A stretch of DNA of 64,000 nucleotides, from NCBI GenBank assembly GCA_965202805.1, contig OZ241869.1, positions 3,232,001 to 3,296,000 on the forward strand, written 5' to 3'. This DNA comes from Longimicrobiales bacterium. Its GTDB lineage: Bacteria > Gemmatimonadota > Gemmatimonadetes > Longimicrobiales > Gaopeijiaceae. Both the position numbers and the translations under genes were made by a program. The notes below the pieces were generated by a model. That model had not been told where the DNA came from and made no database searches. It worked only from the letters and a program-made list of their open reading frames with translations. The number at the start of each line of letters is the position of its first letter. The first letter of the stretch is position 1. Of the stretch, positions 1-64,000 are shown in pieces.

Positions 1-902
1 CAGCCCTGCCCCCAGCGGCTGCGCTCCGGGAAATCCCAGGTATCCTCCGGAATCAGGAAGCCTCTGCGCGCCGCGAAGATCACGATCGCTAGCCCCACCG
101 GGGCGCCGAGCAGCGCGGGAAACTCGGGTCCCAGCAGCCAGCCCGTGAACATGTAGGGGACGGTGAACGCCACCCCGGCGAAGAGGGCGAAGGGGAAGAT
201 CGACAGACCTTCCGTCCACGACCGGTTGGCGCCGAAGAAACGGGTGGTCATCACGATCATGAAGGTGGGCATCAGGGTGCCCGCGATCGCGTGCAGGACC
301 ACGACCCGGTCGGTAACCAGCCGCAGGAAGTCGTCCATGGTGATGCCGGCCGCGAGGAGCTGGGCGTCGAAGGCCTCGCCCCCCAGGCCGCCCTGCACCC
401 CTACCAGCACGGGCGTGCCCACCGCGCCGAAGGTCACCGCGGTGCTCTGGATCATCATGCCGATCATCACCGCCCCGGCGGCCGGGAAGCCCATCGCCAC
501 CATGAGCGGCGCGGCCACCGCAGCCGGCGTGCCGAATCCCGCCGCTCCCTCGATGAAGGATCCGAACAGCCAGGCGATGATGATGATCTGGACCCGGCGG
601 TCCTCGCTGATGCTGCGGAAGCTGCGCCGGATGGCGGAGACGCCCCCGGACTGCTCCAGCGTATTGAGCAGCAGAATCGCGCCGAAAATGATGACCAGCA
701 GATCGAAGGTCAGGAACAGTCCCTGGACCGAAGACGCGGCGACACGCACCGGGGCCACCTGCCACGCCGTCAGCGCCACCAGGACGGCCGAGACGTAGGC
801 GATGGGCATCGCGAACTTCGCCGGCACGCGGAATCCGACGAGCAGGGTCCCCCCGATGAGAATGGGGAGGAGCGCGAGCGCGGCTTGAACGCCTGGGGAC
901 AT
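1..902 (-). CDS. L-lactate permease family transporter, 3' part outside the window
   Basis: Manual minus-strand translation from the ATG at 902 (GGAGG RBS upstream): [33 protein letters not shown]...[17 protein letters not shown]...[31 protein letters not shown], the LctP-family signature. Not in the ORF track because it runs off the edge. Confidence 0.9.
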
Positions 903-1095
903 GGGGGCCTCCGGGTTGAATCGCCTGACGGGACCGCGCGAATGTGGGTCGCCGCCTCCCGTGCGGGCAAGCGGAACAGCCATGCGACGCAGGACACGGT
1001 TTACGTTATCGTTCCCCGGCAAGCGGATGCAGGAGACGAGAATCCGGAGAGTGCACTTGAGGGGGCTTGATTCGCCGAGCGGGGTCGCAGGTTCG

Positions 1096-2499
1096 ATGGC
1101 GGCCAGGTTCCCGCCGACTCGTCGCCCGGGACGCTGGCGCGGGCTGCGGGCGCTGCTGGTGCTCACGACCCTGGCAGCGTGCGAGCGGACGAGCGATCCG
1201 GTCGAGCCCGACTCCGGGTCCCCGGCGGTCGCCATCACCGTCGTGTCCGGCGAAGGTCAGCCGGCCCTGATCGGGACCCGACTCGAAGAGCCGATCGTGT
1301 TCCGCGCGCTCGATGCGGCAGGGCTCCCCGTTCCCGGCGTCTCCGTCGACTTCGTGACGACCCCGGGGAGCGGGCGGGTGGAGCCGGGCCGCGCCGCCAC
1401 CGACCAGAACGGCGACGCGTCGATCACCTGGACGATCGGACCCGATCCCGGAGTCCAGACGGTGCTGGTCGCGGCGGGCCTGGCCGCCACGGCGATCAAC
1501 GCCAACGCGATCGACCTGGAGGCGGAACTCGAGGTCCTTTTCGCGCCGCCCACCGCGGCGGAGCTCGCGGCCGTGCGCGCCGACTGGGCGGGCCGCGACA
1601 CTTCGCCCGCCGGCCTGACCATCGAGTCGACCGAGCCCTATTCGCTCTTTGGCTCCCCGGCGACGCTGCGCGTGGTGTCTCACCTCGTCGGCGAGGTGCG
1701 GCACTACGGGGCGGTCGTCGCCCCGAAATCGTCCCGGGCGGCCAGCCTGCCGGTCCTGATGTACCTGCACGGAGGCGACCACGGCGTTGACCTGGACGAT
1801 GTCCAGTTCCTCGCCTTCGCGCTCGGAGAGCTGCGCGACAGCTTCGTGTACGTGGTTCCGTCGTTCCGCAGCGAACCCCTCAGGCACGGAGACCGGGAGT
1901 GGGTGTCGACCGGTCCGGGCGGGCACTGGGACTACGACGTGGACGATGCCCTGGGGCTGCTGAACGTCGCGCTGGCGCTGACGCCGCAGGCAAGATCCGA
2001 AGGTCTCAGCCTCGTGGGAGTCAGCCGGGGCGGAGGCGTTGCCCTGCTGGCCGGAATTCGGGACGAACGCGTCGAGAACATCATCACCCTGTTCGGTCCC
2101 ACCGATTTCTTCGACGAATGGGTGCGGGAGATCGTGCGCGAGGTGGCGCTGGGAATGCCGCGCCAACTCCCCGGAGTCGCGCACATGGATTCCACACTCG
2201 TCCAGCCGTATATGGGAGGCACGATCGAAATTGCGAGAGCTCGCCTCGAGCTGGTTCGCCGCTCCGCCGTGCTGTTCGCCGAGGACCTGCCCGCCGTCCA
2301 GCTGCACCACGGAACCATCGACCAGGCCGTCTCCGTCAGCCAGGCGCATTCCATGATCCGGGTCATGGAGACGCTTGGGCGGGAGCCGCCGGAATTCGAG
2401 GCGTTCATCTACGAGGGTGCGGGACACGACCTCTTCGACCTGAGCGGTGTCATCCCGCGCTCGGCCAGGTTCCTGCGGCGGGCGCTGGAAGGGGGCTGA
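1096..2499 (+). CDS. Lipoprotein with an Ig-like domain and an alpha/beta-hydrolase (S9/prolyl oligopeptidase-like) domain
   Basis: Lipobox LAAC; Ig-like segment (VSGEGQ...GVSVDF...[14 protein letters not shown]); YLHGG oxyanion motif, GVSRGG nucleophile elbow, HGTIDQAV Asp, GAGHD His. Start moved to ATG 1096. Confidence 0.8.
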
Positions 2500-2505
2500 G
2501 GCGCC

Positions 2506-5500
2506 ATGCGAGTGCGGCCCGACTTCACGACCGCAGAGGCGGAGGTGCTGGCGAGGGACCACTATGGCATCCAGGGTCGCGCCAGGGAACTCCCGGGCGA
2601 GCGGGACCGAAACTTCCAGCTCCGCGTGACAGGGGACGGGCGAGGTGCTGGGCGCGAGCGCAGCGACGGAGCGCAGGACGCCGGAGCGGAGCGCGCCGGC
2701 GAGGCCTTCGTTCTCAAGATCGGCCACCCCGCGGAACCCGACGGATCGCTCGCGATGCAGAACGCGATCCTGGCTCGGCTCGCCCCCGTTCGACCGGATC
2801 CGGACGGCGGTCGGCGCGCGCTTTTTCCACGTGTCGTACCAGACCTCGGAAGTTCCTCCCTCGCGGTGGTCGAAAAGGAGGGCGTCCGCTACCCGCTGCG
2901 CCTGGTCACCTGGCTGCCCGGGGTGCCGGTTGCCCGGGTGCGCCCCCAGCGGCCGGAGCTGCTGCGCTCCTGGGGGCGTGTGCTGGCCCACCTGGACGCC
3001 GGGCTTGCCGATTTCGACCATCCCGCGGCGGAGCGCGGCTTCCACTGGGACCTGCGAACCGCGTCCTCCATCTTCGAGGAGCGGGTGGGGAGCGTGAAGG
3101 GGAAGGACCGGCGGGCGCTGCTTCGGCACCGGATGGCGGACTGCGCGGAGAGGCTGGCGCCCCTGATCGCGGGCTTGCGCACCCAGGTGGTGCACGGGGA
3201 CGCCAACGACTACAACGTGCTGGCCAACCGGGTCGAGGACACGCCGCCGGGGGGCCGCTACGGCGACCGGCGCGTCACCGGCATCATCGACTTCGGCGAC
3301 GCCATGCGCACCTGGCTGGCTTCAGAGCCGGCAGTCGCGGGCGCCTATGCGATGCTCTCCAAGCGCGATCCCGCGGGGGCCCTGGCGCAACTGGTGAGCG
3401 GCTTCCACGAGGTGTATCCGCTTCTGGAGGAGGAAATCGCCGCCGTCTTCCCGCTCACGGGGATGCGCCTTTGCCTGAGCGCGACCATGGCTGCCTGGCA
3501 GCGGGCCCGGGAGCCGGACAACGAGTATCTGAGCATCAGCGAGACGCATGTCTGGGAGCTGCTGGAGCGTCTTGAGCGGGGAGAGGAGTTCCACCCGGAC
3601 TTCGTGCACTATCGATTGCGCGAAGCCTGCGGCATGGAGCCGAACCCGCGCGCGGCGGCCCTGCGCGCCTGGCTGAGCCGCCAACGCGACGAGGGCCGTT
3701 TCGCCCCGGTGCTGTCGCGAGAGCTGGCCGAGGGTCCGCGCACCGTCTTCGATCTGAGCGTCGGGAGCCCGTGGCTCGGAACCACGGGCGATCTGGACGC
3801 GCGCGGCTGGACCGACCTGCTCTTCGGTCACATGCGGGCGAACGCTGCCGCGGTCGGGGTGGGCCGGTACGACGAGGCGCGCCGCTGGTACGACTCCGAC
3901 GCGTTCGCCACCCAGGGCGAGGACGGCCTCGAGCGGCGAACCGTCCACGTGGGCATCGACCTGTTCGCGGAACCCGGCACGCCCGTGCATGCGCCCTTCG
4001 CCGCGACCGTGCACAGCTTCCGCGACAACGGCGCGCGGCTCGACTACGGGCCGACCATCGTGCTGCGCCACGAGGCGGGAGGACCGGGCGGGGACGGCAC
4101 GCGTGAGGCGCCAGGTGACGGCGGCGCGCACGCGGCCGGGGAGGATGCCGGCTCCGACGACGCCAACGAGTGGTACACCCTTTACGGGCACCTTTCGCGT
4201 GACTCGCTGGCGGGGCTCCGCCCGGGACAGCAGATCGCCGCCGGAGCGGAGATCGGCAGGATCGGGCCGTATCCGGAGAACGGGGACTGGGCTCCGCATC
4301 TTCATTTCCAGCTGATGACGGACCTGCTGGGCCGCGAGGGCGACTTCCCGGGCGTGGCGCCGCCCAGCCAGCGCGAGGTGTGGCTCAGCCTCTCACCGGA
4401 TCCGAACCTGGTGCTCGGGATCCCGGATCTGGCTCCAGCGGGGAGGAATGCGGCCTCGGAGCTCCTGGGTGCGCGCCGGAGGCTCCTCGGTCCGTCGCTC
4501 TCAATCTCCTACCGGCGTCCGCTGGAGATGGTGCGCGGCCGCGGCGCCTGGCTGTACGACGACGGGGGCCAGCCCTACCTGGACTGCGTCAACAACGTCG
4601 CGCAGGTGGGCCACGCACACCCGCGCGTGGTGCGGGCCGGCCTCGAACAGATGACGGTGCTGAACACCAACACCCGCTACCTGCACGACAGCCTCACCCG
4701 GTACGCCCGGCGTCTCGCGGCCACGCTGCCGGACCCGCTCGGCGTCTGCTTCTTCGTGTGTACCGGGAGCGAGGCCAACGAGCTGGCGCTGCGCATGGCG
4801 CGCACCCACACCGGGCGCGAGGGCATGGTCGTGCTGGAAGGCGGGTATCACGGCAACACCAGCTCGCTGGTGCAGCTCAGCTCGTACAAGTTCGATGGTC
4901 CCGGGGGCACGGGCCCCCCGCCGTGGGTGGCGTGCGTCCCCATGCCGGACGGCTACCGCGGCCGCTACCGGTCCTCCGATCCCGACTGCGGCGCGCGCTA
5001 TGCCCGGGAGGTCGGCCGCGCCGTCGATGCGCTCGGGGGACGGCCCGCCGGCTTCCTCTTCGAGTCGATCCTGAGCTGCGGGGGGCAGATCCCGCTTCCC
5101 GAAGGCTTCCTTGCGGACGCGTTCGAGCGCGTGCATGCGGCCGGCGGGGTGTGCATCGCCGACGAGGTGCAGGTGGGGTTCGGGCGTGCCGGCTCTTCCT
5201 TCTGGGCCTTCGAGGACCACGGGGTGGTGCCGGACATCGTCACCATGGGCAAGCCCATCGGCAACGGTCATCCCCTCGCGGCCGTGGTCACCACCCCGGA
5301 GATCGCCGACTCCTTCAACAACGGGATGGAGTACTTCAACACCTTCGGCGGCAACCCGGTGTCCTGCCGCATCGGCCTGGCGGTGCTGGACGTGATCGAA
5401 GAGGAGGGGCTGCAGGACCATGCCCGCCGCGTCGGTGAGCGGCTGCTCGCGGGATTGAAGCGCCTCGTGGAGCGCCACGCAATCGTCGGGGATGCACGCG

Positions 5501-5739
5501 GGACCGGCCTCTTTCAGGGGATCGAGCTGGTGACGGACCGCGCCTCGCTCGACCCCGCGCCGCGCCACGCGACCTGCCTGGTGGAGCGCATGCGCGACCG
5601 CGGCATCCTGCTCAGCACGGACGGCCCCCTCCACAACGTGGTGAAGATCAAGCCGCCGCTGGTCTTCGACGAAGACGACGCCGACCGGCTGGTGAGCAAC
5701 CTAGACGAGGTGTTGGCGGAGGACGCGCTGCGCCTGTAG
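2506..5739 (+). CDS. Three-domain fusion: APH/hydroxylysine-kinase-like phosphotransferase + M23-like domain + class III PLP aminotransferase/phospho-lyase
   Basis: HGDANDYN and IIDFGD kinase motifs; HVGID and PHLHFQ M23 motifs; [22 protein letters not shown] and TMGKPIGNG class III PLP motifs. Confidence 0.88.
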
Positions 5740-5830
5740 CGGGCTCCGGTCGAGTCGAGGCTGTCCAACTCAGGGGGCGAAGATCGAACGGTTGCCCGCG
5801 CGCGATACAGACTAGACTAAGTACACTAAG

Positions 5831-6694
5831 CTAAGTCTGCGCCTGGCCCGTTCCCGCGGCCCGCGAACCCTCCCACACCTTGGCGAGCGTGTGGAACTCT
5901 CCGTTCTCGCCAAAGCGGTCCACCCCGTCGGGAAGCCGCATCATCGCCTTGCGGTCGAAGCGCTGGCCGGGGACGAGCGCGCCGAGCGCCGCGTCGGTGA
6001 CGGCGGACACCTCGCAGACGATGCCGCTGGCCTCCAGGTCCGTCATCAGCTCCTCGCAGGGCACCTGCCAGATGGGGAAATGGAGCGTTGCGCCGCGGCT
6101 GGCCGCGAGCTCCCGGAACGCTCCGGTCCGCCACTCGCGGATGTGCTCGAGGTGCAGATCGCCGAACACGAAGCGGGCGACCGCGGGGATAAGCCCAACG
6201 GCTTCGGCGATGCGCGCCTCGTAGGCGAGGCCGGGATGGAGGGGGACGCCCAGCAGCGGCAGCTCCAGATGTTCGGCCTGGCGGATCACCAACTCCACCC
6301 GCAGCTCCTGGTGGGCGATCGTCCGGCTGGCCGCGTCGAAGGTCGTCAGCAGGACCACGGGCCGAGCCTGCTCGCGCAGCAGGGCCCGGTAGGCGAGGAA
6401 GCTGTCCTTGCCGCCGCTCCAGAAGAGTACGTCCGCGGGCTCGGGCTCCGGGCGGAGCCGCGTCAGCCACTGCGGAGGCGCCACCTTCGAGGCGGAGTCC
6501 CCGGGATCCACCCTCTCGACCTCGTAGGGGCAGTGCCTGCAGCCGCTGCAGCAGCAACTCCCCCGCTGGCGCAGACCGAACTCGGTGAAGACGGCCAGCC
6601 CGGTCACGGGGTCGAGGTAGAAGGTCTCGCGGTTGCGCGAGGCTTCGTCGTGAAGGCGGCGCCAGTCGGCTGTTCGGGGGCGCACGGTGGCCAT
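5831..6694 (-). CDS. DUF5522-like Cys-rich domain fused to a PP-loop ATPase of the diphthine-ammonia ligase-like family
   Basis: N-terminal FYLDPVTGLAVFT...RGSCCCSGCRHCPY, then WSGGKDS, FGDLHLEHIREWR and GENGEFHT. Start taken at ATG 6694. Confidence 0.8.
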   Translation of the reverse strand: MATVRPRTADWRRLHDEASRNRETFYLDPVTGLAVFTEFGLRQRGSCCCSGCRHCPYEVERVDPGDSASKVAPPQWLTRLRPEPEPADVLFWSGGKDSFLAYRALLREQARPVVLLTTFDAASRTIAHQELRVELVIRQAEHLELPLLGVPLHPGLAYEARIAEAVGLIPAVARFVFGDLHLEHIREWRTGAFRELAASRGATLHFPIWQVPCEELMTDLEASGIVCEVSAVTDAALGALVPGQRFDRKAMMRLPDGVDRFGENGEFHTLAKVWEGSRAAGTGQAQT

Positions 6695-6879
6695 CGGAGG
6701 AATGGGGCCCGGGGGGACGATCTGCTGCGTGATCCCTGCGTCAGCGCCGGAATCCACTGCCTGAGCCCGGGAATATGATGGAGCCCCGGACGGGCGTCCA
6801 CTGGCCAATGCGGGCGGCAGGCGCGATCATGGGCACGCGGCAACACCTCTGCAAACGGCGAAAGGACGAGACCCCGAAG

Positions 6880-7272
6880 ATGAACGTGTTCCCCCTCGAG
6901 ACCCTGGACCGCGAGGCCTCCGACCCGGTCAACTTCACCGGCCCCGGGAGCCTGCGCCGCATCGAAGGCGCCCTCCCCGCCGATCCCCGGGTCAACGTCT
7001 ACCGCGTGCATTTCGAGGCCCGCTCGCGCACCAACTGGCACACGCACAGCGGCCATCAGATGCTCTTCGTCGTGGAGGGCCGCTGCCGCTACCAGAAGGA
7101 AGGGGAAGCCGTCGGGGAAGCCGGACCGGGAGACCTCATCGTGGTGGAGCCGGGCGAGAACCACTGGCACGGCGCCGCTCCCGGCGGAGCGATGACGCAC
7201 ATCGCGCTCAACGTGAACGCGGTGACCAGCTGGGGGGACCCGGTGAGCGAGGACGAATACGATGCAGGGTAG
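6880..7272 (+). CDS. Cupin domain protein
   Basis: RTNWHTHSGHQMLFVVEG and PGENHWHGA cupin motifs; AAGGA upstream of ATG 6880. Confidence 0.85.
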   Translation: MNVFPLETLDREASDPVNFTGPGSLRRIEGALPADPRVNVYRVHFEARSRTNWHTHSGHQMLFVVEGRCRYQKEGEAVGEAGPGDLIVVEPGENHWHGAAPGGAMTHIALNVNAVTSWGDPVSEDEYDAG

Positions 7273-7282
7273 GGAGGGTAGG

Positions 7283-7570
7283 ATGGTCCGGATCCAGAGG
7301 GCCTTCCGGCGTCTGAGGAGAGGCCTGCGCGAGGCGCGCGAGATCTACGAGGGCATCTACTTTGCCCCCTACCGCTCCCAGATCTATCGAGCATACCGTG
7401 AGGAGCGGGACACCTTCCTGCTGCTGGGGTTCGCGGATCTGCTGGGAGCCCCGAACCCGGTCGCCTTCTATGCCCTCGAGATCTATCCCGACGTGATCGA
7501 GGAATTCCATCAGTGGCACGTGCGCATCGGCATGCCCAGCTCTCCGGATGGTGGCTTCAGATGCTGCTGA
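7283..7570 (+). CDS. Small protein ending in Cys-Cys-stop (cory-CC-star-like), associated with CstA/ArsA
   Basis: GGAGGG RBS; ...FADLLGAPNPVAFYALEIYP...FHQWHVRIGMPSSPDGGFRCC*; adjacent to an ArsA-family ATPase and near cstA. Confidence 0.8.
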   Translation: MVRIQRAFRRLRRGLREAREIYEGIYFAPYRSQIYRAYREERDTFLLLGFADLLGAPNPVAFYALEIYPDVIEEFHQWHVRIGMPSSPDGGFRCC

Positions 7571-7721
7571 GACCGGGCGCGGGGATACCGCCGGGATCGC
7601 GCACGGCGTCCAACGCCAGCCGTCTCGGCGTTCGGGTCGCGGTGCGCGTCCGGCCCGGGCAGGACCGGGCTTCCGGCCGTGACGGAGACAGGCCCGTGGC
7701 GCGGGCGTTCGATCCGAGTCC

Positions 7722-8705
7722 GTGACCAGGCCGCGCCGCATTCTCGACCGCGAGGTCGTCTTCTTCGGGGGCAAGGGCGGGGTCGGCAAGACCACCCTGG
7801 CCGCCACCATGGCGCTCGAGGCCGCGCGCGAGGGGCACCGCACGCTCCTGGTCTCCACCGATCCCGCGCACTCGACCTCGGACGTGCTCGAAACCCGACT
7901 CGGAGGCGAGGCCCGGGAGGTGCGCCCGCGGCTGTGGGCGCTCGAGATCGATCCCGCGGAGGAAGCCGACCGCTACATCGACGACGTGAAGGCACGCATC
8001 GCCGACAGCACCCCGCCGCGTCTGATGGCGGAGGTCGAGCGCCAGATCGACATCGCACGCGTGACGCCCGGCGCCGAGGAATCCGCGCTGTTCGACCGCT
8101 TCACCCGGATTGCCGAGGAGGCCGGGCACGTGTACGACCGCCTGATCTTCGACACCGCTCCGCTGGGCCACACGCTCCGCCTGCTCGCACTCCCCGAGCT
8201 GATGGGCGCCTGGATCAGCGGCCTCATCTCGCGGCGCAGGAAGGTCAACGTGCTCGGGCGCATGTGGCGGAACGTGGCGGGGGCGGCCGCGGGCGCCGAG
8301 GATGCCGGCGAAGATCCGGTGCTCGGCGCACTCACGGAACGCCAGACCCGCTTCCGCCATGCGCGTGCCCTGATCACGGACCCGCACCGCACCGGCTTCG
8401 TCTTCGTCGTGACCCCGGAGCATCTGCCCGTCGCCGAGACCGAGCGTTCGGTGAAGATGCTCGACAAGTACGGGATCCCGGTGGCCGCCATCTTTCTCAA
8501 TCAGGTGGTCCCCGAGGACGCGGACGGGGGGCTGCTGGCCTCGAGGCGCGCACGCCAGCGGGAGTACGCGCAACGGGTGCGGAAGAGTTTCTCCGCATAT
8601 CCGGTTCACGCCGTACCTCTGTTGGACGGCCGACTGCACGGGCTGGAGGCATTGCAGCGCCTCGCGCGGGCGTTGCCGATGTCGGAGCGGGGGGGTGTGA
8701 GTTAA
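7722..8705 (+). CDS. ArsA/Get3-family single-domain ATPase
   Basis: GGKGGVGKTT deviant Walker A, STDPAHS switch I, DTAPLGH switch II, PG.EE motif; the protein contains no Cys. Confidence 0.92.
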   Translation: MTRPRRILDREVVFFGGKGGVGKTTLAATMALEAAREGHRTLLVSTDPAHSTSDVLETRLGGEAREVRPRLWALEIDPAEEADRYIDDVKARIADSTPPRLMAEVERQIDIARVTPGAEESALFDRFTRIAEEAGHVYDRLIFDTAPLGHTLRLLALPELMGAWISGLISRRRKVNVLGRMWRNVAGAAAGAEDAGEDPVLGALTERQTRFRHARALITDPHRTGFVFVVTPEHLPVAETERSVKMLDKYGIPVAAIFLNQVVPEDADGGLLASRRARQREYAQRVRKSFSAYPVHAVPLLDGRLHGLEALQRLARALPMSERGGVS

Positions 8706-8734
8706 CTCGGAGGAGGCGCTGGGAGAGGTGCTCC

Positions 8735-8820
8735 TTGCGGTACAAGAGGGCATCATATGATACTTGACGGGAGGAAATGACCGAGAATCGGAGCATTCAT
8801 GAAACGCATGTCTCATATGG
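8735..8820 (+). promoter_or_regulatory. Putative promoter/operator region of the toxin-antitoxin-ATPase cassette
   Basis: AT-richer intergenic segment with palindromes ATCATATGAT (8752-8761) and TTCATGAA (8796-8803) and a related TCATATGG (8813-8820); TATGAT and TTGACG hexamers are present but spacing is non-canonical. Confidence 0.35.
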
Positions 8821-8829
8821 CGGGCACCC

Positions 8830-9213
8830 ATGAGCCGTCCAACGAGCTCGATCCAGGATGACGAGCATGGGAACTACCCCGAGATACGGCGTCAGATGAT
8901 CGCGCTGATCCGGAACCGGAGGCGGAAGGCCAACTTTACCCGCCGGCGACCGACGGACATCCGGCCCAGGGAATTCATGAACCCGGAGACAGGTTACCGG
9001 TTGTCGCGCCAGGGGATGTGGGCGGAAGTCGTACGGCTGCTCGAAACAGGCGTACCGCTCAGGAGGGTGGCGCTTCAGCAGCCAGCCGGCGAGGTGGCTT
9101 GGGATTTTGTCGCCGAGCTTTGGCCCGGCCAGCCCTTCCTGTACGTGAAACTCCAGATTCTCGGCTCGACGATCCGCCTGAGAAGCTTCCATCCCAGCGA
9201 GGTGAACCGATGA
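8830..9213 (+). CDS. Putative MqsR/RelE-like toxin
   Basis: 127 aa, basic, ends in LYVKLQI...LRSFH like MqsR-type RNases; ATGA overlap with the downstream MqsA-like gene. Confidence 0.6.
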   Translation: MSRPTSSIQDDEHGNYPEIRRQMIALIRNRRRKANFTRRRPTDIRPREFMNPETGYRLSRQGMWAEVVRLLETGVPLRRVALQQPAGEVAWDFVAELWPGQPFLYVKLQILGSTIRLRSFHPSEVNR

Positions 9214-9827
9214 CCCAAGTTGCCTCTCCTCCGACCGTGCTCCGTGCCCATTCCGGGCCTCAGGCCCGCTGTGACGTGTGCGGAGCGATCAGCGTACAAA
9301 CGGAGTTGATGCGGGATCCCTTCATCTACGGTAGTGGTGCGAACGCCGTTGAGCTTACCGCCGATGTTTGGGTGCACACCTGCTCGGCGTGCGGGGATTC
9401 CTATACGGATGATGAGGCGGACGTCGCGTACGACGAGGCAGTTTGCCGACACTTGGGAGTCCTCACTCCCGCCGAGATTCGCGACATGCGCGAAGGATAT
9501 GGCCTCACCCGGGCCGAGTTCGCGCAACTGACCGGGTTCGGGAAGGCCACCGTGGGCCGTTGGGAACGCGGAGAGGTGACCCAGAATCGCTCGGCCGACC
9601 GCTATCTCAGGTTGCTCCAGGAGCCGGGGGTCATGCGACGGCTGCGGGCACTCGGCGAGGTAACGGATTCAGCCGGACTCCAGACGCCGGCCCGACCTCG
9701 GGTCTTTATATTCGACTGCATTCAGGTTTCGAGCCAGAGGGTTATCCGCGAGAATGCCCGGGGGTTGAACCCGGGGATATGGAAGGCGGACCCCGGCTTG
9801 GGCTTCGAGGCCGGCGCCGAAGCCTGA
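9210..9827 (+). CDS. MqsA-family antitoxin (Zn ribbon + XRE HTH) with a long C-terminal extension
   Basis: CDVC...CSAC zinc ribbon; LTPAEIRDMREGYGLTRAEFAQLTGFGKATVGRWERG HTH; about 65-70 extra C-terminal residues. Confidence 0.85.
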   Translation: MTQVASPPTVLRAHSGPQARCDVCGAISVQTELMRDPFIYGSGANAVELTADVWVHTCSACGDSYTDDEADVAYDEAVCRHLGVLTPAEIRDMREGYGLTRAEFAQLTGFGKATVGRWERGEVTQNRSADRYLRLLQEPGVMRRLRALGEVTDSAGLQTPARPRVFIFDCIQVSSQRVIRENARGLNPGIWKADPGLGFEAGAEA

Positions 9828-11821
9828 TGTACGTCACTACCTTCTACTCCTACAAGGGCGGCGTGGGTCGGACGCTCGCATTGGTCAACGTGGCCTACGA
9901 GCTCGCGGCATCCGGCCAGCGGGTCTTGGTGGTCGACTTCGACCTCGAGGCTCCGGCTATCCACTCCGGCACCTGGCGAGCGTCCGGGGAGGGACCGCGG
10001 CACGAAGAAGGCCGAGCGCACTCCAGGCATCCGGGCATCGTGGAGTACGTCGGGCGCTTCATCGACACGCTGCGCGGTCCGCGAGCAGAGGATCACATCG
10101 TCGACGCGACCCCGACGGGCTGTGCGGGCAAGATCGCGCTGATGCCGTCGGGTACGTTGAATGACGACTACGGAAGGCGACTGGGCGCGATCGACTGGAA
10201 TGAGTTGTACCTGAAGTACGACGGGTACGTGATGTTCGAGGATCTCCGCGAACAATGGCGGCTGCTCGGCTACGATTACGTGCTCCTGGACTCGCGCACC
10301 GGCGTCACTGATGTGGGCGGAATCTGCACGCGTCATCTTCCCGATGCGGTCGTCTTGATGTTCCGTCCGGACGACCAGAGCCTCCACGGTACGGCGGGCG
10401 TTGCCGGCGCCATTCGGAACGAACGTCCCGCTCCGGGGCGTGGCCGTGTGAGGCTTCACTTCGTGATGGCGGCGATTCCCGATGCCGACGACGAGGATGG
10501 GATCCTCGAAGATCTCCAAAGCAGGTTTCAGCGGCGATTGAACGTGCCGTCCGGCGAGCTCATCGAAATCAGAAACTATCAGAGCATGGACTTGCTCCGG
10601 CAGCCCATCTACACCGACAAGCGGCCGCGAACCCAATTGGCGAGATCATACCAGGGACTGACGAAACGCATTCGATCCGAGAATATTGATGATCGCGAGG
10701 GAGTCCTCGAGTGTATGCGGCGCATATACAGGGATATGGAGGGCACTCGGATCATGTTCGGATCCGACGCGGTTGCGGGATACTATTTTGAGGACGACCC
10801 GTTTGATTCTCATGCGGAAATGCGTGACCGGCTCGCCAAAATCGAGGAGCGGTACCCCGAGGACCCAGAGGTGCTTTTTGCATTGGCTTGCACCTACGGC
10901 AAGGCGCGCCAGAAGGGCCATGTCAAGAGGCTGTTGGATCGACGCTCCACCGCCACGGCGCTATCGCCCGACCACCTGATCAGGCTGGCAAGGGTGTTGG
11001 GTCCGCACACCTATGATGGAGCGGTGCGAGCCCTTGAGCTGTTCTTTCGAGAACAACATGCAGGCGTTCCCGGCGATGACGCGTTCCCGCTGGTGGAATC
11101 CGGCGTTCTCCTCCTGGAGAAGTTGGACAAGGACCGTGCCGGGTTCGTTGGCGGCAGTCCGATCGTGTCGCAGCTCTCGGCGTCTCAACAAGCGACGGTG
11201 GCGAGCCACTTGAAGCTGTCCCGGGGCGAACGAGCAATCGCGGTCGAACTCCTTGCGAACGCGCTTCAAGGCGCCGAAGGTTCCGGGCACGAAAAGAGCA
11301 ATTGGGAACGGGAACTGGCCTTCGCGCGAATCGCGGTGGGGAAGTTCGGGGAAGCTGCGGACTACTACCGATCCATCTCGACGGAGGACCCACCCTCCTT
11401 TCTTCCACAGGCGGCGGCCTTCTGCCTTGGCATGGCGACGTGGGGGGACACCGGAACGGCAAACCCGGATGACTTCCTGCGCGTGCTGACAGCTTATCGT
11501 GAGACGGACTTGGCAGGGTGGCAGGAAGGCCCCAGTGGTGAACTCGAGCGCAACATACTTGGTTGCATCGGCAATTGGCAGGCGATGTCGTTGGTCGAAT
11601 GGCTTGGAGGACGGTCCGATCACGCGCGCAGGCACCTGCGCGAAGCCGAAACGGAAGCCCAACACCTCCTGCAACGCCCTCTCGTTCCGTTTAGCTGCTG
11701 GTCCTACACGTGTGTTTCCGCGGAGACCTTTCTCGAGCACTGCCACGAGATCGGCCGTCTCTTCGATGGCTGCGACGTCAAGCCCGCGTTCATGAGGGAC
11801 GCGGAAAAAGGCGTAGCGTAG
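9827..11821 (+). CDS. KGGVGR-motif ParA/MinD-like ATPase with a helical (TPR-like) C-terminal region
   Basis: MYVTTFYSYKGGVGRT, VVDFDLEAP and LLDSRTG motifs; TPR-like helices (LAFARIAVGKFGEAADYYR); TGATG overlap with the antitoxin. Confidence 0.82.
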   Translation: MYVTTFYSYKGGVGRTLALVNVAYELAASGQRVLVVDFDLEAPAIHSGTWRASGEGPRHEEGRAHSRHPGIVEYVGRFIDTLRGPRAEDHIVDATPTGCAGKIALMPSGTLNDDYGRRLGAIDWNELYLKYDGYVMFEDLREQWRLLGYDYVLLDSRTGVTDVGGICTRHLPDAVVLMFRPDDQSLHGTAGVAGAIRNERPAPGRGRVRLHFVMAAIPDADDEDGILEDLQSRFQRRLNVPSGELIEIRNYQSMDLLRQPIYTDKRPRTQLARSYQGLTKRIRSENIDDREGVLECMRRIYRDMEGTRIMFGSDAVAGYYFEDDPFDSHAEMRDRLAKIEERYPEDPEVLFALACTYGKARQKGHVKRLLDRRSTATALSPDHLIRLARVLGPHTYDGAVRALELFFREQHAGVPGDDAFPLVESGVLLLEKLDKDRAGFVGGSPIVSQLSASQQATVASHLKLSRGERAIAVELLANALQGAEGSGHEKSNWERELAFARIAVGKFGEAADYYRSISTEDPPSFLPQAAAFCLGMATWGDTGTANPDDFLRVLTAYRETDLAGWQEGPSGELERNILGCIGNWQAMSLVEWLGGRSDHARRHLREAETEAQHLLQRPLVPFSCWSYTCVSAETFLEHCHEIGRLFDGCDVKPAFMRDAEKGVA

Positions 11822-11986
11822 GGCCCCGCGGATCCGAGCGCCGGGGCGCACCAGGCATGTGACCGCGTCCCGGCCCGGCAGCGCCGCGCTCCCCCGGTTG
11901 CCCGTCGCGGAGGCGGCAACGTAACATGGCCCTGTTCCGCGCTTCGGCAGGCTGACGAAGTGCGCATCGCTCCCGTCAGCACAAGG

Positions 11987-13765
11987 ATGGCATCCGTGAG
12001 TTCAATCGTACTCCTATTGATCGGATTGGCCGCGTTCGCCACCGGATACCGGGTCTATTCCCGGTACGTCGCGCAGAGGATCTACCGGCTCGACCCGGAC
12101 TTCCGAACACCGGCGCACGAGTTCGAGGACGGGGTGGACTTTCTGCCCACCAACCGCAACGTCCTCTTCGGCCACCACTTCACCTCGGTGGCGGGGGCGG
12201 CGCCCATCGTTGGGCCGGCGATCGCGGTCATCTGGGGGTGGTTGCCCGCGTTCCTGTGGGTGGTGCTGGGGACGATCTTCGCGGGCGCGGTGCACGACTT
12301 CGGCACTCTCTGGATCTCGACCCGGCACAAGGCCAACTCCATCGGCACGCTCGCCGGCAAGATCGTGGGGGACCGCGGCCGGGTGCTCTTCATGCTCGTG
12401 ATCTTCTTCCTGCTGCTGCTGGTGAACGCGGTCTTCGCGGTCGTCATCTCCAACCTGTTCATCGGCAACCCGGGCGCGGTGCTCCCGGTCTGGGGCAGCC
12501 TGGTGGTCGCGATCACGGTGGGCTTCCTGATCTACCGCTCGGGCGCCGGGCTGCTGTGGCCGTCTCTGGGCGCGCTGGCGGTGCTCTACTTCCTGATCTG
12601 GGTGGGCCAGTCCGTTCCGCTCCAGCTTCCCGACTTCTTCGGCTTCGACCCGACGCCCGCTCAGATCGCGGCGGCCGGAGGCGACCAGGCGGCGGCAGCG
12701 GCGGCGGCTACCACCGACGGCGTGCGCGCCGGGTGGGTCATCGTCCTCTTCGTGTACGCCTTCTTCGCCAGTGTGCTGCCAGTCTGGCTCCTGCTCCAGC
12801 CGCGCGACTACGTCAACAGCCACCAGCTCTTCGTGGCGCTCGGCATCATCGGGCTCGGGATCATCTTCACCAACGCCCCAGTGGTGGCGCCCGCCGTCAA
12901 TACGAATCTGCCACCCGATACGCCCAACTGGTTCCCGCTCCTCTTTGTTACCATCGCCTGCGGCGCGATCAGCGGTTTCCACGGACTGGTGTCGTCCGGG
13001 ACGTCGTCCAAACAGCTCGACAAGGAGACGGACGCTCGCTACGTGGGCTACGGGGGTGCGGTCGGCGAGGGCTCACTGGCTCTCACCTCGATTCTGGCGA
13101 CCACCGCCGGTTTCGCGGTCGTGGTGGGGGTGGACGGCTGGCACGACCACTACGGATCGTTTGCTTCGGCGTCGGCGGGCGCAACCCAGGCGTTCGTCCA
13201 GGGCGTGGGAGTCCTGGCGCAGGGGATCGGCATCCCCCAGGGCCTCGCGGTCACCTTCGCCGCCGTGGTGGTCATCAGCTTTGCCGCCACCACCATGGAC
13301 ACCGGGGTGCGTCTGCAGCGCTACATCATCTCCGAACTGGGGGCCGAGTACAAGATCAAGCTGGCCCAGAACCGCTGGATCGCGACCACGCTCGCCGTAT
13401 CCAGTTGCGCCCTGCTGGCGCTGGGGGTGGACCGGGGCGCCGGGGGCATGCGTCTCTGGCCGCTGTTCGGCACCACGAACCAGCTCACCGGGGCCATGAG
13501 CCTGCTGGTGATCAGCCTCTTCCTCTACAGCCTCAAGCGGAGGATCTGGGTGACGGTGATGCCGCTGGCCTTCCTGCTGGTGATGACGACCTGGGCCATG
13601 GTGATCAACATGATCGGCTACTGGACCAGCGAGACCTGGCTCCTGTTCGGGGTTGGAGGCGCGATCTTCGTGCTGGTGCTCTGGCTGGTGTTCGAGGCGC
13701 TGGCGGCGATCCGGCTGGCGATGTCCGCGAGCGGGCCCGGGGCTCCGGCGCGTCACGGCCCATGA
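11987..13765 (+). CDS. cstA: Carbon starvation protein A family transporter
   Basis: TPAHEFEDGVDF, FGHHFTSVAGAAPIVGP, PVWLLLQPRDY, TIACGAISGFH, TTMDTGVRLQRY and WPLFGTTNQL motifs. Confidence 0.95.
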   Translation: MASVSSIVLLLIGLAAFATGYRVYSRYVAQRIYRLDPDFRTPAHEFEDGVDFLPTNRNVLFGHHFTSVAGAAPIVGPAIAVIWGWLPAFLWVVLGTIFAGAVHDFGTLWISTRHKANSIGTLAGKIVGDRGRVLFMLVIFFLLLLVNAVFAVVISNLFIGNPGAVLPVWGSLVVAITVGFLIYRSGAGLLWPSLGALAVLYFLIWVGQSVPLQLPDFFGFDPTPAQIAAAGGDQAAAAAAATTDGVRAGWVIVLFVYAFFASVLPVWLLLQPRDYVNSHQLFVALGIIGLGIIFTNAPVVAPAVNTNLPPDTPNWFPLLFVTIACGAISGFHGLVSSGTSSKQLDKETDARYVGYGGAVGEGSLALTSILATTAGFAVVVGVDGWHDHYGSFASASAGATQAFVQGVGVLAQGIGIPQGLAVTFAAVVVISFAATTMDTGVRLQRYIISELGAEYKIKLAQNRWIATTLAVSSCALLALGVDRGAGGMRLWPLFGTTNQLTGAMSLLVISLFLYSLKRRIWVTVMPLAFLLVMTTWAMVINMIGYWTSETWLLFGVGGAIFVLVLWLVFEALAAIRLAMSASGPGAPARHGP

Positions 13766-16700
13766 GCGCGCTCCGGCCGGAGACGCTCCTCGCGCGGTTC
13801 GGGGCGGGCCGGGGAGGCAGGAAGAAGGCAGGGTTGCAGCCGCGCGCGTGCCTTGCGGCTGCGTTGTCGATCTGGTTCGTGGTGCCTGCTTCCGGCGTGT
13901 CCCAGGCGGCTGCGGGCGCCTCCGCTCCGGGTGACCTGACCACGCTCTTCGAGATCGGCGGCCTCGTGCTCGACACCAACGGCGACGAGGTGCCGGACTT
14001 CGTCAACGCCTCGCTGGTGATGGGTGAGACTCCCACGCCGGCCGAGACGCGTGCGGCCGCCGAGATCGCCGCCCGCCTGGGATTCGAGACCATGGCGCTG
14101 GATCTGCCGCTGGCTCGCGGCACGGAGCCGGAAGGGGTGTTGGTCGTGGTCGGCCGGAGCGGGCTGGCCGCGTCGGGCCTGGCGTCACCGGGGGTCGACC
14201 CGGCCTCGCTGGACGCGGACGAAGGGGCGGTGGTGGTGCGCGAGGCGGATGGACGGCGCTGGGTGGTGGTGGTGGGTGGGGGGGACGACGGGCTGGTGGC
14301 GGCTGCCCGCATGTTCGCGGGGGTATTGCCGCACACGCACACCCTGTCCGCGCCGTTGCTGGGCCGGGCGGGCGACGACGTGCGGGCGGCGCTGGAGGGG
14401 TCGGGGGTGGAGGTGGAGGAGGTACGGCTCTGGCAGGTCCGCGCGCGCGCCGGATCGGACGGGGTCAACCGCCTGATCGCGGACCTGCAGGTGGCGGCGG
14501 CCGACGTTGACACCGCGGCCGGGGTGCTGCGCGCGCTGGCGGCCGGAGAGGAGGTCCCGGCCGCGACCGGGCAGGAAGAGGCCGCCGGGCAGGACGCGCC
14601 GGCGGCAGCTGCCCCCGCCGGGCAGGACGCACCGGCCGCGGCGGGACCCGCCGGCGAGGCTGACCCCGGGGCGGCCTCGGCCGCACAGGACGACCCGCAG
14701 GCGGCCGATGAACCCGAGGGGACGGACGACCCCTTCGCCTACCCCGGCCTGGGTTCGGTCGAGGTGCGGCTGGCCTCCGGTCCGGTGGTGCGCATCCCGG
14801 GTCGGGCCGCCCCGGAGGCGCCCGGTCCGGTCGCGGGTCGACCGGGCAGCGGTGCGAAGCGGTCGCTCGACCTGTCCAACCTGTACACCCCCGACGGCCT
14901 GCTGGGCGACTCCGACAGCAACGAGATCCCCGACCGCATCGACGCCCTGATCGCCCCGGGCGCGGCCGCGGTAGAGGCGCTGCCCGACCTGGCCGCCCGC
15001 CTCGGGCTGGAGACGACCGGGCTGGTGGTGCCGCTGGTGGAACCCGCCGCCGGCCTGGAGCGCCCCGCCTCCCGTCCCACCCTCGTGCTGGCCGGCACCG
15101 ACAACCCGCTCACCGGGCAGCTGGCCGACAGCGGCCGCGTCGACCTGGCCGCCCTCCAGCCCGGGGAGGGGCTCATCCAGCTTGTGCCCGACGCCTTCGG
15201 CAGCAAACCCTCGCTGGTCGTGACCGGCGGCGACGCCGCGGGAGCCCGCAGCGCCCTCGACCACCTCGCCCTCACCCTCCCCCACCTGGACGCCCGAGGC
15301 GACGACCGCCCCACCCTCGACCATGTCGAGCAGGCCCTCTGGAGCGCCCTCTCCGGCCGCTCCCCGGCGGGCCAGGCGGCCATCGGCCTCTACAAGCTCG
15401 ACCGCATCCTGGCGGATCTCGCCGGCCGCGACCTGGCCGCCGCCGAAATCCTCGTTTCGGTCGAAAAACCCGACCCCGGCCTCGCCGGCCTCATCCGCGA
15501 GCGGGCAGCCGCCCTGGGCGCCGGCGAGCTGGAGGTGGTCGTCGACAACCGCGACGTGCAGAACGCCGCGCCCATCTTCTCCGAATCCTTCACGCTGCCC
15601 TCCGAGGTCGACCGCTTCCGCGCCATCGTCCAGGAAGACGTCCTCCCCGCGGTCGCGTCCGGCGAGCCCGTCACCGTGCACGCCCGCCTGAGCGAGCCGC
15701 CCGGGGTACGCCGCGCGCTGGAGGCGGAAGTCCTCGCCGCCCTCCTCGAGCGCGGCGCCGACCCCGAGGCCACCGTCGTCGAAGTGCGCTCCGCCTTCAA
15801 GCAGGGCTACTACTGGCTCTACGAGGGCGTGCGCCCCCGGCTGGAGGGCGCCGACATCGGCGAGATCGTCATCCGCTTCCGCCGCAACGACCCGCCCGAG
15901 GAGTGGCCCCAACAGGCCATCCACACCCCCGTGCGCTGGCTGCACGAGATCTTCCCCATCGACGAGGTGCTGGCGCGCGACCTGGACATCGATCTCGAGC
16001 GCATCCGCTTCGAGCAGGTGCTGGAGGGCCCCACCTACGAGGTTGAAGTGACGGACCCGGGCGGCGACGTCATCCTCACCGGGACCTTCGACCCCAAGTG
16101 GGTGATGCGCCCCTACGTCGACCGCTTCCGCGACTACGAGCACGTCCGCGTCACCACCGGCTGGATCGAGGCGCGCGCGGCCGGGCGCACCCTCGCCGAC
16201 GAGCGCATCGTCACCGACCCGGAGGCGTTCTGGGACTCCTACCAGGGCACCACCCTGCCGGCCATCTACGACTACGTGATGGAGCGCCACAAGGGCATTC
16301 CGCGGGGCGGCAACGCGGACGCGCCCTTCTTCGGCGAGCTGGTCGTCAACGTTCAGCTAAGCGAGCCCGACTACCGCCTCGAGATCGACAACGAGATCCA
16401 CTCCACGATGGACGCGCTGCACGAGGAGGTCTACTTCGGCACCATCGAGTTCTTCGACCTGATCGGGCGCAACTCGCGCGGGCAGGGGCTCACCTTCCCG
16501 GGGCGCGTCATTCCCGTGATGCTGCCGAAGTCCGACGGCGCGCCCGGAACCGTCGACATCTCGTTCTCCGGCTTCGCCACCTCCCGCCCGGCGGTGGTCG
16601 TCACCTGGCGCGAGCGCTCCGGCGAGACCGGCGAGACGCGCCTGGACATCCCGCGCATCACCATGGAGCGCCCCTCGGCCCGGCGGGCGCACGTGCGCGA

Positions 16701-18195
16701 CGGCACTCCCGGCCTCTCCCACCTCGCCCTGCGCGTGCGCGTCGACACCGACGCCGACATGCGCGACAGCCTGCTCGCCTACGCCCCGCCCCTCCAGGTC
16801 GACGAGCGCATGCTCTCCGCCGAACAGGTGGAGGCCGCCATCGGCCACATCGAGGCCATGCGCGCGCGCGGCATGTACCCCTCGGCGCTGGCGTTCCCCG
16901 GGCTGGGATCCCTGGAGGTGCACGCCGAGTGGACGCACGAGGAGGACCCGGAGTCCCGCCGCACCGTCCATCTCGCGGCCAACGGCACGCCGGAACCCCT
17001 CCCCGACTGGCGCACCCTCCTCCCCGACGGCTGGAGCTACTCGGGCGAGCCCCTGGTGCAGTGGGAAACCCCCATGCCGCCGCCGGAGGGTCACCGCATC
17101 ATCGCCCAGATGGGGGACGCCTTCGAGGAGGCGCACGTCTACAAGGCGGGCGAGTCCTACCTGGGCAGGACCATCTGGGCGATGGACCTCATGCCGCCCA
17201 TCCGGGCCTCGCACTGGTCGCGCGCCAAGGCCACCACCCACAAGCCGACCGTCATCTATTCCGCGCGCCAGCACGCCAACGAAGTGTCGTCCACGAGCCA
17301 TGTGCTGCGCCACGCCGAGCTGCTCCTCACCGACCCCGAGCAGCGCCGCAGGCTGGACCGCGTGAACGTCATCATCCATCCCTTCACCAACCCCGACGGC
17401 GCCCGGCTGGCCTACGACCTGTACCGCTCCACCCCCGACTACATCCTGCACGCCGGCTACCTGGGCTCGCTCGGCATCGACGTCACTTCGGGCTCGGGCG
17501 ACGACCATCCCATCTACCCGGAGTCGCAGGTGCGGGGCAGGCTCTGGGAGGCGTGGCTCCCGGACATCTTCCTGAACCCGCACGGCTACCCCTCGCACCA
17601 GATGGTGCAGCTCTTCTCCGAATACATGGGGCTCGTGCGCCGCGGGCGCGTCACCGAACGCAACTGGGGATTCAACAAGGGCTGGTTCATGCCCGGATTC
17701 GGCTACGTCGACAGCCCGGAGTTTCCCCGGCACCGCGACGCCGCCTTCCAGCTGCGCGACTACATCACGCGGGGCATCAACTCGAACCGCGACGTCTTCG
17801 AGATGAACCAGCGCACCTACGCCCGCTACGAGCGCTACGGCGCCGACTTCGACACCGACGCCGAGGTCTTCCGCCTGCCCATGACCGACAGCGTGCTCAT
17901 CCAGATGCCCCTGAAGGGATCTTCAGGAGGCGGGGGAGGCGGATACAACCCGCGGGTCACGATCTGGAGCGGCGTCACCGAAGCTCCCGACGAGACCGCG
18001 CACGGCCCCTGGATGGAGCTGGTGGCGAAGGCGGGACTCTCGTGGGACCAGGCCGTCCTCGACTACCTGTACGAAGGCGACCACAAGGTCGAACGCTCCG
18101 GGTCCACCTTCTTCGGCGGGGTCACGCTGCGCATGAACCGCCCGCGCCCGCCCGAAGAGGACGAAGAGGAGGAGCCGCCGCCGGTGAGTGAATGA
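13762..18195 (+). CDS. Very large secreted M14-family zinc carboxypeptidase-domain protein
   Basis: ATGA overlap with cstA; signal-like N-terminus; C-terminal M14 motifs ARQHANE, NPDG and LNPHGY; duplicated N-terminal modules. Confidence 0.8.
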   Translation: MSALRPETLLARFGAGRGGRKKAGLQPRACLAAALSIWFVVPASGVSQAAAGASAPGDLTTLFEIGGLVLDTNGDEVPDFVNASLVMGETPTPAETRAAAEIAARLGFETMALDLPLARGTEPEGVLVVVGRSGLAASGLASPGVDPASLDADEGAVVVREADGRRWVVVVGGGDDGLVAAARMFAGVLPHTHTLSAPLLGRAGDDVRAALEGSGVEVEEVRLWQVRARAGSDGVNRLIADLQVAAADVDTAAGVLRALAAGEEVPAATGQEEAAGQDAPAAAAPAGQDAPAAAGPAGEADPGAASAAQDDPQAADEPEGTDDPFAYPGLGSVEVRLASGPVVRIPGRAAPEAPGPVAGRPGSGAKRSLDLSNLYTPDGLLGDSDSNEIPDRIDALIAPGAAAVEALPDLAARLGLETTGLVVPLVEPAAGLERPASRPTLVLAGTDNPLTGQLADSGRVDLAALQPGEGLIQLVPDAFGSKPSLVVTGGDAAGARSALDHLALTLPHLDARGDDRPTLDHVEQALWSALSGRSPAGQAAIGLYKLDRILADLAGRDLAAAEILVSVEKPDPGLAGLIRERAAALGAGELEVVVDNRDVQNAAPIFSESFTLPSEVDRFRAIVQEDVLPAVASGEPVTVHARLSEPPGVRRALEAEVLAALLERGADPEATVVEVRSAFKQGYYWLYEGVRPRLEGADIGEIVIRFRRNDPPEEWPQQAIHTPVRWLHEIFPIDEVLARDLDIDLERIRFEQVLEGPTYEVEVTDPGGDVILTGTFDPKWVMRPYVDRFRDYEHVRVTTGWIEARAAGRTLADERIVTDPEAFWDSYQGTTLPAIYDYVMERHKGIPRGGNADAPFFGELVVNVQLSEPDYRLEIDNEIHSTMDALHEEVYFGTIEFFDLIGRNSRGQGLTFPGRVIPVMLPKSDGAPGTVDISFSGFATSRPAVVVTWRERSGETGETRLDIPRITMERPSARRAHVRDGTPGLSHLALRVRVDTDADMRDSLLAYAPPLQVDERMLSAEQVEAAIGHIEAMRARGMYPSALAFPGLGSLEVHAEWTHEEDPESRRTVHLAANGTPEPLPDWRTLLPDGWSYSGEPLVQWETPMPPPEGHRIIAQMGDAFEEAHVYKAGESYLGRTIWAMDLMPPIRASHWSRAKATTHKPTVIYSARQHANEVSSTSHVLRHAELLLTDPEQRRRLDRVNVIIHPFTNPDGARLAYDLYRSTPDYILHAGYLGSLGIDVTSGSGDDHPIYPESQVRGRLWEAWLPDIFLNPHGYPSHQMVQLFSEYMGLVRRGRVTERNWGFNKGWFMPGFGYVDSPEFPRHRDAAFQLRDYITRGINSNRDVFEMNQRTYARYERYGADFDTDAEVFRLPMTDSVLIQMPLKGSSGGGGGGYNPRVTIWSGVTEAPDETAHGPWMELVAKAGLSWDQAVLDYLYEGDHKVERSGSTFFGGVTLRMNRPRPPEEDEEEEPPPVSE

Positions 18196-18265
18196 GGCGC
18201 GGAAGCCGACGGGCGCCCAGGACCAGTTGGCATCCTGACTTTCTCTCGCTCTTGAAGAGCGCCTG

Positions 18266-21200
18266 GTGAGCCAATCTCCTTCGAAACGCAGCGTCGTGCG
18301 TGGCGCCGCAGCGCTGATCGTGCTTTGGACCGCGGCATGCGGCGATGGCGGTACAGGACCGCCGCCGCCGGCTCCGAACCGGGCACCTCTGGCAAGCGGC
18401 TCGATCTCGCCTCAAACGGTAGCCGCAGGGCAGACAGTCATGGTGAACGTGGCGAGCTACTTCACCGATCCGGACGGAGACGCCTTGACGTTCACCGCGG
18501 AGAGTTCGAATTCCGCAACCGCATCCGTTTCGATGTCCGGCAGCGTTGTGACAGTGACCGCGGCCGCACGGGGAGTGGCGATCGTAACGGTTAGAGCCCG
18601 AGACGCAGGCGGCATGTCGGCACAGTTGACGTTTACCGTCACCGTGCCGAATCAGGCCCCGGTCGCAGTGGATGCTGTCCCGGCACAATCCATCTTCGTC
18701 GGGGACACAGCTTCCGTGGATGTATCGGCGTACTTCAATGACCCGGACGGAGATGCGCTGAGCTATTCGGTGGCGAACTCGGACGCGACGGTGGTCTCGG
18801 CATCGGTCGCCGGGAGCGTGGTTTCGCTGACAGCGATCACGCAGGGGATGTCCACGGTCACGGTGACCGCTCGCGATCCTGACGGGCTGTCGGCAGAGCA
18901 GAGCATCGCGGTCACGGTACCCAATCGGGCGCCGACTGCTCTCGACACCATCCCATCCAGGATCCTCTGGACGAGGAATACTCTGGAGTTCGACCTGGCG
19001 CGCTACTTCACCGACCCGGACGGAGATGCCCTGATTTTCACGGCGGCCAGCGCCCACGCCGGGGTGGCTTCCGTTGAATTAGTCGGCAGCACCCTGACAA
19101 TCACCGGGCGGGCGCCCGGCAGCACGAGGGTGACGGTAACGGTGGCCGACCCCGCGGGGATGTCCATTCAACAGTTTTTCGCCGTGACGGTGCCGAATCG
19201 GGAACCGCTTGCGATCGGCGCCATTCCGGGACAGTCGGTGGTGTCCGGGCAAACGGCCACCATCGACGCGTCCCCGTTCTTTAGCGAACCCGACGAACAG
19301 ACGCTGAGCTATGCCGCAGCGAGCTCCAACAGGGGCGTCGCGACCACTGCGGTTGCCGGCGCTACGGTGACGCTGACGGGAGTGTCGGTCGGGACCGCGA
19401 GCATCACCATCTCGGCGACGGATCCGGGCGGGCTGACGGCTCAGCAGCGCTTTTCCGTGACGGTGCGGGCGGCCAATGACGCTCCCGAAGTTGTGTCGAC
19501 CATTCCCGATCTGACCGTGACCGTCGGCGAGGTGCGCGCATGGCAGGGAGCAGACCACTTCCGCGACCCCAACGGCGATGCGCTGACGTACGCGGCGGGC
19601 AGCTCCAACGCAGCAGTTGTCCTGGCTGTGGTGTCGGGTGGTGAATTCGGCATCGGTGCGGTGTCGGCCGGATCGGCGGTTGTGACGGTGACCGCCAGCG
19701 ACCCTGGAGGCTTGAGCGCGCAGTTGAGCTTCCGGGTCACGGTGGGAACACCCGCGCCGGTCGTGATTACCGGGATCGAGCCAAGCGTGCTGGTCGAGGG
19801 AGCGTCCGCGAGGATCACCGGATCCGGATTCTCTGCCACTGCAACTCAGAACCAAGTTTCTGTTGGCGGGCTCAGCGCGAGAGTCACTTCAGCCAGCGCG
19901 ACGAGCTTGTCGTTCGTGGTCCCTTGGAGCGACTGCCTACCACCACGCAGGGATGACTTGCGGGTTTCGGTGGGGAGCCAGAGCGATGCTCGTACGGTGG
20001 CGGTGACACCGCGGACGCGTGAGGACTTGGAGCTGGAACTAGGCTGGTATCGATGGACGTATGCCGGTAACGGGTGCATCCATCTTCCTGGAGACGCTGC
20101 CGGGCAGGATTACCTGATCGGTGTTGTGTCCAGTACCGAGAATCCGGCGTCACTCACCGGCGTTACGCTGACGGGCACCCCCGGAGACGCCACGGTGGTC
20201 GGAGCTGAAGGCGGTCGCATCGTCGTTGCAGCAGAGAGCGGGGCGCTCGGAGAAGTCAGTCCGAGCGCAATGGCTGCTTTGGCTCAAGGGCCGTTCCGAG
20301 CTACGGCCGCGTTCGACAGAGGATCGTTCCGACGGCAGGCGGCACCTCCGATGGCCAACGGCTCTCAGGAATGGCCCCTCGCTGACGACACCCTGCGCAT
20401 GCGTCGAGTGCGGGCACACAACGAGATTATGGCCCGCAACGAAGCACTGCTGCGAAAGCTGGGGCCCGCGACTCGCCCCGCGTCGGTAGCCGTCCGCCGC
20501 GAACTGCGAGTTGGGGATACGCTGCGTCTTTATGCCGAAACCGGGGCGACGTGCACGAGCCGTGGGCAAATTCGGGCCGTAGTGCGGCTTGTCGGCAACA
20601 GGTCGATCTGGCTCGACGACCTTGACAATCCCACCGAGACTTTCACCGACTCGGAGTTAGCGAATCTGGATGCATTCTACTCGACCACCATCAAGGATGT
20701 TCACGACGACTACTTCGGTGGACTATCGGATTTGGACGGCAACAATCGTTTTCTGGTGCTGATGACCAAGGAGGCAAATCGTGCTGATTTGGGGGGATGG
20801 GTTTGGTCAGGCGACCTGTATCCCAGTTCTGCATGCGCGACGAGCAACCAAGCGGAAATCTTCTTCGGCAGGGTGCCAGATCCGCGAGGCTCCGTTGGAG
20901 ACACGGTTACCAAGCAGCAAGTGCTCGACTCGTACCCTGCGCTAATCGCGCATGAAGTTACGCACATCATCCAGTTTGGCTCGTGGATCTCCAGCGGTAC
21001 CGGTCGGAAGACTACATGGGAATTGGAGGGGGGTGCGACCTTGGCCGAGCAACTCGTCGGCTACCGTCTCTTCGGGCACGGCTCTGGGCAGGAACTCGAC
21101 CGGGATGCGCTTTCGCTATGGCAGGAGAGGAAACATTGGTACGGGGACTGGTTCTCTGAGATGGCTCTGTTCTTCGGATGGGACTATCGCGGCGATGGGA

Positions 21201-21757
21201 CTGGAAGAATCTCCGGTGCCCCGGAGGAGTGCAGTTGGGTCGGTACGCCGGACGAAGGAAACTCGGGTCCTTGCCTGCTGGGTGGTCGAGAAGTCTACGG
21301 GGTCCCCTCGATGGTCCTTCGCTACGCGATGGACCGCTGGGGTGGCGATTACCCCGGGGGCGAGCGTGCTTTGATGCGGCGCCTCACCCAATCCCCGACG
21401 CGAGGTTTCGCATCCCTGGTCGATGTCAGCCCCGAAAGATCCTGGCGATCCGAGCAGATCCTCACCGACTTCTACATCACGCTATGGATTGACCTGCAAG
21501 GCTGGGAAGCATATGGCATGACCAGTTGGGACCTGCACGACATCTTCACCCATCTGCGAGAGAGCTCGCGCCTCCAACCCTACACCTCCTCCTCACCCGC
21601 CCCCCGCCTCACCGGTCGCCGTGTGCGGGCGGGCTCGTCCCTGTATTTCCACTGGACGCCGACCGGTGCGCTCCGCCCGACCAGCATCAAGGTCACGTCG
21701 CCGGGCGGAGGACGGTTGCCCGATCACATCTCCGTGTGGGCGCTGCGGGTGCGTTAG
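18266..21757 (+). CDS. Lipoprotein with five cadherin/Ig-like repeats, an IPT/TIG domain and a C-terminal HEXXH zinc metallopeptidase-like domain
   Basis: Lipobox TAAC plus Pro linker; five F.DPDGD.L.Y.A.SS-type repeats; ITGSGFS...NQVSVGG IPT motif; AHEVTH followed by WELEGGA. Confidence 0.82.
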   Translation: MSQSPSKRSVVRGAAALIVLWTAACGDGGTGPPPPAPNRAPLASGSISPQTVAAGQTVMVNVASYFTDPDGDALTFTAESSNSATASVSMSGSVVTVTAAARGVAIVTVRARDAGGMSAQLTFTVTVPNQAPVAVDAVPAQSIFVGDTASVDVSAYFNDPDGDALSYSVANSDATVVSASVAGSVVSLTAITQGMSTVTVTARDPDGLSAEQSIAVTVPNRAPTALDTIPSRILWTRNTLEFDLARYFTDPDGDALIFTAASAHAGVASVELVGSTLTITGRAPGSTRVTVTVADPAGMSIQQFFAVTVPNREPLAIGAIPGQSVVSGQTATIDASPFFSEPDEQTLSYAAASSNRGVATTAVAGATVTLTGVSVGTASITISATDPGGLTAQQRFSVTVRAANDAPEVVSTIPDLTVTVGEVRAWQGADHFRDPNGDALTYAAGSSNAAVVLAVVSGGEFGIGAVSAGSAVVTVTASDPGGLSAQLSFRVTVGTPAPVVITGIEPSVLVEGASARITGSGFSATATQNQVSVGGLSARVTSASATSLSFVVPWSDCLPPRRDDLRVSVGSQSDARTVAVTPRTREDLELELGWYRWTYAGNGCIHLPGDAAGQDYLIGVVSSTENPASLTGVTLTGTPGDATVVGAEGGRIVVAAESGALGEVSPSAMAALAQGPFRATAAFDRGSFRRQAAPPMANGSQEWPLADDTLRMRRVRAHNEIMARNEALLRKLGPATRPASVAVRRELRVGDTLRLYAETGATCTSRGQIRAVVRLVGNRSIWLDDLDNPTETFTDSELANLDAFYSTTIKDVHDDYFGGLSDLDGNNRFLVLMTKEANRADLGGWVWSGDLYPSSACATSNQAEIFFGRVPDPRGSVGDTVTKQQVLDSYPALIAHEVTHIIQFGSWISSGTGRKTTWELEGGATLAEQLVGYRLFGHGSGQELDRDALSLWQERKHWYGDWFSEMALFFGWDYRGDGTGRISGAPEECSWVGTPDEGNSGPCLLGGREVYGVPSMVLRYAMDRWGGDYPGGERALMRRLTQSPTRGFASLVDVSPERSWRSEQILTDFYITLWIDLQGWEAYGMTSWDLHDIFTHLRESSRLQPYTSSSPAPRLTGRRVRAGSSLYFHWTPTGALRPTSIKVTSPGGGRLPDHISVWALRVR

Positions 21758-21881
21758 CCGGGACGACGCCGCGCGACAGGTTGTTGCCGTGAGCAGCGTG
21801 ATACTACTCGAGCATTTGGCATGATACTACTACTCGGCGCACACCCGAAGGGGTCAAAGCGCGTTTTGGCGCATCGGCGAG

Positions 21882-22120
21882 TCAAGACGGCGTCTCGATG
21901 CCGGTCTCGGATGCCGCCGCGACGAAGTGACGCACGTTCCAGATGATGATGGTCGGTGCGGTTGCCCTTCGGCGGGCATGCGGCGATGAGCATGTCGTAG
22001 GTCTGTCCGCCAATCACTTCCGGCCGTTGAGCCCTGCGTAGAGCGCGCCAAGTCTCGACTGCTGTCAGCTGTGCGACCGGCATCTCGCGCCAGCTGGCCT
22101 CCAGAACCGCGATGACGTCC
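21882..22120 (-). pseudogene. 5'-truncated, frameshifted PIN-domain (VapC-like) toxin remnant
   Basis: Minus strand reads DVIAVLEASW...IGGQTYDMLIAAC and, after a frameshift, PTIIIWNVRHFV...IETPS*; this is the C-terminal half of a PIN domain. No N-terminus or antitoxin seen. Confidence 0.7.
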
Positions 22121-22158
22121 AGTACCCAGTAGCGTACACCCCCGAATTGCCACAGCTC

Positions 22159-22193
22159 CAGCGCCCCCGTCTCGTCGGTGAGCGGGGGCGCTG
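22159..22193. terminator. GC-rich hairpin, possible terminator between convergent lipoprotein genes
   Basis: CAGCGCCCCCG (22159-22169) and CGGGGGCGCTG (22183-22193) form a perfect 11-bp stem; no clear U-tract. Confidence 0.4.
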
Positions 22194-22260
22194 AAGCGCG
22201 ATCTGCGGGCCGTCAGGGGGATCATCCGCCGGGGCCCGGCCGCCGGCGGTCACATCCGGG

Positions 22261-23898
22261 CTACGGCTGCTTCACGAAGGTGGGCGTCTTGTAGTACCCG
22301 ATCTCCTCACCGAGCATCACATGGCCGACCAGGCGGTAGGTGCCCGGCGGGTACCTGTCTTCGTCGATGTTGATGGGGCAGACCGAGCCCGCCGGATTTG
22401 TCGGGTTGTAAGTTGCAGCGCCTTGATGGGCCTTGTTGTTGTCCTGGGCGACGACCCATCCACTTCCAGCCAAGCGCTGCCACTCCGACCAGAACACGGT
22501 GAAGTTGATGCCGCCGACCGGGAAGTCGCCAATCTGGAGGCAGATGGTGAGCGGGCGGGGCGGCGCGCCCGCGGTGATCTCGGCCAGAAGCACCCCGTCC
22601 TCGCTCACCGAGATTCCGGGTAAACTGTCGTACTCCTCCTGGTGCACCCGCACCGCGATGGAGTCCTGGGTGACCGACAACCCGTCCTCGTTCGTGGCAG
22701 TCACCGACAGGATGGCCACGCTGACGCTGTCCTCGACGGCGCCCGTGCCCGTCGTGGTCACCGTGCTGCCTTCCACCGAAGCCACGGCCACCGTTTCGTC
22801 GGAGGTCGTGGCCGCGTAGGTCAGCTCGCCGTCCTCCTCGAAGTACGGCGACACGTCGAGCACCACCATGCTGTCCACGATCATGTCGTGGGTGGGGATC
22901 GTGTCGATGATCTCGGGTGGCACGGGGGGCGGCGTGACGGTCACGCCGAACTCCAGGCTGGCCGAGAGCATGCCCGCATCCGACGCGGTCACGGTAACGG
23001 TGGCGTTGCCCGGTGCTACGCCCGTGACGGTCACCACGGCGCCCTCGGTCGCGACGGTCGCCGCCGCCTCATCCGAGCTGGCCGCCGAGTAGGTGAGTTC
23101 GTCGCCGTCGGGGTCGCTGAAGTTGGCGGTCACGTCCACCGTCGCCTCGCTGCCCGCGACCACGGTCACGTCGTCGATGGTGCCTTCCGCCATGGGAGGC
23201 TCGTTGGCTTCGGTGACGGTGACGCCGAACTCCTGTGTCGCCGAGAGCTCGCCCGGGTCGGTGGCGGTCACGGTCACGGTAGCGCTTCCCGCGCCGACGG
23301 CCGTGATGGTCACCATGGCGCCCTCGGTCGCCACGGTCGCCACCGTGGTATCCGAGCTGGTGGCGGTGTAGGTGAGCTCGTCGCCGTCGGGGTCGCTGAA
23401 GTTGGCGGATACGTCCACCGTCGCCTCATCGCCCACGACCAGGCCCTGGTCGTCGATGGTGCCTTCCGCCATGGGCGCCTGGTTGGCGGCCTCGACCGTC
23501 ACGCTGATGCTCTGGGTTGCCGACAGCCCGCCCGGGTCGCTCGCCGTCACCGTCACGGTCGCGGATCCCGCCCCTACCCCCTCGATGCTCACCTCGCTGC
23601 CGGATACCGAAGCCGTGGCCACAGCCTCGTCGGAAGTCGCCGCCGCAAAGGAGAGCGTGTTGCCGTCCGGGTCCGTGAAGTTCGAGGCCACGTTGACCGA
23701 AACGCTCTCCCCGACCAGGACCGTCTGCGCCGCGATGCTGCCCGTGGCTGTGGGCGCGCGATTCGCGGGTGGCGGAGGTGTGGGGGGCGTCGGCGGCGTG
23801 GTGGTCGGTTCGGTTCCGCCGTCACCTCCGCATGTGGCCACCCCCAGGGCGGCTCCCGACACGATCGAAAACAGGGCCAAGGCTCGGATTACTCGCAT
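22261..23898 (-). CDS. Lipoprotein with four cadherin/Ig-like repeats and an unrecognised C-terminal domain
   Basis: Signal ending VATC, Pro/Thr linker, NF(T/S)DPDG(N/D).L.(F/Y) repeats with a 279-bp period, then a unique tip of about 125 aa. Confidence 0.82.
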   Translation of the reverse strand: MRVIRALALFSIVSGAALGVATCGGDGGTEPTTTPPTPPTPPPPANRAPTATGSIAAQTVLVGESVSVNVASNFTDPDGNTLSFAAATSDEAVATASVSGSEVSIEGVGAGSATVTVTASDPGGLSATQSISVTVEAANQAPMAEGTIDDQGLVVGDEATVDVSANFSDPDGDELTYTATSSDTTVATVATEGAMVTITAVGAGSATVTVTATDPGELSATQEFGVTVTEANEPPMAEGTIDDVTVVAGSEATVDVTANFSDPDGDELTYSAASSDEAAATVATEGAVVTVTGVAPGNATVTVTASDAGMLSASLEFGVTVTPPPVPPEIIDTIPTHDMIVDSMVVLDVSPYFEEDGELTYAATTSDETVAVASVEGSTVTTTGTGAVEDSVSVAILSVTATNEDGLSVTQDSIAVRVHQEEYDSLPGISVSEDGVLLAEITAGAPPRPLTICLQIGDFPVGGINFTVFWSEWQRLAGSGWVVAQDNNKAHQGAATYNPTNPAGSVCPINIDEDRYPPGTYRLVGHVMLGEEIGYYKTPTFVKQP

Positions 23899-24053
23899 TT
23901 TGCGCGTGCTCCGGTTGGAGTGGTGAGCGCCGGATCTCCGCCGGGCGCCGGCCGCCACACATCAGGATCCTTCGGCGTGACGAGCCCGATTACTTCGCAA
24001 GGCTATGGCATGCGCGCAGAGCACGCAACGCGAGCGGAACCGGCTCCCTCGGC

Positions 24054-26894
24054 CTACCGTCCCCTCCGCGACCCCCTCCGGTTCATCGGTGTGCCCAGCC
24101 GGTACATCACCCGGAGCATGAAGTACTGCCCGAGCGAGTCCGTCCGCGACTCCTCGATGTAGTTTGCCGAATTGGTGATCGCGACGCCCTGGTTCTGGTT
24201 CAGGAGGTCGTAGGCCCGCAGCTCGATCTCGGCGCGTTCGTCGAGCACCCGCCGGGAGATGGCGGCATCCCAGCGCGCGACGTTGCGCGCCTCCCCGAAG
24301 AGTCCCTGGTCGAAGACACGGTGGCGGAAATCCGATTCCAGGGTCCAGGCGTTGTCGATGTGCCAGGTGGCTTCCGCGCGGTACTGGCTGTTGACGTAGC
24401 CGCGGTCGAGCTCATGGTTCAGCGAGTACGCGACGTCGTTGAAGTTGAAGCTGACAGAGGCGCGCACGTCCAGCCGGTCCTTCTCCCGGTTGTCCAACCC
24501 GATCTCGAGCGAGTTGCGCAGGATGCGGCTCTCGTTGGCCGTGTGGTTCACGAGCTCCGTCCCCTCGGAATAGCTGACGTCGTATTCGAGCTCGACATCG
24601 ATGCCCAGCCTCCGGACCGGGGTGTCGAAGTTGGCTCCCAGGCTGCCGGACCACTCGCCGCTGGTGTTGACCGGCATCCGCGTCTGAAAGCCGCGCTCGT
24701 CGAAAACCCGCGACATCGAGATGTTGTTGTCGGTGTAGGTGAAGCGGGTGAAGGTGCGGAGGTTGATGAAGGTCACCTCGTCGAACAGACGGAAATCGGC
24801 GTTGACGCGGTGCCTGTATTCCGGGCGCAGATCCGGGTTCCCGGAGTAGATGTTGAGGGGATCGGTGTTGTCGGCGTAGGGCTGGAGCTGCGTCAGCGAC
24901 GGCTCGCGGCTCGAGCCCTCGTAGCGGAGCTGGAGCGTCTGCCCTTCCTTGATCTCCTTCTTCAGCCGCGCGTTGCCGAGCAGGTGCGTGTAGCCGTTGG
25001 CGATGGACTCGTTCCGGCCCAGGATGACGCCGTCGAGGTTGGATCTCTGCACGCGGAGCCCGACCGTGAACCAGGAGTCGTCGGTATTCCGGCTGTAGCG
25101 GGTACCGCCCTGAAGATAGGTGTAGGCCCGTTCGAATCCCGAGCTCATGCGGGGGTTGTGGACGAGGGTGCCGTCGACGCGATCGTAGACCGCGTTGTTG
25201 CGGTCCTGGTGGGTCGCGTTGCGCTGGCCGAAGAGCTCGATCGTGTGCCCCTCCGCGAGCGGCTGCGTGAGCGAGAGGCGCGCCGAGTTGGTCCGGGTCC
25301 ACCCCACGCGCGAGTGGTCCTGCAGGATCTCGCGCACATCGTCGACATCGTCTTCGCCGTCCCTGGTGCGCCTCTCCCCGGTAACCAGCGAGGACAGGTC
25401 GGCGGAGACGTCGGAGTCCTCGAGGTCGCTCGTCAGCTCCGCGACGAGGCTGCGGCCCTCCTCGTTCAGGCGCTTGCGCCAGGTGAGCCGTCCGTCCCCG
25501 CCCAGCTCGTTCCCGTCCACCAGGTAGTCGGTGGTGGCGGAATTGAGCATGTCCCCGCCGAGGGTATGCGTCTGCCGATTGGCGATCGAGGTGAGCGACG
25601 ACGCGCGCGCGTTCCCTCTCACGCGTACCCGCAGCCCATGCCCCTCCGAGAATTCGACCTGCCCGTTCAGGTCCAGGCGATGACTCACATTGCCGGCTTC
25701 CTGTTTGCTGGTCTGGTCGACCAGCGACGCGACATCCGATCCGAAGAGGGCCCGCTGCTGCAGGCTGCGGTCCTGGAGATTGTCCAGCTGGCGGATGGTG
25801 TAGCTGCCCCGCAGCCAGGTCTCCTCGCTGAATTCCCGGCTTCCGTTGACCCCGAGGCTCATCGTCTCGGTAAGACCGTCGCTCGACCTCCCGCCCCGTC
25901 CACCCGGCATGCCGGCGGCGAGATTCGGGAAACCACTGCGGGAGCGTCCCTGGTTCACGTTGTTGGCGTTCGCGGTCAGGGCAAGCTGGACGGTGGGCGA
26001 GAAGCGATTCAGGGAAAGCGAACCGTTGTAGCGCGCTTCGGCGCCCACGGGCGCGGTAAGCCGGGCCCGGCTGCCCCCGTCGCCGCCGACGTCGCCCCTG
26101 GCGCGGCCGAAGTACCCGCTCCTCGCCTCCTCCTTGAGCTTCAGGTTGATCGTGCGCTCCTCTTCGCCGTCGGGAATGCCCGTGAACTCGGCCATGTCCG
26201 ACTCCTTGTCGTACACGGCGATCTGTTCGATGGCGTCCGCGGGCAGATTCTCCATCGCGACCGACGGGTCGTCGCCGAAGAACTCCTTGCCGTCCACGAG
26301 GATCTTCGCGACCGCTTCGCCCTGTGCCGTGATCGACCCGTCGGCGTCGACGTCGATCCCGGGAAGCCGCCGCAACAGCTCCTCGACGGTCGCGTTGGGG
26401 GGCGTCGGAAACGCCTGCACGTTGTAGCTGAAGGTGTCGCGCTGATTCACGAAGGGGACGTGTTCCACGCTGACCACCACCGAGTCCACTTCCAGCGCCG
26501 TCACCGCCAGCGCCACCCTGCCGGCGTCCACGTGCGTGTTCGCGACCTCGAAGTCGCGGCGCAGGGTCCGGTAGCCGATCAGCGTGACCTGGAGGATGTA
26601 GCCGCCCGCCGGCAGGCCCTCGATGGTGAAGCGTCCGTCCTGAGAGCTCAGCGTATACTCGGCCAGCACCGAGTCGGGTCTCGTGAGCGCGACCACCATG
26701 GCGTTGTGCAGCGCCGCGCCCATCGAGTCGGTGACGATCCCGCGCACATGGTACTCCGCGGGTGCCTGCGCGTGCGCGAACGTGGCCTGCGAGAGCACGA
26801 CCGCGACCTGCGAGAGCACGGCCATCACCAGAAAGGCAGGAACCCGGCCTCCGACGGTGAATCGGTGCCGGGCTCCTGCCCATTCCTGCTTCAT
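24054..26894 (-). CDS. Outer-membrane beta-barrel protein with an N-terminal carboxypeptidase-regulatory-like domain (TonB-dependent receptor-like)
   Basis: Signal peptide; VRGIVTDS...GRFTIEGL..GGYILQV; VEELLRRLPGIDVD..G.I..QGE.V.KILVDGKEFFG plug-like motif; GNPDLRPE; terminal strand YFMLRVMYRL. Confidence 0.85.
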   Translation of the reverse strand: MKQEWAGARHRFTVGGRVPAFLVMAVLSQVAVVLSQATFAHAQAPAEYHVRGIVTDSMGAALHNAMVVALTRPDSVLAEYTLSSQDGRFTIEGLPAGGYILQVTLIGYRTLRRDFEVANTHVDAGRVALAVTALEVDSVVVSVEHVPFVNQRDTFSYNVQAFPTPPNATVEELLRRLPGIDVDADGSITAQGEAVAKILVDGKEFFGDDPSVAMENLPADAIEQIAVYDKESDMAEFTGIPDGEEERTINLKLKEEARSGYFGRARGDVGGDGGSRARLTAPVGAEARYNGSLSLNRFSPTVQLALTANANNVNQGRSRSGFPNLAAGMPGGRGGRSSDGLTETMSLGVNGSREFSEETWLRGSYTIRQLDNLQDRSLQQRALFGSDVASLVDQTSKQEAGNVSHRLDLNGQVEFSEGHGLRVRVRGNARASSLTSIANRQTHTLGGDMLNSATTDYLVDGNELGGDGRLTWRKRLNEEGRSLVAELTSDLEDSDVSADLSSLVTGERRTRDGEDDVDDVREILQDHSRVGWTRTNSARLSLTQPLAEGHTIELFGQRNATHQDRNNAVYDRVDGTLVHNPRMSSGFERAYTYLQGGTRYSRNTDDSWFTVGLRVQRSNLDGVILGRNESIANGYTHLLGNARLKKEIKEGQTLQLRYEGSSREPSLTQLQPYADNTDPLNIYSGNPDLRPEYRHRVNADFRLFDEVTFINLRTFTRFTYTDNNISMSRVFDERGFQTRMPVNTSGEWSGSLGANFDTPVRRLGIDVELEYDVSYSEGTELVNHTANESRILRNSLEIGLDNREKDRLDVRASVSFNFNDVAYSLNHELDRGYVNSQYRAEATWHIDNAWTLESDFRHRVFDQGLFGEARNVARWDAAISRRVLDERAEIELRAYDLLNQNQGVAITNSANYIEESRTDSLGQYFMLRVMYRLGTPMNRRGSRRGR

Positions 26895-27009
26895 CTTCCT
26901 GTCCACACCACCATCCCCGGTCCTTCTTCGGCGCCCCGACCCTGTTCGGGACCCCCGCCGGCGCTCGAAGTTGAACTTCGAACCCGCCGGCTCCCTGCGA
27001 GGTTCCTCC

Positions 27010-27825
27010 CTACAGCGGCCTGTTCGGGTTCGCCATCGTGCGCCACATGTGGGCGACCGGGCTGTTGTCGTAGCCCAGTCCTTCCTTCGGCTGCCTGAAC
27101 TGGCGCCCCATGATGTCGGTGAACACCTCGATATCGACGTCCATGTCGTCCTGGAACGCGTAGGTGTCGTTCACCGTGATCAGCCGCGCCTCGGCGTACC
27201 AGCTGTGGCCGCGGGCGTGCTCGTAGGCCTGCTTGATGTAGGGCTCCGGGACGTAGTCGTGGCCGAAGATGCGGTTGTACATCTCCGGATACTCGTACCC
27301 GAAAGCGTCATCGGCGTAGAAGCGCAGCGGGCCGTGGTAGCGGATGCCCCAGGCGACGCGCGGGTCCACGTAGGGCTCGATCAGCTGGGCGCCCCAGAAG
27401 CCGTGGTCCCCGCGGATGAGGTTGAGCACCACGTCGTGCATCAGGCACGCGAAGATGGTGCGCTCGGGCTGCCCCGTGGTGAGCGCGTGCGTGGCGCTCT
27501 GCAGGACGTGGTTCGCGGGCGCGAAGCGAAGCCGGAAGAAGTCGAGCAGCGTCGGCGCCTCCGGCATCGGCGGGAACTCGTCCTCGGTCGGCTGGAAGAG
27601 CCGTCCGGTGCCGCGCGGCGGCCGGGGTCCCTCCTGCTCCAGCTCCTCGAGGGTGATGATAGAGCCGGCTTCGCCGTCCGCCTCCCCCCGCCGTGCGGCG
27701 ATCTTCTTGTCCAGCTCGTCTTCCATGTAGTGCTCGAGAGCCTCCGCCTTGTCTTCGTGCGACATGACGGCGAGAGCACCCGCGGGAAGGCTTGCGAGGA
27801 AGGTTTTGCGATCGACTTCCACCAT
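27010..27825 (-). CDS. HD-domain metalloprotein (PhnZ/MIOX-like ligand pattern)
   Basis: GGAGG RBS; HVLQSA...ACLMHD...DHGFWGA...IRYH...VND ligand spacing. Confidence 0.6.
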   Translation of the reverse strand: MVEVDRKTFLASLPAGALAVMSHEDKAEALEHYMEDELDKKIAARRGEADGEAGSIITLEELEQEGPRPPRGTGRLFQPTEDEFPPMPEAPTLLDFFRLRFAPANHVLQSATHALTTGQPERTIFACLMHDVVLNLIRGDHGFWGAQLIEPYVDPRVAWGIRYHGPLRFYADDAFGYEYPEMYNRIFGHDYVPEPYIKQAYEHARGHSWYAEARLITVNDTYAFQDDMDVDIEVFTDIMGRQFRQPKEGLGYDNSPVAHMWRTMANPNRPL

Positions 27826-27951
27826 CTCGACCTCCAGCCAGGGTGAGCGGCCTCCCGTCGCCACCCGTTTCCGGCGACGGGAAGAGCCTTTGCATCCAAT
27901 TGACTAGTACGGCGCGCGTGCGCGTGCGGCAAGCGGAGCCCGTGCCTCTCG

Positions 27952-28062
27952 CGACTCGTGGCCACGGTTGCGCGCCACAGATCGTTGCCCGCAGGGTACG
28001 TTCGGACCGCGCTGAGGCTCATCGGCGACCTTGAACAGTTGAAACAGGGACACCCTCCATGA
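27952..28062 (+). pseudogene. 5'-truncated HicA-like toxin remnant
   Basis: Frame reads RLVATVARHRSLPAGYVRTALRLIGDLEQLK...* with an ATGA overlap into hicB; in-frame stop at 27901 and no start that would give a full-length toxin. Confidence 0.55.
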
Positions 28063-28298
28063 AGGACGTTGAGTACTACGCAGGGCTCTCCTACCAGGAA
28101 GACGTGAGAATGGAGGATTGTACCGACGGTACCCGGTGCTACTTCGCGCGCGTCGCCGAGTTGCCCGGGTGCGAGAGTCACGGAGACACTGCGCAGGAGG
28201 CGTTGCGGAATCTGCAAGAGGCGAAGCGTCTCTTCATCGAGACCTTGCTGGAGAACGGGGTGAGACCTTCCGAGCCGTTCTCCGTCCAAGTGCCGTAA
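28059..28298 (+). CDS. hicB: HicB-family antitoxin (short form without a DNA-binding domain)
   Basis: YFARVAELPGCESHGDTAQEALRNLQEA motif; 79 aa. Confidence 0.85.
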   Translation: MKDVEYYAGLSYQEDVRMEDCTDGTRCYFARVAELPGCESHGDTAQEALRNLQEAKRLFIETLLENGVRPSEPFSVQVP

Positions 28299-28401
28299 GA
28301 CGACGCTTCTCCGCTGGACGTTGCAAGGGCGGCCCGCCCCCTCGCGTGGGACGGGCCGCAGCTCCTGCCCGACTGTCGGTCGGCCGGACCGCGTCGGCCG
28401 G

Positions 28402-30408
28402 CTACCCTGCGTCGGCCAGATCCCGCACAGCGTCCGCCAGCTTCTCCACCCTGCCGGAATCCAGCGCCCCGCCCGCGTCGCCGTCGAGCGCGTCCGCCAG
28501 CGAGCGCAGCGCGGAGGCCCGCGCCGAACCCGTCATGCCCTGGGCAGCGGACAGCTCGTCCCGCGCCGAAGCGATCCGGGCCGCGTCCAGGCCCCGGTGC
28601 CGCTCCAACTGGTCCAGATAGGCCCGGGCCAGCGCGAAGGTCGCCGGCCACTCGAAGATGGGCTGTCCCTGGGAGTTGAGATGGGTCAGGACTACGGCGT
28701 TGGCCGCGTCGATCTCGTTCCGGGTCAGGACCTCGCTCGGGACCAGCTCGAGGATGTCCAGCCCGCGCGCGATCTCCGAGTTGACGATCACCCCGTTGTA
28801 CCAGTAGACCGACCAGCTGCCGCCCATGCGCATCACTTCGCCGTCGACGGGTCCGCGGTCGAAGTAGGCGATCTCCACCGGATTGACGGGATCGGTCCAG
28901 TCGATCAGGGAGATGCCGCCCTGGTACCATCCCTGAATCATGATGTCGCGGCCGGGAATCGGAATGAGCGAGCCGTTGTGCGCGACGCAGTTTTCCTGCG
29001 GCGTCTGCGGCGCGGGCAGCTTGTAGTAGCTCTGGAACACCATCTCGCCGTCCTCGACGGTGAAGATGGCGTTGGCGCCCCACTCCTTCGGATCCGAGGC
29101 GCGGCACTTGGGGGAACCGCCGCCCCCCCACTCGTCGGTGAACATGACGGCGGTGCCGTCGTTGTTGAACGTCGCCGAGTGCCAGTACGAGAAGTTGGAG
29201 TCGGCTACCTCGGAGAGCCGCACCGGGTTCTCCGGGTCGCTGATGTCGATCAGCATGCCGTAGCCCTCGCAGGCCCCGCCCGCGAGCCCGATGGCCGGAT
29301 ACACGGTGATGTCGTGGCACTGCGTCGGACCGGAAGCCTCTCCGTGCGCCCCTCCCGTCATCTGCTCCATGATCGCCGGCAGGGCTTCGCGCAGCGCCGC
29401 GCTGTCGGCGGCGGTGGGGGGACCCTCGCCTCCGCGCCGGGCCACCATCTGCGCCAGCAGCGGCTCTATGTACCGGTCCGGCAGCACCACCGCCATGCCC
29501 ATCATCTCGATCACGAAGGCGCCGGTCTCGCGGGCAGCCTCGATCTCGGCGATATCGTCGGGGGCCAGACCGTGCGTGGGGGGCGCCACCAGGTCCTCGA
29601 AGATTCGGGGCGAGCTGACGATCGCCGCGCTGGCGGGATCGGCCAGGGGTACGCGGATGACCTCGATGCGGAAGAGCGCGGTGTTGGGATCCTCCTCGGG
29701 CGGCGCGTCGGAGCAGCCGGGGAGCTCTTCGGCGGGCCGTACCGGAGCCGAGCCGGAGACGTAGACGTAGACGTTCTCGTCGTCCCCGGGGTGTTCGAGC
29801 ACCGTGTGCGTGTGCGATCCGCGGCAGGTCTGCACGTTGGCGACGTATTCGGGCGCGGTGATGTCGGTGATGTCGAAGATGCGGATGCCGCGCAGCCGGT
29901 CGTGGCTCACGGCCTCCTCGATGCCCTCCCCGCCGCAGTCGAGCCGCCCGCCGAACCCCTCGCCCGAGACGAACAGCAGGTGCTCGTAGACGGAGACATC
30001 GCTCTGCGAGGCAGGGCACACGTAGCTGATCACCGACTCCGGGCTGGCCGGGTCGGAGATGTCCCAGATCTGGATGCCGTCGTAGTTGCCCTGGATGGCG
30101 TAGGGTCCGGTGAAGGCCAGGTCCGAGTTGGTCTGGCCCACGAAGGGCTCGGGCGGAGGCGTGGCCGAGACCAGGCGCAGGTTCCAGATCGCCTCGCCGG
30201 CGTCGAAGAGTCCGGGCGCCAGCCCCACGCGCGGGTCGGGCGTGGGCGGACTCACGCTCAGGGGCGCGAGACTCGCGGGGGCCGCGCCGGAATCGGGCGA
30301 CGAGTATCCCGCGCACGCGGGCAGAAGAACGAGCAGGGCCGCGCAGGCAGGAAGCGCGGACGGGCGCGCCGCTCGCAGGCGTTCACGGGTCCATGAGAGA
30401 GAGATCAT
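28402..30408 (-). CDS. LVIVD-repeat beta-propeller lipoprotein, paralog 3
   Basis: LPAC lipobox; NSDLAF, GIQIWDISDP, GIRIFDI, GSHTHT, CHDITV, YWHSATF, CVAHNG and EIARGLD motifs. Confidence 0.85.
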   Translation of the reverse strand: MISLSWTRERLRAARPSALPACAALLVLLPACAGYSSPDSGAAPASLAPLSVSPPTPDPRVGLAPGLFDAGEAIWNLRLVSATPPPEPFVGQTNSDLAFTGPYAIQGNYDGIQIWDISDPASPESVISYVCPASQSDVSVYEHLLFVSGEGFGGRLDCGGEGIEEAVSHDRLRGIRIFDITDITAPEYVANVQTCRGSHTHTVLEHPGDDENVYVYVSGSAPVRPAEELPGCSDAPPEEDPNTALFRIEVIRVPLADPASAAIVSSPRIFEDLVAPPTHGLAPDDIAEIEAARETGAFVIEMMGMAVVLPDRYIEPLLAQMVARRGGEGPPTAADSAALREALPAIMEQMTGGAHGEASGPTQCHDITVYPAIGLAGGACEGYGMLIDISDPENPVRLSEVADSNFSYWHSATFNNDGTAVMFTDEWGGGGSPKCRASDPKEWGANAIFTVEDGEMVFQSYYKLPAPQTPQENCVAHNGSLIPIPGRDIMIQGWYQGGISLIDWTDPVNPVEIAYFDRGPVDGEVMRMGGSWSVYWYNGVIVNSEIARGLDILELVPSEVLTRNEIDAANAVVLTHLNSQGQPIFEWPATFALARAYLDQLERHRGLDAARIASARDELSAAQGMTGSARASALRSLADALDGDAGGALDSGRVEKLADAVRDLADAG

Positions 30409-32402
30409 GCGTCCGCCAGGTCGCGCACCGCGTCCGCCAGCCTCTCGACCTTGGCTGAGTCCAGCGCCCCGCCGGCGTCCGAGCCGAGGGCGTCCGCCAG
30501 AGAACGAAGCGCCGAAGCGCGCGCCGACCCCATCATGCCTTCGGCGGCGGAGAGATCAGCCCGCGCCGATGCGATGCGGCCGGCATCCAGCCCGTTGTGC
30601 CGTTCCAGCTGGTCCAGGTAGGCCCGGGCCAGCGCGAAAGTCGCGGGCCACTCGAAGATGGGCTGCCCCTGGGAATTGAGCTGAGTCAGCGTGACCGAGT
30701 TGGCCGCGTCGATCTCGTTCTGGGTCATCACCTCGCTCGTCGTCAGCTCGAAGATGTCCAGCCCGCGCGCGATCTCGGAGTTGACGATCACGCCGTTGTA
30801 CCAGTAGACCGACCAGCTGCCGCCGCTCCTCATTACCTCGGCGTCGACCGGGCCGCGGTCGAAGAACGCGATCTCCACCGGATTGGCCGGATCGGTCCAG
30901 TCGATCAGGGAGATGCCGCCCTGGTACCAGCCCTGGATCATGATGTCGCGGCCGGGAATCGGGATCAGCGAGCCGTTGTGAGCGACGCAGTTCTCCAGCG
31001 TCGTCTGCGGGGCGGGCATCTTGTAGTAGCTCTGGAACACCATGTCGCCGTCCTCGATGGTGAAGATGGCGTTGGCGCCCCACTCCATGGGATCGGACTC
31101 GCGGCACTTGGGGGAGCCGCCGCCGCCCCATTCGTCGGTGAACATCACGGTCGTGCCGTCGTTGTTGAACGTCGCCGAGTGCCAGTAGGAGAAGTTCGAG
31201 TCGGCGACTTCGGAGAGCCGGAACGGGCTTTCGGGGTTGCTGATGTCGATCAGCATCCCGTACCCCCCGCAGGCGCCGCCCGCGAGCCCGATGTGCGGGT
31301 ACACGGTGATGTCATGGCACTGCGTGGGGCCGCTGTCGCCCCTCGCGGGGATCTGCGCTTCCAGTTCGGGAATCATCGCCCGCAGGGCTGCGCTGTCGGC
31401 GGCGGTGGGCGGACCTTCGCCGCCGCGCTGCTCCACGATACCTTCGAGCAGCTCGACCACCTGCCGGTCGCGCATCACCCTCGGCTGGCCCCGGACCTCC
31501 CAGACGAAGGCGCCGCGCTCGCGGGCTTCCTCGATCTCCACGAGGTCCGCCGGCGCGAGCCCGTGGGTGGGCGGTGCCGTCAGATCCCCGAAGATGCGGG
31601 GCGAGCTGACGATCTCGGCGCTGGCCGGATCCGCCAGCGGCACACGGATGACCTCGATGCGGAAGAGCGCCGTGTTGGGATCCTCCTCGAGCGGTGCGTC
31701 GGAACAGCCCGGGAGTTCTTCCGAGGGCCGGACCGTGGACGAGCCGGAGACGTAGACGTAGACGTTCTCGTCGTCGCCGGGGTGCTCGAGCACGGTGTGC
31801 GTGTGGGAGCCGCGGCAGGTCTGCACGTTGGCGACGTACTCCGGGTCGGTAATATCGGTGATGTCGAAGATGCGGATGCCGCGCAGCCGGTCGTGGCTCA
31901 CGGCCTCCTGGACTCCCTGGTCGCCGCAGTCGAGGCGCCCGCCGAGTCCTTCGCCCGACACGAAGAGCAGGTGCTCGTGGACGGAGACGTCGCTCTGCGA
32001 GGCGGGGCACGGGTACGTGATCACCGACTGCGGGCTGGCGGGATCCGAGATGTCCCAGATCTGGATGCCGTCGTAGTTGCCCTGGATGACGTAGTTGCCG
32101 GTGAACGCAAGATCGGAATTCGTCTGGCCGATGAAGCGTTCGGTGGGCGGCGTGGTCGAGATCAGGCGCAGGTTCCAGGCGGCCTCCCCGGCGTCGAAGA
32201 GTCCGGGTGCCAGGCCGACGCGCGGGTCGGGCGTGGGCGGGTTCACGCGCAGGGGCGCGAGACCGGCGGGAGCCATTCCCGTGTCCGGAGCCGAGTAGGC
32301 GGAACAGGCGGGCAGCACCAGGAGCAGCGCCACGCAGGAGAGGAGCGCACCGAGGCGCGCCGGGGCGGTGACGCGGTTCCGCGTCGATCGGAGACAGGTC
32401 AT
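30405..32402 (-). CDS. LVIVD-repeat beta-propeller lipoprotein, paralog 2
   Basis: Same motif set as paralog 3; ATGA overlap with it. Confidence 0.85.
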   Translation of the reverse strand: MTCLRSTRNRVTAPARLGALLSCVALLLVLPACSAYSAPDTGMAPAGLAPLRVNPPTPDPRVGLAPGLFDAGEAAWNLRLISTTPPTERFIGQTNSDLAFTGNYVIQGNYDGIQIWDISDPASPQSVITYPCPASQSDVSVHEHLLFVSGEGLGGRLDCGDQGVQEAVSHDRLRGIRIFDITDITDPEYVANVQTCRGSHTHTVLEHPGDDENVYVYVSGSSTVRPSEELPGCSDAPLEEDPNTALFRIEVIRVPLADPASAEIVSSPRIFGDLTAPPTHGLAPADLVEIEEARERGAFVWEVRGQPRVMRDRQVVELLEGIVEQRGGEGPPTAADSAALRAMIPELEAQIPARGDSGPTQCHDITVYPHIGLAGGACGGYGMLIDISNPESPFRLSEVADSNFSYWHSATFNNDGTTVMFTDEWGGGGSPKCRESDPMEWGANAIFTIEDGDMVFQSYYKMPAPQTTLENCVAHNGSLIPIPGRDIMIQGWYQGGISLIDWTDPANPVEIAFFDRGPVDAEVMRSGGSWSVYWYNGVIVNSEIARGLDIFELTTSEVMTQNEIDAANSVTLTQLNSQGQPIFEWPATFALARAYLDQLERHNGLDAGRIASARADLSAAEGMMGSARASALRSLADALGSDAGGALDSAKVERLADAVRDLADA

Positions 32403-32436
32403 GTCACACTTCCTCGGGTGGGGTGGGTACTGCGGG

Positions 32437-33126
32437 TCAGTCCTGGAGGCCGGGCCCGGCCATCTGCTCGAGCATCAGCTCCATGCGGGCGATTTCGGTG
32501 GCCTGATCGACCTGGATGTCGGAGGCCATCTTGAAGATGAAGTCGTCCTGGGCGGCTCCGTCTGTGGCGAAGAGTTCGTGCACCATGGTGACGGCGCCCT
32601 CGTGGTGCTGGATCATGTAGGTGAGAAAGAGGCGGTCGAAGTCCGGGCCCCGGGCCAGCTCCAGCTCGCGCAGCTGCTCGGGGGAGAGCATCCCCGGCAT
32701 GTGCATCGCGTGCTCCGGGCCGTGGAGCATCAGCATCGCGCCCTCGATATGGAACTCGGGCACCGGAAGGCCGCGCTCGCGGAGCCAGCGCTGCATGATG
32801 GCGATCTCGTCGCTCTGGGCGTTGATGATGCGCGCGCAGAGGACCTGGACCGAGGGGCTGGCGCCATTTTCGGGGGCGAAGCCCGCCATGACCAGCGCCT
32901 GGGCGTGGTGCCCGATCATGCCGGTCATGAAGTGCACGTCGGCCTCGTGCGGGTTGAGAAGGAGGCTGTCGGCGCGCGCCTCGTAGATCGCCTCGAGCTG
33001 CGCGATGCGGTCGGCATCGGGACGCGCGGCGGGCGGGGGAGCGCCGGGTCCGGCGCCCGCGCACGCCTGGGTGGCCGCGAGCAATGCGAAAAGCAGGAAA
33101 CGATGAGTGTTCATGGGCATCAACAT
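32437..33126 (-). CDS. DUF305 (ferritin-like four-helix) lipoprotein
   Basis: ADVHFMTGMIGHHAQALVM...AQSDEI and FDRLFLTYMIQHHEGAVTM...DQATEI duplicated motifs; TQAC lipobox-like sequence. Start could be 33126, 33120 or 33114. Confidence 0.9.
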   Translation of the reverse strand: MLMPMNTHRFLLFALLAATQACAGAGPGAPPPAARPDADRIAQLEAIYEARADSLLLNPHEADVHFMTGMIGHHAQALVMAGFAPENGASPSVQVLCARIINAQSDEIAIMQRWLRERGLPVPEFHIEGAMLMLHGPEHAMHMPGMLSPEQLRELELARGPDFDRLFLTYMIQHHEGAVTMVHELFATDGAAQDDFIFKMASDIQVDQATEIARMELMLEQMAGPGLQD

Positions 33127-33127
33127 A

Positions 33128-35128
33128 CTACATGTCCGCCAGATCCCGCACGGCATCAGCCAGCTTTCCGACCTTGGCGGAATCCGCCGATCCGCGGGCG
33201 TCGGAGGCGAGCGCGTCCGCCAGCGAGCGCAGCGCGGACGCCCGCCCCGATCCCGTCATCCCCTCGGCGGCGCTCAACTCGCTCCGCGCGGACGCGATGC
33301 GGGCCTCGGCGAGCCCGCGGTGCCGCTCCAGCTGGTCCAGATAGGCCCGCGCCAGCGCGAAGGTCGCCGGCCACTCGAAGATGGGCTGCCCCTGCGAGTT
33401 GAGGTGCGTCAGTTCGACGGAATTCGCGGCGTCGATCTCGTTCTGCGTCATCGCCTCGCTCGGAACGAGCTCGAGGATGTCCAGCCCGCGGGCGATCTCG
33501 GAGTTGACGATCACGCCGTTGTACCAGTAGACCGACCAGCTGCCGCCCATGCGCATCACCTCGCCGTCGACGGGGCCGCGGTCGAAGTACGCGATCTCGA
33601 CGGGATTTGTCGGGTCGGTCCAGTCGATCAGGGAGATGCCGCCCTGGTACCATCCCTGGATCATGATGTCGCGGCCGGGAATGGGGATGAGCGAGCCGTT
33701 GTGCGCGACGCAGTTCTCCTGCGGCGTTTGCGGCGCGGGCAGCTTGTAGTAGCTCGTAAACACCATCTCGCCGTCCTCGACGGTGAAAATGGCGTTGGCG
33801 CCCCACTCCACCGGGTCCGAGGCACGGCACTTGGGCGATCCGCCGCCGCCCCATTCGTCGGTGAACATGATGGCGGTGCCGTCGTTGTTGAAGGTCGCCG
33901 AGTGCCAGTAGGAGAAGTTGGAGTCGGCCACTTCCGAGAGCCGCACCGGGTTCTCCGGGTCGCTGATGTCGATCAGCATCCCGTACCCCTCGCATGCGCC
34001 GCCCGCGAGTCCGATGGCCGGATACACGGTGATGTCGTGGCACTGGGTGGGGCCGGTCTCCTCGCCCCCGGGCATCTGCGCGGCAACCATCGCCGGGAGC
34101 ATCTCGCGCAGCATGGCGCTGTCCGCCGCAGTGGGCGGGCCTTCGCCGCCACGCTCCTCCACGACCTGCGCGAGTATCTGCTCAGCCGCAAAATCGGGCA
34201 CCACCATCTCCTGTCCCATCACTTCCACGACGAAGGCGCCGCGCTCCCGGGCCGCCTCCACCTCGGCGATGTCGTCGGGCGCCGGCCCGTGCGTGGGCGG
34301 AGCCATAAGGTCCTCGAAAATGCGGGGCGAGCTCACGATCGCGGCGCTGGCGGGATCGGCCAGGGGGACCTTGATGACCTCGATGCGGAAGAGGGCCGTG
34401 TTGGGATCCTCCTCGGGGGGTGCGCCGGAGCAGCCGGGGAGCTCTTCGGCGGGCCGGACCGGGGCCGAGCCGGATACGTAGACGTAGACGTTCTCGTCGT
34501 CGCCGGGATGTTCGAGCACCGTGTGGGTGTGGGAGCCGCGGCAGGTCTGCACGTTGGCCACGTATTCCGGCGCGGTGATGTCCGAGATGTCGAAGATGCG
34601 GATGCCGCGCAGGCGGTCATGGCTTACGGCTTCCTCGATTCCTTCGTCGCCGCAGTCCAGCCGCCCGCCGAATCCCTCGCCCGACACGAAGAGCAGATGC
34701 TCGTACACGGAGACGTCGCTCTGCGAGGCGGGGCACACGTAGGTGATCACCGACTCGGGGTTGGCCGGATCGGAGATGTCCCAGATCTGGATGCCGTCGT
34801 AGTTGCCCTGGATGGCATAGGGGCCGGTGAAGGCGAGGTCCGAGTTGGTCTGGCCCACGAAGGGCTCGGTCGGAGGCGTGGCGGAAACCAGTTGCAGGTT
34901 CCAGATGGCCTCTCCGGCGTCGAACAGTCCCGGGGCCAGCCCGACGCGCGGGTCCGGCGTGGGCGGGTTCACGCTCAGGGGGACGAGGCTGGCGGGCGTC
35001 ATTCCCGTGTCGGGGGCGGTGTAGCCGGAGCAGGCGGGCAGCACCACAAGCAGCGCCGCGCAGGAAAGGATGGCGAGCGCGCGTGTCGGGGTCGGGACGC
35101 GGTCACACGTCGGTCGAACGGAGGTCAT
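33128..35128 (-). CDS. LVIVD-repeat beta-propeller lipoprotein, paralog 1
   Basis: Same motif set; GAGGA RBS before ATG 35128. Confidence 0.85.
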   Translation of the reverse strand: MTSVRPTCDRVPTPTRALAILSCAALLVVLPACSGYTAPDTGMTPASLVPLSVNPPTPDPRVGLAPGLFDAGEAIWNLQLVSATPPTEPFVGQTNSDLAFTGPYAIQGNYDGIQIWDISDPANPESVITYVCPASQSDVSVYEHLLFVSGEGFGGRLDCGDEGIEEAVSHDRLRGIRIFDISDITAPEYVANVQTCRGSHTHTVLEHPGDDENVYVYVSGSAPVRPAEELPGCSGAPPEEDPNTALFRIEVIKVPLADPASAAIVSSPRIFEDLMAPPTHGPAPDDIAEVEAARERGAFVVEVMGQEMVVPDFAAEQILAQVVEERGGEGPPTAADSAMLREMLPAMVAAQMPGGEETGPTQCHDITVYPAIGLAGGACEGYGMLIDISDPENPVRLSEVADSNFSYWHSATFNNDGTAIMFTDEWGGGGSPKCRASDPVEWGANAIFTVEDGEMVFTSYYKLPAPQTPQENCVAHNGSLIPIPGRDIMIQGWYQGGISLIDWTDPTNPVEIAYFDRGPVDGEVMRMGGSWSVYWYNGVIVNSEIARGLDILELVPSEAMTQNEIDAANSVELTHLNSQGQPIFEWPATFALARAYLDQLERHRGLAEARIASARSELSAAEGMTGSGRASALRSLADALASDARGSADSAKVGKLADAVRDLADM

Positions 35129-35253
35129 GTCGGGGTCCTCGGTTGGAATGGTATGGCGGGACATGGGGCGGGCATGCCGAGGCGGCTTCTCCTGGCCCCA
35201 ACATACAAGGTTTCGGGCCGGTGTGTTTCCGGTGGCTATTCCACGTCCACGTC

Positions 35254-36390
35254 CTACCAGGCCACCGTCCCCAGTTCCCGCCAGGGGATCAGCCTGCCCG
35301 CCGTGCGGTGCTGACGACTCTCACCTCCGTAGACCACCGTCACGTCGAGCGCCGTGCCGTGCGGAAAGTGCTTCCTGACGCGCTCGACCCCCCGATACAG
35401 GGTCGCGGACGGCGTCGCTGTCGACTTGGCTTCGAGCAGCGTGAGACCGTCGGGCCGCTCAATCACGAGATCGACCTCGGCTCCATTGCGATCGCGGTAG
35501 AACGAAAGACCTCGGCCCTCGCCGCGGTTCGCGCGTTGCTTGACGATTTCCGAGACTGCCCAGGTCTCGAATATGGGGCCCCGCAGCGGATGCGAGCGCA
35601 GGTGCGCGGGTTCGCGGATGCCCAGTAGCCAGCAGGCGAGCCCGGTGTCGTGGAAATACAGTTTGGGCATCTTGACGAGCCGCTTGCGCAGGTTGGCGTG
35701 GAACGCGGGCAGCCGGAATGCGATGAAGCCGGTTTCCAGAATGCTCAACCAGGCTTTGGCGGTGGGCTGTGAGATGCCGCAATCACCGGCCAGGGCGGAG
35801 TAGTTGAGGAGCTGCCCTGTGCGTCCGGCGCAAAGCTGCACGAATCGCTGGAACGCTGCCAGGTCGCCGACGTTGCTGATGGTGCGCACGTCGCGCTCGA
35901 TATACGTGGCGACGTACGAGCGGAGCCATCGCGCCGGGTCGAGCATCCGGTCGAAGATGCGCGGATAGCTGCCGGAGAACAGAGCCTCGTCGAGGCACCG
36001 GGGGTGACGGTCGAAGCGCCGGATCTCGCTCCAGGTCAGGGGCAGCAGATGGAGGACCTGGGTCCGCCCGGCGAGCGACTGGCTGACCGACGCGAGGAGC
36101 GAGAGGTTCTGGGAACCGGTCAGGATCCAGCGTCCGGGGCGGGGATCTGCGTCGATGACGCCTTGCAGGTAGGAGAGCAGATCCGGAACGCGCTGCACCT
36201 CGTCGATGATGGCGGCTTCGGGTAGTTCCGCCAGGAACGCCCGTGGGTCCTCCCTCGCGAACACGCGAGTGTCGGGGGCCTCGAGCGTACGGTACGCGTG
36301 GTTGGGGAAGAGAGCTCGGCACAGCGTGGTCTTGCCGCTCTGGCGGGGGCCGGTGAGCGTGACGGCGGGGGCCTGGTTGGCTGCTGCCAG
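35254..36390 (-). CDS. AAA_14 + DUF4143 ATP-binding protein; canonical start apparently lost (possible pseudogene or CTG start)
   Basis: Frame open upstream of the called GTG through AVTLTGPRQSGKTTL (Walker A); IIDEVQ, ILTGSQ, SLAGR, KMPKLYFHDTG, FETW and YRDRNGAEVD; no ATG/GTG/TTG upstream of Walker A. Confidence 0.75.
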   Translation of the reverse strand: MAAANQAPAVTLTGPRQSGKTTLCRALFPNHAYRTLEAPDTRVFAREDPRAFLAELPEAAIIDEVQRVPDLLSYLQGVIDADPRPGRWILTGSQNLSLLASVSQSLAGRTQVLHLLPLTWSEIRRFDRHPRCLDEALFSGSYPRIFDRMLDPARWLRSYVATYIERDVRTISNVGDLAAFQRFVQLCAGRTGQLLNYSALAGDCGISQPTAKAWLSILETGFIAFRLPAFHANLRKRLVKMPKLYFHDTGLACWLLGIREPAHLRSHPLRGPIFETWAVSEIVKQRANRGEGRGLSFYRDRNGAEVDLVIERPDGLTLLEAKSTATPSATLYRGVERVRKHFPHGTALDVTVVYGGESRQHRTAGRLIPWRELGTVAW

Positions 36391-36403
36391 GCCCTGCCCG
36401 TTC

Positions 36404-38083
36404 CTAGCGCCCCACTCCTTTGCGCGGGATGCGCGCGTCCGCGATGGCGGCGTGATAGACGAAGGACGCCATGATGACGGCGTTCTTGATGAGGTCGTCG
36501 ATGGGCAGGGTGTCGTAGAAGTCGAGGTTGGTGTGGCCTCCGGTGCCGCCCACGCGCGCCTGCAGGAACTGGAAGGCGGGCAGGCCGGCGCGGTCGAAGG
36601 GGACGTGGTCGGTGCTGCCCACGCCCTGGGGCGCGAGCGTGGTCATGCCCATGTCGCGCAGGGGCTCCATCCAGGCTTCGAAGATGGGGCGCACGTGCTC
36701 GTTCTCCTGCAGCCAGACGCCCCGGTACTGGCCCGGGCCGTAGTCCTGGTTGAAGTAGACGGAGAAGTTTTCGTAGTCGGGCCGGGTGCCGGAGGACGGG
36801 TAGCCGAAGTGCCGGCGCACGTATTCGGTGGAGCCGAACAGCCCCTGCTCCTCGCCGGACCAGAGCGCCACCCGGATGGTGCGCCGCGGCCGCGCCCCGA
36901 TGGCGTTCAGGATGCGCGCGGCCTCGAGCATGACAGCCACCCCGGAGGTGTTGTCGCTCGCGTTCGGGCTCGCATGCCAGGTGTCGAAGTGGGCGCCCAG
37001 CATGACCACCTCGTGGGCCAGGTCGGTGCCGGGGATCTCACCCACCACGTTGCGCGCCTCGGTGACCGACTCGCCGTGCCGGTTGCGCACCTCGGCCTCG
37101 ACGGTCACCGGGATGCCGCGGCGCAGGATGCGGTACATGCGGTTGTAGTGCTCGGGGGTGACCGCCACCACCGGCACCGAGGCCAAGGTGGCGTCGCGCG
37201 ACCAGCGATCGACGCGGGCTCCGGCGCGGGCGAACCCGCGCACCGCTCCCGGCCAGCCGCTGTTGGATTCGAGCACCAGCGCGACGCCCTCCTCGACGTA
37301 GAAGGCGAGCCGCTCGGCCGCGGTGAGGATGTCCAGGTTGGCGGGCTCATCGGGGTAGAGGCGCGAGAAGTAGGTGTCGGGCCCGGGTGGGATCGGGATA
37401 ACGTCCTCGGCGAGCGCGCGCATCTCCTCGTCGGTGCGGCGCGGGGTGCCGGTCGCGAACCGGGTCAGGTCGATGGCGGGGGGCGGGGTGGAGAGCACGG
37501 CCTTGCCGCGCAGCGTGCCCCTGAGCGAGGCCAGGCCGGTCCAGGTGCGCACGTCGGCGATGACCACGTCCAGTTCGAGCTTGCCGTCCGTGCCCGGAGT
37601 GTGGGCGATCGGGTAGGCCACCAGGGGCTGGTAGGCCGGGGCGGTCATATGTACCGATACGTACTCGTTGTCCCAGCTGACCCCGTAGGGCATGAAGGGC
37701 TCGCGCGCGATGTTCACCAGCCCGATGCGCTCCATCTCCCCGACCACCCAGCGCTGCGCGCGGTCCATGGCGTCCGAATTGGTCAGGCGACCGCCCAGCA
37801 CGTCGGTCATGTAGGAGAGGGTGTTGGGGAGCTGCGAGCGCTTGAGGCCTTCTTCGCGTATGCGTGCGACCATTGCCCGGTCGACGGGGAAGGCGGCGGC
37901 GGGGTCGGCGGGGAACGTCTTCTGGGTTGCCCCGGGCGCCGGGATGGCCAGAAGGGCCAGCAGCAGTGCGCACCGTGGCACGCGCGCGGGCGTCGGAGCG
38001 GCCTGGGCCCCGCGCGCCGGTGCCCCTCGTGCGACCGGGCGCGGGCGCCCGGATGCCGTCAGGGGACTGTTCCTGCCGCTCAC
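36404..38083 (-). CDS. Secreted M28-family metallopeptidase (carboxypeptidase Q-like)
   Basis: GAHFDTW, ASDNTSG, WSGEEQGLFGS, YFNQD, STDHVPF and HTNLD motifs; GTGA overlap with the upstream gene. Confidence 0.88.
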   Translation of the reverse strand: MSGRNSPLTASGRPRPVARGAPARGAQAAPTPARVPRCALLLALLAIPAPGATQKTFPADPAAAFPVDRAMVARIREEGLKRSQLPNTLSYMTDVLGGRLTNSDAMDRAQRWVVGEMERIGLVNIAREPFMPYGVSWDNEYVSVHMTAPAYQPLVAYPIAHTPGTDGKLELDVVIADVRTWTGLASLRGTLRGKAVLSTPPPAIDLTRFATGTPRRTDEEMRALAEDVIPIPPGPDTYFSRLYPDEPANLDILTAAERLAFYVEEGVALVLESNSGWPGAVRGFARAGARVDRWSRDATLASVPVVAVTPEHYNRMYRILRRGIPVTVEAEVRNRHGESVTEARNVVGEIPGTDLAHEVVMLGAHFDTWHASPNASDNTSGVAVMLEAARILNAIGARPRRTIRVALWSGEEQGLFGSTEYVRRHFGYPSSGTRPDYENFSVYFNQDYGPGQYRGVWLQENEHVRPIFEAWMEPLRDMGMTTLAPQGVGSTDHVPFDRAGLPAFQFLQARVGGTGGHTNLDFYDTLPIDDLIKNAVIMASFVYHAAIADARIPRKGVGR

Positions 38084-39558
38084 ATCCCCGCCGGGCGCAC
38101 GCTGTAGTTGTCGTTGCGCCACATGTGCATGCTCCCGTCGGGCATCTCCTCGAAGATGAACTCCTCGCCCAGGTCGTCGTTGTCGCGCACGCGGCGGAAG
38201 GTGCCGTCCTCGATGTGGCGAAGCCGGGTCAGCGAGTTGAGCGGGTTGCCGGTGGGCAGCGACAGCACGTGCAGGTCGCCCTCCCGGATCAGCACCGCGC
38301 TCTCCCCGCCGAGGGGCCGCTGGTAGGTGCCGGTGAAGCGCTCCAGTTCCGCCCCGACTTCACCCGTGGCCGGATCGCCCTCGGAGCCCTTCGCCGCCCT
38401 GCGCAGCGCGGGCGCGACGATGTCGAAAGCGGTCTGGGCAAACTGGCGCGAGTTCACACCCTGGCCGTTTGTCATGAAGGCCGTGGCGACCTTGTCCTGC
38501 GGGCGGAGCAGCAGGTGGCTGCGGTATCCGGGGCACGAGCCGCCGTGGCCCACGAAGGTGTCGTCGTCCGACTTCCAAACCGAGAAGCCCAGCCCGTAGG
38601 TGGTGTTGCCGTCGGGCTCCGACCAGTGCACGCGGTGCATCTCGCGCAGGGTGTTGCGGTCGAGCAGGCCGTCCTCGCCCTCGAGCACCCGGAACTGCCA
38701 CGAGGCGAAGCGCCCCAGATCCTCCACCGTCGAAATGAAGCCGGCGGCGGGGCTGATGCCGCGCACCCAGTAATCCGGGATCACATGACGCTTGCCGTCT
38801 CTCCCGCGTGCCGTATAGCCCGTCGCGAGCCTGTTGCCGCGGAAGCGGTCTTCCAGGTCGGTGAAGGTGCTCGACATCCCCAGCGGATCCAGGATGTTGG
38901 CGCGGACGTAGTCGTCGTAGCTCTGACCGGACGCCTCGGCCACGATCTCGCCCGCCAGGGTGAGCGCCAGATTCGAGTACTGGAAGTACGTCCGCGGGGG
39001 ATAGAGCATCGTCTGCGTGGGCAGCGTCTCGACGATCTTCTCGTGGGTCGGGAAGGGGTAGTCGGGGCCGGTCCAGTACGGCACGCCCGCCTCGCGCGGG
39101 AGCCCCGAGCTGTGCGTGAGCAGGCCTTCGATGTCGACCGGGCCCGCCTCCGGGAAGTCGTCCTGGATGTTGAACCAGTCCAGGTGCTTCGCCACTGCGT
39201 CGTTCAGCGCGAGCTTGCCCTGGTCGCGCAGCTGCAGCGCACCGACTGCGGTGAAGAGCTTGGAGATGGAGCAGATCGAGTACATGGTCGAGGGGGTCGC
39301 GGGCTCTTCGCTCTCCACATGCGCGAATCCATATCCCTTCGCCCACACGAGCTCCTGGTCATGCACCACCGAGAGGGAGGCGCCGGGGATGCCCCCGTAG
39401 GCCTGGGCCGCGTCCATCCAGATGTCCAGGAGATGGAGGGCTTCGGCGACTCCGGGGTCGTCCGCGAGCGGCTGCTGGGCTGCCGATGGAGGCGCGGAGA
39501 GGAGGAGAAGCGCAAGGGCGGTGACGCCGATACGGTTGCGGATCCTGGGGTGGCTCAT
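38080..39558 (-). CDS. Secreted serine hydrolase, beta-lactamase/S12 family
   Basis: SISK, LLTHSSGL, YSN and HGG motifs; signal peptide; AGGAGG RBS. Confidence 0.9.
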   Translation of the reverse strand: MSHPRIRNRIGVTALALLLLSAPPSAAQQPLADDPGVAEALHLLDIWMDAAQAYGGIPGASLSVVHDQELVWAKGYGFAHVESEEPATPSTMYSICSISKLFTAVGALQLRDQGKLALNDAVAKHLDWFNIQDDFPEAGPVDIEGLLTHSSGLPREAGVPYWTGPDYPFPTHEKIVETLPTQTMLYPPRTYFQYSNLALTLAGEIVAEASGQSYDDYVRANILDPLGMSSTFTDLEDRFRGNRLATGYTARGRDGKRHVIPDYWVRGISPAAGFISTVEDLGRFASWQFRVLEGEDGLLDRNTLREMHRVHWSEPDGNTTYGLGFSVWKSDDDTFVGHGGSCPGYRSHLLLRPQDKVATAFMTNGQGVNSRQFAQTAFDIVAPALRRAAKGSEGDPATGEVGAELERFTGTYQRPLGGESAVLIREGDLHVLSLPTGNPLNSLTRLRHIEDGTFRRVRDNDDLGEEFIFEEMPDGSMHMWRNDNYSVRPAGM

Positions 39559-39859
39559 CGGGGCATCCTCCTTGAGATACTGCGGAGTTGGCTTCGCAGA
39601 CGGGCAGCGCGCGGAGACGCGAAATCGCATGTCCGCGTCCCGGACACGGTACAGTGTAGTGCGTGCCGTCGGACGGGAACACCGGTGGCTTCCGCTCCGG
39701 CGCGCGATGGGACGAGGGCCGGCGGGAGGAGCAGGCCAGGCCCATGGCCGGCCGGGACTCGGGAGACGGAACCGCAGCCAGCAGACAGGCTCCCGCCACG
39801 CCCGGCGCGGGCGTAGAATGTGGGTTCGAGCGAGATCCGTTCCCGACGAGGAGACGACC

Positions 39860-42800
39860 ATGAACTCCCATCAGTGGCGCCGTGCGATGTTGACCTGGAT
39901 GGCTTTGGCCATCGCACTGATCCCGGCGTGGCCCGCGGATGCCTCCGCCCAGACCGATGCGGCGCGCGTCGAGGCCGCGGTCGCCAACCTGGAGTGGCGA
40001 AACATTGGTCCGACGATCATGGGCGGACGGGTATCCGACCTGGCCGTGGTGGAGTCGGATCCGTCCACCTTCTACGTGGGGACCGCCACCGGCGGCGTGT
40101 GGAAGACCGTCAACCACGGCACCACCTTCGAGCCGGTCTTCGATGACCAGCCGACCACCTCGGTAGGGGACGTCACGGTGGCGCCCTCCAACCCCAACGT
40201 GGTGTGGGTGGGGAGCGGCGAGCCGCAGAACCGCCAGAGTTCGCCGTGGGGGAACGGCGTGTACAAGTCCACGGATGCAGGGCGCTCGTGGAGTCACATG
40301 GGGCTGGATGAGACGCACCACATCTCCCGCATCCGCATCCATCCGCGCGACCCCTCCATCGTGTACGTGGCGGCGGTCGGGCGGCTGTGGGGCGCCAACC
40401 CCGAGCGGGGCATCTACAAGACGACGGACGGCGGGGAGAGCTGGGAGCTGGTGCTTTTCGTGGACGAGGACACCGGGGCCATCGACCTTGCGATGGATCC
40501 GGGCGATCCCGAGACGCTCTTCGCCGCCATGTACCAGCGCCGGCGCACCGCGTGGGGCTTCAACGGGGGCGGGCCCGGGAGCGGCATCCACCGCACCACC
40601 GACGGCGGAGCTTCCTGGGTGGAGCTCACCGATGGGCTTCCCGATGGCGACATGGGACGCATCGGGCTGGACATCCATCGGGGCGACGGCAACCTGGTGT
40701 TCGCCATCGTGGAGGCCGACAAGCGCACGCCCGGGCAGGGCTTCGGTGGAGGCGGGGGCGGTTCGTCGCGCAACGGCGTGTACCGCTCCACCGACCGCGG
40801 CGAGAGCTGGGAGCAGATCAGCACGACCAACAACCGGCCCATGTACTACAGCCAGATCTGGGTGGATCCCGGGGACCCGGAGCGCATCTACACGGCCGGG
40901 TCGAGCCTGTACAAGTCGCTCGACGGGGGCAACAACTTCACCCCCGACGCCGCCAGCGAAGTGCACCCCGACCATCACGCGATGTGGATCAACCCGGACA
41001 ACTCCGATCACATCGTCCTGGGCGGGGACGGCGGCGTCGCGATCAGCTGGGACCGCTCACGGACCTGGCGCCAGCTGACCAACATCCCCCTGGCGCAGTT
41101 CTACGAGATCGGCGTGGACATGCGCGATCCCTATCACGTGTGCGGCGGACTTCAGGACAACGGTTCCTGGTGCGCCCCCAGCGACACCTGGTCAAACCAG
41201 GGCATCCGCACCCGCGACTGGTACAACGTGGGAGGGGGCGACGGCTTCTACACGGTCATGCACCCGACCAACCCGCGCGTGATGTTCTCGGAGTCGCAGG
41301 GCGGCAACCTGATGCGCGTGGACCTGGTGACCATGGAGCGCACACGGATGAGGCCCGTGGGGCGTCCGCTGGAAGATGGGGAGGAGAGGGAGCTGCGCTG
41401 GAACTGGGACACGCCCGTGTTCCTGTCGCAGCACGATGAGACCACCGTCTACGTCGGGAGCAACGTCCTCTTCCGCTCGCGCGATCTGGGGATGACCTGG
41501 GAGGAGATCAGCCCGGATCTCACCCACGCCATCGACCGCACCGGCCTGGAGATCATGGGCGTGGCCGGTTCCGAGCCCCAGATGTCCGCAAACGACGGGC
41601 AGGCGTCCTACGGCAACCTGGAGACGATCGCGGAGTCGCCGTTCGACGCGGGGCTGCTCTATGTCGGCAGCGACGATGGGAAGGTGCACGTGACGCGTGA
41701 CGACGGGGCCTCATGGACGGACGTCACCGACGACATCCCCGGGCTCCCCGAGCGCACCTACGTGAGCCGGGTGGTGGCTTCGGCGCACGATCAGGCCACC
41801 GTGTACGCCACCTTCGACGGTCACCGCAACAACGACTTCGCCGCACACGTCTACGTGAGCACCGATTACGGCGAGAGCTGGCGGCGTATCGCCGACGGGC
41901 TGCCGGCGACCTCCGTCAACGTCATCGCCGAACACCATCGCACCGAGGGACTGCTCTTCGTGGGGAACGAGGTGGGGGTGTTTTTCTCCGTGGACGGCGG
42001 CGAGCAGTGGGTCGCCCTCGACAACGGCCTGCCCGCGGTTCCGGTGGACGACATCAGGATCCACCCGCGCGAGAACGACCTGGTGCTGGGCACGCACGGG
42101 CGCGGAGTCTACATCATGGAGGACATCGCGCCGCTGGAGGGCCTGACCGCGGAGGTGCTGGCGGCCGGGGCGCACCTGTTCCCCGTGCGGCGCGCCACGC
42201 TGTACAACCCGTACACGCCGCAGGGATGGACGCCGGGGGTGTACGTGTCGCCCAACCCGCCGGCCGGGGCGCTGATCCGGTACTACGTCGGCGAGGCCGG
42301 CGCGGGGGGTGGTGTGGTGGCCGCGTCGCCGGACGGGAACGGGGGCGACGGCGACGCCGATGGCGAGGGAGCGCCCGCAGACGGCTCCGGCCAGCCGAAG
42401 ATCACGATCCTTGACGACGGCGGCGAGGTGGTGCGCGAACTTGCCGGGCCGGGGGCCGCGGGCATCCAGCAGGTGAGGTGGGATCTTCGCATCGAACCGC
42501 CCTACACGCCCTCAGGCCCCCCGCAGCAGTTCGGCGGAGGCTTCGGGGGTGGCCAGGCGCGCGGCCCGCGCGTGCTGCCCGGCACCTACACGGTGCGGCT
42601 GGAGGCTGCCGGCCGGACGCAGGAGGAAGAGGTGGTGGTGCGCCTGGATCCGCGGGTAGACATGAGTCGGGCCGACCTGGAGGCGCGCCAGGCCGCCCTC
42701 ATGAGCGCCTGGGACCTTGCCGGTCCCGTCTACGAGGCCGGCCGGGCCGTTCAGCGCGTCACCACCCGGCTCATGGAGGTCAGCGCCCTGCTGCGAGAGC

Positions 42801-43114
42801 AGGAGGAGTCGCCCGAGGAGTTGAGCGAAGATGTGAGCGGCCTGCTCGAGGAAGCGCGCGAGCTGGGACGCGACATCAACCAGGCGGCTGCAGGCGCACG
42901 GGGCGCCAACGCCATCGGGTCATCCAGCACCCGCCCCACCGCCGACCAGCTCTGGCAGCTCGACCAGGCCTGGGAGAAGGTGCCTCCGCTGATCGAGAGG
43001 CTGAACGAGATCGTCGCCGACGAGATGCCGGCGCTCTACCGGCAACTGGACGAGCAGGGCATCCGCCCCGACCCGGGCGAGACGGTGACGATGCCGGTGC
43101 GGCGGGGCGGCTAG
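39860..43114 (+). CDS. Secreted BNR/Asp-box (VPS10/sortilin-like) beta-propeller protein, putative glycosyl hydrolase
   Basis: GAGGAG RBS; WRNIGP..MGGR; many S/T.D.G.SW Asp-boxes; GGLQDNG, GTHGRG; C-terminal helical region. Confidence 0.88.
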   Translation: MNSHQWRRAMLTWMALAIALIPAWPADASAQTDAARVEAAVANLEWRNIGPTIMGGRVSDLAVVESDPSTFYVGTATGGVWKTVNHGTTFEPVFDDQPTTSVGDVTVAPSNPNVVWVGSGEPQNRQSSPWGNGVYKSTDAGRSWSHMGLDETHHISRIRIHPRDPSIVYVAAVGRLWGANPERGIYKTTDGGESWELVLFVDEDTGAIDLAMDPGDPETLFAAMYQRRRTAWGFNGGGPGSGIHRTTDGGASWVELTDGLPDGDMGRIGLDIHRGDGNLVFAIVEADKRTPGQGFGGGGGGSSRNGVYRSTDRGESWEQISTTNNRPMYYSQIWVDPGDPERIYTAGSSLYKSLDGGNNFTPDAASEVHPDHHAMWINPDNSDHIVLGGDGGVAISWDRSRTWRQLTNIPLAQFYEIGVDMRDPYHVCGGLQDNGSWCAPSDTWSNQGIRTRDWYNVGGGDGFYTVMHPTNPRVMFSESQGGNLMRVDLVTMERTRMRPVGRPLEDGEERELRWNWDTPVFLSQHDETTVYVGSNVLFRSRDLGMTWEEISPDLTHAIDRTGLEIMGVAGSEPQMSANDGQASYGNLETIAESPFDAGLLYVGSDDGKVHVTRDDGASWTDVTDDIPGLPERTYVSRVVASAHDQATVYATFDGHRNNDFAAHVYVSTDYGESWRRIADGLPATSVNVIAEHHRTEGLLFVGNEVGVFFSVDGGEQWVALDNGLPAVPVDDIRIHPRENDLVLGTHGRGVYIMEDIAPLEGLTAEVLAAGAHLFPVRRATLYNPYTPQGWTPGVYVSPNPPAGALIRYYVGEAGAGGGVVAASPDGNGGDGDADGEGAPADGSGQPKITILDDGGEVVRELAGPGAAGIQQVRWDLRIEPPYTPSGPPQQFGGGFGGGQARGPRVLPGTYTVRLEAAGRTQEEEVVVRLDPRVDMSRADLEARQAALMSAWDLAGPVYEAGRAVQRVTTRLMEVSALLREQEESPEELSEDVSGLLEEARELGRDINQAAAGARGANAIGSSSTRPTADQLWQLDQAWEKVPPLIERLNEIVADEMPALYRQLDEQGIRPDPGETVTMPVRRGG

Positions 43115-43236
43115 AGGACCGGTTTCGCCCGGGCTGGTTCGGCCAGCCGCGTCCGACCCGGCGTGCGCGCCGCCGACCCATGAATCGGCGGCGCGCGGCC
43201 GGGCCGCATCAGGCCGGCAAGCCCCCAACCCTGACG

Positions 43237-43971
43237 TTACGTCAGCCTTCGCGCGATCCACACCGTGCGGAAGACGGCGGTCGCCACCGTGCCCGCTGCG
43301 GTCACCACCAGCACCGCCAGCAGGACCGTGCCCGGGTCGCGCCCCAGCAGCGCGGAGCCGGTGCCGTCCAAGATCGCGCCGAACCCGATCAGCAGGAGCC
43401 GCTCCGCGCGTTGCATGACGCCCGCCGTGCACAGAACGCCCTGACTCTCGCCGCGCGCGCGTGTGTAGCTGACCAGTAGCGAACCCCCGAGCGCCGCGGC
43501 CACCACCGCGAGAGCGGCGCCGGAGTCCCGAAACGCCACCGCCAGCCCCACGAATGCGGCTACCTCGGCGAACCGGTCGATGGTCGAGTCCAGGAACGCC
43601 CCGCGCGGCGAGGCCAGCCCGCGCGCCCGAGCGATCCGTCCGTCCATGGCATCCGCGACGCCGCTGAGCAGCACCGCCCAGCCGGCCGTGGCGAACCGCC
43701 CCGAAGCGAAGAGCCAGCCCGCCACCGCGCCGAAGGCGAACCCGAGCAGGTTGTAGAAGAGGGGAGACAGCCCGAGGCGGAGCGACGCCCGCTCGACGGG
43801 CCACACAAACCAGTAGAACCAGCGGCGCACGAAGGAGCCGAGCACGAACTTGCCCCGGGTGGACGACTCGAGCGCATCCACCGCGCGGCTCGCCGCACTC
43901 AGCGCGAAGATCGGCATGGTGGCGAGCGCGAACCCCACGACCACGACCAGCGCCGTAAGCTCCGGCCTCAT
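43237..43971 (-). CDS. CDP-alcohol phosphatidyltransferase family protein
   Basis: DAMDGRIARARGLASPRGAFLDSTIDR signature; SYTRARGE; membrane helices. Confidence 0.92.
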   Translation of the reverse strand: MRPELTALVVVVGFALATMPIFALSAASRAVDALESSTRGKFVLGSFVRRWFYWFVWPVERASLRLGLSPLFYNLLGFAFGAVAGWLFASGRFATAGWAVLLSGVADAMDGRIARARGLASPRGAFLDSTIDRFAEVAAFVGLAVAFRDSGAALAVVAAALGGSLLVSYTRARGESQGVLCTAGVMQRAERLLLIGFGAILDGTGSALLGRDPGTVLLAVLVVTAAGTVATAVFRTVWIARRLT

Positions 43972-44987
43972 GGTGTCCCGGCTTCCCGCGCTCGGGCCGC
44001 CTGCCGCCCCCGGCCGTCCCGCGATGCCCGGTTCTCCGGCGGTTCCCGGTTCTCGGGCGATTCCGCGCGTCCGGAGCGCAACACGCGAAACGCCTTGGGA
44101 AGCAGAAGCGGGAAGGGGAAACGCCGCTCCAGAGGCGTGATCTCCACCGTCATCCCGGTGCGCCGTTCCACCTTGCGCACGATGTAGGGGAACCAGCGGT
44201 CGAACGTGAGCATGTGCTTGACCCAGCGGGTGGTGGCGCGCGCCTTGCTGATGCCGAAGTACGCGTTCAGCCTGAGCTGGGCCGCGGCCGACGCGGGATG
44301 AGTTGCCCGGTACTCCCCCTTCGATCGCTCGAGCACGCCGGACGCCACCCCGGCCTCCAGGATGGGGGTGTAGATGCCTCGCAGCATCTCCCGCTGGGCC
44401 TCGTAGACGGCGCTCACCCGGCCTCCGCGTTCCGGCCGGATCTCCCCGGCGTACGAGATCTCCAGCATGCGCCGGCAGAAGTCGTCCACGGAAAACGAGC
44501 CCTCCAGGAACGGAAGGGTCCAATCGAGGACCATCCGCCTCGCGCCGGCGACCAGTTCCTCGACCCATGCGGCCGTCTCCGGGTCGCGCGCATGCACGAC
44601 CGAGATGTGATGCGCGATCCGGCCCAGGCAGAAATGGTCGAGGCGGCGCGGCCCCAGTTCCCGCTCGAAGTCGGCGCGCGAAAGCACGAGACACTTGGCC
44701 AGCGGCCCATCCGGCGGCGCGGGCCAGAAGGCGATGACGGTCGGAGCCAGCACGCGGCTGACGGTCGCCAGCAACCCCGCGTTGCGCGCCGTGTACCCGC
44801 TGTCGGACAGGGCGCGGTAGAACGCCCGGTAGTCTTCGACCACGACGACCAGGTCGTAGGCGCTGTGCCGGTCCGGGCTTGCCGACACAAGCCGCGAGCC
44901 GTACGCCAGCACGGCAAGCAGGCCGTCGCCGCCGGTCTCCCGCAGCCTGGAGACCAGGTGCCCGATGGGTGCCTCCACTCCCGTCAT
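43968..44987 (-). CDS. Tam41-like nucleotidyltransferase (putative lipid-phosphate cytidylyltransferase)
   Basis: AVLAYGS...AYDLVVVVEDY pol-beta-type motif; ISYAGEIRPE; ATGA overlaps on both sides. Confidence 0.65.
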   Translation of the reverse strand: MTGVEAPIGHLVSRLRETGGDGLLAVLAYGSRLVSASPDRHSAYDLVVVVEDYRAFYRALSDSGYTARNAGLLATVSRVLAPTVIAFWPAPPDGPLAKCLVLSRADFERELGPRRLDHFCLGRIAHHISVVHARDPETAAWVEELVAGARRMVLDWTLPFLEGSFSVDDFCRRMLEISYAGEIRPERGGRVSAVYEAQREMLRGIYTPILEAGVASGVLERSKGEYRATHPASAAAQLRLNAYFGISKARATTRWVKHMLTFDRWFPYIVRKVERRTGMTVEITPLERRFPFPLLLPKAFRVLRSGRAESPENREPPENRASRDGRGRQAARAREAGTP

Positions 44988-45754
44988 GCGGGCTCCGCCG
45001 CCGTGGGGGCGCCCCGCATTTCGTCGAGCATTCCGGTCATGACGCCCCGCATCTCCATGATGAACCCATCCAGATCGGCATCCGCCGCCGGCGACTCGAA
45101 GGGTCCCCGGCACTCGACGCGGGTGCGCATCCGCGGTAGGTTTCCGAAGAAGTCCTTGAGTCGCGTCCACTTCCACAGCCCGTCCGCCACCACGACGTAC
45201 ACGCTCCAGCGGCGTGCCGCCAGAATGGTCGTCAGCCCCAGCGTCTTGAAGGGGCCGATGCGACCCGTCCTGCTCCGGGTTCCCTCCGGGTAGATGATGA
45301 GGGGGTGCGTGGAGGCGGCCGCTTTCCTGCGAAGCCGCTTCAGCTCACCGCGCAGGGTTGCTCTCGCATCTACCAAGGGGTATCGGTACAGCCTTGTCAT
45401 GTGGGATATTAGGGGCACGCCGCGGGCGTACCGCCGGCGCGTCACGATGCGGGGGTAGGTGCCTTGCATCGACGCGACGACGAGCGGGATGTCGAGGAGC
45501 GACTGGTGGTTCATGAGCACCAGCACGCCGGGGGTTGCCGGGATGTCCGGCAACTCGCCGAAACGGACTCCGCCCATATGGCGAAGGAAAAAGATGACCA
45601 CGTGGGCCGTGAAGCGCTGCCACTCGGTGAGCAGGGCGTCGCGGTTCCCCGGCAGCAGTCGCGCCATGGGCGCGATCAGGAGGCGCTGAATCAGATCGCA
45701 GGCCAGTAGCGCCGCGCCGAGCGCGGTGAGAGTCAAGGCTCCGCGGAGGTCCAA
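44984..45754 (-). CDS. PlsC-family lysophospholipid acyltransferase
   Basis: MNHQSLLD and IYPEGTRS motifs. TTG start at 45754 with AGGA upstream; ATG 45808 is the alternative. Confidence 0.88.
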   Translation of the reverse strand: MDLRGALTLTALGAALLACDLIQRLLIAPMARLLPGNRDALLTEWQRFTAHVVIFFLRHMGGVRFGELPDIPATPGVLVLMNHQSLLDIPLVVASMQGTYPRIVTRRRYARGVPLISHMTRLYRYPLVDARATLRGELKRLRRKAAASTHPLIIYPEGTRSRTGRIGPFKTLGLTTILAARRWSVYVVVADGLWKWTRLKDFFGNLPRMRTRVECRGPFESPAADADLDGFIMEMRGVMTGMLDEMRGAPTAAEPA

Positions 45755-45808
45755 TGACGTGTCCTGAGAGGCGGGTGTGGTCCGATCGGAAGAACATCGG
45801 GCAAACAT

Positions 45809-47218
45809 ATGAGTGACATGCGAAACGCTAGCAGGAAATCCGCTTCGGCGTCAACGCGGCAGACGGCCGCCGACGGGGCCGGGGATGCCGTTGCCGCCGA
45901 GTCCGACGGGAGGATGACCGTCGCCCCGGCGCGCCCCGCACCGGGGGATGAGCGACCGCCGCTGCGCGGACTGAGCGACTACGACTACACCAACTTCTAC
46001 TTCGCGGCGGGCACGGATCCGTTCGGAATCCTCGGGCCTTTCGGCGAATGGTGGAAGGACGCCGAGTTCGTCGGAGGCTACTACCTCTACGGGTTGCCCA
46101 TGGGCTCCGCGCCCGCCACGCGGGTCCGGATCGGCGATCCCAAGACCCGCGAGACGCTCGAGGGTCTGATCAACTTCGCGTCCTACAACTACCTCGGTCT
46201 TTCCTACCGCCCCGAAGTGATCGAGGCGATCTGCGACGCGGTTCGCAAGTACGGTGCAGGGGCCTCGGGATCGCCGGTGCTGTCGGGCACCATGGACCTT
46301 CACAAGCGCCTGGCGACGGAGATGGCCGCCTTCAAGGGAAAGGACGGGGCCCTCATCTTCCCGACCGGATACAGCGCCAACGTGGGGCTCATCTCGGGGC
46401 TCATGCGCCCCGGCGATCTGATCGTCGCCGACAAGCTCGCCCACGCGAGCATCGTCGACGGCATGATTCTGTCGAAGGCGACCTCACGCTTCTTCAAGCA
46501 CAACAACCCCGAGGATCTCGACCGCAAGCTGCGCGGGTTCAAGGGCAAGAAGCTGGTGGTCGTCGAAGGCGTCTACTCGATGGACGGCGACGTGGCCAGG
46601 CTGCCCGAAATCGTCGAGGTCTGTCGCAGGCACGGTGCGCGCCTTCTCATCGACGAGGCGCATTCCACCTTCGTCTACGGCCCCAACGGGCGAGGCGTCG
46701 CGGAGCACTTCGGACTGGACGACGAGGTCGACATCCACCTGGGCACGTTCTCGAAGAGCCTTGGAGGCCTGGGCGGATTCGTCGCGGGCTCGGCGGAACT
46801 CATCTACTACCTGCGCGGCTTCGCGCGTTCGCGGGTGTTCTCGTGCGCGCTTCCGCCTCCGGTTACGGCCGGGTTGCTGAAGGCGCTCGAAATCGCAAGA
46901 GCGGAGCCGGAGCTGCGTGACAGGCTGTGGGACAACGCCCGCTACATGCACGGTATCCTGGGCGAGGCGGGCGTGGACGTGGGCGACTCCACCTCCCAGG
47001 TGATCTCGATCATGATCCGCGACGACGCCGGGATCTTCCAGATCGCCGAGGATCTGCTGCACGAGGGCGTCTACATCAACCCCGTCCGCTTTCCCGCGGT
47101 GGGCAAGCACAAGTCCCGCTTCCGCATGTCGATCTCGGCGGCGCACACCCGGTCCGAACTGGAGGAAGGCGCCGAGATCATCATCTCCATCCTCAAGAAA
47201 TACGGAAAATGCCCCTGA
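45809..47218 (+). CDS. PLP-dependent alpha-oxoamine synthase, serine palmitoyltransferase-like
   Basis: NFASYNYLGL, PTGYSAN, AHAS, VEGVYSMDGD, DEAHS and GTFSKSLGG motifs; lipid-gene context favours SPT over BioF/Kbl. Start uncertain. Confidence 0.8.
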   Translation: MSDMRNASRKSASASTRQTAADGAGDAVAAESDGRMTVAPARPAPGDERPPLRGLSDYDYTNFYFAAGTDPFGILGPFGEWWKDAEFVGGYYLYGLPMGSAPATRVRIGDPKTRETLEGLINFASYNYLGLSYRPEVIEAICDAVRKYGAGASGSPVLSGTMDLHKRLATEMAAFKGKDGALIFPTGYSANVGLISGLMRPGDLIVADKLAHASIVDGMILSKATSRFFKHNNPEDLDRKLRGFKGKKLVVVEGVYSMDGDVARLPEIVEVCRRHGARLLIDEAHSTFVYGPNGRGVAEHFGLDDEVDIHLGTFSKSLGGLGGFVAGSAELIYYLRGFARSRVFSCALPPPVTAGLLKALEIARAEPELRDRLWDNARYMHGILGEAGVDVGDSTSQVISIMIRDDAGIFQIAEDLLHEGVYINPVRFPAVGKHKSRFRMSISAAHTRSELEEGAEIIISILKKYGKCP

Positions 47219-47871
47219 CCCGGTATCATTATTCCCAGGCCGTCAGCGCCTTCTTCGAAATCGCCACCTCCGATGCCCGCCGCATCCTTCCCCCGCACCT
47301 GCAGCCGCTCGAAGTGCAGCACGAGGCCAGCATCCTCGCCGTCACGGCCTTCGACTTCACCGGCAGCATGGTCGGTACCTATCAGGAGATCGTGCTCTCG
47401 GTGATCGTCCCGCCCCTGATGACCCCGGGCCAGGGCATGGCGAAATCGGCCTTCTATCCCTTCCTCGTGGGGACGAGCACGGAGGCGTCGCGCGAGCACG
47501 CGATCGAGCGCTGGCACCTTCCGCACTACATGAAGGACCTCGACATCCGCTTCCTGCCTTCGGACGGGCGCATGCGCGTGGAGGTGCGCGAGGGCGATAG
47601 GCCGATCCTGGACTTCGAGGTGGCGGACCACCATTCGGCGCCGGTCGATCACCTGTACCAGTCGTTCATGATCAACGGCGATGACCGCTTCAAGGTGGAC
47701 ATCCACATGCGGGGGCCGCACAGCGAGCACGAGGAGGAAGCCGGGTCGCTGAAGCTCCACGAGCATCCCATGACCTCCCAGTTGACGCTGGACCTGGTGG
47801 CCACCTGTCCGTTCCGCGAGCAGTGGATGACGAACGGGGTCCAGGTTTTCGAGGAGCTGGAGCGCATCTGA
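47209..47871 (+). CDS. Acetoacetate decarboxylase-fold protein
   Basis: ARRILPPHLQPL...AFDF...GTYQE...ERWHLP pattern of the ADC-like family; overlaps the end of the SPT-like gene. Confidence 0.65.
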   Translation: MPLTRYHYSQAVSAFFEIATSDARRILPPHLQPLEVQHEASILAVTAFDFTGSMVGTYQEIVLSVIVPPLMTPGQGMAKSAFYPFLVGTSTEASREHAIERWHLPHYMKDLDIRFLPSDGRMRVEVREGDRPILDFEVADHHSAPVDHLYQSFMINGDDRFKVDIHMRGPHSEHEEEAGSLKLHEHPMTSQLTLDLVATCPFREQWMTNGVQVFEELERI

Positions 47872-48830
47872 GCGGCGGAGCGCGCACCTTCGTCATCTTC
47901 AACCCGGCTTCCGGGCACGGGCGGGGCGCGCGCCGGATCCCCCTCTACCGCGGGCTGCTCGACAAGCACTTCGATTCCTGGGAGTGGGCGTCGACCACGG
48001 CGCCGGGCGAGGAAGCCGAACTCGCGGGCCGGGCCATCGCCGGCGGAGCGAAGCTGATCGTGGCCGTGGGCGGCGACGGCACCTGGAGCCAGGTGGCCGA
48101 CCGGATGGTGGCATCCGGGCGCCCGGATGTGGTGCTGGGACTGCTGGCCTCGGGAACCGGCAACGACTTCGCCAGGAGCCTCGGGCTCAGCTACGGCGAC
48201 CCGGAGCAGGCGGTGGCGGCGCTGGCGGCGGGCCGGACCCGCCGCATCGATGTGGGGCGGGTGGTGTCGGAGTGGCGTCCGGCGCCCTACCCGGAGGTGG
48301 CATCCGACGCAGCCTGGCGCAATGCCCCGCGCCACTTCCTGAACCTGGTGGGTTTCGGCTTCGACATCGCCGTCATCGACGCCAGCCTGAGGGCGCGCTT
48401 CCTGCGGGGGGCGGTGCTGTACAAGCTCACGGCGCTGCAGCAGTTGTTCCTGTACCGGAGTCCGCGGCTGCGCCTGTCGGACGGCGGTGGATGGAGCACC
48501 GACGGGCGGCACCTCATCCTCACCATTTCGAACGGACGCATCTTCGGCGGCGGATTCCCGATCGCCCCGGATGCCGATCTGCAGGATGGGCGTCTGGACG
48601 CGTGCGCGATCGCCGATTCCTCGCCGCTGGGACGCGCGCGCCTGTTCAGCCTGGCGGAGAAGGGCCGCCACCTGGGCGCGAAGGAGGTCTCCATGCGCCA
48701 GGATCGCGCTTTTGCCGTGCGGTTCGACGAGCGAGTACGTTACGAGGTCGACGGCGACGTGCATCAGTCGCGCACGGGCGAGGTGCGCGTGGATGTCGTC
48801 CCCTCGGCGCTCTCGGTGATCGTGCCGTGA
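47823..48830 (+). CDS. Diacylglycerol/sphingosine kinase-family lipid kinase
   Basis: [29 protein letters not shown]...DG.LD and EVDGD motifs. True start may be CTG at 47868. Confidence 0.9.
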
Positions 48831-48840
48831 AGGAGGCTGG

Positions 48841-51800
48841 ATGGATCGCCTTGCTGCCGCCCCGCCGCGTACCGCGCAGCCCATCCGGGTAGTCACGGCG
48901 GCGTCGCTCTTCGACGGACACGACGCTGCAATCAACGTGATGCGCCGGATCCTCCAGGATTCGGGCGCGGAAGTCATCCACCTGGGGCACAACCGCTCCG
49001 CCCTCGAGATCGTCGAGTGTGCGATCCAGGAGGACGCGCACGCCATCGCGATCAGCTCGTATCAGGGCGGGCACATGGAGTTCTTCACCTACGTGCGCGA
49101 CCTGCTGCGCGAGCGGGGCGCGGAGATCCGCATCTTCGGGGGCGGGGGCGGGACCATTCTGCCCGCGGAGGCCGAGGAGCTGCACCGGCGCGGCATCGAC
49201 CGGGTGTTCTCTCCCGACGACGGGCGGGCGATGGGCCTGCAGGGGATGATCGACGAAGTGCTGGAGGGTGCACGTCGCTCGGTCCGATCGTCGCTCGCGG
49301 ATCCGGAGGCCGAGGTTCGGGCGCTCCGCCAGGGAGACGCGGGAGCGGTGGCGCGCCTGATCTCGGCGGTCGAGAACGGCCACGCGGGCGCGGACGACGC
49401 GATGGAGGTCGTGGCGGAGATGGCGGCGGTCCGGCGGGTGCCGGTGCTGGGCATCACGGGCACGGGCGGCTCGGGCAAGTCGTCGCTGGTGGACGAGCTG
49501 GTGCGGCGCTATCTGTCCGGCACCGCCGACGGCCGGGTCGCGATCATCTCGGTGGATCCGTCCAGGCGCCGCACCGGGGGCGCGCTGCTGGGCGACCGCA
49601 TCCGCGTCAACGCCGCGAGCAGCCCCCGCGTCTACATGCGCTCGCTGGCCACCCGCGCCTCCACGGTCGGGCTGTCGCCGCACGCGCGCCAGGCAGTGGA
49701 GATCTGCAAGGCCGCCGGCCACGACCTGGTCATCATCGAGACGCCCGGGATCGGTCAGTTCGGCGCCGAGGTGGTGGGGCACTCGGATGTGTCGCTGTAC
49801 GTGATGACGGCCGAGTACGGCGCCGCCAGCCAGCTCGAGAAGATCGACATGCTGGACTACGCGGACGTGGTCGCCATCAACAAGTTCGACCGCCCGGGGG
49901 CGCTCGATGCGCTCCGCGACGTGCGCAAGCAGTACCGGCGCAACCACCGCCTGTGGAGCGTCCCCGACGAGGCGCTCCCGGTGTACGGGACCGTGGCTTC
50001 ACGCTTCAACGACGCGGGCGTCAACCGCCTGTACCTGGCGCTCCTCGACCAGTTGCGGCGCACGACCGGCGCGCCCCTCGCTACCGAAAGCGACCCGATC
50101 GACGACGACCGTGCCGAGCACACGCCGATTCCCCCGGAACGCACCCGCTACCTGGCGGAGATCGTGGAGGCGGGCCGCGACTACGACCGCGGCGCCGAGG
50201 AGCAGGCGGCCCTGGCCGGCCAGCTCTACCAGCTGCACGGAGCGATCCGACTGCTGCGGGAGGGGGAAGAGAGCGTCGGCATGGCGGCTCCGGCCTCGCC
50301 CCCGCGCGGCACCGCGGGCGAGGCCGCGCCCGCCGGCGCGCCCGCCACATCCGGCGGCCGGCCGGAAGAGATCGCACCCGAATTGCACGCCGCGGCCAGC
50401 GAGGGCGAACCGCTCGCCCGGCTGGTCGACCTCTACCGGCAGACGCGCGCGCGGCTCGACGAACGCAGCCTGGCCCTGCTCGAGGAATGGCCGGCCGTTA
50501 CGCGCCGCTACCGGGCCGACACCTACGCCTACCAGGTGCGTGGCCGCGAGGTGGAGCGGAACCTCTTCAGCGAATCGCTCGCGGGCTCGCGCATCCCGCG
50601 AGTGGTGCTGCCCCGCTTCAGGGACTGGGGCGAGGTGCTGCGCTGGCGCCTCACCGAGAACGTCCCCGGCGCGTTTCCCTACACTGCCGCGGTCTTCCCC
50701 CTGAGGCGGCTGGAGGAGCATCCGCAGCGCATGTTCGCGGGCGAGGGCGGCCCCGAGCGCACCAACCGGCGCTTCCACTTCCTCAGCCGGGCCAGCATGG
50801 CCAACCGCCTCTCGACCGCCTTCGACTCGGTGACGCTCTACGGCGAAGATCCGGACGAGCGCATGGACATCTACGGGAAGGTCGGCAACTCCGGTGTGAG
50901 CGTGGCCTCGGTCGACGACGCCAAGAAGCTCTACTCCGGCTTCAACCTGGCCGACCCGTCCACCAGCGTGTCGATGACCATCAACGGGCCCGCGCCCATG
51001 CTGCTCGGCTTCTTCCTGAACGCCGCCATCGACCAGCAGTGCGAGCTGCACATCCGCGAAAACGGGCTCGACGCCGAGGTCGAGGAGCGCATCGACGCGC
51101 TCTATCGCGAGCGCGGAATGGAGCGGCCCCGCTACCAGGGCGCGCTTCCGGAGGGGAACGACGGTCTCGGCCTGATGCTGCTCGGCGTGAGCGGCGACGA
51201 GGTAATCCCGCGCGAGGTCTACGAGCGCATCCGCCGCGAAACCCTGGCCGTGGTCAGAGGCACCGTGCAGGCCGACATCCTCAAGGAGGACCAGGCCCAG
51301 AACACCTGCATCTTCTCCATCGAGCTGGCGCTCCGCCTGATGGGGGACATCCAGCAGTACTTCATCGACGAAGGGGTGCGGAACTTCTATTCGGTGTCCA
51401 TCTCCGGATACCACATCGCGGAGGCCGGCGCCAACCCCGTCACCCAGCTCGCGCTCACGCTCGCCAACGGCTTCACCTACGTCGAGTACTACCGCTCGCG
51501 CGGGATGCGCGTCGACGACTTCGCGCCCAACCTGTCGTTCTTCTTCTCCAACGGCATGGACCCGGAATACGTGGTGCTGGGTCGGGTCGCGCGCCGCATC
51601 TGGGCGAAGGCGATGAGGCACGTATACGGCGCAAACGCCCGCTCGCAGAGGCTCAAGTACCACATCCAGACCTCGGGACGCAGCCTGCACGCGCAGGAGA
51701 TCGCCTTCAACGACATCCGCACCACGCTGCAGGCCCTCTACGCGCTGTGCGACAACTGCAACTCGCTGCACACCAACGCCTACGACGAGGCCATCACCAC

Positions 51801-52356
51801 CCCCACCGAGGAGAGCGTGCGCCGGGCCCTGGCGATTCAGCTGGTCATCAGCAGGGAGCTGGGGCTTTCGCGCAACGAGAACCCTCTGCAGGGCTCGTTC
51901 ATCATCGAGGAGCTGACGGACCTGGTGGAGGAAGCGGTGATGCGCGAATTCCTGCGGCTCTCGGAGCGCGGAGGCGTGCTCGGGGCCATGGAGCGCATGT
52001 ACCAGCGGGGCCGCATCCAGGACGAGTCGCTCGAGTACGAGTCGCGCAAGCACAGCGGGGAGCTGCCCATCGTGGGGGTGAACACCTTCCTGGGGCCGGA
52101 GGGATCGCCCACGCGGGTGCCCGAGGAGGTGATCCGCGCCAACCGCGAGGAGAAGGACTACGCCATCGCGTCGAACAGGGCATTCAGGGCGCGCAACCAG
52201 GGCCGCGCGGAAGCCGTGCTCGGGGAGCTGAGGCGGGTGGCGCTGGCAGGCGGCAACACCTTCGTCGCGCTCATGGAGGCGTGCAAGGTGTGCACGCTGG
52301 GGCAGATCACGTCGGTGCTCTACGAGGTGGGGGGGCAGTACCGGAGGAACATGTAG
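48841..52356 (+). CDS. icmF: Fused isobutyryl-CoA mutase/MeaB-like GTPase
   Basis: B12-binding [18 protein letters not shown] and NKFD GTPase motifs; mutase domain RMFAGEG, RLSTAFD, QADILKE and GGQYRRNM. Confidence 0.95.
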
Positions 52357-52384
52357 GGACCGTGCACGGACTCCCGGAATCCGC

Positions 52385-53215
52385 ATGAAGGTCTTCCTGA
52401 AACGTTTCGCGGGACGTTTCGCGCTCACCTTGACGCTGGTCGTTCTGGAGGCGGCCGGGTGGGTCCTCTTTCCGCTCGTCATCGGCCGCGCCATCGACAG
52501 CGTTCTCGCCAGTTCGGCCCGGGGACTTTACGAACTCGCGATCCTCGGCGTCGCCACCATGGGGATCGCAGTGGTCCGCCGCCTGGTGGACAGCCGGGCC
52601 TACGGGGGCATCTACGCCACGCTGGGCGAAGAGATGGTGGAGGCCGCCGAGGGCACCAGTACCTCGACCCGGACCGCGCGCCTGGGGATGCTCAGGGAGA
52701 TCGTGGAGTTCTTCGAGAATTCCATGCCCGGGCTCATCAACAGCATGCTCGGGTTGGTGGGCACCGTAGTGATCGTTGCGACTCTGAACTTTCGGGTCTT
52801 CCTGGGCTGTCTCGCGGCGGCCGCCGCAACCGTCACCCTCTACGCCCTCACCAGCAGGCTGACCACCCGGTACAACCAGGGGCTCAACGACGAGCACGAA
52901 CGGCAGGTTGACGCCGTCGGCAGCGGCGATCCCGCCCGGCTGGGCAGGCACCTGCGCGCCATGATGCGCTGGAACATCCGTCTCTCCGACCTGGAAGCGG
53001 CCAACTTCGGAATCAACTGGGTGTTCATGATCGCCCTGCTGGTCTTCGCGGTGAGCACCGCGGTGACGGAGGCGCCGGAGTACGGCGCGGTCTTCGCCCT
53101 CGTCATGTACGTGTTCCAGTTCATGGAATCCGTGATGATGCTGCCGCTCTTCTACCAGCAATGGCTGCGGCTTCGAGAGATCTCCGGGAGGCTGGCGAGC
53201 GCGGTTGGGTCGTAG
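52385..53215 (+). CDS. ABC transporter six-transmembrane-domain protein without a nucleotide-binding domain
   Basis: FPLVIGRAID...RRLVDSRAY...TARLGMLREIVEFFE...LNDEHERQV...RLSDLEA pattern; about six hydrophobic helices. Confidence 0.72.
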   Translation: MKVFLKRFAGRFALTLTLVVLEAAGWVLFPLVIGRAIDSVLASSARGLYELAILGVATMGIAVVRRLVDSRAYGGIYATLGEEMVEAAEGTSTSTRTARLGMLREIVEFFENSMPGLINSMLGLVGTVVIVATLNFRVFLGCLAAAAATVTLYALTSRLTTRYNQGLNDEHERQVDAVGSGDPARLGRHLRAMMRWNIRLSDLEAANFGINWVFMIALLVFAVSTAVTEAPEYGAVFALVMYVFQFMESVMMLPLFYQQWLRLREISGRLASAVGS

Positions 53216-53294
53216 GGGCCGGCTGCGGGTGGCGGGTACGCAACGCACCTAACTCGCTTTGTCTGCGGCCCCCGGTCAGGGCGGCGATTCGCCC

Positions 53295-53323
53295 TTTACG
53301 GAATCCGTAACACGGCGTAAATT
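53295..53323 (+). promoter_or_regulatory. higBA promoter with an overlapping operator palindrome
   Basis: TTTACG (53295-53300), 17 bp, TAAATT (53318-53323); palindrome TTACGGA-A-TCCGTAA at 53296-53310. Confidence 0.6.
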
Positions 53324-53331
53324 CGGGTCAC

Positions 53332-53610
53332 ATGATACGAAGCTTCAAGGACCGCAGAACGAGGCGTTTCTTCGAGGGGCAGCGTATCCCGGCGTTTCAC
53401 GGGTTCTCCGATCAGGCCGTACGGCGGCTGACTCTGCTGGACAGCGCGGAGACGCTGGGCGACCTTGCCGCGCTGCCGAGCAACCGGTTGGAGGTACTCC
53501 GGGGCGACCGTGTCGGGCAGCACAGCATTCGGATCAACACGCAGTGGCGTATCTGCTTCCGCTGGACCGACCAAGGGCCGAGCGAGGTCGAGATCGTGGA
53601 CTATCACTGA
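53332..53610 (+). CDS. higB: HigB (RelE-family, plasmid-killer type) toxin
   Basis: MIRSFKD...PSNRLEVLRGDRVGQHSIRINTQWRICFRW...VEIVDYH. Confidence 0.93.
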   Translation: MIRSFKDRRTRRFFEGQRIPAFHGFSDQAVRRLTLLDSAETLGDLAALPSNRLEVLRGDRVGQHSIRINTQWRICFRWTDQGPSEVEIVDYH

Positions 53611-53621
53611 GGGAGCTTGGC

Positions 53622-53927
53622 ATGAATGCGAAGAACGGCATGAGGCCGGTGCATCCGGGCGAAATCCTGCGTGAGGAACTCCACGAACTCGGATTGTCGG
53701 CCAATGCGTTGTCGAAGGCGCTTGGTGTGCCGGTCAACCGGGTGACGATGATTCTGAACGGCCAGCGGGGCGTGACCGCCGACACGGCGTTGCGGCTGGC
53801 GAGGTATTTCGGGACGACTCCGCAACTCTGGTTGAATCTGCAGAAAACCTGGGAGCTTCGCCGAACGGAGATCGAGGCGGGTCACAAGATCGCCGAGCAG
53901 GTCACGCCCCGGCACGCGGTCGTCTAG
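53622..53927 (+). CDS. higA: HigA antitoxin (XRE HTH)
   Basis: PVHPGEIL...VTADTALRLARYFGTTPQLWLNLQ. Confidence 0.93.
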   Translation: MNAKNGMRPVHPGEILREELHELGLSANALSKALGVPVNRVTMILNGQRGVTADTALRLARYFGTTPQLWLNLQKTWELRRTEIEAGHKIAEQVTPRHAVV

Positions 53928-56900
53928 ATGAGACCAGCCGATCGGCTAATGGCCACAACAACTTACGGGATGGCATCCGCGGTCGTCCTGAGCGCCGCCC
54001 TGACCGCCGCCTCGTGCGCGCCTCCCGGGCCCCGCGCCCGGATCTCCGAGGAGGTGCGCGTCCTCGACACCTATCCGTTCTCCGACCCGAATCCCGTGCC
54101 GGTGCTCGCCACGGACCGCAGGCTGTACCCGTACCACACGTTCGAGGGATACGCCGCGACATCTGAGCCGAGGGAATGGAGGGTCGTGCGCATGGAGAAC
54201 GATCTCGTCGAGGTCTTCGTCCTTCCCGAAGTGGGCGGCAAGGTGTGGGGCGCGGTGGTGAAGGCGACCGGCCACGAATTCATCTACCGGAACGAAGTCA
54301 TGAAATTCCGGGACATCGCCTTGCGCGGGCCGTGGACCTCGGGCGGGATCGAATTCAACTTCGGCGTGATCGGGCACACGCCGGCCACCGCCACCCCCGT
54401 CGACTACGACCTGCGGGAGAACGCGGACGGCAGCGTGAGCGCCATCGTTGGCGCCATGGACCTGCCGTCGCGCACCCCGTGGCGCGTCGAGATCCGCCTG
54501 CCCCCGGATCGGGCCGCCTTCGAGACGCGCGTGCTGTGGCATAATCCGACCTCGCTGGAGCAGCCCTACTACAACTGGATGACGGCGGCGGCCTTCGCGC
54601 AGGACGACCTGGAGTTGTTCGTGCCCGGCAACGCCTACCTGGAGCACTCCGGGCGGGTGCGTCCCTGGCCCGCGGACGAGGATGGGCGCTTCCTGCCTCT
54701 CTACCGCAACAACGCGTTCGGGGGAAGCAAGTCGTACCACGTGGTGGGCGCGCTGAACGACTTCTTCGGCGGCTACTATCACGACGATGGCTACGGCTGG
54801 GGACACTGGGCGCCGCATGAAGAGATGCCCGGGCGCAAGATGTGGCTCTGGGCGCTGTCGCGCGAAGGCGGGATCTGGGAGGACCTCCTCACCGACACGG
54901 ACGGACAGTACGTCGAGTTCCAGGCGGGCCGGCTGCACGTGCAGTACCAGCCGGGGGCGGATCGCAACCCCATCTCGCAGGCCGGGTTCGAGCCGCTCTC
55001 GGCCAGCCGCTGGACCGAGGTATGGTTTCCGCTGGAGGGGACGGGGGGTCTCACGGATGCTTCGCCGCTCGGCGCCCTGCACGTCGAGCAGGAGGATGGC
55101 CGCCTTCGGGTGGTCGTGCAGGCGTTCGGGGCCGCTGCCGACACCGTGAAGGCATGGTCCGGCGGTGAGCAGGTCGCGGCGCGCGCGGTGGCGCTCGAGC
55201 CCCTCCAGCCGGTAGTGGTCGAGTTCGACGTCGCGCCCGATGGCCCGTGGCGGGTTTCGCTGCCCGGACTGGGTCTGGAGGGATGCTCGAATCCGGGCGA
55301 GGCCGGTCTCGGTGGTATTTGCGGACTTGATGGCGACCGCGCGGTGTCCCGGCCGTTTGCGACGAACGCCGAGGCGTGGGATGCCCTCCCGGAAGCGGGT
55401 CGCCTCGTGTTCGAGGCACGGGAGCTGGCGCGTGGCCGCCGCTACCCTGAAGCGCGGGCGCTCTACGAACGGGCGCTCGCAACCGAACCGTGGAACCGGG
55501 AGGCGCTGCTGGGCCTCGGCGCGCTGGCTCTGAGGTCGGCCCGCTACGAGGAGGGCCTCGTGCACGCGCGGCGTGCGCTCCAGCTCGACACGTATGATCC
55601 GGAGGCCAACTTCCTCGCCGGCAACCTGTACCGCGCCCTGGGGCGCCGCGCCGACGCGTACGATTCGTTCGGATGGGCTGCCCGCTCGGTGGCCTTCCGG
55701 GCCGCGTCGCGGATTCGGCTGGCGGAGATGGCGCTCGACGGCGGGGACCTGGCCGAGGCACGCCGCCACGCCGCGCTGGCGCTAGAACACGATCAGGCAA
55801 GCATTCCGGCGCGGGAGGTGCTGGCGATCGCGTCGCGTCTGGCGGGGGACGGGATCGGGGCGGCGCGCGTGCTCGCGGAGTTGCTCGAGTTCGATCCGCT
55901 CAACCATTTCTTCCTGGCCGAACGGTACCTCGCGGCGCGTGACGACCGATACGGAGAGTCCGCGGACGGGGCCGCCGCCCGCCTCGCGGCATCGATGCGG
56001 AGCGAGTATCCGGAGCAGACGCTGCTGGAACTCGCCGTGGGCTACGCGAACCGCGGGCTGCCGGACGATGCTGCGCACCTGCTGGAGCTGGCGGACGAGG
56101 TCGGCGGCGGCCCGGTGGCCATGGCGTGGCGCGCCTTCCTGGCTGACGATGCCGGCATGCTGGGCGCGGGGGTCGATCCGGCTTTCGCCTTCCCCCACCG
56201 GCCCGAGACCTTGCCGGTCCTGCGCTGGGCGGCTGCCGAAGACCCGCACTGGGCCTGGCGCTATCTGCTGGGCCTGAACCTGTGGGCGCTCGACCGCGAC
56301 GCCGAAGCGGCGGACGTGCTGGCAGCCCTCGGCGACGAACCCGACTACGGACCCGCATACGCGGCGCGCGCGCACCTGGCGGAGGCGATGGGCGGCGACC
56401 CGGGGCCGGACTTCCGGCGCGCGGTGGCCGTGGATCCCGGCAGCCGCCTCCTGCACGTCGCCCTCGTCCGGCACCTGCAGGAAGCGGGACACCGGGCGGA
56501 GGCGCTGGACGCGTCCGGTCGAGGCCGGGAACTCTTCCCGGACGACTTCAACCTCGACCTCCTCCATGTGCGCGGGCTCCTCCAGGCGGGCGACCACGGC
56601 GAGGCGATCCGGATTCTGGCGGACACGCATGTCCTTCCCTCGGAGAACGCCCGCGAGAGCCATCGCCTGTACGAGTTCGCGCACGTCGGGGCCGCGCTGG
56701 ACGCACTCGATGCCGGGAATCGCGAGGCCGCCCGCGGCCACCTCGAAACCGCGCTCGAGTGGCCGGAATCGCTCGGTCAGGGCAGACCCTTCGACCCGGA
56801 CGAGCGGCTGGTGCGGTTCCTGCTCGGGGTTGTTGGGGAGGGAGCCGGCGGTGGGCCCGACGCCGAGCCCGTCAGCGCCGAAGCGGTCGCCTCACTGCGC

Positions 56901-57008
56901 GCCCGCGCCGATTCGCTCGCCGGCGCGGCGTCTCCCATTGAAGGGATCGAGCAGGCCCTCATCCGGCGGGCGCTTGCTGCGGCGGCGCGGCGTCTCGCTG
57001 GCGGTTAA
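53928..57008 (+). CDS. DUF5107 domain + TPR repeat protein, probable lipoprotein
   Basis: YPY...ENDLVEVFVLPEVGGK...IYRNEVMK...SGGIEFNF N-terminal domain, then many TPR-like helices; TAASC lipobox-like sequence. Start may be 53949 or 53970. Confidence 0.82.
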   Translation: MRPADRLMATTTYGMASAVVLSAALTAASCAPPGPRARISEEVRVLDTYPFSDPNPVPVLATDRRLYPYHTFEGYAATSEPREWRVVRMENDLVEVFVLPEVGGKVWGAVVKATGHEFIYRNEVMKFRDIALRGPWTSGGIEFNFGVIGHTPATATPVDYDLRENADGSVSAIVGAMDLPSRTPWRVEIRLPPDRAAFETRVLWHNPTSLEQPYYNWMTAAAFAQDDLELFVPGNAYLEHSGRVRPWPADEDGRFLPLYRNNAFGGSKSYHVVGALNDFFGGYYHDDGYGWGHWAPHEEMPGRKMWLWALSREGGIWEDLLTDTDGQYVEFQAGRLHVQYQPGADRNPISQAGFEPLSASRWTEVWFPLEGTGGLTDASPLGALHVEQEDGRLRVVVQAFGAAADTVKAWSGGEQVAARAVALEPLQPVVVEFDVAPDGPWRVSLPGLGLEGCSNPGEAGLGGICGLDGDRAVSRPFATNAEAWDALPEAGRLVFEARELARGRRYPEARALYERALATEPWNREALLGLGALALRSARYEEGLVHARRALQLDTYDPEANFLAGNLYRALGRRADAYDSFGWAARSVAFRAASRIRLAEMALDGGDLAEARRHAALALEHDQASIPAREVLAIASRLAGDGIGAARVLAELLEFDPLNHFFLAERYLAARDDRYGESADGAAARLAASMRSEYPEQTLLELAVGYANRGLPDDAAHLLELADEVGGGPVAMAWRAFLADDAGMLGAGVDPAFAFPHRPETLPVLRWAAAEDPHWAWRYLLGLNLWALDRDAEAADVLAALGDEPDYGPAYAARAHLAEAMGGDPGPDFRRAVAVDPGSRLLHVALVRHLQEAGHRAEALDASGRGRELFPDDFNLDLLHVRGLLQAGDHGEAIRILADTHVLPSENARESHRLYEFAHVGAALDALDAGNREAARGHLETALEWPESLGQGRPFDPDERLVRFLLGVVGEGAGGGPDAEPVSAEAVASLRARADSLAGAASPIEGIEQALIRRALAAAARRLAGG

Positions 57009-57088
57009 TGCTGGGGGAATAGAGGCGGACAGGGAGTCGCATGGCGTCGATCGCCAAGGCCGAAACGAATGACTGATGAGGACTCGAA

Positions 57089-57691
57089 GTGAGCGCGCAC
57101 ACACCCGAAGCCCGGTCTTCCACAGCCCTCAGGATCGACCCCGTCTCCGCCGGGGAAGGCATGGGCCGCATAGGAATCACGCTTTGCCCGGGCAAGACCG
57201 ACCGACGCGGAATGACCCGGGCGTGGAAGCGCGACCTGGAGGAGGATCTCGAAGTGATCCACCGCTGGGGGACATCGGCCGTTGTCACCTTGATCACGCA
57301 GAAGGAGATGGAGGACCTCAAGGTGCCGGGTCTCGGTGAGGGCGTTCGCAGCAAAGGGATGGAGTGGTGGCACCTTCCCATTCCGGACGGCCATGTGCCG
57401 GATGAAGACTTCGAAGCGCGGTGGGTGAAGGCGGGGAGGGCGATCCGGAGGCACCTGCGGTGCGGCTGCGATGTCCTGGTTCACTGCAAGGGTGGGCTGG
57501 GTCGGGCGGGGACCATTGCCGCGCGGCTCATGGTGGAACTCGGCACGCCGCCTGAGGATGCCATCAGGCTCGTGCGCGATGCGCGGTCTTGCAAGGCTAT
57601 CGAGACGCCGGAGCAGAAAGCGCACGTAATGGATTGCCGGACGCTGGAAGCTGACTGCGCGGACGCCGCGGCAGACCGCGGTTCAGTGTAG
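57089..57691 (+). CDS. CDKN3-like dual-specificity/tyrosine phosphatase family protein
   Basis: HCKGGLGRAG CX5R loop; HLPIPDG; AIETPEQ. Confidence 0.88.
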   Translation: MSAHTPEARSSTALRIDPVSAGEGMGRIGITLCPGKTDRRGMTRAWKRDLEEDLEVIHRWGTSAVVTLITQKEMEDLKVPGLGEGVRSKGMEWWHLPIPDGHVPDEDFEARWVKAGRAIRRHLRCGCDVLVHCKGGLGRAGTIAARLMVELGTPPEDAIRLVRDARSCKAIETPEQKAHVMDCRTLEADCADAAADRGSV

Positions 57692-57731
57692 CAATCCGGT
57701 CCACACCCTCGAGGACGGATTGCGTCCAAGG

Positions 57732-57823
57732 CTGGCTTCGTTGCGAAACCACGGTTGATGCGGTTGCAAACACACGGTCAAAAGAATTGCAAAAACACGA
57801 CTGGATTCGTTGCAAAACCACGA
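57732..57823 (+). repeat. Four direct repeats with an exact 23-bp period, core TTGCAAAAMCACG
   Basis: Cores start at 57741, 57764, 57787 and 57810. Confidence 0.85.
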
Positions 57824-57838
57824 GCGCTCTGCCATACT
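57810..57838 (+). promoter_or_regulatory. Sigma70-like promoter for a probably leaderless transcript
   Basis: TTGCAA (57810-57815), 17 bp, CATACT (57833-57838) preceded by TGn; ATG at 57846 has no Shine-Dalgarno. Confidence 0.55.
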
Positions 57839-57845
57839 TCCAATC

Positions 57846-59123
57846 ATGACACCCGATTCCCCATCGGCATCCGGCTATCGTCCCCGAATCGCCGACCGTG
57901 AACTGACCGAGAGGCTCTCTGCAGCCGGAGCCGTCGTGATCGAAGGGCCGAGGGTCTGCGGCAAGACCACGACGGCCAGGCAGGCGGCGGTGAGCGAAGT
58001 GCTCATGGACGCCGATCCCGCCGTGCGGCAGACGATGGCGGTCGATCCGAGGCTGCTCCTGGAAGGCGCGACTCCGCGACTGATCGATGAGTGGCAGGCC
58101 GAGCCCGACATCTGGAACTACGTGCGGCGCGCCGTCGATGACCGCCCAGGTCTGGGCCACTTCATCCTCACCGGCTCCGCCGTTCCGCCCGACGACATCA
58201 CGCGACATACGGGAGCCGGCCGGATGAGCCGCCTTCGGCTCCGCCCCATGTCGCTGTTCGAACTCGGACGCGCGACGGGGCGGGTTTCCCTGAAGCGAGT
58301 CCTCCACGGAGAGCCCGTGCCGAGCCTGGTTCAGAACCTGCCTCTTCGGGATCTGGCCACGCTGGTTTGCGTCGGTGGCTGGCCCGGGCACTTTCGGCGG
58401 AAGTCCGAAGACCATGCAATGCTGGCCAACCGCGACTACCTGGACGAAATCCGCCGGGTGGACATTCGGCGCGTGGACGGGATCGGCAGGGACCCGGACA
58501 GGGTTGGCCGGTTCCTCCAGGCGCTGGCGCGAAACACGGCTACCTGCGCGTCCCTCGCGACCCTGGCGAGAGACGCGGGCGGTGCGGACCATTCGCTCTC
58601 GGAAGAGACCGCCCGCTCCTACCTTGTTGCCCTCGAACGCCTCATGGTGGTGGAGCACCAGCCACCGTGGGCCCCGCATCTACGGTCTCGATCGCGCCTC
58701 AGGCACGCTCCGAAACGGCACTTCACGGATCCTTCGCTTGCGACCGCGGCGCTGAATGCCCGACCCGGCAACCTCATGAAGGACATCCCGTGGTTCGGAT
58801 TGCTCTTCGAATCAATGGTCGTTCGAGACCTGCGTGCGTACGCTCAGGCGATGGACGCGCGCGTCTACCACTATCGCGACAACACGGGCCTGGAGGTCGA
58901 CGCGATCGTGGATGCCGGTCCCGGCCGATGGGCCGCGTTCGAGGTGAAGCTGGGCCAGGGACGAATCGACGAAGCGGCTGCCGCGCTTCTAACGTTTGCA
59001 GACCGTGTGGACACGGCTCGAAGCGGTCGGCCGGCGGCGCTCGCGATCATCACCGGCAGCGGCTACGGATACCAGCGGCCGGATGGCGTGGGCGTGATTC
59101 CCGTGGGGGCGCTGGGGCCGTGA
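57846..59123 (+). CDS. AAA_14 + DUF4143 ATP-binding protein
   Basis: YRPRIAD...IEGPRVCGKTT, LIDEWQ, ILTGS, HTGAGR, PKRHFTDP, FESMV, YRDNTGLEVD and FEVK motifs. Confidence 0.9.
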   Translation: MTPDSPSASGYRPRIADRELTERLSAAGAVVIEGPRVCGKTTTARQAAVSEVLMDADPAVRQTMAVDPRLLLEGATPRLIDEWQAEPDIWNYVRRAVDDRPGLGHFILTGSAVPPDDITRHTGAGRMSRLRLRPMSLFELGRATGRVSLKRVLHGEPVPSLVQNLPLRDLATLVCVGGWPGHFRRKSEDHAMLANRDYLDEIRRVDIRRVDGIGRDPDRVGRFLQALARNTATCASLATLARDAGGADHSLSEETARSYLVALERLMVVEHQPPWAPHLRSRSRLRHAPKRHFTDPSLATAALNARPGNLMKDIPWFGLLFESMVVRDLRAYAQAMDARVYHYRDNTGLEVDAIVDAGPGRWAAFEVKLGQGRIDEAAAALLTFADRVDTARSGRPAALAIITGSGYGYQRPDGVGVIPVGALGP

Positions 59124-59152
59124 GGAAGAGGTCGGCCCACTACCTGCTGGCG

Positions 59153-61195
59153 CTATCCCCCCACCGGCTCCGGCACCCGCGCCAGCGCGCGCGCCTTCGC
59201 CACCACAGCCTCCGCCGTGATCCCGAACTTCTCGAACAGCACGGCGCCCGGAGCCGACGCCCCGAAATGGTCGATGCCGACCGAGGCGCCCCGGTCGCCG
59301 GTCCAGCGAGGCCAGCTCGCGGTGCTCCCGGCTTCCACCGAAACGCGGGCCGTGACTTCGGGCGGTAGCACCGCGGCCCGGTAACTCCGCAGCTGGCGGG
59401 CGAACAGGAACCAGCTGGGTAGCGAGACCACCCGGGTCGGCACGCCTTCCGCCTGCAGCACCGCCCGCGCCTGCACCGCCACCCCCACCTCCGAGCCGCT
59501 TGCGATGAGGATCACTTCCGGGTCGCCGCCGTCGGCCTCAAGCAGAACGTAGCCGCCCCGGTGCAGCCCGCTTGCGGGTGCGGCCACGTCGCGGTCGATG
59601 GTCGCCACCGCCTGGCGGGTGAGCGCGAGGAAGCTCGGCCCTTCGGTGTAGGCGAGGGCCGCGCGCCACGCCTCGGCCGTCTCGGGCCCGTCGCCGGGGC
59701 GCAGGTCGAGCACGCCCGGGATGGCGCGCAGGGACGCCAGCTGCTCGATGGGCTGGTGGGTGGGGCCGTCCTCACCCACGCCGATGCTGTCGTGGGTGAA
59801 CACGTAGGTGGCGGGCACGCGCATGAGCGCCGCCAGCCGGATCGACGGCCGCATGTAGTCCGAGAAGATCAGGAAGGTGCCCCCGTACGGACGCACGCCC
59901 CCGTGGAGCGCCATCCCGTTCAGGATGCCCCCCATGGCGTGCTCGCGGACGCCGAAGTGGATTGTGCGCCCGCCCGGCGTCCCGGGCAGAAGGTTGTCCT
60001 CCCAGGGCAGGGTCGTCTTGTTGGAGCCGGCCAGGTCGGCCGAGCCGCCCAGCAGGTTGGGGATGCGCCGCCCCAGCCCCTGGAGCACCTGCCCGGAGTA
60101 CACGCGGGTCGCGAGCGGCTTCGGCGGCGCGCTCAGCTCGGGGATGTCCGCGTCCCATCCGGCCGGCAACTCGCCCGCCAGCGCCGTGCGCAACTCCTCG
60201 GCCGCGGCGGGATGCGCCGCCCGGTAGGCCGTCCACCGCGCCCGCCACGCCTCCTCCAGCCCCGCCCCCCGCGCCGCCGTCTCCCGCCAGTGCGCCAGCG
60301 CTTCCGGCTCCACGTGGAAGGGGTCGGCCGACGGGTAGTCCAGGTTGCGCTTGGTCGCGTCCACCTCCTCCACCCCCAGCGGCGCTCCGTGCGACGACGA
60401 CGACCCCGCCTTGCCGGGGCTGCCGTACCCGATGGTGGTGCGCACGATCACCAGCGACGGCCGCTCCACCTCCGCGCGCGCCCCCGCCAGCGCCGCGTCC
60501 AGCGCGGCCAGGTCGGTGCCGTCCTCCACGCGGCGCACGTCCCACCCGTACGCCCGGAAGCGCTGTTCGTGGTCGGTGGAGCACGAGAGGTCCGTCCCGC
60601 CGTCGATGGTGACGTGGTTGTCGTCGAACACCCAGATCAGCTTGCCCAGCCGCTGGTGGCCCGCGAACTCGGCCGCCTCGTGCGAGATGCCCTCCATGAG
60701 ATCGCCGTCCGAGCACAGCGCCCAGGTGTGATGGTCCACCACCGCGTGCCCGGGGCGGTTGAACCGGTGCGCCAGCCAGCGTTCCGCGAGCGCCATCCCC
60801 ACGGAATTGGCGACCCCCTGACCCAGCGGGCCGGTCGTGGTTTCGACTCCCGCCGTGTGCCCGTACTCCGGATGCCCGGGCGTCCGCGATCCCCACTGCC
60901 GGAAGTTCCGGATCTCCTCCAGCGGCAGGTCGTACCCGGTCAGGTGCAGGAGCGAGTAGATGAGCATGGAGGCGTGCCCGGCAGACAGCACGAAGCGGTC
61001 CCGGTTGCTCCACTCCGGGTTCGCCGGGTTGTGGTGCAAATGCCGCGTCCACAGCAGGTAGCCGACGGGTGCCAGCCCCATGGGTGCCCCCGGATGCCCG
61101 GAGTTGGCCTCCTGAACGGCATCCATGGAGAGCACGCGCACGGCGTCGACCGCCAGGCGCGAGAGTGCGGGGTCCGGAAGCGGGGAAGCGGGCAT
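59153..61195 (-). CDS. tkt: Transketolase
   Basis: [42 protein letters not shown] and GEDGPTHQP motifs. Confidence 0.97.
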
Positions 61196-61233
61196 TTCAG
61201 CCTTTCCTCAGGGTGCGGGAGCGGGCGGGGGAG

Positions 61234-61278
61234 ACGCGAAATACGCAAAATGCGTAAATTGTGTAAAATGCGTAATCG
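61234..61278. repeat. Five tandem degenerate 9-bp AT-rich repeats (RYGYAAAAT) upstream of tkt
   Basis: ACGCGAAAT ACGCAAAAT GCGTAAATT GTGTAAAAT GCGTAATCG. Confidence 0.7.
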
Positions 61279-61359
61279 ACGGATGGCGCCGTGGTGGCGG
61301 GTCGAATCGGCAGACGAGGGTTCGCGCGGCGCGGCCGCGTGTCGGGGAGGAAACCAACC

Positions 61360-63810
61360 TCACGCGACCACGAGGTTGATCAGCCGCCCGGGCACGTAGA
61401 TCACGCGGCGCACGGCTCCGTTCTCGAGGAAGCGCGCGACGTTCTCCTGCTCGCGCGCGAGCGCCACCGCCTCTTCCCGGCTCATCTCCGAAGGACCCTC
61501 GATGGTGCCGCGCACCTTGCCGTTGACCTGCACCGCGAGGGTCACGATGCGCCTCTTCGCCTTTTCCGGGTCGTACTCGGGCCAGCGGGCGCGCCCGAAC
61601 ACGCCGCCCTCGTGCCCGAGGCGTTCCCACAGCTCCTCGGCGATGTGCGGCGCGAACGGCGCCACCAGCAGCACCACGGGCTCGATCTCCGCCCGCGCCG
61701 GCGTCCGGCCTCCCGCGCGCACCGCGTTCAGGTACTCCATCATCCCCGAGATGCAGGTGTTGTACTGGAGATCCGCGATCTGGCGCGTGACCTGTTCGAT
61801 GGTTCGGTGCAGCTGCCCCTCGAGGCGGGAATCCGGCTCCGCGTCGTTGTCCGCGGCGCGCAGCACGGCGTCCCAGAGCCTCCTCAGGAAGCCGAGCGGT
61901 CCCCGGATGCCGTCGTCGCGGTAATCCCCGCCCTCGGTGAAGGGCCCCAGGAACATCAGGTACAGGCGGAAGGTGTCGGCGCCGAACTCCTCGATGACCG
62001 GATCGGGCGTGACCACGTTGCCCTTCGTCTTCGACATCTTGCGCCCGTCCTTGACGATGATGCCGTGGGCTCGGAAGCGGGTGAAGGGCTCCTCGAAGTC
62101 CAGCAGCCCGATGTCGTGCAGCGCCATGGTGATGAAGCGCGCGTACATCAGATGCAGCACCGCGTGCTCGTTGCCGCCGATGTAGCTGTCCACCGGGAGC
62201 CAGCGCCGGGTGATGTCCGGGTCGAAGGCGATGTCGTCGCATCCGACCGAGGGATAGCGCAGGAAGTACCAGGAGCTGTCCAGGAAGGTGTCCGAGACGT
62301 CGGTCTCGCGGCGCGCGGCGCTCCCGCACCCTGGACAGTCCACGCTGTACCACGACTCGACGCGCGCGAGGGGGCTCACGCCGTCGTCGTCGGGCTTGAA
62401 GTCCTCGATGCGGGGCAGGATCACCGGCAGCTCGCTCTCGGGAACCGGGACCGCGCCGCAGGTCGTGCAGTACACGATGGGGATGGGCGGGCCCCAGTAG
62501 CGCTGACGCGAGATGCACCAGTCGCGCAGCTGGTAGTTGACCTGCTTCTCGCCCAGCCCGCGCTCCTCGAGGGCGGCGGTGATGGCGGCCTTGCCCTCCG
62601 CCACGCTGAGCCCGTCGAAGCGCCCCGAGTTGACCATGCGCCCGGCGGCGTTGTCGGTGTACGCCTCCTCGAGCGGGGTGTCGGCGCCGTCCCCGGGCCC
62701 CGCCACCACCCGCACCACGGGCAGCCCGAACTCGTTCGCGAACTCGAAGTCGCGCTCGTCGTGGCCGGGCACCGCCATGATCGCCCCGGTGCCGTACCCC
62801 GCGAGCACGTAGTCCGCGACCCAGACCGGAATCTCCGCGCCGGTGGCGGGATTCACGCAGTACCCTCCGGTGAAGACGCCGGTCTTCTCGCCGGCCGTCT
62901 TCTGGCGGCTGACCACGTCCATGGCCGCCACCCGGTCGACGTAGGCGCGCACCTGGTCGCGATGGGACGGGGCGGTGATGCCGTCCACCAGCGGGTGCTC
63001 GGGAGCCAGCACCATGTAGGTCGCGCCGAAGATCGTGTCCGGGCGGGTCGTGAAGACCTCGATCACGTCGTCCGAGCCGGCCACCGGGAAGACCAGGCGG
63101 GCGCCCTCGCTGCGGCCGATCCAGTTCGCCTGCGCCTTGCGCGTCGACTCCGACCAGTCGATGTGCTCCAGATTGTCGAGCAGGCGCTGCGAGTAGTCGC
63201 TGATGCGGAAGAACCACTGCGCGATCACGCGCTGTTCGACGGTGGCGTCGCAGCGCTCGCACAGGCCGTCCTCGACCTGCTCGTTGGCCAGCACGGTCAT
63301 GCACGAAGGGCACCAGTTGACGGGCGCCTTCTTGCGCTCGGCGAGCCCCGCCTCGAAGAGCTTCAGGAAGATCCACTGGGTCCAGCGGTAGTAGTCGGGG
63401 GAGGTGGTGTCCACTGCGTGATCCCAGTCGAACATCCCCCCGATGCGGCGCAGCTGGCGCGTGAAGTTGGCGACGTTCGCCGGGATCAGATCCATCGGAT
63501 GGGTCCCGTGCTTCAGCGCGAAGTTCTCGGAGTGGATGCCGAAGGCGTCGAAGCCGATGGGCTCGAAGACGTCGTGGCCGCGCAGCCGCTGGAAGCGCCC
63601 GTGGATGTCCGCCCCGGTGAAGGCGTAGATGTTGCCCACGTGCAGCCCCTCCGCGGAGGGGTACGGGAACATCATCAGGTTGAAGTAGGGCGACCGGGAG
63701 GCGCGAAGCTCCTCTGCCGAAAAGGAGTTGGCGCCGCGTTCCTCCCAGATCCGCTGCCACTTCGCTTCGACCTGGGAGGGGGAGTAGCTCGGGTGGGACC
63801 TCTCTTCCAT
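61360..63810 (-). CDS. leuS: Leucine--tRNA ligase
   Basis: MFPYPSAEGLHVGN (HIGH), FTTRPDT and GTGAIMAVPGHD editing domain, DWCISRQRYWG, KMSKT, QVNGKVR. Confidence 0.97.
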   Translation of the reverse strand: MEERSHPSYSPSQVEAKWQRIWEERGANSFSAEELRASRSPYFNLMMFPYPSAEGLHVGNIYAFTGADIHGRFQRLRGHDVFEPIGFDAFGIHSENFALKHGTHPMDLIPANVANFTRQLRRIGGMFDWDHAVDTTSPDYYRWTQWIFLKLFEAGLAERKKAPVNWCPSCMTVLANEQVEDGLCERCDATVEQRVIAQWFFRISDYSQRLLDNLEHIDWSESTRKAQANWIGRSEGARLVFPVAGSDDVIEVFTTRPDTIFGATYMVLAPEHPLVDGITAPSHRDQVRAYVDRVAAMDVVSRQKTAGEKTGVFTGGYCVNPATGAEIPVWVADYVLAGYGTGAIMAVPGHDERDFEFANEFGLPVVRVVAGPGDGADTPLEEAYTDNAAGRMVNSGRFDGLSVAEGKAAITAALEERGLGEKQVNYQLRDWCISRQRYWGPPIPIVYCTTCGAVPVPESELPVILPRIEDFKPDDDGVSPLARVESWYSVDCPGCGSAARRETDVSDTFLDSSWYFLRYPSVGCDDIAFDPDITRRWLPVDSYIGGNEHAVLHLMYARFITMALHDIGLLDFEEPFTRFRAHGIIVKDGRKMSKTKGNVVTPDPVIEEFGADTFRLYLMFLGPFTEGGDYRDDGIRGPLGFLRRLWDAVLRAADNDAEPDSRLEGQLHRTIEQVTRQIADLQYNTCISGMMEYLNAVRAGGRTPARAEIEPVVLLVAPFAPHIAEELWERLGHEGGVFGRARWPEYDPEKAKRRIVTLAVQVNGKVRGTIEGPSEMSREEAVALAREQENVARFLENGAVRRVIYVPGRLINLVVA

Positions 63811-64000
63811 ACCCCTACGTTCGCGCCGGGAACAGCCTCTCGCAACCTCCGCGCCGGCTCGCGGCGCTGCCCTTCCGGGGGACATCATGCCGTGATTGTC
63901 ATGGCCCCCGCGGTCAGGTGTCCGGAGGGTGACCGCGCGCCGCTACCCGCCTCCGCCGCTTCCCGGGGTGGAACCTCGATGTGGTGCTACTCGCGGGGAT

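Follow-up and report, generated by a model that had tools for sequence, protein, structure and literature searches.

In the 64,000-nucleotide stretch of Longimicrobiales DNA analysed here (the window), three overlapping genes raise the question of what kind of system they form and how the third, which encodes a ParA/MinD-like ATPase, serves a toxin-antitoxin pair. The initial annotation had taken them for an MqsR-like toxin, an extended MqsA antitoxin and a KGGVGR ATPase with a TPR-like region, and the combination for undescribed. The latter claim was not upheld, as the TA-ParA class, with MqsR-MqsA, is already named in the main text of a preprint (bioRxiv 10.64898/2026.10.19.760177).

The locus and its insertion site

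The gene overlaps were confirmed exactly, as ATGA at 9210-9213 and TGATG at 9825-9829, and all three frames are open on the + strand (127, 205 and 664 aa), in an operon arrangement. The features of the locus are:

7722..8705, + strand: arsA, ArsA/GET3-family ATPase (TIGR00345, 292 bits); host flank outside the cassette, its 3′ end being the insertion site
8690..11908, no strand: inserted segment of about 3.2 kb, from the last arsA codons to the arsA-cstA spacer
8752..8761, no strand: palindrome ATCATATGAT, predicted operator for the antitoxin HTH, from TCA-N2-TGA conservation upstream of toxin genes
8813..8820, no strand: second, imperfect palindrome copy TCATATGG, from the sequence; perfect in the relative G006
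8830..9213, + strand: ORF1, predicted ribonuclease toxin of MqsR fold, unnamed family, 127 aa, from a structural match and profile searches
9210..9827, + strand: ORF2, MqsA-family antitoxin, 205 aa, with CxxC...CxxC zinc domain, HTH and C-terminal tail (TIGR03830, PF15731)
9630..9824, + strand: antitoxin tail, residues 141-205, predicted to bind ParA-TPR and to bear a degron, from the family motif; divergent in the window copy
9827..10696, + strand: ParA/MinD-fold domain of ORF3, residues 1-290, with KGGVGRT P-loop, DxD sensor and DhhhhD Walker B (NF047398, structural matches, motif counts)
10697..11821, + strand: helical-repeat (TPR-like) region of ORF3, residues 291-664, predicted sensor, from the helical model and family-level TPR_14
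11987..13765, + strand: cstA, CstA transporter (PF02554, 480 bits); host flank outside the cassette

The three-gene cassette is an insertion at the 3′ end of arsA. In the junction comparison with 18 genus relatives, identity was lost at about 8689-8691 and regained at about 11897-11908; the junction was empty in 16 of the relatives and filled in G006, and G015 (67% complete) gave no match there. No integrase or transposase ORF was found among the ORFs of 8690..11908. No contig aligned to the region skips the cassette, and contigs of run X2, which may be the source sample, are identical to the window stretch. A second copy is located elsewhere in the same genome, and the window's copy is surrounded by housekeeping genes. 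The A/T-richer third codon positions noted initially are real and modest in extent: the G+C content at these positions (GC3) was 0.78, 0.73 and 0.74 for ORF1 to ORF3, compared to 0.88 for arsA, 0.91 for cstA, 0.89-0.93 for three other neighbours and 0.81 for a short cory-CC-star gene. A promoter scan did not find a sigma-70-like site.

Predicted proteins and candidate operator

For ORF1, the structure model (pLDDT 92) supports an MqsR/RelE-type fold, as initially proposed, and a toxin of the BECR fold. The best structural match was MqsR (3hi2_D; Z 9.6, rmsd 2.7, 90 residues aligned), followed by a match with Z 5.2; Foldseek gave nothing for the model at E<=0.001, with MqsR ranked 13 (probability 0.94), and the toxin-alignment profile had no meaningful match among solved structures. 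ORF1 itself matched nothing in Pfam or PADLOC and nothing meaningful in NCBIfam. The Pfam MqsR model (PF15723) matched 0 of 115 toxin members at E<=0.05, with the MqsR of locus L071 scoring 69.8 bits as a control. The family comprises 180 clusters at E<=1e-3. Y105, K107, F120 and H121 are invariant and R118 is near-invariant; Y105, kept in 115/115 members, aligns to Tyr81 of MqsR, and the column equivalent to MqsR Lys56 is variable in an alignment that is weak (hhalign probability 30%). On the basis of the modelled fold, ORF1 is predicted to be an RNA-cutting toxin.

The upstream palindromes of the initial annotation are present, and they are strongly conserved across homologous loci: within the window spacer alone, one palindrome with an arm of at least 5 was found against a shuffle mean of 0.69 (p 0.42), which is not above chance, whereas TCA-N2-TGA occurs in 91 of 100 toxin-gene upstream regions and in 2 of 97 control stretches. 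The sequence TCATATGA has six occurrences in the 4.0-Mb genome, two of which are directly 5′ of the two cassette copies. At loci with other toxins the palindrome was present in only 3 of 16. It is predicted to be an operator bound by the antitoxin HTH.

Assignment of ORF2 as an extended MqsA was borne out by TIGR03830 (76.3 bits, cut-off 61.8) and PF15731 (41.9, cut-off 30); HTH models matched too, and the four cysteines are invariant in 67 rows. By homology to MqsRA, its zinc domain very probably blocks the toxin, with its HTH acting at the palindrome as a repressor of the operon. The tail motif tracks the ParA gene: at 8 bits or more it was detected in 64 of 78 ParA-linked antitoxins and in none of 390 shuffles, and it is absent from all 11 ParA-less antitoxins (0/5 toxin-linked, 0/6 MqsA relatives), so that among the antitoxins scored it is confined to ParA-linked ones. 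It was also found, with 11.5 bits, on a non-MqsA protein directly 5′ of a ParA-TPR gene (L113). The motif does not extend to nine TIR-type and other upstream proteins and is absent from 22/22 antitoxins of TA-ParA loci outside the toxin set, and is therefore not universal. The window's own tail scores -0.5 bits, and those of three close relatives 1.4-5.6. Among six ParA-less toxin loci no intact tail was found; four tails stop early, one contains an IS, and in the sixth locus an IS lies between toxin and antitoxin and the tail is unscored, leaving five scorable loci. In two genus relatives the antitoxin is retained and the toxin is mostly or wholly gone.

Of 101 antitoxins, 34 end in Ala-Ala; the same end is found in 0 of 101 toxins, in 1 of 83 ParA proteins and in 14 of 1213 ORFs of the genome itself. 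The window antitoxin ends with Glu-Ala instead. Ala-Ala and Val-Ala are ClpXP degrons of TAC antitoxins (10.1101/2024.02.24.581848), and the Ala-Ala end of the present family resembles such a degron. A two-chain complex prediction gives weak support to the main reading set out below, with a score of 0.56 (runs 0.02, 0.56 and 0.64), the best of three controls reaching 0.00. Of 157 solved complexes, 116 attain the mark used, as do 2 of 215 mismatches; at <=0.60 it is attained by only 18 of the 157 together with both mismatches. The runs agreed in at least 0% of contacts, with a partner pLDDT of at least 32.

ORF3 (9827..11821, + strand, 664 aa) matched NF047398 with 139.4 bits (cut-off 90), in agreement with the ParA/MinD-like ATPase expected in third position, and its ParA domain matched MinD (4v02_A, Z 22.6) and ParA (8ray_A, Z 21.2). 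In Walker A an Arg replaces the second Lys; the window has S8, K10 and R15, and R15 and S8 are present in 67/67 rows. Residues of the P-loop, the sensor and Walker B are retained in 65-67 of 67 ParA rows, and by these motifs ORF3 is a putative ATPase that may bind and hydrolyse nucleotide. The window protein is without three residues that are usual in the family: G44 (60/67), part of the PG motif after the sensor DxD (P43, 67/67) that reads PA in the window, N216 (61/67) and N185 (62/67). In its degenerate [NT]KxD motif the Asn is replaced by Ala, and it forms a long branch in a quick tree. Many of the full-length homologues, which number more than 100 and are 41-90% identical, have the same substitutions. 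The claimed TPR-like region stands at the level of the family, as TPR_14 matched 22 of 67 members, and falls below the Pfam cut-off in the window protein (E 9e-4). The model of residues 290-664 is largely helical, and TPR clusters were found among the Atlas matches at 0.91-0.92; the fold-search lists of ORF3 were filled by the ParA domain, so that the TPR region was barely probed. Column conservation is 0.36-0.40 in the TPR region and 0.65 in the ParA domain. Across 67 loci, distances between antitoxins are correlated with those between ParA proteins (r 0.87), as expected for any co-inherited pair.

Linkage, spread and role of the third gene

The toxin-anchored scan used a degenerate DNA pattern that matched only 12 of 171 known loci and missed the window's toxin, and therefore samples the main clade. 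It gave at least 120 matches, 43 of which were left out (one without a toxin-profile match, 39 with 300-nt flanks only, three with less than 1200 nt downstream). Among the matches listed that have at least 1200 nt downstream, MqsA is next in 76 of 77 and ParA-TPR third in 71 of 77. All three genes are also present in 6/6 further matches from the phylum (one toxin match being partial), in the own-genome paralogue, in G006 and in G013. The loci are related, so these counts overstate independence. Together the data support one conserved, mobile unit. Carriers span many bacterial groups, with cultured representatives in Rhizobium, Massilia, Bradyrhizobium, Janthinobacterium and Pyxidicoccus; consensus-type cassettes are carried by a Rhizobium phaseoli plasmid (NZ_CP013566.1) and by Massilia forsythiae (NZ_CP051687.1). 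Some copies are on plasmids, and among the matches listed the toxin pattern was found in one viral contig. Of the largest neighbouring ORFs, 11 of 89 are defence-like, judged from Pfam names read by eye without a matched control. Some copies adjoin restriction, SIR2, TIR, HEPN or HerA genes, and metabolic or housekeeping functions prevail among the neighbours.

An immune role for TA-ParA has been predicted at class level in the preprint's main text (10.64898/2026.10.19.760177), and a literature search found no experiment on any member of the cassette family. Our main reading, to which we assign a probability of about one half, is that ParA-TPR guards the pair by shielding the antitoxin tail until a trigger arrives. 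The MqsR-fold RNase would be kept inactive by the MqsA-type antitoxin; ParA-TPR would bind the C-terminal tail and protect the antitoxin from proteolysis; a trigger, likely a phage product, would end the shielding, and the freed antitoxin would be removed by ClpXP. That the third protein controls the toxin-antitoxin pair is highly probable in itself. By analogy, its action as a tail-bound stabiliser in the place held by SecB in TAC systems, with ClpXP clearing freed antitoxin, is slightly favoured, and it is somewhat more probable that the TPR region senses an invader with abortive infection as the outcome. More tentatively, and with rather less confidence, the tail might be a portable "ParA-addiction" element, composed of a short aromatic docking motif and a terminal ClpXP degron, that makes the pair dependent on ParA-TPR; a ParA NTPase would then have independently taken SecB's TAC role, and phage-triggered toxin release would have gained a TPR sensor along with a nucleotide switch. 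Counted against the guard explanation are the off-motif tail and Glu-Ala end of the window antitoxin, the failure of the motif in 22 of 22 other TA-ParA antitoxins, the residue losses and long branch of the window ParA, the lack of a conserved counterpart of the catalytic Lys56 of MqsR, and the few defence-like neighbours (11/89); the single viral contig with the toxin pattern was likewise listed against it.

If ParA-TPR were an activator, the pair would be neutral alone, and upon sensing of an invader the antitoxin would be stripped or passed to a protease. We regard this as unlikely, even though it is near the wording of the preprint's main text, in which a switch reorganises the toxin-antitoxin interaction (10.64898/2026.10.19.760177), and though a purely passive holdase would have no need of the P-loop, sensor and Walker B residues that 65-67 of 67 rows preserve; the tail and degron data are equally compatible with an adaptor role. 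The pattern of loss, with no intact tail at ParA-less toxin loci and antitoxins retained where the toxin is gone, is predicted by the stabiliser model and not required by the activator model, under which loss of ParA is costless and tails should often survive, but the motif is kept in 0 of 5 scorable ParA-less toxin loci. This sample is small, and these few loci may simply be decaying. That the cassette is an addiction module, stress-responsive or selfish, with its own regulator, rather than an anti-phage system, is improbable: the mostly metabolic or housekeeping neighbours, the lack of a PADLOC system match, the plasmid copies and solitary insertions and the fit of selfish behaviour with patchy spread and decay speak for it, whereas the fusion of a variable TPR region to a conserved ParA domain and the kinship with TIR-ParA systems fit a sensor-switch design, and restriction, SIR2, TIR, HEPN or HerA genes are neighbours of some copies. 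Least probable of all is that the family works as a guard and the window copy is degenerate or uses a different docking mode. Its divergent tail, missing Ala-Ala end, loss of N216, G44 and N185 and long branch would fit, but the three frames are intact and identical in run X2 contigs (possibly the source sample), many of the more than 100 full-length homologues (41-90% identity) share the substitutions, and Y105, K107, R118, H121 and the palindrome are retained. Were the guard reading true, a chromosome-segregation-type ATPase would have been reused as a toxin safety catch.

Comparison with known systems

The cassette resembles the toxin-antitoxin-chaperone (TAC) systems MqsRAC, HigBAC and CmdTAC in that the antitoxin has a C-terminal extension with conserved aromatics, often with an Ala-Ala or Val-Ala end, and is followed by a third gene (10.1101/2024.02.24.581848); these antitoxin ends strengthen the analogy drawn initially. 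It differs in having as its third protein a ParA-TPR of 664 aa and not a SecB-like chaperone, and tail dependence, shown for TAC (10.1101/2024.02.24.581848), is here inferred. With E. coli MqsR-MqsA (PDB 3HI2; PMC9636575) the cassette shares the toxin fold (Z 9.6), Tyr81 as Y105, and an antitoxin with zinc domain and HTH. Unlike in E. coli MqsR, Lys56 is not conserved, and the family instead keeps Lys107 and His121 invariantly and Arg118 almost so; moreover, the antitoxin has a tail of about 60 residues and the third gene is near-constant.

NF047398 (KGGVGR-motif variant AAA ATPase) also occurs in TIR-ParA and FxsT-type proteins and denotes a domain family rather than a system; in a quick tree, the members linked to TIR and Fxs branch separately (99 SH-aLRT). 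The PADLOC check proposed at the outset gave a domain-level hit without a system match: ORF3 residues 4-231 matched component B of PDC-M28 (E 7.9e-24), no other component was matched, toxin and antitoxin matched no PDC-M28 model, and PDC-M28 was not found in the literature search. PD-lambda-2, with a third gene related to P4 antitoxin (PMC9519451), and ptuXYZ, whose ATPase is PtuA-like and whose layout differs (PMC11980606), were rejected.

The closest relative is the BECR subtype of TA-ParA, for which Li, Burroughs and Aravind described, by computation only, toxin-antitoxin pairs (MqsR-MqsA named) with a third ParA-TPR gene as sensor-switch (bioRxiv 10.64898/2026.10.19.760177, main text). According to that text, both have a type II pair and a third gene for a ConB2-type ParA (Walker A Arg) with C-terminal TPRs, as well as a BECR toxin, an HTH antitoxin and a conserved gene order; the preprint proposes toxin release by a sensor-switch, its ternary complex and trigger-dependent release being themselves postulated. 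Judged from sequence and models, the cassette presents several traits that define the class, namely a pair followed by ParA, a predicted BECR toxin with an HTH antitoxin, a ConB2 Walker A and a putative C-terminal TPR-type sensor; unlike the PG of the ConB2 clade given in the main text, the window ParA has PA. The terms "operator" and "palindrom" are absent from the preprint's main text, and the passages compared do not describe an antitoxin tail. Relative to that main text, the unnamed MqsR-fold toxin family, the upstream palindrome and the ParA-linked tail motif are additions of the present analysis, while the preprint's figures or supplement may show the same toxin family or tail. Within TA-ParA, a class of predicted immune modules, the cassette family is a compact, testable form, in which one toxin family is nearly always tied to ParA-TPR and to a specific candidate operator, and in which a tail with a degron-like end could distinguish between guard and activator mechanisms in a single toxicity assay.

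Gene linkage and genomic setting

The three reading frames and both overlaps proposed in the initial annotation were confirmed in the sequence, as was their lower third-position G+C (0.78, 0.73 and 0.74, compared to 0.88-0.93 in most neighbours):

8830-9213, + strand: ORF1, predicted toxin
9210-9827, + strand: ORF2, MqsA-family antitoxin
9827-11821, + strand: ORF3, ParA-TPR protein

ORF2 scored above the cut-off of TIGR03830 (76.3 vs 61.8) and extends about 60 residues past the HTH. ORF3 scored above the cut-off of NF047398 (139.4 vs 90); its residues 1-290 were modelled as ParA/MinD (Z 21-23) and the remainder as helical repeats, and TPR matches were obtained for up to 22 of 67 family members.

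The unbiased direction for linkage was the toxin-anchored one, in which species genomes were scanned with a DNA pattern that misses the window's own clade. At least 120 matches were obtained. Of the matches listed, the toxin profile confirmed 119, and MqsA came next in 117; among those listed with at least 1200 nt downstream (n=77) MqsA was present in 76 and ParA-TPR in 71, which excludes random downstream genes, the outcome named initially as refuting. For the window's own clade, a profile search of 401 genomes of the phylum gave six other toxin loci, all with the three genes (one toxin match being partial). When anchored on the ATPase, an MqsA-type gene was found directly upstream in 54 of the best 80 metagenome loci, 29 of these 54 carrying the ORF1 toxin family. 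The cassette is a real, mobile and strongly conserved three-gene system.

Many other ATPase-anchored loci carried different toxin-sized ORFs, or TIR- or Fxs-type genes as judged by eye. Of the toxin-sized ORFs, 12 of 13 gave no MqsR/RelE-type Pfam match, and the remaining one matched DUF4258. Several without a Pfam match stand at the toxin position of MqsA-ParA loci, upstream of the antitoxin (L085, L091, L112, L118, L119, L123, L124, L126, L128, L130, L132, L134 and L154), and in many a final strand with a conserved His was seen by eye.

The segment at about 8690-11908 is an insertion, in which no integrase was found and which replaces the last arsA codons. In 16 of 18 genus relatives the site is empty, with the cstA spacer directly after arsA; in one (G006) it is filled at the identical place, and one incomplete genome gave no match to the site. 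The surrounding host operon (7262-13765) encodes a cory-CC-star protein, an ArsA-family ATPase and CstA in an order common across the genus; in the usual order cstA stands first. A second full cassette is located in an unrelated setting of the same genome (C1:2694481-2697326), its proteins being 46-52% identical. Downstream of this copy is a single HTH gene (L001:9357-9634), with a pair resembling HipA and HTH by eye (L001:10994-12612) nearby. The copy in genome G013 is followed by a DUF488 gene (L024:509-1387). Additionally, orphan antitoxin copies occupy a site common to two genus relatives (L065:5720-6591 in G006 and L066:5760-6482 in G010); the ParA gene is gone from both, and the G006 locus retains a toxin fragment and two palindromes.

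The sources of near homologues of ORF3 assign them to Candidatus Palauibacter or Gemmatimonadota, which points to the group of the host. Further carriers belong to Pseudomonadota, Acidobacteriota, Planctomycetota, Spirochaetota, Myxococcota, Binatota, Latescibacterota and Bacteroidota, and the cassette was found on five plasmid records. In a quick tree the phyla are intermixed within supported branches, and many carriers among L172-L251 bear names of sponge-symbiont lineages; together these observations, uncorrected for sampling bias, hint at exchange within one habitat.

Other features observed were an array of 17 tRNA genes in 2.9 kb of the window's genome (G000:C1:2827836-2830698), a 1077-aa ORF in the window (2506-5739) that appears by eye to fuse kinase-like, peptidase-like and aminotransferase parts, and a split MqsA-like fragment (L072:3907-5786, genome G128) upstream of two genes resembling, by eye, a DarT/DarG pair.

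Toxin family and upstream palindrome

ORF1 gave no Pfam or PADLOC match and a negligible NCBIfam match. Its family comprises 180 clusters, and none of 115 aligned members matched Pfam MqsR. When the predicted model (pLDDT 92) was compared with 48,161 chains, E. coli MqsR ranked first, at Z 9.6 and rmsd 2.7 with 90 aligned, ahead of a next row at Z 5.2; Foldseek returned no significant match, and in the Atlas a cluster containing MqsR (17% of members) ranked fourth (0.92). Because of the structural match and the missing Pfam matches, ORF1 is, as modelled, MqsR-like by fold and outside the Pfam MqsR family. MqsR is described as requiring Tyr81 and Lys56 (PMC9636575). In a weak profile alignment via a control MqsR, Tyr81 corresponds to the invariant Y105 of the ORF1 family, and the column of Lys56 is variable. 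K107, F120 and H121 are also invariant and R118 is 97% conserved. ORF1 is predicted to be an RNase.

The window's own upstream palindrome, pointed out initially, is not above chance when taken alone (p 0.42) but is conserved across loci. The general form TCA-N2-TGA, the best of 448 patterns tried, precedes 91 of 100 toxin genes but occurs in just 2 of 97 control stretches, a margin far exceeding what such selection would give; for TCATATGA the counts are 80 of 100 and 0 of 97. The genome holds six TCATATGA sites, two of them before the two cassettes. Since MqsA-type antitoxins autoregulate, the palindrome is a candidate operator of the antitoxin.

The antitoxin tail

The aligned antitoxins share a C-terminal motif, F-R-x-L followed after about ten residues by Q-x-x-F-x-L-R-x-A-A. 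A profile of this tail, built from 29 metagenome loci, reached the threshold of 8 bits in 64 of 78 ParA-linked antitoxins from other loci, in none of five toxin-linked antitoxins without ParA, none of six ParA-less MqsA relatives and none of 390 shuffles. The motif was also absent from all 22 antitoxins of MqsA-ParA loci outside the ORF1 toxin set. Of the six ParA-less toxin loci, two are IS-interrupted (frames read by eye) and four have early-stopping tails. The window's own tail does not carry the motif (-0.5 bits), nor do those of three near relatives (1.4-5.6); its clade is set on a long branch of the ParA tree, and the tail may therefore have co-diverged with its partner. A 235-aa non-MqsA protein without Pfam match (L113:157-861), with a ParA-TPR gene directly downstream, has the motif at 11.5 bits, which suggests that the tail moves between antitoxin types.

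Ala-Ala ends were found on the antitoxins of 34 of 101 loci, compared to 0 of 101 toxins and 1 of 83 ParA proteins, and on 14 of 1213 ORFs of the own genome. In toxin-antitoxin-chaperone (TAC) systems such ends are described as ClpXP degrons on a chaperone-addiction element, whose removal frees the pair from chaperone dependence (10.1101/2024.02.24.581848). Complex prediction pairing antitoxin residues 140-205 with the ParA-TPR of the window scored 0.56 (runs 0.02, 0.56 and 0.64, the best control at 0.00) and reported no interface; contact agreement was at least 0% and partner pLDDT at least 32. Of solved complexes, 116 of 157 attained the mark, as did 2 of 215 mismatches, but only 18 of the 157 and both mismatches did so at 0.60 or below; the predicted docking is weak support of little weight. 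That the tail is a portable ParA-addiction element is tentatively proposed, at somewhat less than even odds (about 0.4).

Predicted mechanism and relation to known systems

Beyond the gene linkage, we infer all steps of the mechanism. Most likely, ParA-TPR guards the pair by holding the antitoxin tail: the antitoxin would inhibit the toxin and repress the operon, and ParA-TPR would grip the tail and conceal its degron. On sensing a trigger through its variable TPR region, ParA-TPR would switch nucleotide or oligomer state; the tail would be let go, ClpXP would degrade the antitoxin and the RNase would be freed. In the main rival reading, the pair is otherwise stable and ParA-TPR actively unleashes it. 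The tail with its degron-like end makes the proposed guarding of the antitoxin by ParA-TPR directly testable.

A defence role is predicted from the architecture and from the argument in the text of a preprint by Li, Burroughs and Aravind (bioRxiv 10.64898/2026.10.19.760177). The neighbour check, in which 89 of 282 candidate flanking ORFs were scanned, is only mildly favourable: among the largest flanking ORFs per locus, 11 of 89 were defence-like by Pfam name and 23 of 89 had no match, in an uncontrolled count. In L086, L103 and L104 the cassette is closely followed by a HerA-type (DUF87) gene, possibly a fourth partner or part of a shared defence island.

The combination had initially not been recognized as a named system; its class, TA-ParA, was described very recently in that preprint, by computational work according to its methods outline. 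A literature search, with most subscription papers beyond reach, found no experimental study of the class, of which the cassette is a new member. Relative to the preprint's text, the analysis adds an unnamed toxin family, a candidate operator and an antitoxin tail whose end resembles a degron; the figures or supplements of the preprint may cover the toxin family or the tail. The text describes TA pairs, BECR pairs including MqsR-MqsA among them, with a third ParA gene mostly fused to TPRs, the clade marks being a PG motif and, in Walker A, Arg for Lys, and contrasts this design with SecB-based TAC systems (10.64898/2026.10.19.760177). The window shows all of these listed features except PG, in place of which it has PA.
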